Shown here: piece after piece, positions 1-64,000 of the stretch
Layout of the letters: every line of letters starts with the position of its first letter
Numbering within the stretch: the stretch's first letter is position 1
Origin: Leptonemataceae bacterium
GTDB taxonomy: Bacteria; Spirochaetota; Leptospiria; Leptospirales; Leptonemataceae
Assembly (NCBI GenBank): GCA_965227295.1
Contig: OZ245742.1
Coordinates: 1,792,001 to 1,856,000 of the forward strand
DNA: 64,000 nt
Reading direction: 5' to 3'
Program-made: the position numbers and the translations under genes
Notes under the pieces: model-generated
What the model saw: the letters and a program-made list of their open reading frames with translations, nothing else
The model's database searches: none
What the model was told of the DNA's origin: nothing

Positions 1-306
1 ATTGCGCGCGCCGCCGAAGAAAGCGCGGACGTGCGTTTCGACGACGGCTCATCCCTTCCAGAACGCTTTCGACCGTTGCTGGAAGTCGTAATGAAGGGCG
101 GCAAGGTTTTGCGCCGCGACCGGGATCACGACATCGAGGAAGCCTCGGCTCATCGTGAGGTGTGCGTCATGGAGTTGCCGCGATCGTTGCACGCCATGCC
201 CGAAAGCGGCGAGCGCGCGCCGTTTCCGGTAAAGATCAGCGAGGTGCTGCAGGGATACACCCGGGACGTGCGCCGCGAAATCCTGGACGCCGCCGGAGAA
301 GAGTAA
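1..306 (+). CDS. C-terminal part of a probable nicotinate phosphoribosyltransferase (cut by the window edge)
   Basis: PLLEVVMKGGKVLR...IEEASAHR...LPRSLH...FPVKISEVL resembles the PncB C-terminal domain; stop at 304-306. Confidence 0.55.
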   Translation: MARAAEESADVRFDDGSSLPERFRPLLEVVMKGGKVLRRDRDHDIEEASAHREVCVMELPRSLHAMPESGERAPFPVKISEVLQGYTRDVRREILDAAGEE

Positions 307-324
307 GTAACGTGTGTTTCGGTT

Positions 325-597
325 GTTCGCAGACGGTCCGAATCGTGGTGTAAGTGGCGGTCAGTGTACATTAAGGCTTTTATGGTCACGGCTGGTTCCA
401 GCTGACGAGCGGAGGCCATGCCGGCGGGCGTGGTAAGGCGGACCGGAACGGCGTCGTCGCTTCGGAAAAACATCAAGCGAAGGCGCACTCCGGAGCCCCG
501 CTCTATCCGCGGGGCGGAGCGAGTGCGCCTTCGCGCCCGGCGTCGTCGGTGCAAAAAACGCTGGCGTAGCCGAAAAAATTCCTTAACCATTGCACAT
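325..597 (+). repeat. Dispersed modular intergenic repeat, locus 1
   Basis: Shares CCGAATCGTGGTGTAAGT...ATTAAG..TTTTATGG...CTGGTTCCAGCTGACG...GGTAAGGCGGACCGGAACGGCGTCGTCGC with 49375-50097, and a 30-bp identical hairpin core with 9128-9157. Confidence 0.92.
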
Positions 598-603
598 GGT
601 AAG

Positions 604-1905
604 TTAAGTTTCCAGTCCCAATCGCCGGAAGATGGCGTCCACGTGTCGCAGATACGGTGCGATCTGAAACACGTCGTCCAGCTCCTGCGCGGAGAGCACG
701 GCCTGTACGCGTTCATCGGCGGAGACGCGGTCCTTCAGGTTCAACTGCGGATCGTTCCAGACTTCCATGCTGTTCGACTGCACGACGGTGTAGGCGTCTT
801 CGCGTTCCATGCCGCCGTCGATGAGGCGCAGCAAGAGCTTCTGCGAAAACAGCAGGCCGCGCGTATGCCAGAGGACACGCTCCATGTTTTCCGGATACAC
901 GTGCAGGTTCTCGATGACGAAGATCATTTTACCCAGGATGTACTCGAGGGCGATGACACTGTCCGGTACGATGACGCGTTCGGTGGAGCTGTGTGAGATG
1001 TCCCGTTCGTGCCACAGCGGTTGATCGCGATAGGCCGCCTGGACGTTGGATTGGATGACCCGGGCGAGGCCGCAGACCCGCTCGCAGATCACGGGATTGC
1101 GTTTGTGCGGCATGGCCGAAGAGCCCTTCTGGCCTTTGACGAAGGGCTCTTCCACTTCGCGGCCCTCGCTCTTTTGTAGTAAGCGAATCTCCTGGGCCAT
1201 GCGTTCCAGGCCGCCGGCAATGACGCCCAGCACGCCCATGAAGTAGGCGTGGCGGTCCCGGTTCACGACCTGGGTGGTGATGGGATCCGCCGTCAGCCCC
1301 AGGCGGCGGCAGACCTCTTCTTCCAGGTCCGGATCGACGTTCGAGAACGTGCCCACGGCCCCGCTTAGCTTGCCGACGCTAATTTCTTGTTTCGCAAGTT
1401 TAAGGCGTTCCCGATCGCGCAGGAGCTCGGCGTAAAAGTTCGCCAGCTTCAGGCCCAGGGTCGTGGGTTCACCGTGGATGCCGTGGGTGCGGCCGATCAT
1501 GACCTGGTCTTTGTAACGCAGGGCTTGCTGTTTCGTAACGGTGATGAGTTGTTCGAGGCGTTCTTCCAGAATTTCGGCGGAGCGCTTCATTTGCATGCAC
1601 AGGGCCGTATCGCCGACATCGGAGCTGGTGAGCCCGTAATGGACCCAGCGGCCGGCCGGGCCGACGTTCTCGCGCACGTTAGTGAGAAAGGCGATGACGT
1701 CGTGATGTACCTCGGCTTCAATTTCGAGGATGCGGTCGAGTTGGAAGTCGGCGTTGTTTCTGATGGCCGCGAGGTCTTCGTCGGAAATTACGCCGCGGCT
1801 GTTCCAGGCTTCGCAGACGGCGATCTCCACTTCCAGCCAGGTGCGGAACTTGTTTTCCAGTTCCCAGACACCGGCAATCTCAGGGTTCGAATAACGAGGG
1901 ATCAT
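604..1905 (-). CDS. purB: Adenylosuccinate lyase
   Basis: MIPRYS start, HDVIAF, GRTHGIH, GSSAMPHKRNP lyase signature. Confidence 0.97.
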   Translation of the reverse strand: MIPRYSNPEIAGVWELENKFRTWLEVEIAVCEAWNSRGVISDEDLAAIRNNADFQLDRILEIEAEVHHDVIAFLTNVRENVGPAGRWVHYGLTSSDVGDTALCMQMKRSAEILEERLEQLITVTKQQALRYKDQVMIGRTHGIHGEPTTLGLKLANFYAELLRDRERLKLAKQEISVGKLSGAVGTFSNVDPDLEEEVCRRLGLTADPITTQVVNRDRHAYFMGVLGVIAGGLERMAQEIRLLQKSEGREVEEPFVKGQKGSSAMPHKRNPVICERVCGLARVIQSNVQAAYRDQPLWHERDISHSSTERVIVPDSVIALEYILGKMIFVIENLHVYPENMERVLWHTRGLLFSQKLLLRLIDGGMEREDAYTVVQSNSMEVWNDPQLNLKDRVSADERVQAVLSAQELDDVFQIAPYLRHVDAIFRRLGLET

Positions 1906-1984
1906 AGGTCGGATAGATTTACGCGCGAGAGCCCCGCGTCAAGCCATGTGCCGCCCTGGGTCACGCGGAACTCAAATCCCGTCG

Positions 1985-2138
1985 CGGACGCAGCGAACGA
2001 AGAACTCGTTTATTCGAAAACCGTAACCACCACGATGCGCAGCGCGTCGTATGCTTCACGCAGGCGTGCAATGCAGGCGGAGCCGTCCATGCCGGGCAGC
2101 CCCGGATCCACCGGCAGCAAACTCGCGCCGCGGTCAAT
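1985..2138 (-). pseudogene. Eroded response-regulator receiver-domain fragment
   Basis: Minus-strand translation VDPGLPGMDGSACIARLREAYDALRIVVVTVFE* followed by KRVLRSLR in a shifted frame. Confidence 0.6.
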
Positions 2139-2231
2139 AGGCCATGTCGCCCTATGTTACACCAGACTCACATGAGACCGGGCGCCGTTTTTTCTCTGGC
2201 GCTCGCAGCAGCAGGTATCCGTATGTTATTT

Positions 2232-3098
2232 ATGAAGAGAATGATCCGAGTGGCTCTGGTCCTCGTGCTGCTCGGCGGCACATCCAGTGCCTGTCTGGCC
2301 GATATTCGCCCGGACATACTAAAAGAGCGTACGTCTGCGGAAAATTCCGAAACCGCCCGGCGTCTGCTCATGGCCGCGGCGAGCCGTCAGGGCAGCCGGG
2401 AGGCCTGGCTTTCCCAGTCCGCGGTGCGCGTCCTCGTTACGGATGAGTGGGAGCCCCTGCCCAACGCCGTGGCGAATTCCTGGCCGAAGAATCCCAGCAA
2501 CATGGAATTCATTTTCATTCCCGGCGCCGACGACAGTGTGCTTCATTTTCTGGATGAGAGCTTTGCGCCCACCGGCCTTACCTGGGGCATTCATGATTGG
2601 AACACCTGGAAGCGGGAAAAAGCGCAGGCCGAGCCCCACTACGTAAGTGATAGCAAGATTAAGTTTGCGCTGCCCACCATGCAATATTTCATCGAGCTGG
2701 CGCAACGACTGCCGGACGGCGAAATCGTCGACTACGCCGGCACCCGGAGCATCGCCGGCACCGAGTACGACGTCGTCTACGTCACCTGGGGTGACTATGC
2801 GGCGCAGCCGAACATCGACCAGTACGTCGCCTACATCGACAAGGGCGACGGCTTGGTAAAGATCGTGGATTTCACCGTGCGCGACAACGCCGGCTTCGTT
2901 ACGGCGGCGGCCGTATACAAGGATTTCCGCGAACTACCGAACGGAATGTCCCTGGCGCATCGGATCGACATCACGGACCTGGGCGACTACGATTCCCTCG
3001 TGCACCAGTACTCCCTGGTCGAGGTGGAGACGAACTACGATCTCCCCGCGAGCGAGTACAAACCGGACGCGGAGCGCGGCCCCGGTTCGAAGTACTGA
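2232..3098 (+). CDS. Hypothetical exported protein or lipoprotein
   Basis: MKRMIRVALVLVLLGGTSSAC signal/lipobox-like start; codon usage typical of neighbouring genes. Confidence 0.75.
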   Translation: MKRMIRVALVLVLLGGTSSACLADIRPDILKERTSAENSETARRLLMAAASRQGSREAWLSQSAVRVLVTDEWEPLPNAVANSWPKNPSNMEFIFIPGADDSVLHFLDESFAPTGLTWGIHDWNTWKREKAQAEPHYVSDSKIKFALPTMQYFIELAQRLPDGEIVDYAGTRSIAGTEYDVVYVTWGDYAAQPNIDQYVAYIDKGDGLVKIVDFTVRDNAGFVTAAAVYKDFRELPNGMSLAHRIDITDLGDYDSLVHQYSLVEVETNYDLPASEYKPDAERGPGSKY

Positions 3099-3120
3099 AC
3101 CGCAAACCATTACAGAAGAT

Positions 3121-3750
3121 ATGTTAATAAATCTTTCCGAACTATCCACGAATCAAATCTACTACACCATGATCCAGACCATCATCCCGCGCCCGGTGGC
3201 CTGGGTGATTTCGGACAACGGCGATGACAGCCTCAACCTCGCGCCCTTTTCGTACTTCAACGGCGTCTCCAGCAATCCGCCGCTGATCATGCTGTCCATC
3301 GGTAAGAAACCCGACGGCACGCGCAAAGACACCCTGGTGAACATCGACGAGCGTAACGATTTCGTGGTGCACATCGCCCATCGCGAAATGGCGGAGCCGG
3401 TCACCTTTTCGGCGGCATCGCTGGCCCACGGGGAATCCGAACTAACTCAGCTCGGCCTGGAAACCACCGGGATCCTGGACGACGCGGGCAACTCCGTATC
3501 CCGCCTGCCGCGATTGAAAGCTGCGCGGGTGGCCTTCGTCTGCGAAAAGGAGCGCGTCATGGAAATCGGCAACACGCCCCAGGGAGTAATCTTTGGTCAT
3601 GTGAAGTTTGTCTACGTGGACGATTCCGTGGGCACGAACGTGGACGGGCGGTTGAGCGTGGATCCGACGAAGGTGGATCCCCTGTCGCGCCTGGGCGGCC
3701 AGGACTTCGGTTTGTTCGGCGACGTGATCACCGTAAAACGACCGAAGTAA
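3121..3750 (+). CDS. Flavin reductase family protein
   Basis: IPRPVAWV, NLAPFSYFN, KDTLVNI, DPLSRLGG motifs. Confidence 0.9.
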   Translation: MLINLSELSTNQIYYTMIQTIIPRPVAWVISDNGDDSLNLAPFSYFNGVSSNPPLIMLSIGKKPDGTRKDTLVNIDERNDFVVHIAHREMAEPVTFSAASLAHGESELTQLGLETTGILDDAGNSVSRLPRLKAARVAFVCEKERVMEIGNTPQGVIFGHVKFVYVDDSVGTNVDGRLSVDPTKVDPLSRLGGQDFGLFGDVITVKRPK

Positions 3751-3751
3751 C

Positions 3752-5104
3752 ATGCCTTCAGCTAACATTAGCAGCACGGCCGACACACGGCTCTCCCGCG
3801 TCATCGGTGTGCCCGGCGCCGTGCTGCTGGGCCTCGGGTCCATCGTCGGCACCGGCGTTTTTGTCAGCACCGGCATTGCCGCGGGAGTCGCCGGGCCGGC
3901 CGTCGTTCTGGCCGTGATCGTCGGCGGCGTGCTCGCCACGGTCAACGGGCTCTCCAGCGCACAACTGGCGGCGGCGTATCCAATCAGCGGCGGCACGTAC
4001 GAGTACGCGCGCCGGGTCTTTCCTGAACGTGCGAATCTCGCGTTTACGGCCGGCATCGTGTTCTTGCTCGCGAAGTCGGCCTCGGCGGCGACGGCGTCGC
4101 TGGGGTTCGCCGGTTATTTGCTGCATCTCGCCGGTGTGCCCGGCGCCGCGGAGCGTGTGATCGTGGCGGTGCTCATTACGCTCACAGTCACGGCCGTGGT
4201 TGCCGCCGGTTTGCGTCGATCGAATCGCACGAATGCGGTGCTGCTTGGCGTGACGCTCATTGCGCTGACCGTGTTTGTGGTCGGCATGCTTCCCGCCGGG
4301 ATCAGGAACGGCACCGCGAACCTGACGCCCATGTGGGACAACGGCGACACCTGGACGAACCTGCGGGCGTTCTGTGAAGCGTCGGCGCTGATGTTCGTCG
4401 CGTACACCGGCTACGGCCGGGTGGCCACGCTCGGTGAAGAGATCCGCGATCCGGCAACTAACATTCCACGAGCAGTAGTTAGCACGTTGATCATTACGTC
4501 GCTGCTGTACACCTTCGTTACCGTCGCCGCGGTGGCTGCCGCCGGGGCCGCGGAGTTCGCCGCGTCTACCACGGGCAATGCCGCGCCGCTGGAGATCCTG
4601 GCGCGGCGCTTGGCTCCACCGGAATTCGCTCCGCTTACGGCCGGTATCATTGCGGTGGGTGCCGTAAGTGCTCTGGCCGGTGTGTTGTTGAACCTGGTGC
4701 TCGGTTTATCGCGAGTGTTGTTGGGCATGGCGCGGCGGGGTGACATGCCCGGTGCTCTCGCGCAACTCAGCGACGACTCCCGGGGCGAGGCTCAGCCCCA
4801 TCGTGCGGTGTGGGCCGTCGGTGTGTTCATAGCGGGTCTGACGCTGGCCGGCGACGTGAAACTTACCTGGTCCTTCAGCGCCTTCACCGTGCTGGTGTAC
4901 TACGCGATTACGAACCTGGCGGCGTTGTTTCTTCCGCAAGATGCGCGGCGGTATCCGCGTTTCGTGAGTGCTTTCGGTTTGATCGTTTGCCTGGGGTTGG
5001 CCGCCTTCGTGGACTGGCGCATGATGGCGGCCGGCGCGGGCGTACTGGTGGCGGCCCTTATGTTCCGTTCGGTGTTTGTTAGAGGCGGAGCATCTCCTCG
5101 ATGA
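3752..5104 (+). CDS. APC-family amino acid permease
   Basis: GSIVGTGVF, SGGTYEY, FVAYTGY...LGEEIRDP..NIPRA; multiple transmembrane segments. Confidence 0.92.
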   Translation: MPSANISSTADTRLSRVIGVPGAVLLGLGSIVGTGVFVSTGIAAGVAGPAVVLAVIVGGVLATVNGLSSAQLAAAYPISGGTYEYARRVFPERANLAFTAGIVFLLAKSASAATASLGFAGYLLHLAGVPGAAERVIVAVLITLTVTAVVAAGLRRSNRTNAVLLGVTLIALTVFVVGMLPAGIRNGTANLTPMWDNGDTWTNLRAFCEASALMFVAYTGYGRVATLGEEIRDPATNIPRAVVSTLIITSLLYTFVTVAAVAAAGAAEFAASTTGNAAPLEILARRLAPPEFAPLTAGIIAVGAVSALAGVLLNLVLGLSRVLLGMARRGDMPGALAQLSDDSRGEAQPHRAVWAVGVFIAGLTLAGDVKLTWSFSAFTVLVYYAITNLAALFLPQDARRYPRFVSAFGLIVCLGLAAFVDWRMMAAGAGVLVAALMFRSVFVRGGASPR

Positions 5105-6083
5105 TCGGGCCGTGGTCCTCGAAGAATTCCTCGGCATAGAGCGCCGTGTCGGCCAGATCGATCCACTCGCCTTTCGTTTGTTTGATTTCCCAGTGATCCG
5201 GCACGTCGAAGCGAAAGACGTGCGTTAAGCGCCGCCCGGCCAGGCTGCGCTTCGGATCGTCGAAGAAACGTTGCGCGCGGATCCAGTCGTCTTTGACGAT
5301 CATGCCGCCCTTCTCGAAGGCCGAACGAACCGCGGCGTGAACCAGGGTTTCGTCGGCGCGTACAAAAGAACCCGGTAGCGCACGCAGGCCGGCGCCCAGG
5401 TCCGTGTTCTTGCGTTTGATGGTGAGGACCTTGCCCGGCCGGGTAATGACGGCGTCCACGGTCACCTGCACCGGGGCGTGTTTGAGTTTCGCAATGCGCT
5501 CCTGTTCTTTTTCGATGTAGCGAAACTCGCGGACCAGGCGCTTGTGTTCGTCCGAGTGCAGCCAGTTTTTCGCCAGATAGTTTTTCACGCCGGGGGGCAG
5601 CGGTTCGGGAATCTCGCCGTCGGCGAACAGCGCCCGACGAACCGCCGTGCCGTCCACGCCGCCTTCCTGCTCGCCGGCATCGACGAACTTCCATTCCGGG
5701 AACAGCTTTAAGTAGTACGTGCTCTCGTCTTTATCGTGGCCGAAAAGCGTCACGGAGTCGCCGCGGTTCACGTGCCGGCTTAACTTCAGTTTCAGTTCTT
5801 TTAACCAGGCGTTGTCGTCGTAGGGATGATCCAGGACGGATTCCCAGACAATGCGCCCGCCGCTTTCCAGGGCGTCGTCAAAGAGGGCCGAGAGCATGGC
5901 CACACGATCGTGCACGCGCCAGGGATTCCGTACGGTAGGCGCGCAGGCCGCCGAGCCGATGACCACGATGGTGAGCTCGGCCTTCTGCATGGCCCGCCGG
6001 ATCAGCGCCTCATGGCCGCGGTGGAACGGCTGGAAGCGGCCGATGACCACGGTGACGTTTCGAGGAGGCGTCTTAGTTTTCAT
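5079..6083 (-). CDS. NadM-Nudix type bifunctional NMN adenylyltransferase; Nudix box degenerate
   Basis: IGRFQPFHRGH (HxGH), GHDKDESTYYLKLFPEW, C-terminal FFEDH; start assumed at MKTKT (6083). Confidence 0.9.
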   Translation of the reverse strand: MKTKTPPRNVTVVIGRFQPFHRGHEALIRRAMQKAELTIVVIGSAACAPTVRNPWRVHDRVAMLSALFDDALESGGRIVWESVLDHPYDDNAWLKELKLKLSRHVNRGDSVTLFGHDKDESTYYLKLFPEWKFVDAGEQEGGVDGTAVRRALFADGEIPEPLPPGVKNYLAKNWLHSDEHKRLVREFRYIEKEQERIAKLKHAPVQVTVDAVITRPGKVLTIKRKNTDLGAGLRALPGSFVRADETLVHAAVRSAFEKGGMIVKDDWIRAQRFFDDPKRSLAGRRLTHVFRFDVPDHWEIKQTKGEWIDLADTALYAEEFFEDHGPIIEEMLRL

Positions 6084-6096
6084 TGAGTGTACCTTT

Positions 6097-6133
6097 GAAA
6101 TGAAAGAACCCCGGAGCGACGGCCCCGGGGTTC
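6097..6133 (-). terminator. Terminator-like hairpin between the NAMPT and NMNAT genes
   Basis: Minus strand GAACCCCGG-N10-CCGGGGTTC followed by TTTCATTT. Confidence 0.55.
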
Positions 6134-6139
6134 GAAGAA

Positions 6140-7555
6140 TCAAACCGCAACAGCGATGCGGTGCCGTGCGCGTTTGCGGACGGCATCGAAATCGCGCGCG
6201 TAGTCGGGGAAATCATACGTGGCACGTTCCGCGTCTCCGCGATAGTAGGTCACCCAGCCGTCCGTATTCAGGCCGGCCCCGGGATCCCAGGCGGTTTTTT
6301 CTTTTTGCGTAACCGGCGTTTTCTGAACGTTACGCCACTCGCCGTCCACACGGACACCGTACATCTTCATGCTCCAGCTCATCGTGTCGCGGTTGAGCTT
6401 CTGCAGCAGGCCGCCGCCCATACCCACGACCAGGTTCTGCGGGCTGAAGCCGGCCTCGACCACGGCCCCGTACAACCGACGGATCTTGTCGTAGTCCATG
6501 CCGTCACCCTGAATGACGTTTACGCCGTCGAGGACCTTGTAGCCCTTTGCGTTCGTGTTTACGCCCCAGGTTTGTTCGAGACCGCGCAACGCGTAGAGCA
6601 CCATCTCCACGGGATCGCCGCTGTCCGGCCGGACCACGGGCGTGACGTTGTGTTTGCGGGCGAGCGCCTGGATTTCCGGATCGCCCCAGCCCTCGTCGAC
6701 CATGCGTTTGTAATCGTAGCTGTCGCTGACGAAGGCGAGCAGCGGATTCTCCGGACCGTAGGTTTCGAGCATGTGTTTGAGCGCCGCTTTCTCGGCGGCC
6801 AGGCCTTCGCCCCAGGCCGTCACGGTGCTGTGCTCCGCGGCCGGGATGCTCGCGGCCAGTTCGTCCGGCGCGGCGTTGTAGAGTTCCACGCCGCGACGCA
6901 CGCCTTCCATAGTATCTGTTCCGCGAAAGTTAATGAGATGCGCCAGGCCGCCGTTCGCGGCACTCAGTCCGCTGGTGGCACCGCGGGCGCCGAAGTCGTG
7001 CAGACGATAGTCCAGCGTCCAGTAGTCATCCGCCTCGACCGTATCCGCGTACAGATCTTCCAGAAACGCGCGCACGTTGCGGCTGTTCGTCGCCACGGTG
7101 CTCCCGTACCATACGTCGCGCTGTAGCGCCGTTTCGAGGAAACCCGGCAAGAACAGAAAGTCCGGGCGCAGGCACTCAACAATCAACAGCGGCTCGTTGT
7201 AGCGATCCGTGACGGTTCCCTCGGGAACGCCGTAGATGTTGATCGGATACTTATAGTTTTTCCCGTGCAGTTCGACGAGATTTTCGAACGGCGCAAAGGG
7301 AAACGGATACGGCGTGCCGCCGACGTTGAAGTGATCCCAGATGGCCCGGGCTTCTTGAATGTCGTCGCGGGTGAGCACGTTATCCAGGTAGTCGTGGATG
7401 AACGCGGTTACGCCGAAGAAGAGGAACTCCCGTAGTTCGGGAGCGATGGGTTTGCGCGGTGCCAGGTAGTATCGTGCGGCATCGGCATTCGGTGGGAAGA
7501 GACGGCTGTGGCTGCCCTTGTAGGCGTCCGTCGCCAACAAAAGATTCGGTTTCAT
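6140..7555 (-). CDS. nadV: Nicotinamide phosphoribosyltransferase (NAMPT)
   Basis: TDAYKGSH, LHDFGARG, SIPAAEHST, SDSYD, VVRPDSGDP, IQGDG, GMGGGLLQK.NRDT. Confidence 0.92.
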   Translation of the reverse strand: MKPNLLLATDAYKGSHSRLFPPNADAARYYLAPRKPIAPELREFLFFGVTAFIHDYLDNVLTRDDIQEARAIWDHFNVGGTPYPFPFAPFENLVELHGKNYKYPINIYGVPEGTVTDRYNEPLLIVECLRPDFLFLPGFLETALQRDVWYGSTVATNSRNVRAFLEDLYADTVEADDYWTLDYRLHDFGARGATSGLSAANGGLAHLINFRGTDTMEGVRRGVELYNAAPDELAASIPAAEHSTVTAWGEGLAAEKAALKHMLETYGPENPLLAFVSDSYDYKRMVDEGWGDPEIQALARKHNVTPVVRPDSGDPVEMVLYALRGLEQTWGVNTNAKGYKVLDGVNVIQGDGMDYDKIRRLYGAVVEAGFSPQNLVVGMGGGLLQKLNRDTMSWSMKMYGVRVDGEWRNVQKTPVTQKEKTAWDPGAGLNTDGWVTYYRGDAERATYDFPDYARDFDAVRKRARHRIAVAV

Positions 7556-7773
7556 GGGGTTACCCCTTTAACTAAGTTTGAGAGTTTCAGGCGGAACTCA
7601 CAACCGACCCGTGAGGGATCTACTGTTAAGATCGGAACACAGGCGCGCAGCGTCAAGGGATATGCGGGAAAAATTTACCGCCAACGCGCGCTTTAAGCAG
7701 TGCGCACTTTTTTGGGATGATAGAATATTTTTTTTGTACGCGGTGGATTAATTTTTCGCGAAGCTTCCAGGAA

Positions 7774-8766
7774 TCAGGTCCTCCGGGAGGACTCGCTCAC
7801 GTGTCTTTCGATTGCCAGCGCATCCACCGATCCCAATCCCGCCAGCGGCACGCGTACATCTTCGTCGTCGGACGTACGGATCATTAAGAGCGGCAGTCCG
7901 CCGTAGGCATCGAAGCTGTACGAAACGTTCTGAATCTCCGCGCGCGTAATCTCGCCCACGGCATACAACGCCCCGTCCTGCTCGCGCCGCCCGAAAGACA
8001 GCTCCTCGCGGCCGAGCAGTAACATGCGCTCCTTGAATGTTAACGAGAAAGCGGCATACACCAGAAAAGCGGCGAACAGAATGCCCGGCGTCCAGAAGTA
8101 GGGCGCCGTGGCTTCGAATTCCAGCAACGCCCCGGCCGCGATGGAGGCTATGCCCAGAAACAACAGCACGATCCAGGTCAGCGCGCGATTCGAAATGCGG
8201 TCGCGCCAGATCAACACCGTCTCGCCTTCGGATGTCCGCTCCGTTTTATACGAAGGCTCCGCAGAAACCGGCTCGGCCGGCCCCGCGTTTTCGTGCGCGA
8301 ACGCCTGCAAGCGTTCCGCCATGCCTTCGGCCAGGCCGCGCCGATTGCACTGAATCACGTCGAACAATGCGCCGTTTTTGCGCTTCAGCGCCACCATGAC
8401 CCGCCCGCGACCGCGAAAGCGCAGCGACGTCGTTTCGATCTCTGCGAAGGGAACCGCGGCGGCCGGCTCATTGTCCCCGGCGCGCACGTAAATGTTCACG
8501 CGCTTTTGCGCGGCATCGAAGACGATCTTTGCGGGGAGCAGACTCATCTGCACGCGATGCAACATGGCTCCGCCGGCGAACACCAGGCCGAGGCCTGTCA
8601 GACTGAGCGTGAGCGACAGACTGCGCTCGAAGTAGAGATGTGCCACCGGTCCGCCGGCAATCGCCGCGAGGGCGGAGGCGAGCAGGACGTAGAAGAACAG
8701 TGAGAGCGATCGATCGCGCGTGAAGATGATGTGTTCGTCGGTGTTGTGGTGTAAGCTGAAGGACAT
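7774..8766 (-). CDS. Hypothetical membrane protein
   Basis: 330-aa ORF with two pairs of hydrophobic helices, each followed by a soluble segment. Confidence 0.7.
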   Translation of the reverse strand: MSFSLHHNTDEHIIFTRDRSLSLFFYVLLASALAAIAGGPVAHLYFERSLSLTLSLTGLGLVFAGGAMLHRVQMSLLPAKIVFDAAQKRVNIYVRAGDNEPAAAVPFAEIETTSLRFRGRGRVMVALKRKNGALFDVIQCNRRGLAEGMAERLQAFAHENAGPAEPVSAEPSYKTERTSEGETVLIWRDRISNRALTWIVLLFLGIASIAAGALLEFEATAPYFWTPGILFAAFLVYAAFSLTFKERMLLLGREELSFGRREQDGALYAVGEITRAEIQNVSYSFDAYGGLPLLMIRTSDDEDVRVPLAGLGSVDALAIERHVSESSRRT

Positions 8767-8893
8767 GTGTAAGATGATGCCGCGCGGTGTTCAATACGTT
8801 ACGGATACAACCGCGCCGGGCTATGCAACGATGAGGGTATCGCAGAGTAAATGAGATTTCAGAAATTCGTGTCGATAATTTCGGATGCGCGCC

Positions 8894-9416
8894 GGAGCTG
8901 AGTCAGAAACCGACGCCCGGGTAGTTCGCACACGCCCCGAATCGTGGAGTAAGTAGCGGCCAGTGTACATTAAGCCTTTTATGGGTACGGCTGGTTCCAG
9001 GGGCAAGGCCACGCTTGTCGTGGCCGCGGCAGTTGTTCCCCACCCACGGAGATTGTGCCGGGGAAATGTGGGGCGCGCACCGGAACGGCGTCTTCTTCGC
9101 AGAGATCCATTAAGCGAATCCGCACCCCGGAGCCCCGCTCTATCCGCGGGGCGGAGCGGGTGCGGATTCGCGATAGCTGAGTCACAAACCGACGTCCGGG
9201 TCGAAGCGGACCATCTTAACAAAACGAAAATCCACAACTCCCGCAAAGCCGTAGCCGTAACAACCCCTTCACCATTCAGCGACTCACTTCATGTTTCTCA
9301 CGGCAACCGTTACGAACCGCAGCTCTTGACAGACAGGAAATGTCAGGTTTTTTCGCGCACGCCCCACTCCCTGAGTTAAGTAGCGGTCAGTGTCAATTAA
9401 GCCGTGAATGGGTACA
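8894..9416 (+). repeat. Dispersed modular intergenic repeat, locus 2 (about 1.2 units)
   Basis: CACGCCCC...TAAGTAGCGG.CAGTGT...TTAAGCC occurs at 8931 and 9358; GCTGAGTCACAAACCGACGTCCGGGTCGA...AACAAAACGAAAATCCACAACTCCCGC is shared with locus 3. Confidence 0.92.
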
Positions 9417-9498
9417 GAACTGATGCGACGGACATGCTCGTCATCGATCCCGCGAGCGGCACGGCGACGCGTTCGCCGTACATCAACAAGTTGTGATC

Positions 9499-10110
9499 TT
9501 ACTGCTTCTTCCCCGGCACCGGCCAGCCCAGACGTTCCAGGACTAACTTAATATCGTGCCACACTTCGCGTTTCGCGGAATTGCCCGAGCTTTCCTGGCG
9601 CAGCACGTAACTGGGATGGAACGTGGGCATCACCGGAATGCCGCGAAACTCGGCCCACCTGCCGCGCATACGCGTGATGCCCGTATGTGTATCGAGAAGG
9701 AACTTCGTCGACGGGCCGCCGAGGGTAATGATGACCTTCGGTTGAATGAGATCGATCTGCCGCAAAAGATACGGTGAGCACGCGTCCGTTTCGTCCGTCT
9801 CCGGCGGTCGGTCGCGCTGAAACTTGAGGTCCACGGTGGGCCGGCACTTGACGATGTTTGCGATGTAGACCTCGGTGCGCGGAACGCCCATGCCCTTTTC
9901 AATGATGTCCGTGAGCAACTGTCCGGCGCGCCCGACGAACGGTCGGCCGCTGAGATCTTCCTGTTTGCCCGGGCCTTCGCCGATGAACATGACCTCGGCT
10001 TGCGGATTGCCCTCGCCGAAGACGGTGCGCGTACGGGTGGTTGCGAGGCGACACGACTCGCAGGTACTCACCACACGTTCCAGATTACGCAGTTCTTCGG
10101 CGGCGTTCAT
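9499..10110 (-). CDS. Uracil-DNA glycosylase, family 4 (Fe-S type)
   Basis: [34 protein letters not shown]. Confidence 0.95.
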
Positions 10111-10127
10111 GCTTCCGGGCGCGACGA

Positions 10128-12125
10128 TCAGGCATCGGTGAAGCCGATGAAGTCGCGATAGATCTTAACCGCTTCGCCGAGTTCGTTTACGAGATGGACC
10201 GACTGCAACAGCTTCGGTGCCACCATGCCTTTCTCCGCCGCGGATTTGAGAAAGTCGAGTATGGGCCGCCAGTAATCGGCGTCCATAAAAATATACGGCG
10301 CGTTGTGATGTACACCTAACTTGAGATTGCACAACTCTATGCCCACTTCTTCCAGGGTGCCCACTCCGCCCGGAAAAAACACGGGAAATCGCGCAATCGA
10401 GAAGTTCTTCTGGCGAATGTGTCGGCAGTACTCGTCGAAGAACATGAATATGTTCGAGTGCTGGTTCAGCTTTTGCGGCTTCTCGGCGAAGTCCGTGGAG
10501 AGCGAGCTGCTGGCCGAAAGGATGCCGGCTTCCAGGGCGGAGCGGTTGATCACTTCCATTAACTTCGGTCCGCCGCCGGTTACCACGCCGATTTCGCCGA
10601 AGAGTTCGCGCAGATCGTTAAAGAATTCCGGGAGCTGTTCTTCGAGGCCGCCGGGCACGTTCGCCGAACTGCCGTAACAGGCGAAGAACGTCGCGGCGTG
10701 AAAGCGCTGGGCCAGGTCCTCGTGCATGAAGAATCCGCAATCGTCCCGCATGAAGTAGTGCGCCGGTTCCGCGTCCTGGCGCAACCAAACGGGTTGGATG
10801 CCCAGATGATGAAAGTATTTCAGGCGCGAGACGTCGAATTCGGAGAAGAACGGATCGTTGCGCTGGGACGCTCGTCGGAACAGGATCGCGCGGATGTTGT
10901 CGCGGCAGGTTTCGATCATCGAAGAAATATCCCAGCGGGGAAAGTAGTACGAAAGCAGGAAGCCGCTGGCGCGAATGTAGTCCTTCTGGATTTCTTCGAG
11001 GATGTCGTACTCCGGGCAGTCCGCGGCTTTCATGTCTCCGCGTTCGAAGCTCCGCACGGCGGCGTCGGAGATCGTGGTGTTTTTGATTTCGTCGAGTTTT
11101 TCCAGCTCTTCGGCGTCCACGAGAAAGGCCGAGTGTTTCACGAGTTTGCCGTTGGCCAGGCTGTTGCCCGCGAGCGTTTCGTCCATGCGTTCGGCGAGTT
11201 GCATCTTCGGTGCGAGCAGTTCCGATAATCGAATGGTCGCCGGGATCTGCACCGAGCAGCGCCGCCGTTCCGGGCGATAGATGCCGATGGCCACGCCGTC
11301 GAAGACGATCTCCCGATCGCTTAAGTTAAACACTTCGATCATTTGTTTGGTGTTCTGTCCGTAGCTCAGCGGATCGAACAGCCGCGCGCTGGCGTGGCGG
11401 AGTTCAGGGACGATTTCGTTTTTGTACGTGAGGCCTTCGATGTAGGCGAAGTGTTCGCGCACGCGGAAGAGCGGAAGCTGCGAAAGGATCCAGCCGCGCG
11501 GCGGAATCTTAAGCGGCAGATCGCGGGGAATGCGCTGGCGAAAGAAGTCCAGGTCCTGGCGCGTGCCCTGGGAGAGCAGGTACCGGATTTGATCGCGGTT
11601 CGGCGGATCGTGGCGATGGTACTCGTACTCCACGTGGTCGGCCGGAATGATGATGCTGTGATCCGGTCCCTGGGCGAGTTCACTGACTTCAATTAACGGT
11701 TGGCCGGAGGAGTATACGTTTTGTAGGACCTGTTCGTAGTGCAGGCGCCGGCTGCGCGATAGTACGAACAGTTTTCCGAGGCGTGCCTTTTCGTGACGTT
11801 CCCTTTCGTGGCTGCCGACCACGAAGTCCAGCACGCGCGGGGCGACGCCGTTGTCCTTCGCGTACGAAAGTGTGAGCGTGCATTCCAGGCGATGCGTCGT
11901 ACCCAGCGGTCGTTCCAGGTTCGTCAGCTCACTGTCCAGACCGAGCTGGCAGAGCCGGCTGCGCATGATGAAGTCGGTGGGGTTTTCGTACATCTCGCTC
12001 AAGAATCGCTGCGAGATGTTTTCAAAAACGACAACGGCCTGAAGAGCGTCGCCCTTGTTCGAGACGGCCCAGACAAAACCGTCGTCCGTCATCATATTGT
12101 CGTACGGATAGATGGCGCTGCGCAT
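10128..12125 (-). CDS. Long LOG/SLOG-family protein with large N-terminal extension
   Basis: C-terminal [30 protein letters not shown]; start placed at MRSAIYP because the upstream part of the ORF overlaps vapC. Confidence 0.85.
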
Positions 12126-12181
12126 AGGACGGTCAGGATGATGCTTGCAGGGCCGGTTGTCGAGGACGATCGACGCGCTCG

Positions 12182-12571
12182 TTAGACTGCGCGGACGCGG
12201 TACTTCTTGAACGCGGGGTCCGCGGTAATCAGGCGCAGTTTTTCCGAGAGCGCCTGCGCCGCGAGCAAACGATCGAACGGATCGCGGTGATGATTCGGAA
12301 GTTCGCCCAGTCGCCACAGATGTTCGATGCGCACGGGAAGGTAGCCGGCCCGTAGACCCAACATGCCGCGTTCCACGGCGCTCTTCAGTCCGTTTGTAAA
12401 CTGCAGGCGCCCGAGGCCGGTCTTGATGACCAGTTCCCACAGCGAGACGTGGCTGAAGTACAGCAGGGCTTCCGGATTCTCCAGGATTTTGCGCTGTTTT
12501 GCCGAAAGCCGGTCCGGGTCCTGCAAGGCCCACAGGAAGATGTGCGTATCGAGGAGATACTGCGTCTCCAT
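12182..12571 (-). CDS. vapC: PIN-domain toxin (VapC family)
   Basis: LLDTHIFLW, SLWEL, HRDPFDRLL.AQA, LITAD. Confidence 0.93.
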   Translation of the reverse strand: METQYLLDTHIFLWALQDPDRLSAKQRKILENPEALLYFSHVSLWELVIKTGLGRLQFTNGLKSAVERGMLGLRAGYLPVRIEHLWRLGELPNHHRDPFDRLLAAQALSEKLRLITADPAFKKYRVRAV

Positions 12572-12576
12572 GGCGG

Positions 12577-12837
12577 TCAGCCCTTGCCCGAAGGTCCGAA
12601 AGCGTCCAGAATGTCGTCCGGCAGCGGGGCGTCGAAATCCGGGCTCACCTGGATTTCATCTTTTAAGAAGCCCAGGGACCGGCGTTTGTCGAAGGAGTCC
12701 GTTAAAACGGGGACCAGCCGGACCAGGGGCCGCCCGGCCTTCGCGATGACGATGTTCTCCCCGTCCAGAGCGCGCTGGATGAGCCGCGAGAGATGCGTCT
12801 TGGCATCGTGGATGTTGACGTGGGCGATAGCGACCAT
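12577..12837 (-). CDS. Phd/YefM-family antitoxin
   Basis: VNIHDAKTHLSRLI..A..GE.IVIAKAGRP.VRLVP; directly upstream of the PIN toxin. Confidence 0.93.
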   Translation of the reverse strand: MVAIAHVNIHDAKTHLSRLIQRALDGENIVIAKAGRPLVRLVPVLTDSFDKRRSLGFLKDEIQVSPDFDAPLPDDILDAFGPSGKG

Positions 12838-12842
12838 TGCTT

Positions 12843-12870
12843 AGCTTAGTTTTATGGACTAAATCATGCA
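12843..12870 (-). promoter_or_regulatory. Putative promoter and operator of the TA operon
   Basis: Minus strand TTGCAT-N16-TAAGCT ending 5 nt before ATG; overlapped by palindrome TTAGT-N6-ACTAA (12846-12861). Confidence 0.55.
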
Positions 12871-12990
12871 AGCACTTTTCCCGGCGCGCTGCTTTTTGCG
12901 TGCCGGGGGGCCGTCTTCGGGACGCGCCGGAAATTCTTGACCCGCCCGGCGCACTGCGGTTTTTGCGAAGCAGGGTTCGCCTTTACTACT

Positions 12991-14925
12991 ATGGAAAAAG
13001 AATCGCTCTATCATCTCGTCCGGGACACCGTCGCCACCTTCGCCGAGCGCCCGGTCTACTGGGTCAAACCGGACACCGAAAGCTACGCCGCCGTCAGTTT
13101 CTTCAACTGGCGCGCCGACATGAAACGCTTCCAGGCCTATCTGCTCTACCGGCTGGATGTGAAGCACGGGGAGCGCATTGCGCTGCTCTGCGACAACCGC
13201 TACGAATGGAACCTCATTTGCCTGGGGATCGATACGATCGGCGCCGTCGACGTTCCCCGCGGCTGCGACGCCACGCCCCAGGACATCACGTACATTCTCA
13301 ATCATACCGAGTGCAACATCGTGGTCGTGGAGCATCAAAAGATGCTCCTGCAGATCGCGGATCTCCTGCCGCAACTGCCGCACGTGAAGCATATCATCGT
13401 CATCGATCCGCCGGCGAAGATCAAGAAGATCGACCAGATCACGCCGAAGCTCGGTAAGGTGAAGTTGCATTACTTTATCGATTGCGTTACCATCGGCGAG
13501 GAATTGCTGGAGCAACACGGCGAGGGATTGCTGAAGAAACGCGGCGAGGCCGTCCGGCCCCACGATCTTGCGACGATCATTTACACCTCGGGCACCACCG
13601 GTTCGCCGAAGGGGGTGATGCTGGAACACCGCAGCTTTTGCTGGGAGGTTTCGCAAATCCAGCACACGGTCCCGCTTTCGGAGCGCGATCGCGTGGTCAT
13701 CTTCCTGCCGCCGTGGCACATCGCCGAGCGCATGCTCGAAGTTACGCTCATGGCCTGCGGTTCGAGCATGGCGCCTTCGAACGTCATCTCTCTCGCGAAC
13801 GATCTGGCCGCGGTGAAGCCCACGGCCCTGGTCTCGGTACCGCGGGTCTGGGAGGGTCTGCACAAACGTGTCTTCGATAACGTGCGCAAGCAGCCGGAAA
13901 AAACGCAAAAGATCTTTCGCTTCGCCCTTAACGTGGCGCTGACCTACACGGACATCGTCGACAACATCCTCGATCGTTTCGCCGCCGTGGAAGAAGAGAA
14001 GACCCTGGATCGTCTGGCCCGTAAGGGCATTTCGATCGCGTTGTTGCCGGGGTTCGCCATCCTGAACGTCGTGGCCAAAATCATTCTCGGCAAGGTTCGT
14101 AACATTCTCGGAGGGAAAGTTAAGTTCGCCATCAGCGGCGCCGGGGCGCTCCCGGAAAACGTGGCGACTTTCTTTCGTGCGGTGGGCATTCCCATCCTGG
14201 ACGGCTACGGCATGACCGAAACCACCGGCGTCGCCGTACTCGGGGATCTACCCTGGCCGAAGCGCGGTTGCGTGGGCAAACCGTTGCCGGGCGTGCAGAT
14301 CCAACTGCGCGACGACACGGGTAAGGTGATCAGTCGTCCCGGAGTCAAAGGCACGCTCTGGCACAAGGGCCCGCACGTCATGCGGGGCTATTACAAACAA
14401 CAGGATAAAACCGACGAGGTCTTACAGGACGGCTGGCTGAACTCCGGCGACGTCTTCATGTGGACCGTCGAAAACGAACTCAAGTTCGCCGGTCGCGCCA
14501 AGGACACCATCGTCCTGGCGGGCGGCGAGAACGTCGAGCCCGGCCCCATCGAGATGAAACTCCAGGAGAGCGACTTCATCAATCAGGCCGTGGTCGTGGG
14601 CCAGGACGAAAAGACCCTGGGCGCGCTCATCGTTCCGAACTGGGATTTTGCCCGGCCGCGGCTGGAAGAGGCGGGCATTGCGCCGCCGGAAGATCCTGCT
14701 GCCTGGCACGAAGACCGCAAAGTTCATAGCTTCTTTCAAAAGATAGTTAAGGAACAGGTGTCCGGCGCGACGGGCTTCAAGGCCTTCGAACGCGTCACGG
14801 GCTTTCACATCATGCACAAAGAGTTCGAGAAAGGCAAAGAGATGACCGAGACCATGAAGATCAAACGCAACGTGGTTTTCGATCTTTACGAGTCGCAGAT
14901 TAAAGGCATTTATAAAGAAAAATGA
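12991..14925 (+). CDS. Long-chain fatty acid-CoA ligase (AMP-binding)
   Basis: IIYTSGTTGSPKGV, GYGMTE, GRAKDTIVL.GGENVEP. Confidence 0.93.
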   Translation: MEKESLYHLVRDTVATFAERPVYWVKPDTESYAAVSFFNWRADMKRFQAYLLYRLDVKHGERIALLCDNRYEWNLICLGIDTIGAVDVPRGCDATPQDITYILNHTECNIVVVEHQKMLLQIADLLPQLPHVKHIIVIDPPAKIKKIDQITPKLGKVKLHYFIDCVTIGEELLEQHGEGLLKKRGEAVRPHDLATIIYTSGTTGSPKGVMLEHRSFCWEVSQIQHTVPLSERDRVVIFLPPWHIAERMLEVTLMACGSSMAPSNVISLANDLAAVKPTALVSVPRVWEGLHKRVFDNVRKQPEKTQKIFRFALNVALTYTDIVDNILDRFAAVEEEKTLDRLARKGISIALLPGFAILNVVAKIILGKVRNILGGKVKFAISGAGALPENVATFFRAVGIPILDGYGMTETTGVAVLGDLPWPKRGCVGKPLPGVQIQLRDDTGKVISRPGVKGTLWHKGPHVMRGYYKQQDKTDEVLQDGWLNSGDVFMWTVENELKFAGRAKDTIVLAGGENVEPGPIEMKLQESDFINQAVVVGQDEKTLGALIVPNWDFARPRLEEAGIAPPEDPAAWHEDRKVHSFFQKIVKEQVSGATGFKAFERVTGFHIMHKEFEKGKEMTETMKIKRNVVFDLYESQIKGIYKEK

Positions 14926-14944
14926 CGCGGTGTGAATGAATCTC

Positions 14945-15721
14945 CTAAAAACCGATGGCCATGCCCCCGTCCACGCGCAATGTCGCGCCCGTAATAAAGT
15001 TCGCGTCATCCGAAACTAAGAATCGTGCCGCGCGGGCGATTTCCCGCTGCGGGTCGGCCGCTTTCAAAACGATGCGCCCCTCCAATTCCGTGAGGACCTC
15101 ATCCGGCAGGCCGTCGACGAAGTCGTTGCGCACGAAGCCCGCCGCCAGGTGATTCACCGTGATGTTTCGGGGCGCGAGTTCCCGTGCCGCCGATTTCGTG
15201 AGCGCGCCCAGGCCGGCCTTGGAACTCGAGTAGTTGATCTGCCCCGCGTTGCCGTAGAACCCCGAGACCGAGCCGATGTTCAGAATTTTGCCGCGGCGGG
15301 CTTTCATCATGATTTTCGCCGCCGCCTGCACGCCGTAGAACGCGCCCTTCAGGTTCACGTCGATGACGCGTTCCCACGCCCCGGCCTTCATGCGAATCAA
15401 AAGGTCGTCGTCGCGGATGCCGGCGTTGTTGATCCATACGTCCAGGCTGCCCAGTTCCTCGCGGCAACGTTGAGCCAGGCTTTTGTTATCCTCGGCTTGC
15501 GTGACGTCGCAGTCCACCGCGATGTTTGTCGTTCCATAGCGTTCACTCAGTTCCCGCGCTGTTTTGCGGCTCTGCGCGTTGCGCTCCGGCAGATCACTGA
15601 CCGCAACGGCGCAACCTCGGGATGCCAGTTCTTCGGCTATGGCCCGGCCGATGCCCCGGGAAGATCCCGTAATCACCGCCGCCCGGCCGGAAAAATCGTG
15701 GAGAATATCTGACGTGCTCAT
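14945..15721 (-). CDS. FabG-like short-chain dehydrogenase/reductase
   Basis: TGSSRGIG, NNAGI, YSSSK, VDGG. Confidence 0.9.
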   Translation of the reverse strand: MSTSDILHDFSGRAAVITGSSRGIGRAIAEELASRGCAVAVSDLPERNAQSRKTARELSERYGTTNIAVDCDVTQAEDNKSLAQRCREELGSLDVWINNAGIRDDDLLIRMKAGAWERVIDVNLKGAFYGVQAAAKIMMKARRGKILNIGSVSGFYGNAGQINYSSSKAGLGALTKSAARELAPRNITVNHLAAGFVRNDFVDGLPDEVLTELEGRIVLKAADPQREIARAARFLVSDDANFITGATLRVDGGMAIGF

Positions 15722-15748
15722 ATAAAGCCCTCCGCTCCATGTGAAATA

Positions 15749-15787
15749 TATTTGGATGCCCATGTAAAGTATTGGGATATCCAAATA
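15749..15787. promoter_or_regulatory. Tandem 18-bp palindromic operators, probably for the adjacent MarR protein
   Basis: TATTTGGATGCCCATGTA (15749-15766) and TATTGGGATATCCAAATA (15770-15787), 21-bp period, upstream of the SDR gene. Confidence 0.6.
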
Positions 15788-15820
15788 AAGGCGTGCGGCG
15801 AAGTCAATCGAAAAATCCGG

Positions 15821-16270
15821 CTAAGACTTGAGGTTGCGGAGCGTGCGGTCCAGCAGTCGCGTAAGTGTCTGGCGTTCCTCCGTGGAGAAGCCGGCGAAGA
15901 AACGTTCGCGGACGCTCCGGGACGCCGCGGTGATGGTCGATACGCATTCCAGGCCGGGGGCGCCGAGTTCCACCGTGAAGGCCCGGCCGTCTTCGTCCGA
16001 GCGGCGTTTCTGTACGTAACCGAGTTTGCGGAGCCGGTCCACCAGCGTGGTGATCGTTGAGTTGTCCCGGTCCAGGAGGGCGGCCAGTTCGGACATGGAC
16101 GCTCTTCGTTGCGGGAGCGTGGATAGCACAAAGATGACACCGGCATGGGCGGGGGCAATATCATCGAGGCCGCGGCGCTCCAGCTCAGCGGCCAGCTCCC
16201 GGTGGACGTGATCCCGGGTGCGGGCCACGAGATGCAGGACGTGGTCCGGATGCGGTGAGCCGGTACTCAT
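15821..16270 (-). CDS. MarR-family transcriptional regulator
   Basis: SMSELA..L..DNSTITTLVDRL..LGYV.K.RS.EDGR. Confidence 0.92.
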   Translation of the reverse strand: MSTGSPHPDHVLHLVARTRDHVHRELAAELERRGLDDIAPAHAGVIFVLSTLPQRRASMSELAALLDRDNSTITTLVDRLRKLGYVQKRRSDEDGRAFTVELGAPGLECVSTITAASRSVRERFFAGFSTEERQTLTRLLDRTLRNLKS

Positions 16271-17436
16271 CGGGGGACGGCGGCCTCCCGCTCCCGGTAC
16301 TCGGACGGAGAGAGGCCGGTAAAACGTTTGAAGATGCTGTTAAAGGCGGACTTGGTGTTGAAGCCGGAGCGGAACGCTATCGCGAGCAGCGTAAGTTCTC
16401 TTTCGTGATCATTACGAATGAGTTCGCAGGCCTCTTCCACACGATACTCGTTAATGAACTGGTAGAAGTTCTTACCCAGGTTTCCGTTCAACACCTGGGT
16501 CAAATGGTGTCGGGCCAGTCCCAGGTGCCGGGCGAGATCGTGAATGCTGAGATCGCCGTCGAGGTACGGCTTTTCTTCGCGCATGTACTTGAGGAGCGCG
16601 TTCAGGTGTTCTTCCGCCTGCTCCGGACGCAGGCCGCTCCGTTCGTAACGCGCGGTGCTTGAGCCGTTATCCGTTGCGGGCTGCTCCGCCTCGTCCGCCG
16701 GTGAGTCGGCGCGTTCCGGCTCCGATTCTTTTGCCGTCGCCGGCGGATAGATGGCCGTTTGCCGCAACGCGAAGAAGCTGAGCAGTAGTACGAAGAACAC
16801 GAACGCCGGAACGTGGCCGGGCGGCGGTCGTTGGAATCCTTCCGGCGCGCCTTCGGGCAATGGGGGGCCGTTCGCCAGCGGTGTCGGCAGCCAGGCCAGA
16901 GCCGTTACGAAGACGTAGGTCAACACAAAAGCCGCGGCCACCCACTTGAGCCAGCGGAGCGTCAGGTTGTAGTGCATCAGCGAAAACTCGTCGACGAGTT
17001 TCAATTCGTGGCGGCCGAGCATACGGACGACGACAACGGAGTAAGCGATGAACGAGGTCAGGGTGGAGACGGGCAATGTGAAGTGCAGGACCGATTGGCT
17101 GTGCGGCGAAATCCACGCCGGGAATAGAATGATCAGCCCTGCCAGAACCGCGGCCGGCGCGAAGTGCACAAGATCGCGTACGGTCACGGCGCGGCCGTCC
17201 GGCAGATCCGGCGAGGTCAACGCGCGCGTATAAAGAAACAGGAAGGGACCGTACGTCAGCGGCGCCGCCCCGACCCAGTGCAGGAGCGGAGAAAGGCGCG
17301 GAAGCAGTCCGGGCAACTGCGGAAGGGCCAACAACAGCATCCAGGCCGCGGCGATCCGGTCCGGGGCCCGGAGCGGGTGCCGGGTGATCAAGAACACCGC
17401 CGCGAATACGGCGTGAACGAGAACGACAAGATGCAT
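16267..17436 (-). CDS. Membrane-anchored AraC-family regulator
   Basis: N-terminal TM helices; EKPYLD.DLSI..LA, NFYQFINEYRV, GFNTKSAFN..FK; start assumed at MHLVV. Confidence 0.88.
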   Translation of the reverse strand: MHLVVLVHAVFAAVFLITRHPLRAPDRIAAAWMLLLALPQLPGLLPRLSPLLHWVGAAPLTYGPFLFLYTRALTSPDLPDGRAVTVRDLVHFAPAAVLAGLIILFPAWISPHSQSVLHFTLPVSTLTSFIAYSVVVVRMLGRHELKLVDEFSLMHYNLTLRWLKWVAAAFVLTYVFVTALAWLPTPLANGPPLPEGAPEGFQRPPPGHVPAFVFFVLLLSFFALRQTAIYPPATAKESEPERADSPADEAEQPATDNGSSTARYERSGLRPEQAEEHLNALLKYMREEKPYLDGDLSIHDLARHLGLARHHLTQVLNGNLGKNFYQFINEYRVEEACELIRNDHERELTLLAIAFRSGFNTKSAFNSIFKRFTGLSPSEYREREAAVPR

Positions 17437-17539
17437 GGGGTCCTCATTCGATCGTCGCCCGGGGGGCGGCTCCGTCAAGTACTCCGGCGGCGCGTTCGCG
17501 GTTTTCACAAAAATGCTTCAATTTTAGAGGCCGGGGCTG

Positions 17540-19240
17540 TTGTCTTACGTAGAAGTGTGCTCTCGTCGATCCAGTCCCCCCTTTCCGGCGGTCGTCGTCG
17601 TGGCTGTCGTCTGTGCCTGTTCGGCGGCCTGTGCCCCGTTCTACGCCGTGGCCGACGCCCTGATGGGCTCCGGCGAAGAGGACAGCCTCCTGATTCCACC
17701 GCTCTTACTGCCCATCTTCTTTCAGCCCACGGCTGACAACGCCGCTCTGCTTTCGGTGCAGCCGACGAACACGTATCCCCTCGTCGACAATCAGCCCATC
17801 GTCCTCCAGTTCAGCGCCGGCATGAATACGGGGGCCTGCACCTTTACGGACAACGGTCTCGGCAGTCCCGGTTCGGCCGTGTGGTCGACCACCGCCAACG
17901 GCAACGATACCCTGACCCTGAGCCCGGCGACGACCTGGAACACCGGCGACAATCCGGGGCTGCTTCTCGAAAACTGCGCCACCACAAACGGAGGCTCCGT
18001 GGACGGCGGCAACATCAGTCTCAGTTTTACGGTCTACGCCGCGAGCATGGTTCGCTACGTGAAGTCCGACGGCAGCGATGCGAACGACGGTCTCAGCGCC
18101 GGTTCCCCGAAGGCGACCATCCAGGCCGGCATTGCGGGTCTCAGTGCCATGGGATGCAGCGGGAACTGCGCGGTCTTCGTCCACGACGGAACGTACACCG
18201 AAGTCGTGACCATGGGCGCCGGCATCCGGATGTACGGCGGCTATCGCGACAGCTTTCAATCGCGCGTGCCCGGGGATCATCTTACGATTATCAACAGCGC
18301 GGTGGTGGCCTGCGGAACGGTGGCCATCACGCCGTGTGCCACCGTGATTGCCGCGGGCATCACGGATACGGCGATGCTCGACGGCTTTCAGATCAACGGG
18401 ACCACCGGTCGTGACTATACGAGCGGGCTGCGACTCTCGGACGCGTATCCCATCATTCGGAATAATCGCATCAGCGCGCTCGGCGCGAACATCACGTCCG
18501 CCGGCATTCTGAACGACAACGATACTCCCGGCGTCGCCGTGCAGATTTACGACAACATCATCAACGGCGGGACGGCACCGTCCACGCGCGGTGTGTTGAT
18601 CTTGAGCGGCGCAGAGATGACTCTGGAGCGCAACACCATCTCCGGCGGCACCGCTACGACGACGGCTCACGGGCTGAGCATTACGAGCATTGCGTCACCG
18701 GGTGTTCTGGCGGTGAACAACTTCATTGACGGCGGCAGCGCGAACAACACCGCCGGGGTTTACCTGGCCAGTACCTTCAACACGGTGCAACTTTACAATA
18801 ACACGGTTCATGCCGGAACTGCCGCCACCCGATCCACCGGTCTGTTGTTGCAGGCGGACGGCGGGGCGGACATCCGCAACAACATCGTTCAGGGCCACGG
18901 CAGTGGTGACGATGTCTGTGTGCGTGAAGCCGACGCATCGTCGAGTCCGTCGGCCTTCACCGCGAACAACCTCTTTAACTGCGGAACGTTGTACTTTAAC
19001 GACGGCTTTACGTCGTACTTCACGGCGGGCACCATCGACGGTGCGGGCCTCGGCAGTGGTACCGTGGGCGTCGATCCGCAGTTCACCGCGACCGATGATC
19101 GCACGCTTACATCGAATACGCCGTGCTCCGTAAGCCAGGGCGGCAGTGACAGCGCCGGCGTGCGGGTGGACTTTTCCGGCGAAACCCGAACGAGTCCCGT
19201 GAGTATCGGCGCCGACGAGTGGGACGGTAACTGCACGTGA
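17540..19240 (+). CDS. Surface lipoprotein with an Ig-like region and a parallel beta-helix region
   Basis: Hydrophobic/Cys signal region; GSDANDG.S..SPKATIQAG; repeated NN.I.GG motifs; SIGADE ending; exact start uncertain. Confidence 0.75.
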   Translation: MSYVEVCSRRSSPPFPAVVVVAVVCACSAACAPFYAVADALMGSGEEDSLLIPPLLLPIFFQPTADNAALLSVQPTNTYPLVDNQPIVLQFSAGMNTGACTFTDNGLGSPGSAVWSTTANGNDTLTLSPATTWNTGDNPGLLLENCATTNGGSVDGGNISLSFTVYAASMVRYVKSDGSDANDGLSAGSPKATIQAGIAGLSAMGCSGNCAVFVHDGTYTEVVTMGAGIRMYGGYRDSFQSRVPGDHLTIINSAVVACGTVAITPCATVIAAGITDTAMLDGFQINGTTGRDYTSGLRLSDAYPIIRNNRISALGANITSAGILNDNDTPGVAVQIYDNIINGGTAPSTRGVLILSGAEMTLERNTISGGTATTTAHGLSITSIASPGVLAVNNFIDGGSANNTAGVYLASTFNTVQLYNNTVHAGTAATRSTGLLLQADGGADIRNNIVQGHGSGDDVCVREADASSSPSAFTANNLFNCGTLYFNDGFTSYFTAGTIDGAGLGSGTVGVDPQFTATDDRTLTSNTPCSVSQGGSDSAGVRVDFSGETRTSPVSIGADEWDGNCT

Positions 19241-19283
19241 GTGTGAGTTAGCTGCCCGGCGTCCGCCGTCGCCGAATGCCGGC

Positions 19284-20588
19284 TCAACCCCGCACGCGTT
19301 TTTCTTCGCTGCGCGCGATGATTTGTTTCTGAATTTCGGAAGTACCGCCGCCGATTTCGGCGAGCTTCACGTCACGGTACAGCCGGCATACGCGATATTC
19401 TTCCATGTAACCGGCGCCGCCGTGAATCTGCACTGCCAGGTTTGTCACCTCGCGCGCGTACGTGGATGCGAGCAACTTCACGGACGCTGAGCGGGCGGTC
19501 AAATCCAGGGGCTGTCCGTTGTGCGTGAGCTTGCGGCTGCGGCGGCTCTGCGGTTTTTCGAGAACGGCCGTGGTTCCGCTGCTATCGTCGGCGCCGGCGC
19601 TCGCGCTCTCGTTCGCCGGAGCGCTGAGCGGGGTTTCGTTGTATGCCTGATCAAAGAGCCAGGCCGTTTCCATCGTCAGCATACGCGCGGCCTCGTACTT
19701 CGTATACATGTCCGCGAGCATAAAGGCCACGCTCTGGTGGCGATCGATTTTGCGGCCGAAGGACTTGCGTTCTTTAGCGAAGCGCCGGCTGTCCGTAATG
19801 CACGCGGCCATGACGCCCGTGGAGTACGCGGCGAGGGCCAGGCGCTCTTTATTGAAGGCTTCCATGGTCACACGAAAGCCGCGCCCGGTTCGGTCGGCGC
19901 CGCCGAGGACCGCGTCCCCGGGAATGCGGACGTCTTCAAAAAACAGCTCCCCGGTCGGCGAGCCGCGCAAACCCATTTTCTTCATGGGTTTGCCGCGGCT
20001 GACGCCTTCCAGGGATGCGTCCACGATGAAATGCGTGAGGCCGAGATCACGGCCGTCCGTGCCGCGCGTTTTCGCCAGCACCAGGGCGACGTCGCAGATG
20101 GGCGCGTTTGTAATGTACGTTTTCTGTCCGTTAAGGACGTAGTCGCCTTTGTCCGTTTGCTGTGCGAGTGCCGTGAGGCCCTGAACGTCCGAGCCGGCCG
20201 CCGGTTCGGTGACGGCCAGGCAGCCGATCAGATCGCCCGAGATGATTTTGCGTAGATAGCGGTCTTGCTGCTCCTCGGAACCCTGGCTTGCCAGCGGCCC
20301 GCCGAAGAGTCCGCACGAAGCCCCCGCCGAGAAAAACGTGGAACCGCAGGTTTCGGCGAGTACGATCTGGGCGAGGGTGGCCAGCGTGTATGAGGCGTTC
20401 TGTCCGCCGTAGCGTTCTTCGTGCAGCAGACCGTTCCAGCCCACTGAGCCGAGCTTGCGATAGTGCTCGCGGGGGATGAAGCCGCTGTCCTCACTCTCTT
20501 CGACGAAGGGGGCGATCTCTTTTTCACAGAACTTCCGGAACGCGTCCAGAAATTCCTGTTCTTCGGGTGTGGGGTTGAAGTCCAGCAT
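19284..20588 (-). CDS. Acyl-CoA dehydrogenase with a low-complexity insertion
   Basis: AVTEP.AGSD, NGQKTYITN, KMGLRGSPT, QIHGGAGY..EY, IGGGTSEIQ. Confidence 0.93.
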   Translation of the reverse strand: MLDFNPTPEEQEFLDAFRKFCEKEIAPFVEESEDSGFIPREHYRKLGSVGWNGLLHEERYGGQNASYTLATLAQIVLAETCGSTFFSAGASCGLFGGPLASQGSEEQQDRYLRKIISGDLIGCLAVTEPAAGSDVQGLTALAQQTDKGDYVLNGQKTYITNAPICDVALVLAKTRGTDGRDLGLTHFIVDASLEGVSRGKPMKKMGLRGSPTGELFFEDVRIPGDAVLGGADRTGRGFRVTMEAFNKERLALAAYSTGVMAACITDSRRFAKERKSFGRKIDRHQSVAFMLADMYTKYEAARMLTMETAWLFDQAYNETPLSAPANESASAGADDSSGTTAVLEKPQSRRSRKLTHNGQPLDLTARSASVKLLASTYAREVTNLAVQIHGGAGYMEEYRVCRLYRDVKLAEIGGGTSEIQKQIIARSEEKRVRG

Positions 20589-20627
20589 GATGATTCTCCG
20601 ATGTTGCTAAAGTACGGCGCGCGGTAG

Positions 20628-21785
20628 TTAGCGGACTCCCGCGTAGTTTGCCGCGATGATGGAACGCATGACCTCGGAGGTGCCGCCGCCCAGGGTCGAG
20701 AGACGCACGTCACGATAAAAACGTTCTACGGGATACTCGTGAATGAAACAATAACCGCCGTGAATCTGGCCGAGTTCGTAGGCGGCTTCGATGGCTGCCT
20801 CGGTGATGTGCAACTTGGCCATGGACGATTCGACCGGCGCCGGTTCGCCGCGATCTTTTTTCACGGCGGACCAGTAGAGCAGGAGCCGGGAGGCGTCCAG
20901 TTTCGAGCGCACCCGGGCGATTTTGTCCTGAATGGCCTGGAACTTGATGATGGCCTCGCCGAATTGCCGGCGATTTTTCGCGTAGCGAACGGACTCGTCC
21001 AGCATGCCCTGCACGCCGCCGATGCCGGCCGCCACAAGTACGGTACGTTCCCATTCCAGCGTGGCCCGGCCGATGCGCGCAAAGCCCGAATCGACTTTGC
21101 TCAGTAAGTTTTCCTCAGGAACTTCTAAGTCCTGAAAGACCAGCTCACTCGTAACGCTCGTGCGCATGCCCATCTTCTCCAGCGGCTTGCCGGCGCTGAA
21201 GCCCGGAAAGTCCTTCTCGACGATGAAGGCGGAGACGCCCATGGGCCCCTTCTTTTTGTCGGTGACGGCCATAACGATAAAAACGTCGCCGATGGGGCCG
21301 TTCGTGATGAACATCTTCGAGCCGTTGAGAATCCAGCGGTCGCCTTTTTTTTCGGCGCGGGTTTCCATGGAACCGGCGGCGTCGCTGCCGGAAGCCGGCT
21401 CGGTGAGGCCCAGGCCGGCGGTCCATTCACCGGTGGCGAGCTTCGGCACGTAGCGTTGTTTCTGTGCTTCCGTGCCGCAGAGTACGATGGGCATACTGCC
21501 GATGATGGTATGCGCACCCCAGGCCAGGGTGAGCCCGCCGTCGTTCGCGCCCTCGGAAAACTTTTCGGTGGCGTAGGTCGTGGTGAGACAGTCGGCGCCC
21601 TGGCCGCCGTACTCCTCGGGGAAGCACAGGCCCAAAAGACCCATCTCACCCATTTTGCGCCAGATGTTCGGGTCCCAGTGTTCGCTCTTGTCGCGTTCTT
21701 CGGCGGAAGGTTTTACGTGTTCCGCGGCGAATTCCTTCACGGCTTCGCCGAATTCGATGACGTTTTCCGGTAATGTAAAGTTCAT
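20628..21785 (-). CDS. Acyl-CoA dehydrogenase
   Basis: LTEP.SGSD, NGSKMFITN, KMGMR, QIHGGY, GGGTSEV. Confidence 0.94.
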   Translation of the reverse strand: MNFTLPENVIEFGEAVKEFAAEHVKPSAEERDKSEHWDPNIWRKMGEMGLLGLCFPEEYGGQGADCLTTTYATEKFSEGANDGGLTLAWGAHTIIGSMPIVLCGTEAQKQRYVPKLATGEWTAGLGLTEPASGSDAAGSMETRAEKKGDRWILNGSKMFITNGPIGDVFIVMAVTDKKKGPMGVSAFIVEKDFPGFSAGKPLEKMGMRTSVTSELVFQDLEVPEENLLSKVDSGFARIGRATLEWERTVLVAAGIGGVQGMLDESVRYAKNRRQFGEAIIKFQAIQDKIARVRSKLDASRLLLYWSAVKKDRGEPAPVESSMAKLHITEAAIEAAYELGQIHGGYCFIHEYPVERFYRDVRLSTLGGGTSEVMRSIIAANYAGVR

Positions 21786-21808
21786 AGAAGTTACCCTGCG
21801 TAGCTTTA

Positions 21809-22489
21809 TTATTCCTTTTCCGGTTTGCGTGTGCCGAAGGAGCCGCCGTTGATGAAGGCGCGCATCTTGCGTTTCAGCGTGCGGATTTGTTTTGAGTCCG
21901 TTCGGCGAACCGGCGAGAAGACGCCCGTGGAAAGCGACGTGAGCAGCATTTCCACCGAACCGAAGAAGGCGATCGAGAGCAGCCGCGGATCCGCGTCCGC
22001 CGGCAACTCGCCGTTCTTAATGCCTTCTTTAAAGATGCCTTCGATCATTTGAATGATGCGCCGGACGATTTGCAGATTCGGCAGGTTCTCGATGCTCCGC
22101 GCCCGTACGATTTCCTGGATGAGCAGGCGAATGATGTCCGGGCGCGCGATGAACGTGTCCAGCATGTAGTCGGAAATCTCCATGAGCTTCTCGGCGGTGC
22201 TCAGGTTTTCCATGGCCGAGATTTTCGCGATGCGCCGGCCGAAGCGCTGCCAGAGGTTTTCCAGGATGCTGGAGAGGATCTTCTCTTTCGAGCCGAAGTA
22301 GTGATACACCAGGCCGTAGGCTACGCCGGCGCGCTCGGCAATGTCGGCGATGCGCGTGCCGTGATAGCCTTTCTCGCTGACCACCGCAATGGCCGCGGCC
22401 AGGATGTCCGCCTGGCGTTCGAGTTTCTGCCTGGTACGCAGACTGCCCTGGGCCTCGGCTTTGGTGCTGGAGCGTGCTGCCATCTTCAT
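21809..22489 (-). CDS. TetR/AcrR-family regulator
   Basis: IL.AA..V.SEKGYHGT.IADIAERAGVAYGLVYHYFGSKE; start assumed at MKMAA. Confidence 0.93.
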   Translation of the reverse strand: MKMAARSSTKAEAQGSLRTRQKLERQADILAAAIAVVSEKGYHGTRIADIAERAGVAYGLVYHYFGSKEKILSSILENLWQRFGRRIAKISAMENLSTAEKLMEISDYMLDTFIARPDIIRLLIQEIVRARSIENLPNLQIVRRIIQMIEGIFKEGIKNGELPADADPRLLSIAFFGSVEMLLTSLSTGVFSPVRRTDSKQIRTLKRKMRAFINGGSFGTRKPEKE

Positions 22490-22524
22490 TGACACATATG
22501 TCAATCATTGACTCGGATGTCAAC
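22488..22524. promoter_or_regulatory. Tandem TTGAC-N6-GTCAA operators over the tetR promoter
   Basis: ATTGACACATATGTCAAT (22488-22505) and ATTGACTCGGATGTCAAC (22507-22524). Confidence 0.7.
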
Positions 22525-22577
22525 GAGTTTCCAAAAAAAGGTTCGTCGCCCGGCCCGGCGCGAAAGATTCAACCATC

Positions 22578-22901
22578 ATGCTGGATACGATCCCGGACAA
22601 CATCGAGTACGACCAGGCCGATCTGCGCATCACCTGGAAGGACGGCCATACGTGCAGTTACGAGCTGTTGAATCTGCGCAAGAACTGTCCCTGCGCCCAA
22701 TGTCGCGGCGGGCACGATGCCGGCGCCGTACGAACGACGGGGGGAATCACGGACATCCGCCTGGTTTCCTGGAAGAAGGTCGGCCGGTACGCGCTGGGGA
22801 TCACCTGGTCGGACGGGCACGACACCGGCATTTTCACGTACGACGTGCTGCGTCAGTGTTGCGATGACGGTGTGCCCTACGCCCCGCCGGGGGAGCGCTA
22901 G
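22578..22901 (+). CDS. DUF971 / gamma-butyrobetaine hydroxylase N-terminal-like protein
   Basis: ITW.DGH...Y...LR..CPCA.C; VGRYAL.I.WSDGHDTGIF. Confidence 0.88.
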   Translation: MLDTIPDNIEYDQADLRITWKDGHTCSYELLNLRKNCPCAQCRGGHDAGAVRTTGGITDIRLVSWKKVGRYALGITWSDGHDTGIFTYDVLRQCCDDGVPYAPPGER

Positions 22902-22903
22902 GC

Positions 22904-25063
22904 TCACAGCACAAAGCCGTGTTTGCGCAACGGCAGCGATCGCAAACGTTTGCCGGTCGCCGCGAAGATGGCGTTCGTTAACGCCGGGGCGAGCGGCGGG
23001 ACGGCCGGTTCGCCGACGCCGGTGGACGGTTGATCGCTTGCGACGATGTGCACGTCCATAGGCGGAATATCTTTTAGTCGCAACATCTTGTAGTCGTGAA
23101 AGTTGCTCTGTTGCACTTTGCCGTCTTTGATGCTGATCTCACCGATCAACGTCGCGGTTAAGGCCCAGACGATGGATGACTCGACCTGCGCACGCACGCC
23201 GAGGGGATTTACCGCCATGCCGCAGTCGATGGCCGTGGTGATGCGATGGATCGTGAGTTGCTGCTTGCCGTCTTCGATTTCCTGCACCGAGATTTCCACG
23301 ACATGCGCCGCCACGGATTGAAAGCTTTCGTGAATGGCTACGCCCTGAAAGCGTCCCTGCGCCGCGCGGCCCCAGCCGGATTTTTCGGTCAGCAAATCCA
23401 GGACGCCGAGATGTCGCTCCTGACCGGGCAGGTGTTTGCGTAAGTAATCCGCGGGGTCTGCGCCGGCGGCGTGGGCCGCCTCGTCCATCATGCTCTGCAC
23501 GTAGAAGCCGTTGTGGGTATGACCGACCGCGCGCCAGTTGCCGATGGGTACCGGTGTTGCGTGCTCTATGAATTCGATTGCAGGCCTGGCGGTATAGGTG
23601 TGCTCCGTTCCTTCGATCTGCAAATCCTGAGTAAAAAAGCTGTACGGCAACCAGCCGAGGCCGAGGATATTCCATCGCGACCAGATTTGACCCATGAGCG
23701 CTGGAGAGACAATGACCTGGCGCCAGTCTTTGATCGTCCCGTTTTCGCTCAGCGTTACTTCAAAGCGCGCCATGCTGGCCGGCCGGTAGAAATCGTGACG
23801 CGTATCTTCTTCCCGCGACCAGATCAACATCACCGGCTTTCGAATCGCCATGCCGATGTGCAGGGCCTGCTCGACGTAATCACTTTCCAGGCGCCGTCCG
23901 AAACCGCCGCCGAGAAACGTCGGCCGGATGTGAATCTTTTCCAGGGGCAGGCCGGTGACTCCGGTGGCGGCTTTGCCGACCAGGGTAAGGTTCTGCGACG
24001 GCGTCCAGATGTCACACCGATCATCCGTCACATGGACCGTGCAGTTCATGGGCTCCATGCAGGCATGCGCAAGAAACGGAACCTCGTACCCGGCTTCGAG
24101 GACCTGTTCGCCCGGTGCCGGTTTTGATCCGGCTCCTTCGAGTTTGCGACGAAACGCCTCGCTAAGTTTCTCCGAGGAAAACTCAGTATCGCCGCCCCGA
24201 AAGCGCGGCCGGAGCGCACCGAGTCCCATCTTTGCCTGGTAGTACGTATCGGCGACGACGGCGACGCCGTTCGGAATCTCGACGACCTCGGTAACGCCCT
24301 TAACTTTCAGCGCCGCTTCTTTATCCATGCTATCGAGGGAACCGCCGAAGACCGGCGCGCATTCCACGGTGGCGTAGACCATGCCGGGCAGGCGGACATC
24401 GATACCGTACTCCGCCCTGCCGTTTGTCTTGAGCGGGGTGTCCAGACGTTTTACGTCTTTGCCGATCAAACGAAACTCTTCGCGCGATTTTAACTGCACT
24501 TCTTCTTCGGCCGGTGGTTCCAGTTTCGCGGCGTCGAGGGCAACCTCACCGTAGCCCAGGCGTTTGCCGCTGGCGTGCACCACTTCGCCGGCATCGGTGG
24601 AGACTTCGGAGAGCGGAACGTTCCATTTAGTGGCGGCGGCCTTGCGCAGTTGCAGTCGCGCGGCGGCCCCGGCCTTACGCAGGACGGGGGACCACTCGCG
24701 TACGCTGCTGCTGCCGCCGGTGGACTGATGGCCGAGGCGGCCCGGGCGTATGTACGCGTCGTCCAGGGGGGCCATGCGAATCTGGAGTTGATCCCAGTCG
24801 GCGTCCAGTTCCTCGCAGATCAACATCGGTAGCGATGTGTACACGCCCTGACCCATTTCCACCGAGGGTAACATGAAGGTAATCGTGCCGCCCGGAGCGA
24901 TGTGCAGCCAGACCGGAAAGCTCGCCCCGTCTTCCGGAAGAGCTTCGCCCGTAGCGGGGATGATGTTCGAGGATGACTTCGTATTGCAGCCGATGAGCAG
25001 ACCCGCGCCCAAAACGGCGGAGGCTTTTAAGAAATCCCGGCGGTTGAGTTTCTCTGCGTGCAT
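22904..25063 (-). CDS. Xanthine dehydrogenase-family molybdopterin subunit (IorB-like), Tat-exported
   Basis: NRRDFLK Tat motif, EMGQG, TGGSSS, HACMEPMN, LGGGFGRR, GVGEP. Confidence 0.93.
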   Translation of the reverse strand: MHAEKLNRRDFLKASAVLGAGLLIGCNTKSSSNIIPATGEALPEDGASFPVWLHIAPGGTITFMLPSVEMGQGVYTSLPMLICEELDADWDQLQIRMAPLDDAYIRPGRLGHQSTGGSSSVREWSPVLRKAGAAARLQLRKAAATKWNVPLSEVSTDAGEVVHASGKRLGYGEVALDAAKLEPPAEEEVQLKSREEFRLIGKDVKRLDTPLKTNGRAEYGIDVRLPGMVYATVECAPVFGGSLDSMDKEAALKVKGVTEVVEIPNGVAVVADTYYQAKMGLGALRPRFRGGDTEFSSEKLSEAFRRKLEGAGSKPAPGEQVLEAGYEVPFLAHACMEPMNCTVHVTDDRCDIWTPSQNLTLVGKAATGVTGLPLEKIHIRPTFLGGGFGRRLESDYVEQALHIGMAIRKPVMLIWSREEDTRHDFYRPASMARFEVTLSENGTIKDWRQVIVSPALMGQIWSRWNILGLGWLPYSFFTQDLQIEGTEHTYTARPAIEFIEHATPVPIGNWRAVGHTHNGFYVQSMMDEAAHAAGADPADYLRKHLPGQERHLGVLDLLTEKSGWGRAAQGRFQGVAIHESFQSVAAHVVEISVQEIEDGKQQLTIHRITTAIDCGMAVNPLGVRAQVESSIVWALTATLIGEISIKDGKVQQSNFHDYKMLRLKDIPPMDVHIVASDQPSTGVGEPAVPPLAPALTNAIFAATGKRLRSLPLRKHGFVL

Positions 25064-25082
25064 AGGTGCTTCTCTCCGAATG

Positions 25083-25532
25083 TTAAGACTGCCCCGTGGC
25101 GCGTTTGATGGCCCGGCGAATGCGCGGGTAGGTGCCGCAACGACAGATGTTCGTCATGGCCTGATCGATGTCCGCATCGTTCGGGCGCGGCTTCTGTTTG
25201 AGCAGCGCCGCCGCCGCCATGATCTGACCCGACTGGCAGTAGCCGCACTGCGGGACATCCTCCGCGATCCAGGCCTTTTGCAACGGATGATCGTTGTTTT
25301 CCGACAAACCTTCGATGGTCTCAATCTTACGGCCCACGGCCTGTGAGACGGGAAAGATGCATGTGCGCCGGGCCTCGCCGTTCAACAGCACCGTGCACGC
25401 ACCGCACTGCGCAATGCCGCAACCGAATTTGGTTCCGGTCAGATTCAGCGTATCCCGAAGCACCCATAGCAGCGGTGTATGCGGTTCCACGTCGACATCG
25501 TATTTTGTGTTGTTGATATCCAGGCTGAACAT
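25083..25532 (-). CDS. (2Fe-2S)-binding subunit (IorA-like)
   Basis: [30 protein letters not shown]. Confidence 0.95.
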
Positions 25533-25610
25533 GCGCGGTCTCCCGAAAGGTTGTCCCAGATCAACTCAGAACCCGGGTGAATACAAGAGGATTTTCTGAG
25601 ATTGGTTGAA

Positions 25611-26222
25611 CTATCGTAAATCTTCGCAGGCCGTCAGATCTTCCGGGCGGTCCACGTCCAGGGCGGCCTCCGGGCAGGGGAGCGCCTGGACGCGGTGTCG
25701 TTCGCGAAAGAGCAGATCCCGCGCGCCGCGATCTCCGCTGAGTTCGAGAAGATGGTGGAAGTCCTGCCGACCGAAGACGCACGGTGCGCCGATGCGTTCC
25801 GCGTATGTGCTGGCAATGATACTGTCCGGGTTCGTGAGCCAGGCGTCGATCAGGGCGGTGAAGTGTTCCCGGGGAATGCGAGGCTGATCGCAGAGTGCAA
25901 TGAACAATGCTGCGCATTCCGGTGGCGCGGAGCGAACACCCAGTTGCAGTGAGCCCGCCATGCCTTGGTCCCAGTTTTCGTTGACTAAGATGCGCGGAGG
26001 GGCGGCTAACTGCTGTAAGATTTCCCGACAACGTTCGGTTTCCGCTCCGAGGACGACATCGACCGGGCAGCCGGTGGCTCGGGCCTGCTCCATGGCGTGG
26101 ACCAGGAGCGGCCGGCCTTCAAAGTGAACGAGTTGTTTGGGCCGGCCCATGCGACGACCGGCTCCGGCAGCCAGGACAATGACACGCACCCGCGAGCGTT
26201 TGTCGTCAGGAAGTGCCGGCAT
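25611..26222 (-). CDS. Molybdenum cofactor cytidylyltransferase (MocA-like)
   Basis: LAAG.GRRMG.PKQL, GMAGSL, LCDQP, GDRGAR, DVD.PED. Confidence 0.88.
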   Translation of the reverse strand: MPALPDDKRSRVRVIVLAAGAGRRMGRPKQLVHFEGRPLLVHAMEQARATGCPVDVVLGAETERCREILQQLAAPPRILVNENWDQGMAGSLQLGVRSAPPECAALFIALCDQPRIPREHFTALIDAWLTNPDSIIASTYAERIGAPCVFGRQDFHHLLELSGDRGARDLLFRERHRVQALPCPEAALDVDRPEDLTACEDLR

Positions 26223-27318
26223 GATTGGCTGTTCCTGTGGACAGACGCAGCGATTGTCCCGAACGTCCGGCCAGCGCGGCCTGGATTTCGGCGACGACGG
26301 CGAGGGCGATCGCCTCGGGAATCGTGCCGCCCAGGTCGAGACCGACGGGACTTCGCAGCCGTTCGATGTCGGGTACGGGGCCGAGGCGTTCGAGCAGTTT
26401 TTCCCGTCGCCGCACCGGGCCGAGCAGACCGATGTATGCGACGGTGCTGTGGAATAAGACGCGCAGGTATTCCGTGTCGGATTCGAAGTGATGGCTCATA
26501 ACAATCGCTGCGTCGATGTTAGCAGCATTGATGAATGGTTCGAGTTCCGCCGGCCGACCGAGACGCAGTTCCACGCCCTCCGGAAACTGCGCAGCGTCTT
26601 CGATGTAACGCGGTCGATGATCGCATATGATCACGCGCCAGCCGAGTTCAACGGCGAAGCGCGCTACCGGCGGGACGTCAGGTCCCGCGCCCAGAATCAA
26701 CAGCGCCGGCGCCGGTGGGATTCGGTGCAGGAAGACCTGGAGCGTCGCATCCCCCTGCTGTATATCCAGAAGTTCAGACGTTTCTGTCGATCGTTTCAGT
26801 TCTTGTGCCAGCAGATCCTTGCAGTACGCCGGCAGGCTCGGACTTGCGCCTGCTGCTCCGGCGGCAGCCCAGTAGAATGCGCCGCCAGCGTTGTCCGGGC
26901 GAGCATTCCGTGTGAGCACGGTGGCGAGGTGGACGGGATGTTGTTTCTCGCGCGCCGCTGCGATGATCGGCAGCGGGCCGTAGTCGTTGCCTGCGTTCAG
27001 GCGTTGTAGAAAGATCGTCGAGAGACCTTCGCAGCCGGCACCGATCCCCCAGATCAACTCATGATCCGGACGCAGATCGTATTCGATGAGTCGTGGTCGG
27101 CCGTCGGCCAGGACTTCATTGGAGTGCAGGAGCAAATCGCCTTCCAGGCAGCCGCCGCTCAGGAGACCGGCCGCGGCGCGGCCTTCGTCGAGGAGCATCA
27201 TGGCGCCGGCCTTGCGATACGTTGAGCCCCGCGTGGAAACAACCGTGGCCAGGACCAGGGGTTTGCCCGCGGCACGGAAATCGCGATAGGCCTGCAAGAT
27301 GCGAGAGAACTGCGGCAT
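26206..27318 (-). CDS. XdhC/CoxI-family Moco chaperone
   Basis: GSTYRKAGA.M, SGGCLE, GAGCEG, YIGLLGP, PVGLDLG...PEAIAL; start at MPQFS because the upstream ORF extension overlaps tRNA-Arg. Confidence 0.92.
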   Translation of the reverse strand: MPQFSRILQAYRDFRAAGKPLVLATVVSTRGSTYRKAGAMMLLDEGRAAAGLLSGGCLEGDLLLHSNEVLADGRPRLIEYDLRPDHELIWGIGAGCEGLSTIFLQRLNAGNDYGPLPIIAAAREKQHPVHLATVLTRNARPDNAGGAFYWAAAGAAGASPSLPAYCKDLLAQELKRSTETSELLDIQQGDATLQVFLHRIPPAPALLILGAGPDVPPVARFAVELGWRVIICDHRPRYIEDAAQFPEGVELRLGRPAELEPFINAANIDAAIVMSHHFESDTEYLRVLFHSTVAYIGLLGPVRRREKLLERLGPVPDIERLRSPVGLDLGGTIPEAIALAVVAEIQAALAGRSGQSLRLSTGTANHAGTS

Positions 27319-27437
27319 GGATCCGGGATCCAATTCTACCTGGAAAGAAAAAAGGGCAAGACCTTCTAAGCCGGCCGTAGTTGCAGTGAGACCGGCGATG
27401 GGGAAAAGCCGCCGGGGTGAGAAGGCGGGACTCGGTG

Positions 27438-27511
27438 TGCGCCCAGAAGGATTCGAACCTCCGACCCCTTGATTCGTAGTCAAGTGCTCTATCCAGCTGA
27501 GCTATGGGCGC
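27438..27511 (-). tRNA. tRNA-Arg(ACG)
   Basis: GCGCCCATAGCTCAGCTGGATAGAGCACTTGACTACGAATCAAGGGGTCGGAGGTTCGAATCCTTCTGGGCGCA cloverleaf; CCA not encoded. Confidence 0.97.
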
Positions 27512-27530
27512 TTTCGAAACGTGTCTGAGG

Positions 27531-27559
27531 CTTGTATTTTGACGGGCTCATCGGGTCAA
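27531..27559 (-). promoter_or_regulatory. Putative sigma70 promoter of tRNA-Arg
   Basis: Minus strand TTGACC-N17-TACAAG. Confidence 0.5.
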
Positions 27560-27577
27560 GGAATATACGCGCATATA

Positions 27578-27957
27578 ATGGACATGGAACGAAACAGCGT
27601 GACCGTCGGGGTGATCGGTCCCGGCGGGGATCTTTGTTCGCCGGAGCTCTACGAGTTTGCCCGTCGGCTCGGCCGGGCCCTGGGCGAGCGGCACTACGCC
27701 GTGGTCTGCGGCGGCATGGGCGGAATGATGGAAGCCGTGTGCCGGAACTCGCTTTCGCCTGGATGCATCGCCGGCCGGTGATTTGCTGTACGGTCTTTGA
27801 GGGTTGGGCGGAAAAACTGGCGGGGGTGGACCTGGACGCAGGGATTGTTTTGCGAGGCGGCTTCGGTGGAAGAAGTGTGTTCGGTGTTAATGAAACTGGA
27901 AGAGCAGAAGCGATAAGACGGCGGCACTCGCGTACCGCCGTTCGCAGAATGGATTAG
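27578..27957 (+). pseudogene. Internally deleted, frameshifted TIGR00725-type SLOG gene
   Basis: VGVIG...LGRALG...VVCGGMGGMMEAVCR joins out of frame to ELAFAW..RPVI...GWAEKLAG..LD; the central segment is missing. Confidence 0.7.
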
Positions 27958-28208
27958 TGCCGCGCTTGTTTCGGGCGGGCTTCGTTCACGACGAGGGGAC
28001 GCCCTTCGACTTCCTGGTTCGCCAGTTCTTTCATGGCGTTCAGCGCTTCATTTTTGTTCGGCATATCGACGAAGGCGAAGCCGCGGGAACGACCGGTTTC
28101 CCGGTCCGTGATGAGTTTTACTGATTCCACGTCGCCGTACGCCCGGAACAGGTCGGCGATGGAGTCCTCGGTTAAACGATAGTTGAGGTTACCCACATAA
28201 AGTTTCAT
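27954..28208 (-). CDS. RRM RNA-binding protein
   Basis: LYVGNL (RNP2), RSRGFAFV (RNP1), VNEARP. Confidence 0.95.
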   Translation of the reverse strand: MKLYVGNLNYRLTEDSIADLFRAYGDVESVKLITDRETGRSRGFAFVDMPNKNEALNAMKELANQEVEGRPLVVNEARPKQARH

Positions 28209-28309
28209 TCATTCACACCAAATCTGAGATACGCGCCGATCCGCCGACGTTCCAACAATACGTACATCGCCGCTCACAAAGGTCAACAGAAAAGATGCAC
28301 GCCGCGTTC

Positions 28310-30079
28310 TTAGTAAAAAAATCCGTCGGGACCGGGGCCGTGTTCTTCCCAGCAACCGCGTTTCTTTTTAAGCACGGCGTCGCGCTCCCACGTAGCGGCC
28401 TTTTGTAACAGTGTTTCAATCGTAGTCTGGAATCGCTGTTCCAGACGAGGAATCACCGGGCTGCCGGCCAGCTTCGCCGCCTTGAGTTCCGTCAGGCGCA
28501 TCTTAACGTCGGGCATGGTCGCCAGGATATCCTCGCGCAAGGCCAGTACGATGCCGGCCTTCGTTACCATGGTACGGTCGTAGGTCGGTTCCCCCGTAGA
28601 ACAAAACGCCGCGCCACGGTGGATGATGTGTGTAAGATCGAGATAGTGTTCGTGTCCGGGGCGCCAGCGCACGAGTACCGGGCGCCGGGCCACGTCACGA
28701 TTCGGGAGAGCCTGTTCATCGAGGATTTTGACGCCCGGGCCGGCGGCGACGCCGAAGTAACCGAGGCCGATCCCTTTCAAACACTGCGCCTGCGCCTGGG
28801 AGTTGGTGATCCAGAAGTCGTCCACGCCCAGGCAGGCTTGCAGTTGTTGGAACTCTTCGCCGGTTTGTCCCCAGGGGTGATCCTGGCCGAATAGCAACGC
28901 AGCCGGGCCGGCACCGGACTCTTCGAAGAAGTAGCGACGCTCATCGGCCAGGGAGCCGAAGGTCAGCGGAACTGGCCAGAAGGTCAACAGTACGAAGAAG
29001 GCGAGTCCGGCATAGTGGGAGGCAAGCTTGTGTTTGGTAAATGTTTGTAGAAAGTTCGGCAGCGCGAAGCCGGCCCGGAAGTAACGATCCGCGAGCAGGG
29101 CGAGCATGAGTATCTCCGGCAGGAAGAAGCGGAACATCATGAAGTCGCCGCCCACGCGGACAATGTAGAGGCCCAGGATCAACGTTACACCGAGTTCGCG
29201 AAAGTATGCGAAGTACTGCCGCGGCGGAAGTATGTTTCGCGTTTTGTGAAACACCGGAAAGAGTGCTACCATCCCGCCGATGATCCACAGTGCCGGCGCA
29301 AACAGGAGTGTTGCCGCGAGGTAACGCAGGCCCTGGATGTAGTACGAAGACAGCCCGGACTTCGCGTAGTAGGTGTTCGGAAAGATGTCGTGGTAGTACA
29401 GGCCGCGGAAGAGGTGATAGCTGCCCGCGAAGAGGAGAATGCCCCCGGCCCAGGCGAACAGCGGTTTCCAGCGGAGCTTCTGTAAGACGCGCGGGGCCCG
29501 TAACTGCACGCACTCCGCCAGGATAAACACCGAGTAATATGTAACTAAGAGTCCCAGCTCCGGTCGGCTTAAGTACAAGAGAGCGCAGAGGGATGCGAAG
29601 TAGAACGGCCGTTCGGAGAGGCGGTGCTGCTCGAGTCCGGTGAACAATAACACCGTAAGCAGATAGACCAGCGAATACTCCATGCCGCCCGTGGCGAAAT
29701 CGCGGAAGCCCGAGATCGATACCAGAGCCAGCGCGGCGAAGGGAAAGATCGGGATGCCGTTCGGTTCCCGACCGGGGCGGAAGACAAGAATCGCCAGGGC
29801 AATGCCGGAGTAGAGCAGGCCCAGCAGAATGGCGCCGAAGTGCAACGGGAGGCCGATGCCCTTGATGAGTACCAGTCCCATCATCCACAGCGGATGGGTG
29901 AACGATTCAGTGCGCACGCCCGGATTGTAGACCAGGCCGTGGCCGGCGTAGAGGTTCTCGACGCTGCGGAAGGTGATGTAGCCGTCCTCGGCGACCCAGA
30001 CCCGGCTCAGAACGGCCCATAGACAAAAGAGGGCGACCAGGCCGAGAAAGATGCGGGATGTGCGCGAGTATGCCTGCAT
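28310..30079 (-). CDS. Polytopic membrane glycosyltransferase (GT-C-like)
   Basis: EDGYITFRSVENL..GHGLVYN.G.R.E..T.PLW, SRPE, PNTYYAK, GGDFM..RFF.P. Confidence 0.75.
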   Translation of the reverse strand: MQAYSRTSRIFLGLVALFCLWAVLSRVWVAEDGYITFRSVENLYAGHGLVYNPGVRTESFTHPLWMMGLVLIKGIGLPLHFGAILLGLLYSGIALAILVFRPGREPNGIPIFPFAALALVSISGFRDFATGGMEYSLVYLLTVLLFTGLEQHRLSERPFYFASLCALLYLSRPELGLLVTYYSVFILAECVQLRAPRVLQKLRWKPLFAWAGGILLFAGSYHLFRGLYYHDIFPNTYYAKSGLSSYYIQGLRYLAATLLFAPALWIIGGMVALFPVFHKTRNILPPRQYFAYFRELGVTLILGLYIVRVGGDFMMFRFFLPEILMLALLADRYFRAGFALPNFLQTFTKHKLASHYAGLAFFVLLTFWPVPLTFGSLADERRYFFEESGAGPAALLFGQDHPWGQTGEEFQQLQACLGVDDFWITNSQAQAQCLKGIGLGYFGVAAGPGVKILDEQALPNRDVARRPVLVRWRPGHEHYLDLTHIIHRGAAFCSTGEPTYDRTMVTKAGIVLALREDILATMPDVKMRLTELKAAKLAGSPVIPRLEQRFQTTIETLLQKAATWERDAVLKKKRGCWEEHGPGPDGFFY

Positions 30080-30222
30080 GCGGGGACATCCTGGCCGCCG
30101 GTGGATGCGCCGACACCAAAAATCAGCGGGCGCCGGAATTTTAGGTTTTCCGCGCGACGGTCGAAATAATTACGTCTACTATAGAAGAAAGCGGCCGGTC
30201 ATGCGGCCGCCGGTAGATGATA

Positions 30223-30569
30223 GGGGACGAAATGGCTTCGACTGCTGTGATTTCGAGGCTTTGATTGCATGCAGAGTTGAGGAACTCTTCAAAACCTCAC
30301 CCTATAACTGCCAACAACGAAATGGCTCTCGCAGCTTAATCATAGCTGCTTGCGCTCGCCTGAAGTTCCCTTCCGGGCTTCGGGATGAGTGTCACTTTAC
30401 GGAAGGTGAGTCGATCGGGTGCGAGCTGCAGATCGGCTGACGTTTACAGTTCGCGAAGTGTTGTCCGTCCTGTCGATGGGTAAGGGCGGCACTTAACTGA
30501 TCATCGACTAAGCATGTAGAGGTCACTGTCTTGCACCGTAGGACGCGGGTTCGACTCCCGCCGTCTCCA
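30223..30569 (+). ncRNA. ssrA: tmRNA; tag peptide ANNEMALAA
   Basis: 5' GGGGACGAAATGGCTTCGAC, 3' GGACGCGGGTTCGACTCCCGCCGTCTCCA; tag reading frame 30310-30339. Confidence 0.96.
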
Positions 30570-30577
30570 ATATAGTT

Positions 30578-30614
30578 GTGCAGTGGTTGCGACGTCCTGT
30601 CGCAACCACTGCAC
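30578..30614. terminator. Perfect 16-bp hairpin after tmRNA
   Basis: GTGCAGTGGTTGCGAC-GTCCT-GTCGCAACCACTGCAC between convergent genes; no U-tract. Confidence 0.5.
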
Positions 30615-30742
30615 GCTAAGAGTTCCGCTCCTTTGGAGCGGCAAAACTTCCTGTTTTGGCAAAACCGCTGCGCGTTTTGCTTGTTGTGCGCGGGACTGCC
30701 GTGTCCTGGCGCAACCGCTGCGATGTCAATCGCGGGCAATGC

Positions 30743-31522
30743 TCAGATGTACCCGCGCAACCAGTAGGCCGCCAGGCCGATGTACTCTTTGATCGCAATG
30801 GTACTCACCGAGACTGCCGACGGCGACGGGATCAATCCCTCCGGCCCCGGAAAGATCCGCGAACGATAGTAATCTACCGGAAAGGGGATAAGCCCCAGGT
30901 CCGGCGCGGCCGCACGGAAGCAGCCCACGCTCCGCGGCATGTGCAATGCCGACGTAACGAGAATGATTTTCCGCCAGCCCTGTTTCGCGGCAAGCTTCGC
31001 CGTTTCCCGCGCATTCTCGGCAGTGTTTCGCGAGGTGCTTTCGATGACGATGCGCTCCGCCGCGATGCCGCGTTCTTCGAGCAGCCAGCGTTGCAGGATC
31101 AACGCCTCGGATTCGCCGATTTGTAGAATCAATCCCGAACCGCCGGAGAGCACGAGCACCGGTGCCGCGTTCTTGCGCAGCAGCGCTTCCCCGGCGAGGA
31201 TGCGATCGACACTGGAGATAAACTCCGGCCCGGGCCGGCCGGTGAGCGGATCCACCATGCCGCCGAGTACGACGACGGCGTCGGCACTAAGCTGTGCGGA
31301 AATGTTCTTAACGGATCGGTGCGGGTAGGCGTCTTCCAGCGGCGCGATGAGCAGGCCGGACACCGGATTCGTGGAAAGCGCGTAGAGTGCGAGCAGTGCG
31401 ATGCGAAAGACAAAACGCGTCCACGAGGGCTGCATGCGCACCGCCGCGATCACGGCGATGAGCAGGAACAACGGGTAGGGGAAAAGGAAGATCGTAAGGA
31501 GTTTTGAGAGATAGAAGAACAT
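30743..31522 (-). CDS. YdcF/DUF218 family protein
   Basis: VVLGG, SGGSG, ESTSRNTAENA, LVTSALHMPRS, KEYIG. Confidence 0.92.
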   Translation of the reverse strand: MFFYLSKLLTIFLFPYPLFLLIAVIAAVRMQPSWTRFVFRIALLALYALSTNPVSGLLIAPLEDAYPHRSVKNISAQLSADAVVVLGGMVDPLTGRPGPEFISSVDRILAGEALLRKNAAPVLVLSGGSGLILQIGESEALILQRWLLEERGIAAERIVIESTSRNTAENARETAKLAAKQGWRKIILVTSALHMPRSVGCFRAAAPDLGLIPFPVDYYRSRIFPGPEGLIPSPSAVSVSTIAIKEYIGLAAYWLRGYI

Positions 31523-31612
31523 GTTTCACTCCGAGGACCGAGGGACCGAGCTTTTTGGGAGAGGGGTTAGACGTCGAGTATGATGGTTTGTAGATGGTTG
31601 GCTCGACTCTTC

Positions 31613-31734
31613 GCGTCAGGGATGCGGAGGGTTGCGCGAAGCGCAATTCCGGAGTGAGCGAAGCGAACGCAGGAACGAGCGATGAGCGAGCCCGGAGCAG
31701 CCCGGCCCCCGCGCGTAGCGCGGGGGAGACGCCC
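31613..31734 (+). ncRNA. Structured intergenic RNA or repeat, Flavo-1-like
   Basis: GCGTC...GACGC closing helix, GCGTCAGGGAT start, AGCCCGGCCCC...GACGCCC end, internal hairpins; the family resemblance is from memory only. Confidence 0.45.
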
Positions 31735-31757
31735 AGAAAATAAATATCTTACATTAT

Positions 31758-32678
31758 TCACAGCAAATCTTTTGATTCTAAGTCTTCAAAGTACTTCAGT
31801 ACTTTCTCGACCGTCCAGGCCGGCTGTTCCATGGGAAAAAAGTGCGAGCCGGTAGATTGCATTCGCTGTGAGTTAGGGTTGCGCCTGGTAAGCAGTCGGG
31901 CCGCACGATCGGGAGTGACCTCGCTCTTCGTTGCCTGGATTACGAGCTTCGGCATTTCCACGGCCTTGTGATGGCGCCACTGGCCGCGGTGCAGCGTTCG
32001 AAAAATTCGCGCCTCGACGCGCGGGGGCAGGCAGAGTTCGTACATGCCGTCGTCGCGCTTGCGAAAGGCCGAGGCGAGATAGGCCTGGAATACGGCGTCG
32101 TCCCAGGCCTTGAATCCCGGGTGCATGCGATACGAACGCTCCACGAGTTTCATGCTTTTGAATTCGGCGCGTCGGCGTTCCGCCGCTTCGGCCAGGGGAT
32201 GCGGAAACAACGGCAGGAGCCAGGCCAGCAGCGGCGTAAGCACCGTCGGATCGAGCAGGGCCAGGGCGCGAATGCGCGCGGTTTCGCCGGCGGCGCGGGC
32301 CCGCTCTTCTTCGAGGGCCGCCAGGAGAGAGGACGTCGCCCCACCGATGCTGTGACCGACGACCAGGATGCCGCCGGCTGCATCGATCCTACCGCTTTCG
32401 CTGAGGAAATTCAGCAACGCCATGGCCTGGTCGCGAAAGAAGTTCCAGTCCTCAAAGTCCTCCGTCGGCTGCGAACGGCCGTGGCCGACAAAATCCAGGG
32501 CGAAAACGGGATGCCCGGCCGCCGTTAAGGCCTCAAAGAGGCGTGTGTAGGTGAGCGCAGGATAGCCGTTGGCGTGGAAAAACAGGATCGGCCGGCGCTC
32601 CCGGTGCATCGGCTCCAGCTGATACCAGGCGAGCTGGATGTTGCGAAACTTGAGCTGGCCTGTCTGCATGGCGGGCAT
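31758..32678 (-). CDS. Alpha/beta hydrolase
   Basis: FFHANGY, DFVGHGRS, GHSIGG nucleophile elbow, SHFFPMEQP; start 32678 or 32669. Confidence 0.9.
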   Translation of the reverse strand: MPAMQTGQLKFRNIQLAWYQLEPMHRERRPILFFHANGYPALTYTRLFEALTAAGHPVFALDFVGHGRSQPTEDFEDWNFFRDQAMALLNFLSESGRIDAAGGILVVGHSIGGATSSLLAALEEERARAAGETARIRALALLDPTVLTPLLAWLLPLFPHPLAEAAERRRAEFKSMKLVERSYRMHPGFKAWDDAVFQAYLASAFRKRDDGMYELCLPPRVEARIFRTLHRGQWRHHKAVEMPKLVIQATKSEVTPDRAARLLTRRNPNSQRMQSTGSHFFPMEQPAWTVEKVLKYFEDLESKDLL

Positions 32679-32709
32679 CGGAGCGCGAGCCTCCCGTGTA
32701 CCACCTCTC

Positions 32710-32725
32710 TGGCAATCCTTTTGCA
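32710..32725 (+). promoter_or_regulatory. Putative sigma54 (-24/-12) promoter
   Basis: TGGCAATCCTTTTGCA with exact GG-N10-GC spacing, upstream of the sigma54 activator gene. Confidence 0.6.
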
Positions 32726-32922
32726 CGGAGATGTGCCTGTTTCGCGGCATTTGTAGGAACTCTTACAGGAATCATGCTTAAAAAAACCGCAGGTTGGGTA
32801 AATTTTTAGTGTGTGTGCAGGAGGCTCCGGAATGATGTGCAGGGAGAAGCGGCACTTTGTTGTGAAACGAGCATTGCCTGTGAGCGGTGCTCGTAGTATT
32901 CTCATCCTATTGTGGAATATTT

Positions 32923-35034
<2,112 letters not shown>

Positions 35035-35044
35035 TGCCGACGAA

Positions 35045-36040
35045 CTACAGTTGATTCCTTCGAAAGTATTCGTTTACCGACATGCCCGCATGGCGCGCGA
35101 AGATTCTCCGAAAGTGGCTGATGTCGTCGTAACCGACCTTGCCGCAGACGGCTTCGATGGACGCGCCGTTCCCTTCGCTTAACAACCGCCGGGCGACATC
35201 TACGCGATAGCGCTGGAGGTACTCCAGGGGCGAGTCGCCGGTGGAACGTTTGAAACGTCGTTTGAAGTTGCGTTCGCTCATGCCCGTGCGTTTGGCCAGG
35301 TCCGCGATCGTCAGCGGGGCGGCGTAGTTTTCGTGAATGTGGCGCTGGGCCACCGCCACGGCATCGTCTTCATGATGTGTCTGAGATTCCAGGGTGGCGT
35401 AGCGATTCTGGGAGCCGCGATCGATGTCCAGCAGCAACGCCCGGGAACATCGATAGGCGGTTTCAAAGCCGAAGAAACGCTCCACGATCCTGAGTGCCAG
35501 GTCGGCGAAGGCGTACCCGCCGCCGGAGCATAAGATGCGGCCGCCGGAATCCTCGGTGACCATCTCTTCCGGGCGCAGTTTTACTTTCGGAAAGAGCGAG
35601 CGAAAATGATCGGCATCGGCCCAGTGCGTCGTCGCCGTGCGCCGATCCAGCAAACCCGTGTCGGCCAGGGCGAAACCGCCGCGGGCGATACCGGCCACCA
35701 CCGAGCCCTGGGCGTACATCTTCGTAATCCAGCGACCGGCGGTAGGCCGCAGGTCTTCCAGGCTGTGCGGATCGGTATGACCCGACGCAACGAGTACGAC
35801 GTCCGTCTCTTCAATTTCGTCGATGGAACGATCCGGATCGACCTTCTGCGCGGCCGGGCGGCAGAGTACGGCGTTGCCGTCAGGCGTCGCTATGTCCACC
35901 GTGAAGTGCGGCTGAGTCTCCGCGTCGTGGATTTCATCCCAGAGCACTCCCGCCTCGGAGAGGATTTCGTGCAGTCCGTAGACCTGGGTAATGGAAGATT
36001 TTCCTAAAGCGAGTATGGTGGCGTGTTTGGTGTTCGGCAT
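35045..36040 (-). CDS. GlxA-family AraC regulator (DJ-1/PfpI plus HTH)
   Basis: GLLD.R.ATTHW, MSERNFKRRFK..TG.SP..YLQ..R, VGYDD.SHFRR.F. Confidence 0.92.
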   Translation of the reverse strand: MPNTKHATILALGKSSITQVYGLHEILSEAGVLWDEIHDAETQPHFTVDIATPDGNAVLCRPAAQKVDPDRSIDEIEETDVVLVASGHTDPHSLEDLRPTAGRWITKMYAQGSVVAGIARGGFALADTGLLDRRTATTHWADADHFRSLFPKVKLRPEEMVTEDSGGRILCSGGGYAFADLALRIVERFFGFETAYRCSRALLLDIDRGSQNRYATLESQTHHEDDAVAVAQRHIHENYAAPLTIADLAKRTGMSERNFKRRFKRSTGDSPLEYLQRYRVDVARRLLSEGNGASIEAVCGKVGYDDISHFRRIFARHAGMSVNEYFRRNQL

Positions 36041-36151
36041 AATCAACTGATCGGGCCGGCCGAGAGATGTGGCCGGTCTAATCCGCTGCTCTTTAGCGTA
36101 GTAGCAGACCGACCGGGCGGCAAGGCCTCATTGGTTAAGTGTGCCAGACTG

Positions 36152-36643
36152 TCAGGGTGAATCAAAAAGTGTGCGGCCGGTTTCGCGGGCCTCGAAGATG
36201 AACGGCAGTACGTGGCGAGCGGTAGGTACCAGATCCAATTGCAGCGCGTCTTTGCGCGGGTAGTATTGAAAAACGTCGGCCTCGCCGTCCACCGCCCGCA
36301 ATTTTCCGGCAACGTGCCGCGCTTCAAAGATACTCGAAACGTAGGCGACGCGATCGCCGTTCGTGTACTCCAGTACCATGTCTTCGCCGCCGAACACGCC
36401 CAGCACTCGCAGGAGTTCTACGATGAGTCCGGTTTCTTCGTAGACCTCGCGCACCGCGGCCCGGGCCGGGCTTTCTCCAGGATCCACGGCGCCGCCGGGT
36501 ATGCCCCAGCGACCGTTCTCGCTGAGGCGAATCATCAACAATCGATCCTGATTGTCGAAAATTGCGCAGCCGGCGGCGGGCGTGAGCACGAGATCGGTGC
36601 CGATCTTTTTGCGCAGATTCTTAAGATACTCGGAGATGGGCAT
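36152..36643 (-). CDS. Nudix hydrolase
   Basis: Intact Nudix box PGGAVDPGESPARAAVREVYEETGL. Confidence 0.93.
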   Translation of the reverse strand: MPISEYLKNLRKKIGTDLVLTPAAGCAIFDNQDRLLMIRLSENGRWGIPGGAVDPGESPARAAVREVYEETGLIVELLRVLGVFGGEDMVLEYTNGDRVAYVSSIFEARHVAGKLRAVDGEADVFQYYPRKDALQLDLVPTARHVLPFIFEARETGRTLFDSP

Positions 36644-36644
36644 G

Positions 36645-37853
36645 TTACTGAGCGCGAACCGTGCCGGGCAGATCCGCGGAAGTCGTCGCGGGGTTCGCCG
36701 TGGTTGCCCGGCCGTCCTTCGCCGTCAGGCGATCGCCTTCGCCGAGTAAGAGGCCGATCCACGGATGCAGTTTCGCGAGACCGTGCAGGGCCAGGGCCAG
36801 CGGCCAGGCCAGACCGAGCACCAGGGTTATCCGCAGGCCGAACGGTAACTTTGCCAGAGCGAACATTAAGATCGGATGGCTCAGGTACACGAGGAAGCTG
36901 ACCCGCGCCAGTTCCCGCAGGCGGTTGCCGGAAGGCCGTTCCGGCAGGTGCGCGAGCCAGGCGATCCACAGCACGGCATACAGTGCCACGACCGGCCGCC
37001 ACACCCGGCCTGCCGGGTCCGGATGCGTTGCGCCGAAGAACGTGGACGTGCAGAAGTCGTAGAAGACCAGGATGAATCCCACGGGCAACAGTGCCGTGAC
37101 TACGCGAAAGCGTCGGCGGGGTTCGGCGAAGAACGCCGGCCATGGCGCGGGCGCATCGGCTTGTTGCCCGCCGGAAGACTCGCCCAGCCATTTACCGTAG
37201 ACGAAGAAAGGCAGCGCGTAGCTGAACAGGATCGTCCAGGCCACGACACTGCCGCCGGCCGCCGCCGCGCTGATGGCCCGGCTGTCCCGGGCGATCGTAA
37301 TGCCGAAGGATTCGAGCAGGCCCATGGAAGCGTGCGGATCCAGGAAGATGTAAGTGAGAACCGACGGCACGCAGAGCAACAGCGCCGTGCTTACCCGGAA
37401 ACGCAGGCGGCGGAGCAGCGGGTACGCCAGGTAGAGATACAACAATACCGCTACGAAATAGAGATGAAACAGATGCGCACCGCCGGGCAGGCCGGCCAGG
37501 AAGTAGGTGAGGCTGAGTTCACTCTTGCCGCGCAGGCCGTGGTAGAGAAAACCGAAGACCGACATGATCAAAAAAGGCGGCAGGATGCGCAGGGCCCGGT
37601 TACGATAAAAGTCGCTTGTTCGAAAGTTAGTGGCCCCGCCGCCGTAGAGCCGGTGCGCGCCGAAGGCGTAACCGGACAGAAAGAAAAACAGGAGCGTTGC
37701 GGGTTTGCCGAGTTGGTTGATCACGGCTATGAGCCAGGCGCCGACGGACTCCCGACCCGTGCCGAGCTCGACGAAACCGTTCCAGGTCGCGTGATTGAAC
37801 ACGATGCAGCAGACCGCGATGACGCGCAGCAGGTCGGTGGCGAACCGGCTCAT
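36645..37853 (-). CDS. Acyltransferase family 3 membrane protein
   Basis: DLLRVIA...IV.NH, FFFLSGY, R.LRILPP, HLYFV, SF.VYL.HP. Confidence 0.85.
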   Translation of the reverse strand: MSRFATDLLRVIAVCCIVFNHATWNGFVELGTGRESVGAWLIAVINQLGKPATLLFFFLSGYAFGAHRLYGGGATNFRTSDFYRNRALRILPPFLIMSVFGFLYHGLRGKSELSLTYFLAGLPGGAHLFHLYFVAVLLYLYLAYPLLRRLRFRVSTALLLCVPSVLTYIFLDPHASMGLLESFGITIARDSRAISAAAAGGSVVAWTILFSYALPFFVYGKWLGESSGGQQADAPAPWPAFFAEPRRRFRVVTALLPVGFILVFYDFCTSTFFGATHPDPAGRVWRPVVALYAVLWIAWLAHLPERPSGNRLRELARVSFLVYLSHPILMFALAKLPFGLRITLVLGLAWPLALALHGLAKLHPWIGLLLGEGDRLTAKDGRATTANPATTSADLPGTVRAQ

Positions 37854-37991
37854 ACGACCATCCCCTCGCGAGCAGCGTCACGCGAAAGTACTATTCGGCC
37901 CGAATCGCGGAGAAAAGGGCGGGGCTGCGTAAGATCTTGCAACCGGCTAAAAAGAGTTGAGTATTATCTTACGCCCCGCGCCTCGTGCTGT

Positions 37992-39044
37992 ATGCATCGA
38001 GTTGTCGCAGTCTGCTTTGTGGTGTCTGTTTTCTTTTCGGTGACGCCGGGGTTCGCTCAGGAACCGGCCGGCCCCGCCGCGGAAGAAGGAGCCGAAGAAT
38101 CCATTGCTGATGCGCAAGACGAACCGGGCGAGCGCAGGTCGCGGCTGCGCTTCAGTCTGGGCTACTGGGCGGGCCCGGAAGACGCGGATTACATTGAGCA
38201 TCTGCGCGACGACCTTACGTTCGCCGGCCTCTCCCCGCGATCCCTCATAGACAACCCCGGTCCGAAGCCGACCGAGGCTACGCCCGTGGCCCTCGAATTC
38301 TGGACGCCGCTCCAGGTCGGTGATCTTTCGCTGCGCCTGGAACACTACGTGACCGGTACTTCGTATCGCGACGGGAGCGGGCTGACCACCGGCGGCACGC
38401 TGTTCTTTTTCAATCATGATCGCTACCGGCGCGAACGTCTGCATATCTTCCTGGGCTATCGCCTGGGTTTTCTGGAGGATCGATTGCACGTCACGCCGCG
38501 CCTGGGCTTGCGTCGTTACGGCGAGACCTCGGACCTGGGGCTCGCCGGTGTTCAGCCCGACTTCGTTCAGTTGATTGCCCAGGTTCGTGATGTGAACGGG
38601 GAAGGCACGGTGGCCGGGTTGGACCTGGAGTATCTTCTCCTGGAAGATCTGTCCGTCCTCGGAACCTATGCCCGCAGTGTGGGGCCGATCGACGGGGACA
38701 TGAACCTCGCGTCCCTGAACGCTGCTGCGGCACGCTCGGTCTTCGGATCGGCAACGTCGTTATCTTATGCCGGCGCCGTCGCCGATCATCTGCACATCTG
38801 GCGTTCGTGGTCGCTGGCACTGTCGTATCGAGTCTTCGAGGGCGTGCGGATCGCCGCCGGTTATCGGAAAGAAACCATCAGCGTCCGTTATCCGGACTAC
38901 TTCACTTTCTCCGCCGCACTCGGAGGGGGGTTCATCGAGATATCTCCCACCGAACTCGTTACGAATCGCATTAGCTATGATCAGGCAAAGCTTTCAGAAA
39001 AGAAGGGCGTTTTCCTGGAAGCCAGTTATGAGCTTGGTCTATAA
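37992..39044 (+). CDS. Putative outer-membrane beta-barrel protein
   Basis: Signal peptide, amphipathic strands, terminal GVFLEASYEL; the upstream part of the 722-aa ORF is an antisense shadow. Confidence 0.7.
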   Translation: MHRVVAVCFVVSVFFSVTPGFAQEPAGPAAEEGAEESIADAQDEPGERRSRLRFSLGYWAGPEDADYIEHLRDDLTFAGLSPRSLIDNPGPKPTEATPVALEFWTPLQVGDLSLRLEHYVTGTSYRDGSGLTTGGTLFFFNHDRYRRERLHIFLGYRLGFLEDRLHVTPRLGLRRYGETSDLGLAGVQPDFVQLIAQVRDVNGEGTVAGLDLEYLLLEDLSVLGTYARSVGPIDGDMNLASLNAAAARSVFGSATSLSYAGAVADHLHIWRSWSLALSYRVFEGVRIAAGYRKETISVRYPDYFTFSAALGGGFIEISPTELVTNRISYDQAKLSEKKGVFLEASYELGL

Positions 39045-39068
39045 TATGTAAGAAATCAAGGAGTGATC

Positions 39069-40073
39069 ATGTTGCAGAATCGAGTGCGTTTTATGTTCGC
39101 CGGCCTGGCATTGGCCGGGTTGCTTTTGCCGGCCGGCCTGGCCGCGCAGGATCGTTCGCCGGAATTGCGTTTTTCCATCGGTGCCTGGGCGGGTACGGAG
39201 ACGTCGGAGTGGGTCGGCCGACGGCACCTGGACTATCTTTTCGCCGGCTTTACGCCGGGCGTTTTCGTACAGGATCCGGGCGCTTCCGGTACGGCGGCCC
39301 TTCCGCTGGGATTGGAATTCTTTCTGCCGGCCGGCCCCGGGGATGTGATGGTCGGCCTCGAAGCATTTTCCACCGCCACGAACTACACCGCCACGGGCAT
39401 TGCCGTGTCCCCCCTCGCGATTTACGACATTCAGCATTCGGACTTCGCTCGCGCGCGCCTGGATTTTTCGCTGGGCTATCGTGTTCCGGTGACGGCGGAG
39501 TTTTCGTTTACGCCGGTGATCGGCCGGCGTGGTTTCGCGGCTTCGGCGAATACGAGCCTGCTCGGCATCGGCCTCGCGAGTTTCGCCTCGGAGGATGAAG
39601 AGTACCAGGCGAATGCCGCGGCGGGCTACATCGGCGTCGACCTGGAGTATCGCTTTACTCCGGAGTTCAGCGGCCTGGGCGGCTTTCGCTATAGCATTAC
39701 GAAATCCGGCGGCGATGTATCGACGACCAGCGAGGGTTTCGGCGCGAGCACCAGCGGCACCGGCAGCTATTACATTGGAGAGACCTCAGCGGCGTACGAG
39801 TACTCGTTTCAGCGGATTGAGCTGGGGCTGGGCTATTATCCCACCGCGAACGTGCGCCTGGCGCTGGGCTTTCGCGGCGAGACGGTGCAAACGCGGTATC
39901 CGGATTACCTGGAGTACGGCCTCGGCGTATCCACTGCCGGTGGGACAGTGTCGCCTCTGCTGTTGTTTTCGCTGGATGAGTTCATTACCGATCGTTTCTT
40001 CGTGTTTGATCGCGAGGAAAGCGAAGAGTTCAGCGGCATCTTCTTCGAGTTTACGTACATCCTCGATCTGTAA
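39069..40073 (+). CDS. Putative outer-membrane beta-barrel protein, paralogue of the upstream gene
   Basis: Shares LRFS.G.WAG.E, FAG..P, LGYR, DLEY, RYPDY and G.F.E..Y with 37992-39044. Confidence 0.75.
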   Translation: MLQNRVRFMFAGLALAGLLLPAGLAAQDRSPELRFSIGAWAGTETSEWVGRRHLDYLFAGFTPGVFVQDPGASGTAALPLGLEFFLPAGPGDVMVGLEAFSTATNYTATGIAVSPLAIYDIQHSDFARARLDFSLGYRVPVTAEFSFTPVIGRRGFAASANTSLLGIGLASFASEDEEYQANAAAGYIGVDLEYRFTPEFSGLGGFRYSITKSGGDVSTTSEGFGASTSGTGSYYIGETSAAYEYSFQRIELGLGYYPTANVRLALGFRGETVQTRYPDYLEYGLGVSTAGGTVSPLLLFSLDEFITDRFFVFDREESEEFSGIFFEFTYILDL

Positions 40074-40088
40074 GCGGCGTGGTCGCGG

Positions 40089-41324
40089 TTATTCCTGCGA
40101 CCGCGGTTCCCTTAAGATCATAAAACCGAAGATTACCAGCAAATTCAAAAGCGTGGCGCCGAAGAAGACCGGAAGAAACATGGACGTCTCCGTGGCGGTG
40201 TTCTCCGGCGCCCACCATGCCAGAAAGTCCGGCCCGATCTGTGTAAACAGCAACGTGCCGAAGAAGACGTTGCCGATCATGCCGCCCAGGCTGTGCGCCG
40301 CGACGTGATAGATGCCGTAGACGCTGCCGTAGAGATGATCCGGGCAGGATGCCTTCAGCCAGTAGATGGCCCCGATGTAGTAGCCGGCGAAGTGGACACC
40401 ATGCAAGAGCTGCGAGACCAGAACGGGAAGCGGTTCATAGCCGAGGATGGACAGCGTGAGCAAGCCGAAGCGCCCCGCCGCGGCGCCGGCGGCACAATAA
40501 AACAACCAGCGAATGCCGGGGCCGCGCGCAATGCGCTCCGTAAACATCAAAAAAGGTATCTCTAACAGCACGGCGACGAGCCAGCCGGAATAGACGAGGC
40601 CGGTGCCGCCGCTCAGTTCCCAGAAACGGCCCAGGTAGTTGTCCACCACCTGGAAACAAAAGAAAAACGTAAACGATAACCCGAGGAAAGCTAAGGCGCG
40701 ACCGGAATGCGAAAAGAAGCGCACGGCATCCAACAGGCGGTACTCCTCGTGGGATTTGCGCCGTTGTGCGACCATTAACGCGAAGGGCACGCACGCCAGG
40801 TAGGCGACGGCCCCCACGCGTCCGCCGTCGCCGGGACTGAAGTCCGGGAGCAGCGCCTCGTGATTCGCCGCAAGAAAGCTGCCGAAGAAAAACGGATCGG
40901 TCACGATCCACATGACGAGCTGGAACGCGAGGAAGCCCGTGGTCCCCGCGGCCCGGATGCGCGAGTACGGCCCGGAGCCGACGTCTTCGAGGATGGCGAT
41001 CGATATGAGCTGCACATTAGCGGAGAGCAGGAGTCGCGTGAGCGCGGAGAACAGGATCGTGAGGCCCGGGGAATCGGGCAGGGCGTAGAGGAGGTACTGT
41101 GTGGGCGCGATGAGGATGAGCCCGGTCACGAGAAAACCACGGATGCGCCGGTAGCGATCGGAGAGCCAGCCGATCAAGAAGTAACCGACGGGGTACGCGC
41201 CCTCGGCCGTAAGAAAGATGAGATACGAGTCCTGCTTGAAGTTCTGCAACACGTAGGGCGACAGGCCGGAGAGATACGAGCCCAGGCCGATGAAGTACAG
41301 AAACAGCAGCGCCACGTAGTGCAT
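40089..41324 (-). CDS. MFS transporter
   Basis: GWLSDRY, YSRIRAAGT.GF, LEIPF, SQLLHG; multiple TM segments. Confidence 0.85.
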   Translation of the reverse strand: MHYVALLFLYFIGLGSYLSGLSPYVLQNFKQDSYLIFLTAEGAYPVGYFLIGWLSDRYRRIRGFLVTGLILIAPTQYLLYALPDSPGLTILFSALTRLLLSANVQLISIAILEDVGSGPYSRIRAAGTTGFLAFQLVMWIVTDPFFFGSFLAANHEALLPDFSPGDGGRVGAVAYLACVPFALMVAQRRKSHEEYRLLDAVRFFSHSGRALAFLGLSFTFFFCFQVVDNYLGRFWELSGGTGLVYSGWLVAVLLEIPFLMFTERIARGPGIRWLFYCAAGAAAGRFGLLTLSILGYEPLPVLVSQLLHGVHFAGYYIGAIYWLKASCPDHLYGSVYGIYHVAAHSLGGMIGNVFFGTLLFTQIGPDFLAWWAPENTATETSMFLPVFFGATLLNLLVIFGFMILREPRSQE

Positions 41325-41449
41325 GCGCCGCCACGTTCGGCGGGGGGAGTGTGCTTGTCAGCTTTAAGAAATCACGGGGATATAATAGAAGAAGCCAGGC
41401 TTGCGGTTCTTCGGTTGACCCGGCAAATCCCGCGCACCATCCTGGCGGG

Positions 41450-42199
41450 ATGAGTGCAGACATCTTAAGCGTGAAAGATAAAACCATCATCGTCACCGGT
41501 GCGTCCCGGGGCATCGGCCGGGCCATTGCGGAGACGTTGCGGGACCGCGGGGCCGTGGTCTACGGCACCGGCAGCCGGCCGGAATCCATCGAGTGGATGA
41601 ACGCGGACTCCGCCGTGCAGGGGCGCGTCGCGAACGTCCGCGAACCTGGTGCCATGGCCGAGATCATTCAAGAGGTCCACGACAAACACGGCCGCCTGGA
41701 CGTGCTCATCAACAACGCCGGCATCGCTTCGAACACGCCGGCCTCATCTTTCAAAGAAGATGAAATGGAAGCCATCATCGATACGAACTTCAAAGGTCTC
41801 TTTCGCGCCTGTCAGGCGTACTACAAACTACAGCGCAAGTCCGGGGGCGGCAACATCATCAACGTCGCTTCGATTCTGGGCCTGGTGGGAACGACGCTGG
41901 CGTCCGTCTACTGCGGAACGAAAGGCGCCGTCATCAACATGACTCGCGCCCTGGCCGTGGAATGGGCGTCCTCGGGTTTTCGCTTGAACTGCATCTGCCC
42001 CGGTTTCATCGAAACCGATATGACCGAAATGATTCAGAAGCGTCCGGCGGTAATGGAAAAGATGCTTGAGGCCGTGCCCATGAAGCGCATCGGCCGGCCG
42101 GACGATCTCGTGGGCGCCGCCGTCTTTCTTGCGAGCGACGCCTCAAAGTACATGACCGGGCAGACCGTGGTCGTAGACGGCGGCATGATTGCCCAGTGA
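41450..42199 (+). CDS. Short-chain dehydrogenase/reductase
   Basis: TGASRGIG, NNAGI, YCGTK, CPGFIETDM, VDGG. Confidence 0.93.
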   Translation: MSADILSVKDKTIIVTGASRGIGRAIAETLRDRGAVVYGTGSRPESIEWMNADSAVQGRVANVREPGAMAEIIQEVHDKHGRLDVLINNAGIASNTPASSFKEDEMEAIIDTNFKGLFRACQAYYKLQRKSGGGNIINVASILGLVGTTLASVYCGTKGAVINMTRALAVEWASSGFRLNCICPGFIETDMTEMIQKRPAVMEKMLEAVPMKRIGRPDDLVGAAVFLASDASKYMTGQTVVVDGGMIAQ

Positions 42200-42211
42200 G
42201 TCAGGAGTAAC

Positions 42212-43213
42212 ATGATGCGACAAACAGCTAAGATTCTTGCGCTTGCCTCGGCAGCGTTCGCACTGAGCACCTGCGCCGAGCTGCAAAAAATGGTCGGCGT
42301 GGATCGGGATCCGTCCATTAACTTTGAGAAAATCGAACTTACCGGCATTGACCTGGAAAAACTCAGCGTGCGCCTGCATACCAGGCTGGACAATCCGTAC
42401 GCCTTCGCCCTGCCCCGGGCCGCCACGGATTTCGGCCTGGAGATCGAGGGCGCAAAGCTGGCGCAACTCAAGACGGATCTTTCGAACGGCGTGGCCAAAC
42501 GTTCCGAAACGCCGATCCCCTTCGATGTGGAGATTCCGTACAAGGGCATCCTGGAAGTGTATCAACGTTTGCCGGGCAAAGAGACATTCAACGTGCGCCT
42601 GAACGGGCCGGCGCAGCTCTTTTTGCCGGAACAGGCGCGGCTCCCCGGCCTGCCCGAATCCATGACGTTGGACCTGGACCAGAGCCGGGAAATTCCCGCG
42701 CTGCGGCCGAACATTGAGGTGCGGAACTTCTCGATTCAGAAGCCCACGAGCAGCGACCTGGTGTCGGCGGTGGGCCCGGTGCTCGCCGTCGCGCTGGAAA
42801 CGTACCTCAATCGATTGTTAGGCGACGGCGGCAGCCCCCCGGGTGCCGCCACGGCGATCCTCGGACGTCTGGACTATCGCCTCAAGACCGAGTATGAACT
42901 GGTATTAAAGAACGAAGCCGCGGCACAGATGGACTTCACGAAAGTAAACTACGCGCTGGCTTTAGAAGGCCGGCCGTTTTTCGAAGGCATCGGTACGGAG
43001 ATCGTGAAGGATGAACTCACCGGCGCTTCGATCGTGAAAGTCCAGACGGAGTTTCCGATTGTATCGATCACGTCTTCGATTGCCCGGGCCATAAAGTACA
43101 AGAATGCGAACTTCCGGCTGAGCGGTGATGCCGGTCTGGATCTTCCGGACTTCCCGGTGAGTGATCTGCTCAAGCTGAAATTCGATAAGGCCGGCAAACT
43201 GGACTGGCAGTAA
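42212..43213 (+). CDS. Lipoprotein with LEA_2/WHy-like domains
   Basis: Lipobox-like LSTC; LDNPY.FALP; two similar beta-rich halves. Confidence 0.65.
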   Translation: MMRQTAKILALASAAFALSTCAELQKMVGVDRDPSINFEKIELTGIDLEKLSVRLHTRLDNPYAFALPRAATDFGLEIEGAKLAQLKTDLSNGVAKRSETPIPFDVEIPYKGILEVYQRLPGKETFNVRLNGPAQLFLPEQARLPGLPESMTLDLDQSREIPALRPNIEVRNFSIQKPTSSDLVSAVGPVLAVALETYLNRLLGDGGSPPGAATAILGRLDYRLKTEYELVLKNEAAAQMDFTKVNYALALEGRPFFEGIGTEIVKDELTGASIVKVQTEFPIVSITSSIARAIKYKNANFRLSGDAGLDLPDFPVSDLLKLKFDKAGKLDWQ

Positions 43214-43222
43214 GATTTTATA

Positions 43223-43340
43223 ACCACCGAAGCGCCGAGGCCACCGAGTTTAAGAAATCAGAGAGCACACATAGCCCGAACGCTTTCGGTTACGAATACT
43301 CTTCCCCATCTTTCCTCGGCGACCTCGGAGCCTCGGTGGT
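43223..43340. repeat. Inverted-repeat element built from CCGAG units
   Basis: ACCACCGAAGCGCCGAGGCCACCGAG (43223-43248) and CTCGGCGACCTCGGAGCCTCGGTGGT (43315-43340), 22/26 complementary. Confidence 0.7.
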
Positions 43341-43343
43341 CCA

Positions 43344-45815
43344 ATGTCTTCTATGATAGACCGCATCATTGATACCTTACGCAGCCTTTACGAAGGCGCG
43401 GCGGATCGATTGTATCGCATCAGCCTGCGCCTGGGCCCGTTTCTCGATAATCTGCGCGACCTCAGTCGCGAACACTGGCAGAAGCTGCTCATCTTCGGCA
43501 TCGGCGGGCCGGCGCTGTTTATTGCCGCGTTTTCGGGCATCGTCTTCGGTATGTACCTGGCGGATCGTTCCGAATTGATCGTTGAGCTGGACGAGTACCG
43601 GGAGTGGCTGCACGGCCGCGGCCGCAGCGAAAAGAAACCGGCTATCGTTATCTATGACGTGGGCGGCCGGCCCATCGGTGAATATCTTCCCGAACGCGGC
43701 TCGCGGATGACCATGAACGTTTGCGGCGAGGCGACCTGGCTGAAACACGCGGTGGTCTCCGCGGAAGATCGGGAGTTCTTCGATCACGGCGGGGTATCGT
43801 TGCGCGGCATCGTACGCGCAATCTACAATAACGTGCGCACGCTGTCGTTGCGCGAGGGCGGCGGTACCGTAACGCAACAGGTCGCGCGCAATCTGTTTAC
43901 CGATCGTGCGCGTTCGTTTACGCGTAAGCTCTACGAGACGTACGCCGCCTGGCTCATTGAAAGCAAACTCACGAAGGACGAGATTCTGTGTTTGTACTTA
44001 AACAAGATCTACATGGGCGAAGGCCGCATCGGTGCGGAAGAAGCGGCGTGGTTTTACTTTCGTAAGCCGCCGCAAAACCTCAACGCCGCCGAGGCGGCCA
44101 TGATCGTCGGCCTGTTCCCGAGCCCGGTGTACTACAGCCCGCTGAACAACATCGAACTATCGCTCAAGAAACAGCGCCTGGTCCTGGATGCCCTGGAAGA
44201 AGCGGAGCACCTGACCGAAAAAGAACGCAACATCGCCTACCAGGCCTTCCTGAAAAAGTACCGCGTGGAAACCGGCGGCGAAGATCCCGATCCCGGTGAG
44301 ATCGGCCGCTACGGCGCTTCGCGAGACTTCCGTTACAATGCCGCGCCGACGGCCAACGAGCACGTAAAGGACGTTTTGCATTCGAACAGTCTGATCCAGG
44401 AAGAGGTCGTGCGCGAAGGCGGCCTGCGCGTGTATACCACCATCGACCTGGATCGCCAGCGCGGCGCGCTGCAGGCGTTGCGGAGCAGCGTCGCCCAGGC
44501 GCGCGCTAAGATCATTTCAAACAATGCTAACAACAAAAGCTTCGAGGCGCGGGAGATCGAAAAAATTTCCCGGCGCATGAACGGGGCCTTCGTGGCCCTG
44601 GACTCGAACACCGGCGACATCCGCGCCATGGTGGGTGGTTACGCGGTGAACGAGGGCACGATGACCCGCCGTGTCTGGGCCATGCGCCGGCAGCCCGGTT
44701 CCACGATCAAGGGCGCGTTGTACGCCGTGGCCCTGGATGAGGGCGTCTACAGCGTGAACGATGTCGTCATCGACGAGAAGATCAGTATCGGCGGCTACAG
44801 TCCGCGCAACTGGAACGGCAAGTATTTAGGACCGGTGCCGTTGCGTCAGGCGTTGGCCATGTCCATCAACACGGTGGCGGTGAAGACGCTGGATCGCGTG
44901 GGCATCAGTCGCTTTCGCAATTTCTTATCGTCCGCCCTCGACCTGAGCTTTTTTGAATCGGGGGATCGCTTCCCGGGGAACTTGAGTCTGGCCCTCGGCT
45001 CCGGTGAAGTCACGCCCATGGAACTCGCGCGCATTTATGCTACCATCGAAAACGGCGGCCGGGTGGTGGAACCGCGGCTGATTACACGCATCGAAGATCG
45101 CGACGGCAAAGTCATTTACCAGGACTATCGGCGGCGGGACGACGGGGCGTTGGTACTCGGGGAGTACGCCTGCGCCGAGGCGGTGAAACTCATGCAGTCC
45201 GTCTTTGATCCGGAAGTCGAAGGCACGGTGAGCTACATCGGCAAACGTCGGGCCGGCAATCCGAATTATCTGCCGTTCCCCATCGCCGGCAAGACCGGGA
45301 CCGTTCAAATAGTAAAAGAGACCCGCAAAAAATATCCGGGCATGCGCGGCGTGCGGGACGCCTGGTTCGTGGGTCTCACGCCGGGCGAGGCGGCGGTGGT
45401 GTGGCTGGGCCACGACGAGGGCGCTCCCTTCCGCGGCTCCGGCAGCCAGGCCGCGAGCGTCTGGGCCGGCTACGCCCAGGCGTCGCTGCGCGGCAAGGTC
45501 TCCCGGGAGTGGCCGCGGGTGGACGAAGTGGAGATCGAGGATCCCGTGATTGAACTGGAGGAACCGTCGGACGAACAGGACGGCGACGATTCCTTAACCG
45601 GCGATGATCAGGAGTTAGTCGACACCGAGGCCGACGAAGTGCCGGAGCAAGACCCCGTGAAGGAGCCGGCGGAAAAACCGGAGGACACGGCGAGCCCGGG
45701 AGATGCGACGGGCGACGCGACAACGAATAAAGAACCCGCGAAGGAACCCGAGAAAAAACCGGAGGAAACTACGCCACCGCCGGTGAAGAAAGCGGAAGAA
45801 ACGGTGTCGCCGTAA
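43344..45815 (+). CDS. Class A penicillin-binding protein (transglycosylase/transpeptidase)
   Basis: AEDREFFDHGG, GG.T.TQQ.ARN, YLNKIY.G, QPGSTIK (SxxK), SIN, KTGT; acidic Pro-rich tail. Confidence 0.93.
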   Translation: MSSMIDRIIDTLRSLYEGAADRLYRISLRLGPFLDNLRDLSREHWQKLLIFGIGGPALFIAAFSGIVFGMYLADRSELIVELDEYREWLHGRGRSEKKPAIVIYDVGGRPIGEYLPERGSRMTMNVCGEATWLKHAVVSAEDREFFDHGGVSLRGIVRAIYNNVRTLSLREGGGTVTQQVARNLFTDRARSFTRKLYETYAAWLIESKLTKDEILCLYLNKIYMGEGRIGAEEAAWFYFRKPPQNLNAAEAAMIVGLFPSPVYYSPLNNIELSLKKQRLVLDALEEAEHLTEKERNIAYQAFLKKYRVETGGEDPDPGEIGRYGASRDFRYNAAPTANEHVKDVLHSNSLIQEEVVREGGLRVYTTIDLDRQRGALQALRSSVAQARAKIISNNANNKSFEAREIEKISRRMNGAFVALDSNTGDIRAMVGGYAVNEGTMTRRVWAMRRQPGSTIKGALYAVALDEGVYSVNDVVIDEKISIGGYSPRNWNGKYLGPVPLRQALAMSINTVAVKTLDRVGISRFRNFLSSALDLSFFESGDRFPGNLSLALGSGEVTPMELARIYATIENGGRVVEPRLITRIEDRDGKVIYQDYRRRDDGALVLGEYACAEAVKLMQSVFDPEVEGTVSYIGKRRAGNPNYLPFPIAGKTGTVQIVKETRKKYPGMRGVRDAWFVGLTPGEAAVVWLGHDEGAPFRGSGSQAASVWAGYAQASLRGKVSREWPRVDEVEIEDPVIELEEPSDEQDGDDSLTGDDQELVDTEADEVPEQDPVKEPAEKPEDTASPGDATGDATTNKEPAKEPEKKPEETTPPPVKKAEETVSP

Positions 45816-45938
45816 ACGTCGGTGACTCCGGCGTCTTCATCGCAATAATCGCTACGAAGCTGAGCACAATCCAGCGTTATTGCAGCACCACCCCGTTAAT
45901 TGCTTGAAATCCGGGGCGGCAACCGGCACGATTCTGAC

Positions 45939-46148
45939 GTGAAACGTCTGTTCCCCTGGCTGACCGTTGCATTCCTGGCCGCGCTCGTGACGTTCACCTT
46001 TCTCGCGCGCTTTGCCCCGGAAACCATCGGCAGCGCAGCCGCTGCCCTTGCAGCACAACGCAACGCCGACGTGCAAAACGCGCGCGATCTCACAAAGCCC
46101 GCGGCCAACGCCAAAAAAATTCTGGCGCCCGCGCCCGAGGCGAAGTAG
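45939..46148 (+). CDS. Small exported or membrane-anchored hypothetical protein
   Basis: GTG start; KRLFPWLTVAFLAALVTFTFL hydrophobic stretch; ends 9 nt before the next gene. Confidence 0.55.
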   Translation: MKRLFPWLTVAFLAALVTFTFLARFAPETIGSAAAALAAQRNADVQNARDLTKPAANAKKILAPAPEAK

Positions 46149-46157
46149 AATCGCAGG

Positions 46158-47510
46158 ATGTCCGCGTATCTTTCACCGGAGTTTCTCGCGAAGCTCGATC
46201 CCGTCACGCTGGCGGTGCCGTTTTTTATCGCGCTCATATTCATTGAGGCGCTTGCGGCCTGGCTGTCGCGGCGGCAACGCGGACGTCGGCTGTATCGCTG
46301 GAACGACAGCATCAGCGCGCTCAGCACGGGGCTTATCTTTTCGATCGCCGGCGTCGCCGTCACCGCGGGTGCGCTCTATGTTTACGCCCTTGTGGGAAGC
46401 ACGCTGCCGCTGGGCGACACATTGTTGCGTAAGATGGGATTGCCGGAGGTTAGTCTCGCTTCGCCCTGGTACATCTGGCTGATCGTTCTCGTCGTCGTCG
46501 ACTGCGTCTATTACTGGTTTCATCGCGCGTGCCACGAGGTGCGCTTTCTCTGGGCGTGTCACGTTACGCATCATTCCGGCGAAGAGTTCAATCTCTCGAC
46601 GGCGCTCCGCCAGTGTGCGTTCCAGCGCGTCTTCGAGTATTCGTTTTACTTACCGCTGGCCGTCGCGGGCATACCGTGGCAGATGATGTTCATTTGCCAC
46701 GGCGGCGTGAAGATCTATCAGTTCTGGGTGCACACGCGCATCATCGGCAGGCTGGGGTTTCTGGAAGCGTTCCTGCTCACGCCGTCCCATCATCGTGTGC
46801 ACCACGGCCGGGACCCGCGCTACCTCGATAAAAATCACGGTGGTATCTTCATTCTCTGGGATCGTCTGTTCGGAACCTACGTCGAAGAAAGTGACGAACC
46901 GCACTACGGTCTCACGAAACCCCTGGCGAACTGGGATCCGTTGTGGGCCAACGTCCACGAGTACGCCGGCATCTGGAACGACGCGAAACGTACTCAAAAC
47001 TGGCGCGATAAGATCGGCGTCTTCTTGAACAAACCCGGCTGGCGTCCGTCGGACCTGGGCGGGTCCTTGCCGGTGCCGGAGGTCGGTGCATCGTATCGCA
47101 AGTACGATCCACAGCTCAGCGCCGGAGAAACCGCGTACGCCTTCGCGCAGTTCGTCCTGCTCACGGTGGCAGCGTTGTTGTTTCTCAAGGCGGCTAAGGG
47201 TACCGCGACTTCGGCAGCACTGTTGTCGCTGCATCCGGTACTCATCGCCGCCTGGGGCGTATATATTGTGATCGCCCTCGCGAGTGTCGGCACCTTCCTG
47301 AACTACGGAATGTCCCGACGCAGCACCATCTTCGAAGTCACTCGCCTGGGAATTGTCGTCGTGGCGATGCCCGAACTCGCGTTTGTACATGATTGGCCGG
47401 CAGCCGTGGCCGGCAGTGTGACCGCCCTGGCCCTGGGCTCCATCGGATGGCTCATGCTCGTGCGTCGCTCTTCGTTTGACGTGGAACCCGCCGCCCTGCA
47501 TCGGGGCTAA
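46158..47510 (+). CDS. Sterol desaturase / fatty-acid hydroxylase family (alkylglycerol monooxygenase-like)
   Basis: His boxes YWFHRACH, HVTHHS, WVHT, HHRVHH; WDRLFGT. Confidence 0.9.
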   Translation: MSAYLSPEFLAKLDPVTLAVPFFIALIFIEALAAWLSRRQRGRRLYRWNDSISALSTGLIFSIAGVAVTAGALYVYALVGSTLPLGDTLLRKMGLPEVSLASPWYIWLIVLVVVDCVYYWFHRACHEVRFLWACHVTHHSGEEFNLSTALRQCAFQRVFEYSFYLPLAVAGIPWQMMFICHGGVKIYQFWVHTRIIGRLGFLEAFLLTPSHHRVHHGRDPRYLDKNHGGIFILWDRLFGTYVEESDEPHYGLTKPLANWDPLWANVHEYAGIWNDAKRTQNWRDKIGVFLNKPGWRPSDLGGSLPVPEVGASYRKYDPQLSAGETAYAFAQFVLLTVAALLFLKAAKGTATSAALLSLHPVLIAAWGVYIVIALASVGTFLNYGMSRRSTIFEVTRLGIVVVAMPELAFVHDWPAAVAGSVTALALGSIGWLMLVRRSSFDVEPAALHRG

Positions 47511-49354
47511 TGCTCAGAGAACTCGTACGCCAGTGCCTGTCCGATGCCGTGGACGCCGCGGAGAATCTCGGTCCGCATACGGATCGCCCGGACATTCGCG
47601 TGGAGTACGCCCGCGACGAGAAGTTCGGTGATTACGCCTGCACCGTCGCCATGGACAAACGCTTCCGTGAACTCTACGCGGAGCGCGAGCCGTCGTTCAA
47701 GAATCCGAAGAACTTCGCCGGCGCCCTGCTAGAGGCCGTCGAGTCTTACGACGGCGCACGCCCGCCGGAAGAACGTCTGTTCGCGAGCATTGACGTGGCC
47801 GGCCCAGGCTTTCTCAATCTTACGATCAGCCCGGCGGCGCTGTGGCGCTACGCAAAACTTGCCGCGGACGATCGCGCGAAGTACGGTCACAGCACAAAAG
47901 CGAATCCGCGCAAGATCATCTTCGAGTTCGTGTCCGCAAATCCCACCGGTCCGTTGAACGTCGTCTCCGCGCGCGCGGCGGCCCTGGGCGACGCCTGCTG
48001 TCGATTGCTCACGGCCTCCGGCGAGGACGTCACTCCGGAATTTTATGTAAACGACTACGGCAACCAGGTGGAACTCCTGGGCCGCAGTTGTCTCTTGCGT
48101 TACGCCGAAAGCGAAGGCCTCGCGCTCAAGTTTTTCGATGCCGAAGCGAAGGTCTATCCGGACGGACCGGGCCTGCCGTTTCCCTCCGGCGGCTATCACG
48201 GCGAGTACATCCCCGAGGCCGTGGCCGCGGTGGTGCAAAAGCGCCCGGAGTTAAAGTTAACAGAGGACGCCCTCGCGAAACTGAAGGACCTGGCTCAGCA
48301 GAAGGACGTAGCCGAAAACTTCATCGAAGAGGACGAGACCTTCTTGCAGTGCGCCCGGGAGTTCGGGGCCGCAACCATCGATCACTTCCTGTCGACGCAG
48401 CAGCGAGACCTGAAGCAATTCCGCGTAAACTTCGCGAACTTTTTTCGCGAGAGTTCGTTGCATTCCGACGGGCGGGTCCTCGCGGCCCGGGAGAAACTCG
48501 GCACGCACGTCTATGAAGAAAACGGCAAGGCGCTCTTTCGCAGCACGGACTTCGGCGACGACAAGGACCGCGTCATCATTCGTGACGACGGCCGACCGAC
48601 GTACCTCCTCGCCGACATCGCCTATCATCACACGAAGATCGAGCGCGGCTTCTCGCAGATTTACAATATCTGGGGACCCGACCACCACGGCTACATCGCC
48701 CGGCTGGCCGGAGCAATGCGGGCCATGGATTTTCCCGAGGACGAGTTCCGCGTGTTGATCGCGCAGCAGGTGCGTCTGCTGCAAGACGGCGCCGAACTGA
48801 TCATGAGCAAACGCAAGGGGCAACTGATCACCATGGCCGAACTCATGGAAGAGGTTCCCGTGGACGTGTCGCGCTATTTCTTCGTAATGCGCACATTCGA
48901 ATCGCACCTGGACTTCGACCTCGACGAGGCCCGGGACACGTCCGACAAAAACCCGTACTACTACGTCGCTTACGCTCACGCGCGCATCCATTCGATCTTT
49001 CGCAACGCGGCCGAGCGGGACCTCGGCGTGTTAAAAGACGTCGCGGCCTGGCAAGGTGCAGTTGATTTGGAGTTAAGCGAAGAACGCCGACGCCTGCTGG
49101 TGCTGCTCGCGCGATTCCCCGACGAAGTCGCCGACGCCGCCCTGGCGCTGGAGCCGCATCGTCTCGTGACGTACCTCTACGAACTCGCCACGGCATTGTC
49201 GCGGTTTTACGGCAAGAAAGAGAACAAGGTCATCGACCACGAGGCGCAGACCGCCGCGGCGTTGCTGTCCATCCTCGATGCGGTGGCGGTGTGCCTTAAG
49301 AACGGCCTTGAAATGCTGGGCATGGAAGCCCCGGATCGCATGGATCAAAAGTAA
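47510..49354 (+). CDS. argS: Arginine--tRNA ligase
   Basis: GPGFLN, EFVSANPTGPL, YVNDYGNQ, DIAYH, GPDHHGY, MSKRKG, YAHARI. Confidence 0.96.
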   Translation: MLRELVRQCLSDAVDAAENLGPHTDRPDIRVEYARDEKFGDYACTVAMDKRFRELYAEREPSFKNPKNFAGALLEAVESYDGARPPEERLFASIDVAGPGFLNLTISPAALWRYAKLAADDRAKYGHSTKANPRKIIFEFVSANPTGPLNVVSARAAALGDACCRLLTASGEDVTPEFYVNDYGNQVELLGRSCLLRYAESEGLALKFFDAEAKVYPDGPGLPFPSGGYHGEYIPEAVAAVVQKRPELKLTEDALAKLKDLAQQKDVAENFIEEDETFLQCAREFGAATIDHFLSTQQRDLKQFRVNFANFFRESSLHSDGRVLAAREKLGTHVYEENGKALFRSTDFGDDKDRVIIRDDGRPTYLLADIAYHHTKIERGFSQIYNIWGPDHHGYIARLAGAMRAMDFPEDEFRVLIAQQVRLLQDGAELIMSKRKGQLITMAELMEEVPVDVSRYFFVMRTFESHLDFDLDEARDTSDKNPYYYVAYAHARIHSIFRNAAERDLGVLKDVAAWQGAVDLELSEERRRLLVLLARFPDEVADAALALEPHRLVTYLYELATALSRFYGKKENKVIDHEAQTAAALLSILDAVAVCLKNGLEMLGMEAPDRMDQK

Positions 49355-49374
49355 CGGCGGAGACACGCACTGTG

Positions 49375-50097
49375 ACACGCCCCGAATCGTGATGTAAGTG
49401 GTGGCCAGTGTACATTAAGACTTTTATGGGTACAACTGGTTCCAGCTGACGTACGGAGGTCATGCCGGGGACCTTGGTAAGGCGGACCGGAACGGCGTCG
49501 TCGCTGCGGAAAAAACATCAAGCGAAGGCGCACCGGAACGGCGTTTTCCTCGCAGCATTCGCCAACGGAGCTGAGTCACAAACCGACGTCCGGGTCGAGA
49601 CGGACAGTCTAAACAAAACGAAAATCCACAACTCCCGCTCAGCCGTAGCCAAAAAAATAACTTCACCGTTGCGCAACTTACTTCGTGTTTCTCACGGCAA
49701 CAGTCACGAACCGCAGTCCTTGAACTACCGGAAACGCCCGGGCAGTTCGCACACGCCCCGAATCGTGGTGTAAGTGACGGCCAGCTTGTATTAAGCCTTT
49801 TTTGGGTACAACTGGTTCCAGCTGACGAGCGGAGGTCGGGCAGGGGAGCATGGTAAGGCGGACCGGAACGGCGTCGTCGCTTCGGAAAAAACATCAAGCG
49901 AAGGCGCACCGGAACGGCGTTTTCCTCGCAGCATTCGCCAACGGGAGCTGAGTCACAAACCGACGTCCGGGTCGAGACGGACAGTCTTAACAAAACGAAA
50001 ATCCACAACTCCCGCTCAGCTGTAGCAAACAAGTCCCTTCACCGTTGGGCGACTTGTTTCATGTTTCTCGCGGCGACGGTTGCGAACCGCTGCTCTT
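49375..50097 (+). repeat. Dispersed modular repeat, locus 3: tandem dimer with a 376-bp period
   Basis: ACACGCCCCGAATCGT at 49375 and 49751; the two units are collinear and near-identical over long blocks. Confidence 0.95.
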
Positions 50098-50114
50098 CTA
50101 CCGCTGAGTGCGGC

Positions 50115-50951
50115 TCAGTTCTGTAACGGCACCGCGTTCCCATCCATGACGAACTGCTCCGGTTCACGAAGGAACCTGCGCAGGTCGTCGGCGATGTCCT
50201 GGCGCGTGTAGATCATGTTGTAACCGTTGCCGGCGCCGGAGACGAGGCGGAGGCGAGCCCGGGGAAGTTTCGCGGCAAAATCGGTGAGTTCGTAGGCGTA
50301 GAACTTCGCCGCAATCAAGAATACCGGCCCGGTGAGATTCATGGAGGCCACTTCGCTAAGATCTTTCCGGTAAAACTTACGATTCGGTGAGAGCAGAACC
50401 AGGCAGTCCACCCCCGGCAGGCTTTCGGTCATGAGCAGATTCGAATAAAAGTCCCCGGCGACGAGGCATATCGAATCGCTCCGGTTTCCCAGAATCTGTG
50501 CCGTATCTTTCAGCGCGCCCAGCACGGCCCGGAAGTCGTGCAACAAGGCCGCGACCTGCTCGCGATTCTTCGTGAGCTCGGCGGCGGTCTTTGCGCCGTG
50601 CAGTTTCGTACGCACCACGGGGCGATGACCGCGCGGAACGAAAAAAGCCGCGTGAAACTCGTCCCGCATGCCGGCGACGAGTTCGCCCAGATGCTCGTGG
50701 GACGTCGTGTAGAGATCGGGAACGAACAAAACCAGACGGCGGGCGTTTTCGTTTTTCGACGGATAGATCACCAGGCGACTGCGATAGCCGTCCAGGGAGG
50801 GGACGTTGAGTTCGTAGCGCAAGCCGCTGCCGCGAACCTCGTAGCGCTCGATGTCGTACCAGAGTGTGGCCGGGGTATGCCACTCACCCAGGGGCTGCGC
50901 CGCCGCACTCGCCGCGGCACACAGAACGGCGATCACCAGGGCGAGGCGCAT
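50115..50951 (-). CDS. Hypothetical exported protein, possibly a degenerate alpha/beta hydrolase fold
   Basis: Signal peptide MRLALVIAVLCAAASAAA; LVLLSP and PVFLIAA strand motifs; no GxSxG. Confidence 0.65.
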   Translation of the reverse strand: MRLALVIAVLCAAASAAAQPLGEWHTPATLWYDIERYEVRGSGLRYELNVPSLDGYRSRLVIYPSKNENARRLVLFVPDLYTTSHEHLGELVAGMRDEFHAAFFVPRGHRPVVRTKLHGAKTAAELTKNREQVAALLHDFRAVLGALKDTAQILGNRSDSICLVAGDFYSNLLMTESLPGVDCLVLLSPNRKFYRKDLSEVASMNLTGPVFLIAAKFYAYELTDFAAKLPRARLRLVSGAGNGYNMIYTRQDIADDLRRFLREPEQFVMDGNAVPLQN

Positions 50952-50955
50952 AACA

Positions 50956-51771
50956 CTAACCTTGCCTCACGTAACGTTTAGAAAAATCGAACGACTGTCC
51001 GCGCAGCTCTGCCCGCTTTCCATCGATGAGAAACTCCACCCGGCGCAGTTCGCTGCTTACGGCGAACAACGAAGCGGTCAATGCCCGAAAGTACGCGTTC
51101 ACCAGTTCCGCATGATTCGGCGTATTGCCCTCCCCGTCTTCGCGGCCCTGAAAAAATCGTTCCAGTTCCTCTTCAATCGTCGCCGCGCGCAGGTCCAGCA
51201 CGAGCCCCTGTTGCTCCTCGTTGTACCAGGCTTTGCGGATCGCGAGACCGAAGTCCGGCAGGGGTTCCAGGTTCGCATTGTGACGGCCGCTCCGCGCCTC
51301 CTGCAGCCCCGTGGGCCGGCTGATGGCGTGGGCGATTTCCACGGCTCGTTCTTCCGGAGCCGATGAAAGATGCAACGGCCGCGCGGCGACGGTGAGTTCG
51401 CCGGTGTTCCGGTCCACGCCGTAGATTTCTATGAGGTCGCGGCTGTCGACCACCGGCGGATAAAAAAACGTCCCCGGCACAAGCAGGCGAAAGGGATTCG
51501 TGCCCACCAGCGTAAAAAAACCGACGAACATAATGACCAGGGCCCACAGGACCGTCACGAAACGACTGCGTCGACTCACGGAAAGATCCGCGACGTAGGC
51601 GAGGAAAGCCGCACGCGCCCGGCCCGCGTACTCCGGCATGCGGCGCAGATGATCCGGAAGCGTGAGCAGAAATTCCCGGATCCGGGGCGCAAGACTCGCC
51701 GCGAGTTCGTTCGCGCGGCGGCTGAGATCGCCAAAGCGGGGAAGGGGAGATTTTTTAACTTTTTCGGACAT
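50956..51771 (-). CDS. Membrane-anchored protein, GerMN-like C-terminus
   Basis: One TM helix; LVLDL...ALTASL......V.FLIDG. Confidence 0.6.
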   Translation of the reverse strand: MSEKVKKSPLPRFGDLSRRANELAASLAPRIREFLLTLPDHLRRMPEYAGRARAAFLAYVADLSVSRRSRFVTVLWALVIMFVGFFTLVGTNPFRLLVPGTFFYPPVVDSRDLIEIYGVDRNTGELTVAARPLHLSSAPEERAVEIAHAISRPTGLQEARSGRHNANLEPLPDFGLAIRKAWYNEEQQGLVLDLRAATIEEELERFFQGREDGEGNTPNHAELVNAYFRALTASLFAVSSELRRVEFLIDGKRAELRGQSFDFSKRYVRQG

Positions 51772-51804
51772 AGGATTACTTCACTAATAATTACCAAGAA
51801 TAAG

Positions 51805-52626
51805 CTACATAAACCAGAATCGGTCTCCACGATTGAAGCGAGCCACGCCGTCGGCGAAGCTCCGGCTGCGAATCACCGGAAAGAAGTTGCGCGCCTCCAA
51901 TTGCAGGGCCTCTTCGAGACCCAGGTGCGCGCCGAAGATCGCCGAGGACAGGTCCGCCATGAGCGCGTCCCGGGGCTGCACACAGATTTGCTCCGCCACT
52001 CGAAAGGCCCGCTGCAAACCGCGGCCCTTCGGCGTAAGCTCCCAGACCAGGCCGATCTCGTGCGCGCGTTTCGCGCGAATGCGCTGGCCGGTGATGATCA
52101 ACGGCAACGCCTGGGCCTGGCCGAGCAACCGCGGCAAATACACCGTGCCGCCGTCTACGAGGGGCACGCCCCAGCGCCGGCATGCCACGGAAAACAACGC
52201 CTGCTTTTCGGCAATGCGGATGTGACCGTGACAGAAGAGTTCCAGGCCGCCGGCGTAAGTGTAACCGTGCGAAACGGTAATCACGGGCTTGCTCTGCACG
52301 ATGCGCGTGCCGCCCATGGGACCGGTGCCGTTCTTTACGTACTCGGCGACTTCGGCATCGCTCGCGTTCATATCCGCGAGTTGGTCCAGCGCGCTCAGAT
52401 CGGCTCCGGAGCAAAAGGCCTTGTCCCCGGCCCCGCGCAGGATCGCCACGGTGAGTTCGTCGTCGTCCCCGAATCGCTGCCAGGCTTCGAGGAACAGCCG
52501 CGCCGTTTCACCGTCGATGCAGTTGTGCATGTCCGGCCGATTGATGACGATCTCGAAGATCGATCCACCGGGACCGTGCTCATCTTCCACGCGATGGACT
52601 TTCGTTAATAGAGGGGCGTCACTCAT
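51805..52626 (-). CDS. Enoyl-CoA hydratase/isomerase family
   Basis: INRPD..NCID, AFCSGADL, AGGLEL, WGVPLVDGG; start at MSDAP. Confidence 0.93.
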   Translation of the reverse strand: MSDAPLLTKVHRVEDEHGPGGSIFEIVINRPDMHNCIDGETARLFLEAWQRFGDDDELTVAILRGAGDKAFCSGADLSALDQLADMNASDAEVAEYVKNGTGPMGGTRIVQSKPVITVSHGYTYAGGLELFCHGHIRIAEKQALFSVACRRWGVPLVDGGTVYLPRLLGQAQALPLIITGQRIRAKRAHEIGLVWELTPKGRGLQRAFRVAEQICVQPRDALMADLSSAIFGAHLGLEEALQLEARNFFPVIRSRSFADGVARFNRGDRFWFM

Positions 52627-52736
52627 AGGTCGGCTTCGCGCTATGATTCTCGCACATTTCGGCGGCGCCACAACGATTTTCCAGGAATTACGCGGCAAAC
52701 GTTGACAGCGATTTCAGGCGATGCGACGTAAGGCGG

Positions 52737-53558
52737 ATGAAACGATCGCCCCTTTCCGTGATTCTGGCCGGCCTGGCCCTGATCGCCTTCGCGATCTATA
52801 TGGAGTCGACGGCGGGACTGCCGCCGATATCGGACGACGCGCCGCTCCAACCGGCGATCCTCTACTTTGAGCTGGCCGAGAATCGCGCTGAGGTCGAACA
52901 GGCCCTGACCCCCGCCGACCCCGACTATCGCTTCGAAGGCGAAACGGCAGCCGACTGCGTCCCGGGCCCGGTATGCATGCGCCGCCGGGCGGACCTGGTG
53001 AACACACTGGATGCCGGCCTGCTGATCCTCTATCCCCTGTACTTTCTTACGATCTTTGCCTGGCTGCGCGGGGACAGCGGGACGATCTTTTTAATCGGGC
53101 TCATGACAGTGCCGATCATGGTGATCGGTGATGTTCTGGAAAACGCACGCCTCTTTGAACTGACCGCGCTCCTGGACCAGGCGGATGCCGGAATCCAGGG
53201 CCTCGATCCGATCTTCGAGCGCGTCGTGCAGCATCTCCAGCAATACACGCGACTCAAGTGGGGCGCGATCTTCGCGGCCTGCCTGGCCGTGGGGGCGCTC
53301 TACAGCCGCCGCATCTTTGCCGGAGATGGGACGGCGGTCGTCAGCGGTGCGGTCTACCGCGCACTGGACCGCTGGCTGCCGCTGATTGCGGCGGTAGTTT
53401 TCGTCGTTACGGGCGCCGTGGGATCATTCAGCCTGTTGCCCGGCGAGCGCAGTGCCCTGCCATCGGCCTTTGCCGGAATGTTCCTGGGCTACCTCCTTGT
53501 GTTCGTCCACGCTGTGACTGCCGCGCTCGCGGAACGCTCGCGTCGAAAAGCCGGTTGA
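52737..53558 (+). CDS. Hypothetical membrane protein
   Basis: Several TM helices; GDVLEN and KW motifs. Confidence 0.7.
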   Translation: MKRSPLSVILAGLALIAFAIYMESTAGLPPISDDAPLQPAILYFELAENRAEVEQALTPADPDYRFEGETAADCVPGPVCMRRRADLVNTLDAGLLILYPLYFLTIFAWLRGDSGTIFLIGLMTVPIMVIGDVLENARLFELTALLDQADAGIQGLDPIFERVVQHLQQYTRLKWGAIFAACLAVGALYSRRIFAGDGTAVVSGAVYRALDRWLPLIAAVVFVVTGAVGSFSLLPGERSALPSAFAGMFLGYLLVFVHAVTAALAERSRRKAG

Positions 53559-53648
53559 CGGTGGACGGCTCTACGGATTTGTTTCCAAATTCCGGCCGAT
53601 AATGCAATATCCGGTCGGCGGAGATCCTGGCTGCCGGATTTTCGGAGC

Positions 53649-53721
53649 GCTGCCTTAGCTTAGTTGGTAGAGCAGCTGACTTGTAATCAGCAGGTCGTGG
53701 GTTCGATTCCTACAGGCAGCA
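53649..53721 (+). tRNA. tRNA-Thr(TGT)
   Basis: GCTGCCT/AGGCAGC acceptor stem, CTGACTTGTAATCAG anticodon arm, GTTCGATTC. Confidence 0.96.
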
Positions 53722-53731
53722 CAGTGAAAAG

Positions 53732-53813
53732 GGGCAGATGCCCGAGTGGTTAAAGGGAGCAGACTGTAAATCTGCCGGCGTAGCCTACGAAGGTTCGAAT
53801 CCTTCTCTGCCCA
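53732..53813 (+). tRNA. tRNA-Tyr(GTA)
   Basis: GGGCAGA/TCTGCCC acceptor stem, GCAGACTGTAAATCTGC anticodon arm, long variable arm. Confidence 0.96.
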
Positions 53814-53816
53814 GAT

Positions 53817-53860
53817 CGGCGCGGGGCATACATACTCTTCCAGGTGTATGCCCCGTGCCG
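53817..53860. terminator. Long hairpin after the tRNA pair
   Basis: CGGCGCGGGGCATACAT...GTGTATGCCCCGTGCCG. Confidence 0.5.
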
Positions 53861-53889
53861 AATGTGTTGTCACACAAAAGTCGTATGTG

Positions 53890-54017
53890 GCTCAGCCGTA
53901 GCCACATCAAAGCCTTCCTCATTGCGCAGCTTACCTTTCGATTCTCACGGTCCACACCGTGAACCACGGCTCTTGAACTACCCGAAGCTTTCCATTGGTT
54001 CGGTCACGCCCCAAATC
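53890..54017 (+). repeat. Dispersed modular repeat, locus 4 (degenerate partial copy)
   Basis: GCTCAGCCGTAGCC, TTGCGCA.CTTAC, TTCTCACGG, GAACC...CTTGAACTACC, CACGCCCC.AATC in the same order as 49637-49764. Confidence 0.75.
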
Positions 54018-54020
54018 TAG

Positions 54021-54487
54021 CGTGCTGCTGAAAAAGTCATTCGAAAGCGGACCGATTTGCTTTAAGTTCTTCTACGAAAGCTTTAGTATCGTAGCCTTTG
54101 TCGGCGCCCAGAGTGACGCGGGGCCGATGATTGCTTCGGCGTAGTTCCTTCATGAAGATGGCTGCCGCATCGCGTTCCGCCGTGCCGGTCGCGCGTGTCA
54201 CGGCGAGGCAGTTCCGATTTTCCATAAGGACATGCCCCATATACACCAGCCGGGCTATCGATGGGCGACCGAAGGCCGGATACATTTCATCAAATCGATC
54301 GCTAAGATTCGCGAGGACCGCATTCGTCAGCTTGCGAATGTCACGCAACGGATGGTTGGCCGGAATCCGGTCCTCCATTGAAACATGACTCCAGATACTC
54401 GGTTGCTTTTCTTCTTCGCCGCGCATGCGACGAAATCTGAACAAGCACCGCTAAATCGCCAGGAGCATTCGACTTTTTCAGCAGGCA
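54021..54487 (-). mobile_element. Internally deleted IS5/IS1182-like insertion sequence
   Basis: Terminal inverted repeats share TGCTGAAAAAGTC; CTAG at both flanks (54017-54020, 54488-54491); remnant ORF 54037-54444 with HPLR.IR, GRPSI, YMGHVLMENR, TLGADKGYD. Confidence 0.88.
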
Positions 54488-54507
54488 CTAGAGCAAGTCG
54501 CTCGTTT

Positions 54508-55572
54508 TCAAAAAATGTGATCGTCCAACCCGAGCGTCACCTTGCCCCGCGGCCCTTCGAAGGAGACGCGGTTGATGTACACGGCCCTGAGCGGTTGCGA
54601 CTTGCCTTTGACGCTCAGTTCCACTTCTTCCAGGGTATCGGCGTCCACGCTGTCGTGGGCAAGTTGAATCGTGTCCGCTGACGCAAGGATGCTGTTCGGC
54701 CGCGCCGCGCGTTCCAGTCGCGCCGCCGTGTTCACCGCGTCGCCGATGAACGTGAGTTCCATGAAATCATCGGAGCCGATGCTGCCGAGGATGCAGGTGC
54801 CGGTGTGAATGCCGATGCGTAACTGCACTTCAGGTTGATCTTGTTTCGTGCGAAAAAGGTTGAGAATGTTGAACTGCTTCTGGATTTCGATGCCCGAGAT
54901 CAACGCCTTTAAGGGATCCTCAAAGACAGCGAAGATGGAATCGCCCATGATCTTGTCGACGAAGCCGCCGTTGTGCAGGATTGTCGAAGAGGTGGCGCCG
55001 ATGGAAAGATTGAGCATATCCAGGATTTCGTCCGGAGAGTTCTGTTCGGCGAGGGCGGTGTAGGAAACCAGGTCCGCGAAGAAAAACGTAAACACGCGCG
55101 ACTCGTTGGGAATGTAGTCGTAGCCGGAGTCCACCGCGCTCCGGGCCCGTTTGATCAACTGCCGCGAGATGTAGCGCTTCATCAACTGGTGCGCGCGCAG
55201 GTTGACTTCGTAGTTCCCGGTGTCGATCTTGACGCCGGGACCCGGGTCGATGTCCTGCAGGATCATGCGGTAGTAGCCGTCTTCGTCCCGGTAGCCGGAG
55301 ATCTGGTACAGTCGGGTTTTGCCGTCGGCGGAGCGCAGAAGGGCACGGTAGTTTTTGAACGGCTTCTCCCAGATTTTGCGACGAACGAAAAGATCCTGGA
55401 AGAATTCCATGCTCAGAAAACGCAGCACGGTATGTCGGCGGGCTTCTTCCCGATCGTAGCCGAGAGTTCGCAGCAGGCGAGAGGATACGGCTTTGATCTT
55501 GAGGTCGGGGCCGACCACGACAGGATGAAACTCCAGCCGGCCCAACAGGGAATGCAGATCGAAGGCGCTCAA
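54508..55572 (-). CDS. PAS-like domain plus class III adenylate/guanylate cyclase
   Basis: FFADLVSYT, VDKIMGD, RIGIHTG, IGDAVNTAARLE. Confidence 0.93.
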   Translation of the reverse strand: MSAFDLHSLLGRLEFHPVVVGPDLKIKAVSSRLLRTLGYDREEARRHTVLRFLSMEFFQDLFVRRKIWEKPFKNYRALLRSADGKTRLYQISGYRDEDGYYRMILQDIDPGPGVKIDTGNYEVNLRAHQLMKRYISRQLIKRARSAVDSGYDYIPNESRVFTFFFADLVSYTALAEQNSPDEILDMLNLSIGATSSTILHNGGFVDKIMGDSIFAVFEDPLKALISGIEIQKQFNILNLFRTKQDQPEVQLRIGIHTGTCILGSIGSDDFMELTFIGDAVNTAARLERAARPNSILASADTIQLAHDSVDADTLEEVELSVKGKSQPLRAVYINRVSFEGPRGKVTLGLDDHIF

Positions 55573-55655
55573 CTTAACATATCCCTGATCGTTCAGGATT
55601 GTCGGTCAAGCTGAAATCCTGACAGTCCGGGACTAATTACTTAAAAATATTTATT

Positions 55656-57077
55656 ATGCGAAGAGAGCAGTATTCGGCCGAACTCAGTGTTGCGTTGGCC
55701 TCGTTGGCGGAAGAGATCACTCCGGCCTCTCGCGCGAAGCTGGCCGGCCTGTTGCTGCACGACATCGAACGCATGCGTCGGGCCTTCGGTCCTTCTCTCA
55801 AAGATGAAGACAGCGGCTATCTGGATGCGGCCGCCGTGACCGTGCGCCGGGAACTCGCGGACATTGCGGCCGATGAAGCGGGTCAGGCCTGCCGCGCTCC
55901 ATCTGTCCTGCGCCGTTTCGACCAACGCTACGGTACGGAGCGGTCCGCGGCCTTCGCGGCGTTATTGTACCACTGCGCCTGGTTGACGGCGGCGTCCCGG
56001 GACGGCGTGGACTCGGACGAGGAACGCGTGCTGCACGAACTCTGGGCGGAGCTCGGTCGTCCGGCATCCGAAAGATCACGCGCTGCTTTGCAGGAGGATG
56101 CATCGGCGCCGAACGAACTGGATCGCAACGAAGTCGGAGAAGATCTGGACGCGGCGTTGAACGAACTGCAATCGCTGATCGGTCTGGATGAAGTGAAGTC
56201 CCAGGTGTTCACTCTCGTAAACTTTCTGAAAGTCCAGGCGGAACGCAAGCGTCGCGGCCTGGGGGAAACTTCCACGTCGTTGCACTGCGTGTTCATGGGA
56301 CCGCCGGGTACCGGTAAGACCACGGTGGCGCGGATCTTAAGTCGCATTTTTCATCACTCAGGATTTCTCGAAAAAGGGCACCTGGTGGAAACAGATCGCG
56401 CGGGACTGGTGGGCCAGTACATCGGTCACACGGCGAAGAAAACCGAGGAGCGCGTGCAGGAAGCGTTGGGCGGCGTGTTGTTCATCGACGAGGCTTACGC
56501 CCTCAAGGTCGAAGACGGCGGCCGGGACTTCGGCCAGGAGGCCATCGACATTCTCATTAAACGCATGGAGGATTTACGCGAGGAGTTCGTGCTCATTGCC
56601 GCCGGTTATCCGGACGAGATGCAGCGCTTCGTGCAGTCGAACCCCGGTCTGGAATCGCGCATCAATCGGTACATTCGTTTTGATCACTACAAACCCGACG
56701 CGTTGTTGTCCATCTTTCGCTTGTTCTGCGAGAAGGCGGCTTATCGTCTGGAAGATGCGGCCGCCGATCGCTTACGGCGGGTCTTCGCGGAGGAATACGC
56801 GAATCGCGGGCGTACGTTCGGCAACGGCCGATTGGCGCGCAACCTGTTCGAGAAAATCATCGAACGCCAGGCCAATCGCCTGGCGCAGCACGTGCACAGC
56901 TTAAGTGATGATGATTTAGTATTAATCACCGTAGCGGATGTCGTCCCGGGCACTACTCCGGAGCCGGAGGGCGGGCCGGAGCCTGCCACGGTTGAAGAGG
57001 GCCCCGTCGATCAGGGCCCCGCCGATCCCCGAACCGCGGAGACGCCGGAGTGGTTGAAGCGCCGCCGTCGTCCTTAA
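55656..57077 (+). CDS. SpoVK/CbbX-family AAA+ ATPase
   Basis: LIGL..VK, H.VF.GPPGTGKTTVAR, LVGQYIG.TA, LFIDEAY.L, SNPGL.SR, FGNGR.ARN. Confidence 0.92.
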   Translation: MRREQYSAELSVALASLAEEITPASRAKLAGLLLHDIERMRRAFGPSLKDEDSGYLDAAAVTVRRELADIAADEAGQACRAPSVLRRFDQRYGTERSAAFAALLYHCAWLTAASRDGVDSDEERVLHELWAELGRPASERSRAALQEDASAPNELDRNEVGEDLDAALNELQSLIGLDEVKSQVFTLVNFLKVQAERKRRGLGETSTSLHCVFMGPPGTGKTTVARILSRIFHHSGFLEKGHLVETDRAGLVGQYIGHTAKKTEERVQEALGGVLFIDEAYALKVEDGGRDFGQEAIDILIKRMEDLREEFVLIAAGYPDEMQRFVQSNPGLESRINRYIRFDHYKPDALLSIFRLFCEKAAYRLEDAAADRLRRVFAEEYANRGRTFGNGRLARNLFEKIIERQANRLAQHVHSLSDDDLVLITVADVVPGTTPEPEGGPEPATVEEGPVDQGPADPRTAETPEWLKRRRRP

Positions 57078-57092
57078 TCAGGACCGTATCGT

Positions 57093-57677
57093 ATGCCGGA
57101 ATTCAGCCGCGAGCAAGTCGAAGCGTTACTGCGGGCCTATCCCGACGGTCTGCGCTTGCCGAAGCTGGACCTGGCCGGCCTGGACCTGGCGTACCTGGAC
57201 CTGCGTCGCAGCGATTTTACCGGCAGCGATCTACGGGGAACGGATTTCACCGGGGCGAATCTGGACGGGGCGTGTTTTTCGCGCTGCCGACTGGATGCCG
57301 TCAACTTTCGCGACAGTAACCTGCGCGCGGCGAACTTTAACGGGGCCGCCGGTGCCCGGATACTGTTCACCGGAGCGGATGCCCGGGACGCCTCTTTCGT
57401 GTACGCGAGGTTCGAAGAGGTCGGCTTCGTCAACGCCGCGTTGCACAACGCCGGCTTCGTATGTACGGCTCTGCCCCTGGCGGATCTCAGCGGCGCGAAC
57501 GCGGAGGCCGCTAACTTCATCGGAGCGGACCTTACGGGTGCGCTGCTGCGGGGGACGTTGCTTGCCGGGGCCTCGTTCGCCGAGGCCGACGTCTCCCGCT
57601 GGGCCCTGGACGAGGCGCAACGGGAGGCGATCATCCTGCGCGACGCGGATGAGGGTTACTACGGCGAGCCGGTGTGA
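57093..57677 (+). CDS. Pentapeptide-repeat protein
   Basis: Repeated A(D/N)(L/F)xx units. Confidence 0.92.
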   Translation: MPEFSREQVEALLRAYPDGLRLPKLDLAGLDLAYLDLRRSDFTGSDLRGTDFTGANLDGACFSRCRLDAVNFRDSNLRAANFNGAAGARILFTGADARDASFVYARFEEVGFVNAALHNAGFVCTALPLADLSGANAEAANFIGADLTGALLRGTLLAGASFAEADVSRWALDEAQREAIILRDADEGYYGEPV

Positions 57678-57689
57678 ACACCGGTCCCG

Positions 57690-57716
57690 GGAGTGCTCCG
57701 CCCGGGAGAGCACTCC
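57690..57716. terminator. Hairpin between convergent genes
   Basis: GGAGTGCTC-N9-GAGCACTCC. Confidence 0.45.
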
Positions 57717-57735
57717 GTCGCAGAACCCGCCGACG

Positions 57736-59010
57736 CTATTGAAAATCGCCGAGGGTTACCCCGCCGGGATTCGCGGCGCCGCTGGATACGGCGTACGGAG
57801 GATTGAAAACGATCGTCGCGGTGTTCGTCGCCGGTACGTTTTCGTATACGTAGTTGCCTGAATCAGTCGTGACGAAGGCGTCCAGCCGGCCGTCGCCGGT
57901 GAGATGCCCGAGTTCCACGGAACCACTATCGCGGCGTTCGTACGATATGAACGCGGCGGCGAAATTCGGGCGGCCGTAAAGTTCCATCTGATTTTCCAGG
58001 ACGTAGTCGCGTTCTTTCGAAGTGTTCGCAACGAACGCATCGATATCGCCGTCGCCGTCCAGGTCACCCACGGCGACGTCGTTGGAAGACGTTTCGCCGA
58101 GGTCGGGGAGTTGTTTGACGGTAAAGATCGCGCTGCCGTCGTTTTCGTAGAAGACGTTCGCCGCACCGTAGTTGGATACGATGACGTCCATGTCGCCGTC
58201 TTGATCGAAGTCCGCGGCCGCGGCGCCGGTGGATGTATCCATGGTCGTACTGATGACGTCGCGAACGAAGAAGCCCGATCCGTCGTTGTAATAAAGCTGA
58301 TTCTGTTCCGCCGCGGCGTTGGCGATCACGGCGTCTTTGTCGCCGTCGCCGTCAAAGTCCGCGAGCGCGACGCTCTCACTCGTGTTCGTCGCGACGTTCG
58401 CGTCCGCCTGAGCGAAGCTGCCGCCGCCGGTGTTGCGATACACTATGTTCTGGTGGTCGCGGTTTACCACGAACGCCTCGGGTCGGCCGTCTCCGGTGAG
58501 ATCGGCCACCGCGACGTCGGCGCTGTCGTTCGTGCCGCTGCCGGCCTGATTTACCGTAAAGTTTCCCTGACCATCATTTAAGAACACCAGGTTCTCGGCC
58601 GGCCCGGTAACGAGGCCCGCTCCGAGTTGTTCGATATTGGCGGAGAATGCATCCAGGTCACCGTCCCCGTCGAAATCACCGCTCGCCATACCGAGGGTGA
58701 GAGTTTCTTTCGAATGCGTTTGAGACGGGAGGAACGCCCCCGTCCCGATATTTGCATAGAACGTATCTTTCTCATCGAAGCTGCCGACGAGGGCGTCGTC
58801 TGTGGGAACCGCGGGTTGTGAGAGGCCGGCGGCCGCGACGAGACCGGCGGCAACCAGGGGAGCCGGGACGTCATCATTTCCGCCGCCCGTGAAGGCGGGG
58901 CCGTTACCGCCGCAGTGAGCAAACGTCGCAATGATTCCAGCGGCGCAGAGCGCGGCGCATCGGCGACCCCACTGCGGGTGAGAATCGTATTGCATGTGTA
59001 AATGTTGCAT
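57736..59010 (-). CDS. FG-GAP/VCBS-repeat lipoprotein
   Basis: About six D(F/L)DGDGD.D-type repeats; FAHC lipobox-like motif; start uncertain. Confidence 0.85.
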   Translation of the reverse strand: MQHLHMQYDSHPQWGRRCAALCAAGIIATFAHCGGNGPAFTGGGNDDVPAPLVAAGLVAAAGLSQPAVPTDDALVGSFDEKDTFYANIGTGAFLPSQTHSKETLTLGMASGDFDGDGDLDAFSANIEQLGAGLVTGPAENLVFLNDGQGNFTVNQAGSGTNDSADVAVADLTGDGRPEAFVVNRDHQNIVYRNTGGGSFAQADANVATNTSESVALADFDGDGDKDAVIANAAAEQNQLYYNDGSGFFVRDVISTTMDTSTGAAAADFDQDGDMDVIVSNYGAANVFYENDGSAIFTVKQLPDLGETSSNDVAVGDLDGDGDIDAFVANTSKERDYVLENQMELYGRPNFAAAFISYERRDSGSVELGHLTGDGRLDAFVTTDSGNYVYENVPATNTATIVFNPPYAVSSGAANPGGVTLGDFQ

Positions 59011-59113
59011 AATCGTACTGTAGGAACTTCGTCGGGCGATTTCAACCAGGCGTGAAGCCCGGATCGTGCCGGATACACGGTTGCAGAAAAAACGCCGCTG
59101 CGCACAGTGCGCT

Positions 59114-60715
59114 ATGACGACGGAACGCTTCACGAAGCTTTCTCTGGCCGCGCGCGGTGAGCGGGCCTACAATTATCTGCGCTGGTTTCTGCTGTTTGTG
59201 TTCTCCGCCGCGGTGGCCAGTTCGGCCCTGAACGGCGTCCTGCCTCCGGCCACTCTGCCGTATTTTATGGCCGGCCTCGGGCTCTTCGCCTTCGCGGCCG
59301 TGCTGTCGTTCATACTCCAGCGCTTTGCTCGTTTTCACGTCTCGTTCACGTACGTATTTTTTACCCTGGAGTGCGTCGGCCTGTTGATCGTAAACATGAG
59401 TTATCTCAGCATCGAAGGCCGCGCGCAACTCGCGCCGCTGCGCAATAACGTCTTTTACGCGGTCTATGCCCTGTTGATCATCGGCGGAGTGCTGCGTTTT
59501 TCGCCGGTGTTTAATCTTATATCCGGCAGCGTACTGGCCGGAATCTACCTGGCCGTTCACTTCGTCGCCATGGCGGTCGTGCCCGGACTTTCGTTCTCCG
59601 GCGCCCGGGCCGTGAGCCCCGAGTATCACGTCGCCGCTGTGGACATGGTCATCGGAGCCGTGTTCATTTTCGTGGGCGGGTTGATACTGGCCGCCGCGAC
59701 GCGGTACGTGCGGCGTTTGTTGATCCAGGCGAGCGATTCCGATGCGCAGAATGCGGAGACCCTGGGCTGGCTGGAAGCGTTGATCGGCGACGCGGCGAAC
59801 ACCGTAAACGCCGTGGCCGGTACCGCTCAGGAACTGGATGCCATTACCGCCGAAGACGAGGTCAGCGAACAACAGCGCGTGGCGGCCATCGAAGAAACCT
59901 CGGCCACTACCGAAGAAATGAACGCGGCTATGAATGCCGTGAGCCGGCAAACTCACAACCAGGATAACTTATGCGATGAAAATCTTACGTCCGTGCAGGC
60001 GTTGAATCGTTTGCTGGACGAAGTCCTGGAACTGAGTCGTTCCATCTCCGCCGAATCGCGGGAGATGCTGGAGCAGGCCGCCGCCGGGGAGACCCGCATC
60101 AACGAGGCCGTCGGAGTGATCGAGGGCATTGAAGCGCGCACCGACGAGGTGGCCGAGGCGCTCACCGTAATCAACGGCATTGCCGATCGCACGAATCTGC
60201 TGGCGCTGAATGCCGCCATCGAAGCGTCCCGGGCCGGGGAAGAAGGTCGCGGCTTTACCGTGGTCGCCGACGAGGTCGGAAAGCTCGCCGAAGAATCGTC
60301 ACGCAACGCGAAAAAGATCGAGGGCAGCATTCGCGATACCAAAGACGTCGCCCGCCGCGGCGTCGAATACTCGGCATCCACTCTGGAAGCATTGCGTCGC
60401 ATTATCGGTGGTATTGAAACGTTCGTCCAGCGCATGGAAGCCGTTCACGGTCGTTTGCAGGAACAACACAGCGCCGGGCAAACGGTGCTCTCGCAGACGG
60501 AGCGCATTCAATCGATGGCCCGGGCCATTCGCAAGGCTACTGACGAACAGCTCTCCGGGCTGCGGGAGATTCAAAATTCCATGACGGACATTACCAAACG
60601 TTCGGAGACGGCGAAGGAGTCCGCCGAAAAGATTCGCACGGTGGCTTCGAACCTGGCGCGCAGCAGCGCCGAACTGAACGAACGCATCGAAAGCGCGCGG
60701 CAAATGACTGTTTGA
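59114..60715 (+). CDS. Methyl-accepting chemotaxis protein
   Basis: N-terminal TM bundle; [33 protein letters not shown]. Confidence 0.95.
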
Positions 60716-60736
60716 TCGGCGGGCGTCTTCGCGCCG

Positions 60737-61894
60737 TCAACACGCATCTCCGCCCCCGTCGACCAGAGCGCGCCACTCATTCTTTTGTGCATCGAAGATG
60801 TGAATCGTGTAACCCGCGGCGTCGAAACCGTAGTGCAGGAAGATGATCTCCGGCGCGCCGTCGCCATTCACGTCGACCAGGTTCGAAAAGTAGTACCGGC
60901 CGCCGTAGCCCATCTGATCCCCGGAGAGTTTTTCGAATTTCTCGAACTCCACGGCGTCGACGCTGCGCCGGTCCTTGCGCAAACGTACGATCAGCGCCAC
61001 GTAGTACTGTTCCGGAGCCCAGGCATCGTCTTTCATGATCGCCGCCACCGAGAAGCGGGCGACGGCGTAAGTGGCTTTGTCGCGAAAGTTGCGAAAGCGA
61101 TACAGGGCGTCGTACTTGAAGTTCTGCTTGAGTTGCTCCGACGGCACGCCGCCTTTCGCGAAGACCAGGCGCGCCCGGCGCGAGAGTTCTGTGACCAGGT
61201 CCTCGAAGTCCGGATGAGGCTCGTGTTTCGCGTCCGGCAGGTTCTCGGCGATGCGCGTTAACTGAAAATCACGGAGACTTACGCCGGCGCTGACCACGTA
61301 CGGCCGGTTGAACCGCGACTTCAGCCCCGGGTTCGGTGCGCGCAGCCCTTCGTTTACCTGGCAGCCGCCCACCTCACCGTACTCCAGGCCGCGGATGATG
61401 CCCGTCTCAATGCCGCCGTCGCTGGCTTCGAGTTTCGCCCGGCGTCGTGCCGCATCCTTCGCCCACATCAAGTAGGCCTTATCGTTCCCGGAAACACCGA
61501 CCCACTGCTGCTTTGCGCGCAGCGCCAGGGGCCGGACCTGCATGTCTTCGCCCTCATGGGATCGAACCAAACCGACAAAGGCCGCTTCGGTCATTTGATC
61601 CGGCGATACCGGCGAAAGAAAATCCATGGCTGCGAAGCCTTCGAGCTTTCCTTTTTCGTAGCGGACGCGCACCCACTGGTAGCCGCCTTCGAACTTCCAG
61701 TCGTCGTCCAGTATCGTGAGTTTCGCCCCGCGCGGCGCGGCGCCGACGATTTTACCGCCCGGTGTCGCGCGCAGGTTGAGCGGATCCTTTTCGGTGAGCA
61801 CATAGTAGACGTCGCCGGTGGATTGGGCGGAGAGCATCATGGCTCCGAAGGCTAAGATAAATCCAGTAACGGTTAAGGAGGCGTAGTATCTCAT
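60737..61894 (-). CDS. Exported protein with N-terminal bacterial SH3 domain
   Basis: Signal peptide; LNLRATP, WVRVRY...EGF; C-terminal DVNGDG.PE. Confidence 0.75.
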   Translation of the reverse strand: MRYYASLTVTGFILAFGAMMLSAQSTGDVYYVLTEKDPLNLRATPGGKIVGAAPRGAKLTILDDDWKFEGGYQWVRVRYEKGKLEGFAAMDFLSPVSPDQMTEAAFVGLVRSHEGEDMQVRPLALRAKQQWVGVSGNDKAYLMWAKDAARRRAKLEASDGGIETGIIRGLEYGEVGGCQVNEGLRAPNPGLKSRFNRPYVVSAGVSLRDFQLTRIAENLPDAKHEPHPDFEDLVTELSRRARLVFAKGGVPSEQLKQNFKYDALYRFRNFRDKATYAVARFSVAAIMKDDAWAPEQYYVALIVRLRKDRRSVDAVEFEKFEKLSGDQMGYGGRYYFSNLVDVNGDGAPEIIFLHYGFDAAGYTIHIFDAQKNEWRALVDGGGDAC

Positions 61895-61999
61895 GGCTGG
61901 TCCCTGAATAATGTACAGGCGAGCCCGTTTGCGGCGGGGCGCCCAAAACTAAAAAAACCTCTAAAACTACACGATGTTTTTGCACGGCGCGGCCGCGAT

Positions 62000-62032
62000 A
62001 AAAAAAAGGCCCCCACGCGGTGTGGAGGCCTT
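62000..62032 (-). terminator. Intrinsic terminator
   Basis: Minus strand AAGGCCTCCAC-ACCGC-GTGGGGGCCTT continuing into a T-run. Confidence 0.8.
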
Positions 62033-62053
62033 CACGGATGCACATTCGTCAGA

Positions 62054-62221
62054 ATCAGCTACTGGAACAGTGCAACGGCCGTGCCATGATAGACGGCCCT
62101 GGAATCCGGGGGTTCACGGAAAACAGAACGGGCGCTCTGCCGTTCTGGCAGGGGAATGCCGGATCGGCAGGGCTGAAACCGAACGCCGACGTCGGCGTCT
62201 TACGAGCACAGGGCTGATGTG
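62054..62221 (-). ncRNA. Candidate 6S-like long-hairpin RNA
   Basis: Nested helices ATCAGC/GCTGAT, GTGC/GCAC, GCCCTG/CAGGGC, ATCCGG/CCGGAT, CAGAACGG/CCGTTCTG; TGAACC...GGATTCCAGGG motif; followed by a terminator. Confidence 0.45.
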
Positions 62222-62318
62222 GAAAAGAATTGCCGGGGGCACCGGTGTATATACACTGTCCGTCCCGAATCGCATCGGCTATAATTAGCGTATTTATTGG
62301 AAGCAACAGGAGCGCAGC

Positions 62319-63590
62319 ATGAGTGATAAACCCTACATCCTGGGCGGGGCCCAGACCGACTTCGCCCGGAACTGGTCGAAAGAGGGCAAGACCTTCGTTT
62401 CGATGTTCCGCGAGATCGTCGAAGACGGACTGATGGCCGTGGGCCTGGACTACGACGAAATCATCCGCCTGAACAAAGAAAATCGCGTCGCCGTTTTCGT
62501 CGGCAACTTCGACGCGGAGCAGTACGCGAATCAGGGTCACCTGGGCGCGTTCCTGACCGAAGTGCACCCGGCCTTCTACGGCGTGCCTGGCGCTCGCTAC
62601 GAAGCGGCCTGCGCTTCCGGCTCCGTGGCCCTCGACGCCGCCGGCACCAAAATCCGTGCCGGTGACTACGACGTCGCCATCGTCGTCGGCCTGGAAGTGA
62701 TGAAGACCGTTTCGTCCGCCGTGGGTGGCGACTTCCTCGGCACCGCGGCTTACTACGAAAAAGAGGCGAAGGGCATTGAGTTCCCCTTTCCGAAACTCTT
62801 CGGCAAGCTGGCCGACGTTATCGTCGAACGCGCGAAGATCAAAGAAGACCGCGTTATGCAGGATCTCGCCGAAATCTCCCGCATCAACTACGACAACGGC
62901 AAGAAGAACCCGAAGGCGCAGACCCGGAACTGGTTCATGAACAAGGACCACGCCACCACCCGCGGCGGCGACTACAACATGGAAGTGGGCGGACGCCTGG
63001 CCATTACCGACTGCTCTCAGGTAACCGACGGCGCGGCGCTGTTAGTCCTGGCATCTCCGGCTTACGCGAAAGAGTTCGCGCAAAAGACCGGCAAGAAGAT
63101 CCAGGACTACACCGTTCTGAAAGGCTGGGGCCACCGCGTGGCGCCGATCCAGTTCGTGAACAAGGTCGAAGAATCCAAAGACGACGAGTTCATCCTGCCC
63201 TGGACCCGCCAGGCCGTCAAAGACGCCTACAGCCGCGCCGGCCTGGACATCGACAAAATCGACGTCATCGAGACCCACGACTGCTTTACCTCGAGCGAGT
63301 ACGCGGCCATCTCCGCCTTCGGAATCACCGGCCCCGGCGAAGAGTACCAGGCCATCGAGGACGGCGTCATCGACTTCAAAGGCAAGAAACCCATCAATCC
63401 CAGCGGCGGCCTCATTGGCGCCGGTCACCCCGTGGGCGCTTCCGGCGTTCGTATGGCCCTCGATGTGCACAAGCAAGTGAACGGCCAGGCCGGCGACTAC
63501 CAGGTCGAAGGCGCGAAGAACGGCATTATGCTGAACATCGGCGGCTCGGCGACCACGAACATGACGTTCGTCATCGGGAAAGATGACTGA
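62319..63590 (+). CDS. Thiolase (acetyl-CoA acetyltransferase, SCP2-thiolase-like)
   Basis: [37 protein letters not shown]. Confidence 0.92.
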
Positions 63591-63633
63591 GCTAAGTTAA
63601 TTTGCCGGTGGTTAACGCCGGTGAAGCAAAAGA

Positions 63634-63668
63634 GCGGCCGCTTCGGGATTCCGGGCGGCCGTTTTTTT
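63634..63668 (+). terminator. Intrinsic terminator
   Basis: GCGGCCGCTTCGG-GATT-CCGGGCGGCCG followed by TTTTTTT. Confidence 0.8.
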
Positions 63669-63758
63669 GTGCGCGGGCTTTGATTAAGTGTCTAACGAAA
63701 AAGACAACCTTTGACTCAGGAAGATCAGCATCCTGAGCACTCGCGAAAGATCGTCATC

Positions 63759-64000
63759 TTAGCTCGCCGTAACATCCCGCCCGCTCAACTCAAACGCCGG
63801 AGCCGCGGCGAGCAGATGGCGGTCGTTGCTGTAGACTTCTTCGAAACCGTGCAGTTGCGCCGTGGCGAGATGCACCGCGTCGTTCGTTCGCAAAAATAGT
63901 TTTTTGGGCAGCGCCGCGAACTTCTCCCCCACCGCGCTGCGTACTGCTTCAGTGAGGGGATAGAAGTTCCAGACGCCGTCCACCTCGTCGGCTTCGAACC
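63759..64000 (-). CDS. PIN-domain protein, C-terminal part (cut by the window edge)
   Basis: LRTNDAVHLATA......VYSNDRHL..AA. Confidence 0.8.
   Translation of the reverse strand, partial: FEADEVDGVWNFYPLTEAVRSAVGEKFAALPKKLFLRTNDAVHLATAQLHGFEEVYSNDRHLLAAAPAFELSGRDVTAS

Follow-up and report, generated by a model that had tools for sequence, protein, structure and literature searches.

Hairpin repeats behind genes are common and mostly poorly understood. A 64,000-nucleotide stretch of the genome of a Leptonemataceae bacterium (hereafter the window) has two copies of a 58-nt nested hairpin that differ at three outer base pairs around an identical core, and the original prediction took this pattern for a conserved structure around an invariant core, as expected of an RNA or single-stranded DNA (ssDNA) hairpin recognised by a protein. 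Is the hairpin indeed kept as a structure, what kind of DNA carries it, and in which form might it be read? We found that this hairpin is the palindromic part of a mosaic intergenic repeat, which is lineage-specific and non-coding and lies mostly behind genes. The repeat family is large and previously undescribed, and it resides in an uncultured relative of Leptospira. The hairpin module is constrained as a stem-loop. Its outer 14-bp helix can have nearly any sequence if it is paired, and its near-constant inner part has a C-G pair beside a bulged C, then a GGA/GGA purine loop (3x3), and further in a 7-bp G/C helix closed by a pyrimidine-rich loop of 7 nt.

The hairpins and their host units in the window

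The perfect arms, the shared core, and the three compensatory pairs of the original prediction were all confirmed at the two copies (Table 1). Each pair of outer arms forms a perfect 14-bp helix, and all 30 nt of the core are identical between copy 1 (491-520) and copy 2 (9128-9157). From copy 1 to copy 2, both sides have changed at arm positions 6 (G-C to T-A), 7 (G-C to C-G), and 13 (T-A to C-G). Nested inside are a 7-bp inner stem (GCCCCGC/GCGGGGC) and a 7-nt loop, flanked by CGGA and GGAGC, in agreement with the predicted GGA flanks. In copy 1, C491 and G519 form the closing pair with C520 bulged, 492-494 and 516-518 face each other as the GGA/GGA internal loop, and the inner stem (495-501/509-515) is capped by the apical loop (502-508). 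The predicted RNA folding energies are -47.9 kcal/mol for copy 1 and -48.0 kcal/mol for copy 2 (z-scores of -4.6 and -6.2), and none of 200 shuffled sequences folded as well; pairing at both window hairpins is far beyond chance. The predicted DNA fold of copy 1 has -28.4 kcal/mol, and the predicted stability is alike on both strands, at about -47 to -48 kcal/mol for RNA and about -28 kcal/mol for DNA.

Table 1. Members and fragments of the repeat family in the window; G000 is the window's own genome
Feature	Position in window	Strand	Basis and details
Repeat unit, locus 1	323..626	+	nhmmer match, G000 1792323-1792626, unit positions 2-294; direct repeats
Hairpin copy 1	477..534	+	arms 477-490 / 521-534, arm type A
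3'-half module fragment ahead of locus 2	8896..8922	+	27-nt direct repeat of 9175-9201, 93% identical
Repeat unit, locus 2	8923..9329	+	two nhmmer matches, unit positions 3-146 and 151-312; direct repeats
Hairpin copy 2	9114..9171	+	arms 9114-9127 / 9158-9171, arm type B
Locus 3, truncated third unit, no hairpin	9352..9486	+	direct repeat, sequence, BLAST
Unit array without hairpin	49375..50096	+	four nhmmer matches, G000 1841375-1842096
Isolated unit 3' fragment	53855..53973	+	G000 1845855-1845973, unit positions 200-309

At locus 1, the 5' module (about 321-401), the 'CCGGAACGGCGTC' module (about 438-460), which is a conserved module of the repeat unit, and a CATCAA leader precede the hairpin, and a 3'-module-like tail follows it. 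The unit begins 17 nt past the stop of an upstream plus-strand ORF (end 306) and adjoins the 3' end of a converging ORF (604-1905). At locus 2, a longer variable stretch (9001-9074) separates the 5' module from the conserved module; the hairpin comes next, and after it the unit's 3' half. We rejected the short fragment ahead of locus 2 as a target-site duplication, as it reflects the head-to-tail periodicity of the family seen in the unit consensus. Locus 3 combines a 5' module (9352-9415) that is 77% identical to that of locus 2 with a degenerate version of the conserved module that closes with the CATCAA leader (about 9481-9486). The original prediction was right that this locus lacks the core and the right arm and mistaken that it keeps the left arm: no part of the 58-nt hairpin follows the leader.

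Covariation and constraint among the hairpin copies

The exact 30-nt core occurs 22 times in the 5.94-Mb genome (a complete contig), and 44 hairpin copies, 40 of them distinct, were detected in it by a covariance model. With the copies collected and tested for covariation against shuffles, the idea of a conserved structure around an invariant core was strongly borne out. Among the 44 copies, in an alignment that had been fitted to the structure of the covariance model, 96.5% of the pair cells are standard, 12 of 21 pairs and 68 cells are double-changed, and none of 500 shuffles reached any of the five covariation measures; all copies are paralogues of one genome, and their cells are not independent. 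When the partner column was slid by 1-3 positions, pairing dropped to 35-56%. In the 25-copy set, 96.6% of the cells are paired and five of the 14 outer pairs are changed in both arms, with a covariation score of 0.161 versus 0.062 +/- 0.010 after shuffling (reached by 0/500 shuffles); two of the five measures were matched by shuffles in this set, namely double-change pairs (19/500) and further pair types (164/500).

The constraint is distributed unevenly over the hairpin. The 36 hairpin-bearing units have a mean pairwise identity of 0.958 in the core, 0.777 in the arms, and 0.806 in the 5' module. The hairpin arms (78%) thus diverge at the pace of the adjoining repeat DNA (81%), and identity among copies is about 96% in the core, which is made up of the GGA/GGA internal loop with the 7-bp stem and its UCUAUCC loop. 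The per-column majority fraction is 0.980 in the inner stem, 0.947 in the internal loop, and 0.925 in the apical loop, as compared with 0.837 in the arms and 0.614 in the flanks. Most copies have arms ending in GCGAA.../...TTCGC, and some chimeric hairpins combine a type-A left arm with a type-B right arm.

The GGA motifs are retained, depending on the position, in 37-39 of the 40 distinct copies, the four orphans described below included. They lie on the same strand on both sides and thereby break the palindrome. Their retention favours a single-stranded, strand-specific form over a simple palindrome in DNA, which upholds that part of the proposed protein-recognised RNA or ssDNA hairpin; that a protein recognises it is inferred. 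The strands also differ in wobble pairs: 25 cells are of the G.U type, pairing only on the forward strand, versus six of the A.C type, pairing only on the reverse strand, so that 96.5% of cells are paired on the forward strand versus 94.2% on the reverse. This asymmetry stems from few independent events (about 13 classes versus 5), and seven of the 25 cells belong to a single U.G haplotype.

A mosaic repeat family

Beyond what the original prediction had covered, the hairpin belongs, as one of several modules, to a repeat family with about 300 matches. The units of this family are arrayed head to tail at 110 loci and account for an estimated 1.3% of the genome (about 250 units of about 320 nt). 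The notion of the hairpin as a cassette holds genome-wide, as it is optional and present in 36 of the 211 units with a 5' module. Unit halves, hairpin, and extra modules occur in variable combinations. The surroundings of the hairpin vary, with at least three different contexts on its left and four on its right: its 5' flank ends in CATCAA (or CATCCC and others), and GATAGC, GCCCGG, GGCTTA, or unique DNA follows on the 3' side. On the tree of the 5' module, the hairpin is scattered, requiring 28 state changes for the 36 carriers versus 33-35 in the ten shuffles listed. Hairpins are not enriched at array ends (18/41 terminal, approximately the share of terminal units).

Any one stop-free frame is shared by at most 51 of 112 units. 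Outside the hairpin, the unit has no consensus fold (RNAalifold, -2.2 and -4.9 kcal/mol) and, among 112 copies, no stem with more than six double-change cells, leaving the hairpin as the only structured part. A scan for sigma-70-like promoters or U-tract terminators at the unit or hairpin found nothing above chance. An autonomous parent element, sought as unit halves split by genes, did not convincingly emerge; we rejected the only candidates, which enclose an acyltransferase-like ORF and an otherwise ordinary gene whose match to a concanavalin-like domain is weak.

By gene calls from our own heuristic, 50 of the 110 loci lie between convergent genes, compared with 893 of 4655 gene pairs genome-wide, 52 lie between co-directional genes, and eight between divergent genes. 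No locus (0/110) mixes strands, and all 41 unit-borne hairpins match the orientation of their unit. Between co-directional genes, nine unit-borne hairpins are sense and four antisense. The forward strand of the unit is the lagging-strand template at 68 of the 110 loci (62%, p = 0.017), as it is for 25 of the 41 unit-borne hairpins and three of the four orphans.

Orphan hairpins and relatives

Four orphan hairpins with unrelated arms stand 20-142 nt 3' of the stop codons of fliS-like, P-II, ahpC-like, and groEL genes; at the P-II gene, one arm extends over the stop codon. In the orphans, the second inner pair is G-C instead of C-G. All four are antisense to the preceding genes, so the mRNAs of those genes would bear the reverse complement of the motif. 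The groEL orphan is absent in all four relatives with a recovered groEL 3' end (G001, G002, G019, and G008). In the present genome, a canonical hairpin-plus-T-run terminator persists downstream of the orphan, and the relatives have that terminator only. A separate observation concerns G000 position 5142645, where the arms of a hairpin with a core-like centre repeat the 5' end of its own unit in inverted form.

A search of 41 genomes, with the unit in blastn and with the covariance model, detected the family in the window's own genome and in none of the 40 relatives. The exact 30-mer had no occurrence among one genome each of 185,579 species, the two-motif pattern of the unit gave no matches, and neither did core patterns in two metagenome scans. 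A degenerate core pattern matched 54 stretches in other phyla; a perfectly palindromic control pattern matched at least 120, which makes such cross-phylum likeness weak evidence of kinship. Behind the purB-like gene, synteny is lost in the nearest MAGs, so that no empty site is definable there. The public runs listed as containing the locus include none of RNA. Two sequencing runs (kind unrecorded, as contigs) contain the locus; their contigs break at the repeats, showing neither an empty site nor a joint across them.

Enzymes and comparison with known systems

The Y1 transposase/RAYT family (PF01797) has no match in the complete 5.94-Mb contig, with a control that was positive in 6 of 14 genomes, and TnpB is likewise without matches in the genome, with a positive control. 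A search for the IS91-type Y2 transposase had no match, but its positive control was silent too, so that this negative carries no weight. A single small GIY-YIG ORF (130 aa, PF01541, 56 bits), for which NCBIfam yields no name, has no hairpin in its flanks. Rfam 15 matched only tmRNA and three tRNAs in the window, and in permissive scans locus 1 reached at best 20 bits against a 55-bit threshold and loci 2-3 nothing. The foot of the hairpin is devoid of a GTAG or CGTC tag. We also rejected a CRISPR repeat, since the arrays near 780 kb and 784 kb of G000 use an unrelated repeat and the hairpin spacing differs, and an IS200/IS605-derived PATE or TnpB omega-RNA, given zero matches for both TnpA (Y1) and TnpB.

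The REP/BIME elements of enterobacteria and pseudomonads are high-copy extragenic palindromes, mostly located 3' of coding regions between convergent or co-directional genes (Di Nocera et al. 2013, PMC3733652), and REPs comprise GTAG- and CGTC-tagged super-families (Di Nocera et al. 2013, PMC3733652; Nunvar et al. 2010, PMC2817692). Like them, the present hairpins are high-copy and extragenic, 3' of genes, and within mosaic composite repeats; REP/BIME hairpins are thought to be RNA 3'-end stabilisers or barriers as well as protein binding sites. Unlike the REP palindrome of 20-40 bp, the present hairpin has 58 nt, is nested with an internal loop, lacks either unpaired tag, and resides in a genome without RAYT, the cognate Y1 transposase of the GTAG class. 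BIMEs alternate in orientation, whereas the present units are all head-to-tail. In contrast to REP/BIME, only some of these non-palindromic units of about 320 nt have the hairpin inserted, with the stem free and the core fixed.

In the Neisseria NIME, RS units are separated by dRS3, and NTS/SRM hairpins are cut as ssDNA by GIY-YIG nucleases of the SsnA family (Chenal et al. 2025, PMC11893778). The Ssn gene encodes a single-domain GIY-YIG protein (clade cd10448) and is usually flanked by the motif, and altering the stem sequence with the hairpin retained abolished cutting (PMC11893778). NIME and NTS resemble the present family in their arrays of non-coding units (50-300 nt) punctuated by a small hairpin repeat and in a non-palindromic part that orients the hairpin, offering a precedent for single-strand reading by a small sequence-specific enzyme. 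However, the sequences are unrelated, the SRM motif of PMC11893778 (CGTC plus an ATTCCC...GGGAAT stem) is absent from arms and core, and the present stem varies freely, unlike the stem that Ssn requires.

Two other systems share part of this architecture. BOX elements of Streptococcus pneumoniae have the order boxA-(boxB)n-boxC, with modules of 45-60 bp that fold together. Both BOX and the present family are modular, non-coding, species-restricted intergenic repeats with one module optional or variable in number, but here a single module folds and the unit is much longer and arrayed. The integron attC site is also a hairpin read as a single strand, in which unpaired or extrahelical bases set the strand and an internal spacer separates two stems, and its structure is conserved over sequence within cassette arrays. 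Unlike attC, most of the present copies lack the conserved R''/R' ends (AAC...GTT), the core sequence is invariant, the hairpin occurs in 36 of 211 units rather than in each cassette, and the arrays are dispersed over the 110 loci.

Discussion

We consider it very probable that the hairpin is a selected structural module of the mosaic repeat. The family is best read as a BIME/NIME-like mosaic repeat carrying a selected, strand-specific, putative protein-docking hairpin that works as RNA or as ssDNA. A protein that recognises the folded single strand might dock at its inner part, which is constant and non-palindromic. The mechanism that we favour, tentatively and with slightly less than even confidence, acts at the RNA level: the forward strand of the unit would be read as RNA, and the hairpin would be a stable 3'-end or processing barrier on transcripts running into or out of the arrays, by analogy with REP/BIME hairpins in enterobacteria. 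Covariation, differential constraint, the kept GGA motifs, and the strand asymmetry of wobbles speak for this explanation, as do the orientation matched to the unit, the genomic location, the hairpin being the sole structured part, and the failure to find a known ssDNA-hairpin enzyme. The mixed orientation to genes, the antisense orphans, and the equal predicted stability on both strands stand against an RNA mechanism, as does the outcome of the promoter and terminator scan, which did not exceed chance.

An alternative is an element working at the ssDNA level, where the hairpin might fold during replication or repair and serve as the site of a candidate enzyme (a nuclease, transposase, or recombinase) by which the modules are spread, shuffled, or cut. 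Precedents are RAYT with REP, TnpA with IS200/IS605 ends, Ssn with NTS/SRM, and IntI with attC. We regard this as possible, though on the doubtful side. Mixed orientation to genes suits DNA better than mRNA, and the orphans look like lineage-specific insertions in view of the missing groEL hairpin in the relatives. The scatter of the module on the unit tree and its varied contexts suggest a piece that moves or recombines separately. G.T is also the most tolerated mismatch in DNA. A sequence-specific core with a free stem follows the logic of known ssDNA-hairpin enzymes, yet Ssn needs its stem sequence too (PMC11893778). Neither Y1 transposase/RAYT nor TnpB was found in the genome, its only small GIY-YIG ORF has no adjacent hairpin, and the hairpin bears no GTAG or CGTC tag. 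The lagging-strand bias in favour of this alternative, shared by three of four orphans, is weak, and inert inserted copies should decay alike in core and arms, in conflict with the observed difference. Might the arms instead have no function and be kept complementary by intrastrand template switching or fold-back synthesis in a young selfish or slippage repeat? The locus-specific arms of the orphans, one of them over the P-II stop codon, are what inverted copying of a local flank gives, the arms at G000 5142645 invert the 5' end of their own unit, and type A/type B chimeras occur. However, such correction would erase the GGA/GGA loop and the bulged C, which are both kept in 36-39 of 40 distinct copies, and it predicts perfect palindromes in young copies, loop loss, and no excess conservation of the core, contrary to the constraint data; persisting wobble and mismatch intermediates and a core of about 96% identity versus 78% in the arms and 81% in unit DNA would be left unexplained. 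We hold this explanation to be quite improbable.

It is even more improbable, to a degree that we barely entertain it, that the repeat merely carries a plain Rho-independent terminator. The stem is very stable, G+C-rich, and located behind genes, and type-A copies have a U-rich stretch next to the stem on the reverse strand, where a terminator-like site was called. However, the scan result equals chance (one site versus 0.8 expected), the forward-strand stem has no U-tract after it, groEL retains its separate terminator downstream of the orphan as the only one present in relatives, and a terminator would not need invariant internal and apical loops.

A bolder proposal, which we judge unlikely, is that the hairpin might be the recognition element of a new single-strand-specific protein, either an RNA factor or an ssDNA nuclease or recombinase, reading the GGA/GGA loop and the 7-bp hairpin and ignoring the outer stem, and that the mosaic repeat might have been built or shuffled by that activity. 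If true, the proposal would place beside REP-RAYT and NTS-Ssn a comparable new hairpin-enzyme system, from Spirochaetota; the RNA factor would process or stabilise 3' ends, and the ssDNA nuclease or recombinase would belong to a family not previously tied to repeats. An enzyme reading single-stranded hairpins could possibly find practical use, like the Ssn nucleases. Irrespective of the partner, a single genome separates what must be kept (the purine loop and the 7-bp stem with its loop) from what must merely pair (the 14 bp), and the 44 copies, together with the four orphans with unrelated stems, provide a defined bait for RNA and ssDNA pull-downs. The hairpin is also a clean test case for selection on structure as opposed to the self-correction of palindromes, and the family shows that mosaic intergenic DNA has expanded rapidly and lineage-specifically in a branch of Leptospirales about which little is known.

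Paired arms around a constant core

The two 58-nt hairpins of the window were verified base for base: both outer helices are perfect, the enclosed 30 nt are identical between copies 1 and 2, and the three pairs that differ are each compensated exactly as originally noted. In the predicted RNA shape, the 14-bp outer helix leads through a C-G pair and a bulged C into a 3x3 internal loop (GGA/GGA), which is followed by a 7-bp inner stem and a 7-nt apical loop. The RNA fold energies are -47.9 and -48.0 kcal/mol for copies 1 and 2 (z = -4.6 and -6.2), which 0 of 200 shuffles equalled for either copy, and the DNA folds reach about -28 kcal/mol, whichever strand is taken. The third repeat locus of the window, which had been thought to keep the left arm, holds no hairpin base; it retains the 5' module of the repeat and a degenerate stretch ending in a CATCAA leader. 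The sole Rfam matches in the window are one tmRNA gene and three tRNA genes.

The contig is complete (5.94 Mb, 59.8% G+C; the genome is termed G000 here), and for the purB-like protein encoded in the window the nearest relatives, at identities of at most 82%, come from MAGs with the labels Leptospirales, Leptonemataceae, and Spirochaetales. The exact 30-mer core occurs 22 times in G000 and the inner 22-mer 25 times. A covariance model trained on 25 hairpin copies found further diverged copies, and 44 forward-strand copies, once retrieved, align to it. The pattern of paired arms around a constant core proved real and stronger than two copies could tell: over the genomic copies the arms stay paired, with double changes. 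In the 25-copy set, aligned with MAFFT and consisting, like the larger set, of paralogues from one genome, 96.6% of cells are paired and both sides have changed in 5 of the 14 outer pairs (30 cells). Its covariation score of 0.161, against 0.062 ± 0.010 for shuffles, was reached by 0 of 500, and some shuffles did reach two weaker measures, namely double-change pairs (19/500) and further pair types (164/500); the inner stem is without variation in this set. In the 44-copy alignment, which was fitted to the model and has 40 distinct rows, 96.5% of cells are paired, with double changes in 12 of 21 pairs (68 cells), and all five measures were unreached by 500 shuffles. Sliding the structure by 1–3 columns lowers the pairing to 35–56%. 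Arm position 6 occurs in this set as G-C, U-A, U.G, and C-G.

The fraction of the majority base per column is highest in the inner stem (0.980), followed by the internal loop (0.947), the apical loop (0.925), the arms (0.837), and the 10-nt flanks (0.614). Pairwise identity among the 36 units that carry the hairpin averages 0.806 for the 5' module of the unit, 0.777 for the arms, and 0.958 for the core. Since arm identity is near that of the 5' module and core identity is far higher, the arms drift as the repeat DNA around them does, yet stay paired, whereas the core is nearly static. Both GGA motifs lie on one strand; the core is therefore not a palindrome, and simple fold-back copying can neither create nor maintain it. 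Cells pairing on the forward strand only (G.U-type) number 25, versus 6 on the reverse strand only (A.C-type), or about 13 versus 5 as distinct classes; seven of the cells represent one shared haplotype. This imbalance points to the forward strand, suggestively rather than decisively.

The hairpin as an optional module of a mosaic repeat

Two of the window loci are members of a family of ~320-nt units with 296 matches at 110 loci in G000 (BLAST and nhmmer), arrayed head-to-tail with 1–10 matches each and in mixed orientation at none of the 110 loci. No open frame is common to the units (the most widespread stop-free frame occurs in 51 of 112), and there is neither a consensus fold nor a covarying stem; by itself the unit looks neither coding nor folded. 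Arrays start at unit position 0–24 at 74 of 110 loci and end near position 300 at 47 loci and near 125–175 at 33; the unit thus consists of two halves, variably joined with extra modules. The hairpin is an optional module of this lineage-specific mosaic repeat located behind genes. It is carried by 36 of 211 units, where it and a ~10-nt leader stand in place of ~11 nt of the hairpin-less form, and it has the orientation of its unit in 41 of 41 cases. It is scattered over the tree of the 5' module, with 28 changes against 33–35 in the ten shuffles listed.

According to heuristic gene calls, 50 of the 110 array loci lie in convergent gene gaps, compared with 893 of 4655 gaps genome-wide, and 8 lie in divergent gaps; in co-directional gaps there is no strand preference (25 versus 27). 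Units behind a co-oriented upstream gene often begin no more than a few bases from that gene's stop codon. From the cumulative GC skew, the replication origin of G000 lies near 1.18 Mb and its terminus near 4.09 Mb; of the heuristic gene calls, only ~53% point in the direction of replication.

Four hairpin copies, the orphans, lie outside any unit, 20–142 nt past the stop codons of fliS-like, P-II, ahpC-like, and groEL genes, and all four are antisense to the preceding gene. They share the GGA/GGA loop as well as an inner stem of variant sequence, in which one pair is turned from C-G to G-C; their outer arms are unrelated to one another and to those of the main family, and still pair. In the four relatives for which the 3' end of groEL was recovered (genomes G001, G002, G019, and G008), a canonical terminator alone follows the gene, and G000 retains the same terminator downstream of its orphan, so this orphan is an insertion specific to the lineage. 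A solo inner hairpin (CCCGC, TCTATTC loop, GCGGG), lacking GGA loops and outer arms, adjoins the orphan behind the fliS-like gene. At another locus, a unit breaks off ~30 nt past its start; next come a small hairpin resembling the core and then the first ~20 nt of the same unit in inverted copy. The arms of the resulting long palindrome are an example of inverted duplication of local sequence.

Features located in the window and in G000
Feature	Position	Strand	Detail
Hairpin copy 1	window 477-534		14-bp arms 477-490 and 521-534
Hairpin copy 2	window 9114-9171		14-bp arms 9114-9127 and 9158-9171
5' module, locus 3	window 9352-9415		
tRNA gene	window 27438-27511	-	Rfam
tmRNA gene	window 30223-30572	+	Rfam, 167.7 bits
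tRNA gene	window 53649-53721	+	Rfam
tRNA gene	window 53732-53813	+	Rfam
GIY-YIG ORF	G000 308786-309178 (retrieved stretch L268:1363-1755)		130 aa, lysine-rich N-terminus, one GIY-YIG domain (PF01541, 56 bits)
CRISPR-like arrays	G000 about 780340 and 783765		at least 12 repeats
Solo inner hairpin	G000 2037180-2037215		
Unit cut off, palindrome	G000 5142600-5142700	-	
Second dispersed family	G000 about 523539, 529933, 1767670, 2279767, 2282175, 2289586		fuzzy core pattern
Second family, continued	G000 about 2367801, 2377561, 2381467, 3297590, 5007930, 5011529, others		fuzzy core pattern
Third family (examples)	G000 near 3524790, 4013622, 4204571, 5225386, 5810775		

Possible modes of action

The hairpin is an oriented stem-loop under selection, and its inner part, which is sequence-specific, is probably a docking site where a protein would read the single strand. 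We tentatively favour action at the RNA level because the hairpin tolerates wobble pairs, a 3x3 loop of purines is a typical feature of sites where proteins bind RNA, the hairpin is placed at gene 3' ends, and the enzymes of ssDNA hairpins searched for in G000 (Y1 transposase/RAYT and TnpB) were not found. A search for IS91-type Y2 transposases was silent in G000, as were its controls. The hairpin could also act as ssDNA, a reading that is still strong, though we hold it less likely, given that the hairpins are not uniformly oriented towards genes, that the orphans are antisense, that the modules are shuffled, and that the arrays show a weak replication-strand bias (68 of 110 loci, p = 0.017). 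Maintenance of the arms purely by template switching would account for their locus-specific sequences, but it leaves the conserved loop and the slow core unexplained, and we regard it as improbable.

Comparison with known systems and other repeats

The hairpin and its host repeat belong to a familiar kind, the REP/BIME/NIME-like intergenic repeats, among which they stand out by an unusually clear divide between structure-constrained and sequence-constrained parts. Neither hairpin nor unit matches Rfam 15. Location and copy number fit the REP definition of Di Nocera et al. (PMC3733652), whereas its size, GTAG/CGTC tag, and RAYT are not matched by the hairpin or G000. The Ssn/NTS system, as described in PMC11893778, sets a precedent for hairpin repeats that have an orientation and are read in ssDNA form, but the NTS motif given there differs from the present one. 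The single small GIY-YIG ORF in G000 is packed among ordinary genes, with no hairpin beside it and no adjoining repeat. Presumably, this ORF is more like the UPF0213/YhbQ type. No paper on repeats of such kind in Leptospirales was found by full-text search.

Repeat families of two other groups contain the degenerate core pattern too: those of Acidoferrales-type Acidobacteriota at 18 loci and those of one Victivallales MAG at 9. Because a palindromic control pattern is commoner (at least 120 versus 54 stretches), the presence of the core pattern in other phyla may reflect convergence or chance. These two families (retrieved stretches L096-L142 from Acidoferrales/Acidobacteriota MAGs and L101-L145 from the Victivallales MAG) are unrelated and without Rfam match, and share an arrangement of CGGAG, a 6–7-bp G/C stem and loop, and CGGAG. 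The acidobacterial family is set between GTCATCCC and GGGATC arms, which recall the CGTC-tagged/SRM class; the Victivallales family sits in a ~150-nt element with terminal inverted repeats.

A second dispersed family of G000 (~18 copies), which came to light through near-matches of the fuzzy core pattern, has a G+C-rich hairpin with a CGCCTCC-like loop and conserved flanks starting AAGCGGAGCCCG, and a third family has ~8 copies. The two CRISPR-like arrays are built of a repeat with a CCCCAC/GTGGGG stem, which bears no relation to the 58-nt hairpin.

Follow-up and report, generated by a model that had tools for sequence, protein, structure and literature searches.

A LOG-family protein of a Leptonemataceae bacterium with a tandem Dcd-like head and a zinc-less dCMP-deaminase-like middle domain

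The window analysed here, a 64,000-nt stretch of a Leptonemataceae genome, encodes a 665-aa protein in which a tandem of two Dcd-like folds, a dCMP-deaminase-like fold without zinc ligands and a LOG nucleosidase domain are joined in a single chain, and which is a real, conserved and apparently undescribed three-module variant of LOG/PpnN nucleosidases. The gene, its modules and the gene that follows it are arranged as listed below.

10128..12125, minus strand: gene for the 665-aa protein (Dcd-like tandem, zinc-less dCMP-deaminase-like domain, LOG nucleosidase)
11751..12125, minus strand: Dcd-fold repeat 1, residues 1-125 (2r9q superposition and pairwise hhalign)
11940..11963, minus strand: RSRLCQLG, an RSS-type motif within repeat 1, residues 55-62
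11250..11750, minus strand: Dcd-fold repeat 2, residues 126-292 (structure matches and pairwise hhalign)
10746..11240, minus strand: dCMP-deaminase (cytidine-deaminase superfamily) fold, residues 296-460 (domain model)
10131..10745, minus strand: LOG/PpnN-type phosphoribohydrolase domain, residues 461-665 (Pfam PF03641 and 5wq3)
9499..10110, minus strand: uracil-DNA glycosylase (UDG; PF03167, E 6.7e-38), 18 nt downstream of the 665-aa gene

At least 21 close homologues (47-72% identity) have the same length, and the equivalent methionine is the start in most of them, which supports the 665-aa call. An AlphaFold2 model built from 116 sequences (mean pLDDT 91.9, pTM 0.86) was compared structurally against 48,161 chains, whereby three modules were resolved. 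Residues 4-290 can be placed on the tandem Dcd structure 2r9q in a single superposition (Z 13.7, rmsd 4.4, 244 residues aligned, 13% identity), and Foldseek matched the 665-aa model to 2r9q with an E value of 8.2e-7. Within this head, residues 126-291 form a dUTPase-like beta fold, with matches to trimeric Dcd and dUTPase structures at Z 10-12, such as 3km3 (Z 12.0, rmsd 3.3, 140 aligned), 2qlp from M. tuberculosis (Z 11.8, rmsd 2.9, 145 aligned) and 2v9x from E. coli (Z 11.6, rmsd 3.4, 153 aligned). The preliminary description had placed a dUTPase-like domain fused to LOG at 11270-11525, i.e. residues 201-286 of the 665-aa protein, where the peptides that it quoted are indeed present; the AlphaFold model, examined with Foldseek and by structure comparison, bears out such a fold for this part of repeat 2, as well as its fusion to a LOG domain whose catalytic Arg and Glu are retained. 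The assignment was incomplete, however, since it missed the other, N-terminal Dcd repeat and the third domain at residues 296-460.

Deaminase homology of the head is barely detectable by sequence profiles. Pfam recognised LOG alone in the 665-aa protein, phmmer and hmmsearch against PDB returned matches to LOG only, and neither NCBIfam nor Pfam gave a match to trimeric dCTP deaminase (TIGR02274). Dcd, dUTPase and deaminase families were likewise absent among the Pfam families listed for 24 members, and among 25 of the 38 Pfam families listed for 70 members; DCD_N had no matches in the host genome, residues 1-292 gave no usable match in the ESM atlas, and tblastn of the head against plasmids found nothing. 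Positive results came from pairwise hhalign, in which repeat 1 aligned with Dcd at E 0.0027 and with dUTPases at E 0.0013, beating 20 of 20 column shuffles, and repeat 2 aligned with Dcd at E 0.0005, again beating 20 of 20 shuffles, with probabilities of at most 31% over 20 comparisons made and with a Dcd template of two sequences. Alignment of residues 1-295 as a whole with tandem Dcd stayed at shuffle level (probability 0.4%).

The Dcd site residues are divided between the two repeats. Repeat 1 carries motif II (R55, S56, Q60 and G62) and the motif IV position (G117-K118-L119), and its D15, placed by eye only, is probably motif I; repeat 2 carries H244, A247, D251, P252 and E264, and has no motif II. 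The RSS motif, initially described as absent, is indeed missing from repeat 2, but is found in repeat 1 as R55-S56-R57-L-C-Q60-L-G62. By pairwise profile alignment, with E. coli numbering taken from PDB sequences, S56, G62, H244, A247, D251 and E264 are equivalent to Ser111, Gly117, His121, Ala124, Asp128 and Glu138 of E. coli Dcd, for which His121 and Glu138 mutants exist as PDB entry titles. Conservation was assessed in 104 non-redundant homologues, obtained from 197 full-length sequences with a 75% identity filter. While identities span 16-56%, conservation within the first 295 positions is highest at six of them, namely G62 (94%), S56 (92%), H244 (90%), G117 (89%), E264 (86%) and D15 (85%), with A247 conserved in 84%, and all of the top conserved positions except D15 align with Dcd site residues.

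The same partition is seen in tandem Dcd proteins, where 12 of 12 sequences, as well as 2r9q, have KSSxxR in repeat 1 only and H-x-A-x-x-x-D-P plus Glu in repeat 2. These 12 alphaproteobacterial-type sequences (PRK07559; L110-L121) carry HYAGFFDPGF in repeat 2 only, a split which implies one composite site per chain. In trimeric proteins, motif III is contributed by one subunit, with motifs I, II and IV coming from the adjacent one (PMC12524310). From the superposition on 2r9q, for which our literature search found no paper, we infer that the two half-sites in the 665-aa protein would be in contact, and that the tandem pair would form one composite site with the RS motif supplied by repeat 1.

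Several residues expected at this site are altered. Position 60, equivalent to Arg115 of E. coli Dcd, is Gln in the 665-aa protein and throughout its clade (22 of 22 members); family-wide, 50 of the 104 homologues have Gln and 45 have Arg at this position, and each state is spread over several clades in the tree. Reportedly, in the work of Thymark et al. from 2008, R115Q inactivates E. coli Dcd. S56, H244 and E264 are jointly kept in 88 of the 104, and S, R, H and E, all four, in 42; next to the variable position 60, the constancy of the former three residues looks as though binding were conserved and catalysis dispensable. The aromatic residue three positions after the Asp (Trp131 in E. coli Dcd, Phe in 2r9q) is Ser254, and is non-aromatic, by eye, in nearly all homologues; in dUTPases, a Tyr at motif III stacks on the deoxyribose (PMC1802613). 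At the motif IV position, 95 of the 104 homologues have Lys or Arg (K118 in the 665-aa protein), and E. coli Dcd has Ala, not Gln. A YQxQ-type lid segment after repeat 2 is absent, as judged by eye against tandem Dcd sequences. Of the marks of trimeric dUTPases (PF00692), whose motif roles are described (PMC1802613), the motif IV Gln is replaced by K118 and the motif III aromatic by S254, and motif V is missing after repeat 2. The view that the domain is catalytically altered thus stands as probable, although the cause would be Gln60, Ser254 and the missing lid motif, and not the loss of RSS. Judged by their defining residues, the 665-aa protein is placed outside the Dcd, dUTPase and dCMP deaminase families. 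In four members (P0227, P0253, P0259 and P0247) the head His/Glu motif is lost, and in two (P0124 and P0222) the LOG Arg or Glu is lost, so that decay has gone further in some parts of the family.

The middle module is a dCMP-deaminase fold. In the full-length model, residues 306-453 match dCMP deaminases; when residues 296-460 were folded alone (pLDDT 81.5), the best 24 structure matches were all deaminase-fold proteins, including 7fh4 (Z 9.0, rmsd 3.6, 127/140 aligned), 2w4l (Z 8.5) and 2hvv (Z 8.3). Foldseek agrees weakly (best E 0.0096), and pairwise hhalign against dCMP deaminase gave E 0.0058, beating 20 of 20 shuffles, while a search of residues 293-470 in the ESM atlas returned DUF4478 at a score of 0.76, which is chance level. 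The zinc ligands of T4 dCMP deaminase are His, Cys and Cys (PMC12697855); here the zinc motif is decayed, with C370-P-E372 in place of HxE and F395-P396-R-W-D in place of P-C-x-x-C, and CxxC occurs in only one of the 104 homologue middle domains. P396, the Pro preceding the cysteine pair, is kept in 100 of 104 and is the sole site residue of this domain above 90%; the domain showed no conserved ligand site.

The C-terminal module, on the other hand, retains its catalytic residues. Pfam PF03641 (LOG) matches residues 523-654 (E 1.8e-13, 51.3 bits versus a cut-off of 27), although the protein falls under the TIGR00730 cut-off (63.7 versus 96.35 bits), and the domain superimposes on the type-II LOG 5wq3 (Z 20.2, rmsd 3.5, 199 aligned). 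The PGGVGTLEE motif occupies residues 585-593 and the catalytic Arg is R571; R571 is present in 102 and E593 in 103 of 104 homologues. Arg and Glu are catalytic in LOG and PpnN (PMC4979012; bioRxiv 2025.04.13.648610), where they hold the ribose 2'- and 3'-OH. At the position of Lys100 in type I LOG, 102 of the 104 homologues have Gln (Q572), which makes the base pocket unusual. By the tests run, the 665-aa protein classifies as a LOG member and, with its catalytic residues intact, is a predicted nucleosidase.

A homologue search yielded 143 proteins; among the best 120 of these, 21 are the close relatives at 47-72% identity mentioned above, and a large Opitutales group of about 635 aa shows about 25-30% identity. 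Searching 1.84 billion representatives with a profile brought in further full-length members of 610-890 aa; of 20 clusters looked up, 6 had a name, and the names include Chlamydia psittaci, C. abortus, a Chlamydiales bacterium, Dormibacteraeota, Myxococcota and Peregrinibacteria as full-length carriers; genome loci extend the carriers to KSB1, Ignavibacteriales and two gammaproteobacteria. The nearest named relatives of the 665-aa protein are Leptospirales, and of 61 related genomes, three, all of its own genus, have the full-length gene, while the other 48 with a match show LOG-only hits. Its GC3 of 0.76 equals that of its neighbours, and there is thus no sign of recent arrival; a promoter and terminator scan of the gene stayed at chance level. 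A role in phages or in defence, as an anti-phage nucleotide-depletion deaminase, found no support: no full-length viral copy and no phage match were found, 20 of 20 viral loci being LOG-only matches, PADLOC matched none of five family members, and the neighbours are housekeeping genes rather than a defence island.

In the window, a Phd/YefM antitoxin and PIN toxin pair (12182-12837, minus strand) lies 57 nt upstream of the 665-aa gene; two loci from the same genus (L089 and L090) have a sensor kinase at this position, and the pair therefore looks like a local insertion. Further downstream are a 330-aa probable membrane protein without Pfam or PADLOC match (7774-8766, minus strand) and, 2.5 kb away, genes for nicotinamide phosphoribosyltransferase and then a NadM-Nudix-type protein (NAD salvage; 5079-7555, minus strand), a pair that was seen beside none of 82 homologous loci. 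The preliminary description had also tied the protein to the adjacent UDG, which did not hold up: UDG occurs in only 2 of the 82 homologous loci, 5 kb away in one (L054) and 1.3 kb downstream in the same-genus L090, and purine genes recur instead. The flanks of L089 and L090 extend only 1.5 kb; L089 repeats the neighbourhood of L002, in which no UDG was found within 6 kb. The purine gene purD is downstream in 57 of the 77 loci with room for it; in 39 of the 77 it is on the same strand and no more than 300 nt away. All purD-linked loci are titled Verrucomicrobiota, one being binned as an Akkermansia-unrelated "bacterium", so that the link in effect represents one lineage and does not count as independent evidence; guaA directly follows the homologue in a KSB1 locus (L003). 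In Opitutales (L013-L080) the recurring order is family gene, purD, ORF without assignment, low-molecular-weight tyrosine phosphatase and glyA, with aroK upstream.

The host genome has Dcd and dUTPase of its own, found only as free dcd and dut genes. A free Dcd or dUTPase match is found in none of eight Verrucomicrobiota carriers versus 68 of 113 other genomes. Among 101 Opitutales genomes, six carry the fusion, six others a dUTPase-family gene, and 82, including 6 of 6 carriers, a dCMP deaminase-like gene, these last matches being below the curated cut-off of that model; the lineage is thus largely without trimeric dUTPase (6 of 101 sampled genomes match, counting the trimeric family only). 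With Dcd and dUTPase of its own in the host, and dCMP deaminase in all six Opitutales carriers, the fusion is not needed as a source of dUMP. The idea that members with Arg at position 60 replace a missing Dcd or dUTPase was favoured by these counts at phylum level but rejected at order level, as Opitutales are generally without dUTPase and use dCMP deaminase, and the two gammaproteobacterial carriers have both Dcd and dUTPase. The dcd frame of Thiobaca trueperi (G061; L106/L107) is 571 aa long and contains a 385-aa insert which starts with Cys, ends with His-Asn just before the motif II Ser, and looks like an intein.

We predict, with about even confidence, that the 665-aa protein is a housekeeping PpnN-like NMP nucleosidase, the rate of which is set by C/U nucleotides in its N-terminal modules; the folds, the split motifs, their conservation and the intact LOG residues are what this builds on, with ligand binding, gating, substrate and direction all being predicted. 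The overall reaction would convert NMP to base and ribose-5-phosphate. Repeats 1 and 2 would close one pocket, like two neighbouring subunits of trimeric Dcd, reading a C or U base via E264/A247 and phosphates via R55/S56/K118. With Gln60 in place of Arg115 the head would not carry out deamination, and with no sugar-stacking aromatic the pocket may accept CTP/UTP besides dCTP/dUTP/dTTP. The proposal of the preliminary description that the Dcd/dUTPase-like domain could gate the LOG hydrolase stays plausible, with an effector that need not be a deoxynucleotide. The zinc-less dCMP-deaminase domain would either relay the signal or bind a second pyrimidine nucleotide. Both parent folds are those of dCTP/dTTP-regulated enzymes (PMC4827122). 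The LOG domain would then dissipate NMPs, with purine ones being the likelier substrates in view of the purD and guaA neighbours. The whole would work in a PpnN-like manner, pyrimidine-pool sensors having replaced the (p)ppGpp site, with either activation or inhibition as the outcome. More tentatively, and with somewhat less than even confidence, the family may be viewed as an old and widespread nucleotide-pool valve, in which LOG captured both of the unrelated dC-deaminase folds as C/U sensors that gate NMP breakdown, and in which Arg-type members may deaminate the effector and thereby time their own signal.

It is rather unlikely, in our estimate, that the head is itself a working enzyme in a two-step pyrimidine catabolism, deaminating a cytidine nucleotide (CMP, CTP or a deoxy form) so that LOG could cleave UMP to uracil and ribose-5-phosphate. 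Retention of S56, H244, A247, D251 and E264 would be in line with this, as would the split site shared with annotated tandem Dcd; the Lys/Arg at position 118 might replace the lost Arg, and since E. coli Dcd has Ala at motif IV, the change to K118 is compatible with deamination. However, Gln60 is fixed in the 665-aa protein and throughout its clade of 22, the YQxQ-type lid is missing after repeat 2, and Dcd takes triphosphates while LOG takes monophosphates, the intervening step being missing. An active deaminase is likelier for the Arg-type members, and the 42 of 104 homologues with S, R, H and E may be active deaminases. The LOG domain could alternatively be unregulated or differently regulated, the N-terminal modules acting mainly as a scaffold or binding some other ligand, such as a modified or signalling nucleotide, which we find improbable. 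The near-complete loss of site residues from the middle domain, where P396 alone exceeds 90%, the clades without the head H and E motif and the unusual base pocket around Q572 all speak for it, as does a miaA-like ORF at one locus. We take this ORF (L168:111-1031, plus strand; 1.3 kb upstream of a close homologue, and a single case) to be MiaA-like (tRNA isopentenyltransferase) from its appearance by eye. A pure scaffold, however, would have no need of nucleotide-pocket surface residues that are kept at 84-94% across several phyla.

The position of the UDG gene, immediately downstream on the same strand here and nearby in L090, brings to mind a role in uracil sanitising, with the head hydrolysing dUTP and LOG destroying dUMP; D251 is kept, and the Verrucomicrobiota carriers have no free Dcd or dUTPase match. 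We nevertheless regard this as highly improbable: UDG is near so few homologues, neither the motif IV Gln nor motif V is present, the host has its own dUTPase, and the LOG/PpnN Arg and Glu hold the ribose 2'- and 3'-OH. Moreover, Opitutales are generally without trimeric dUTPase (6 of 101 genomes have it) regardless of whether they have the fusion (6 of 101), which indicates that its absence is a lineage trait.

A full-text literature search found no description of the three-module architecture, which the 2015 SLOG survey (Burroughs et al.) could list; PMC5351547 has nothing on this three-module LOG protein, and the LOG types listed in PMC8234997 do not include such an architecture. Among LOG-type nucleosidases, we found a description of allosteric control for PpnN only, and the authors of that work raise the question of how LOG proteins that have no PpnN domains are regulated. 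If true, nucleosidase control by pyrimidine nucleotides would provide a second, independent answer, drawn from repurposed deaminase folds, and would provide a large conserved protein, whose sole annotation in Opitutales, Chlamydia and candidate-phyla bacteria is "LOG family protein", with a function open to testing; it would also mean that one composite site can persist in a tandem Dcd. In addition, C. trachomatis CT387 is, judging by its length, presumably an orthologue of the 665-aa protein. It has been described as a hypothetical protein of 691 aa and a signature protein of Chlamydiales (PMC1403754), and is listed as a potential type III effector (PMC11070183); in a pool of mutants, a transposon had inserted in a C. 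trachomatis "LOG family protein" (PMC8767425).

Comparison with known systems shows that each module has its own closest relatives. The fold of residues 296-460 is that of dCMP deaminases (PBCV-1 7fh4, human 2w4l and S. mutans 2hvv; Z 8.3-9.0), but at 7-10% identity and without the His, Cys, Cys zinc ligands, a loss which resembles that in other catalytically dead members of the deaminase fold. Trimeric Dcd and Dcd:dUTPase (E. coli 1xs1, M. tuberculosis 2qxx/2qlp) have in common with the 665-aa protein the fold of repeat 2 and the site equivalents, whereas the site of the latter is divided over two unequal repeats in a single chain, with Arg115 changed to Gln and Trp131 to Ser254. The closest parallel to the head is the alphaproteobacterial tandem Dcd (PRK07559, Pfam DCD_N, 2r9q), in which repeat 1 likewise holds motif II and repeat 2 holds H/A/DP/E, an arrangement whose implied single composite site is the mirror image of herpesvirus monomeric dUTPases; it differs by the 13% identity, the absence of an HMM or profile match, Gln for the motif II Arg, the missing C-terminal YQxQ lid, and the fusion of the 665-aa head to two further domains. 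The C-terminal domain is closest to type-II LOG proteins (C. glutamicum 5wq3, S. coelicolor 5zi9, T. thermophilus TT1465 1wek and N. meningitidis YgdH 9us2; Z 19-20, E 1e-16 to 4e-7), to which the 665-aa protein adds 460 N-terminal residues. The functional model here is PpnN (YgdH of E. coli; 6gfl, 6gfm, 9hs1-3), a (p)ppGpp-activated NMP nucleosidase with the same LOG core (Z about 14.7), in which PGGxGTxxE and the catalytic Arg recur, and with extra domains around its nucleosidase core. In PpnN these flanks, which form the (p)ppGpp site, are DUF4478 and DUF3412 (Pfam), while the 665-aa protein has neither of them and no evidence of an alarmone site, and its accessory modules are instead the Dcd-like and dCMP-deaminase-like folds.
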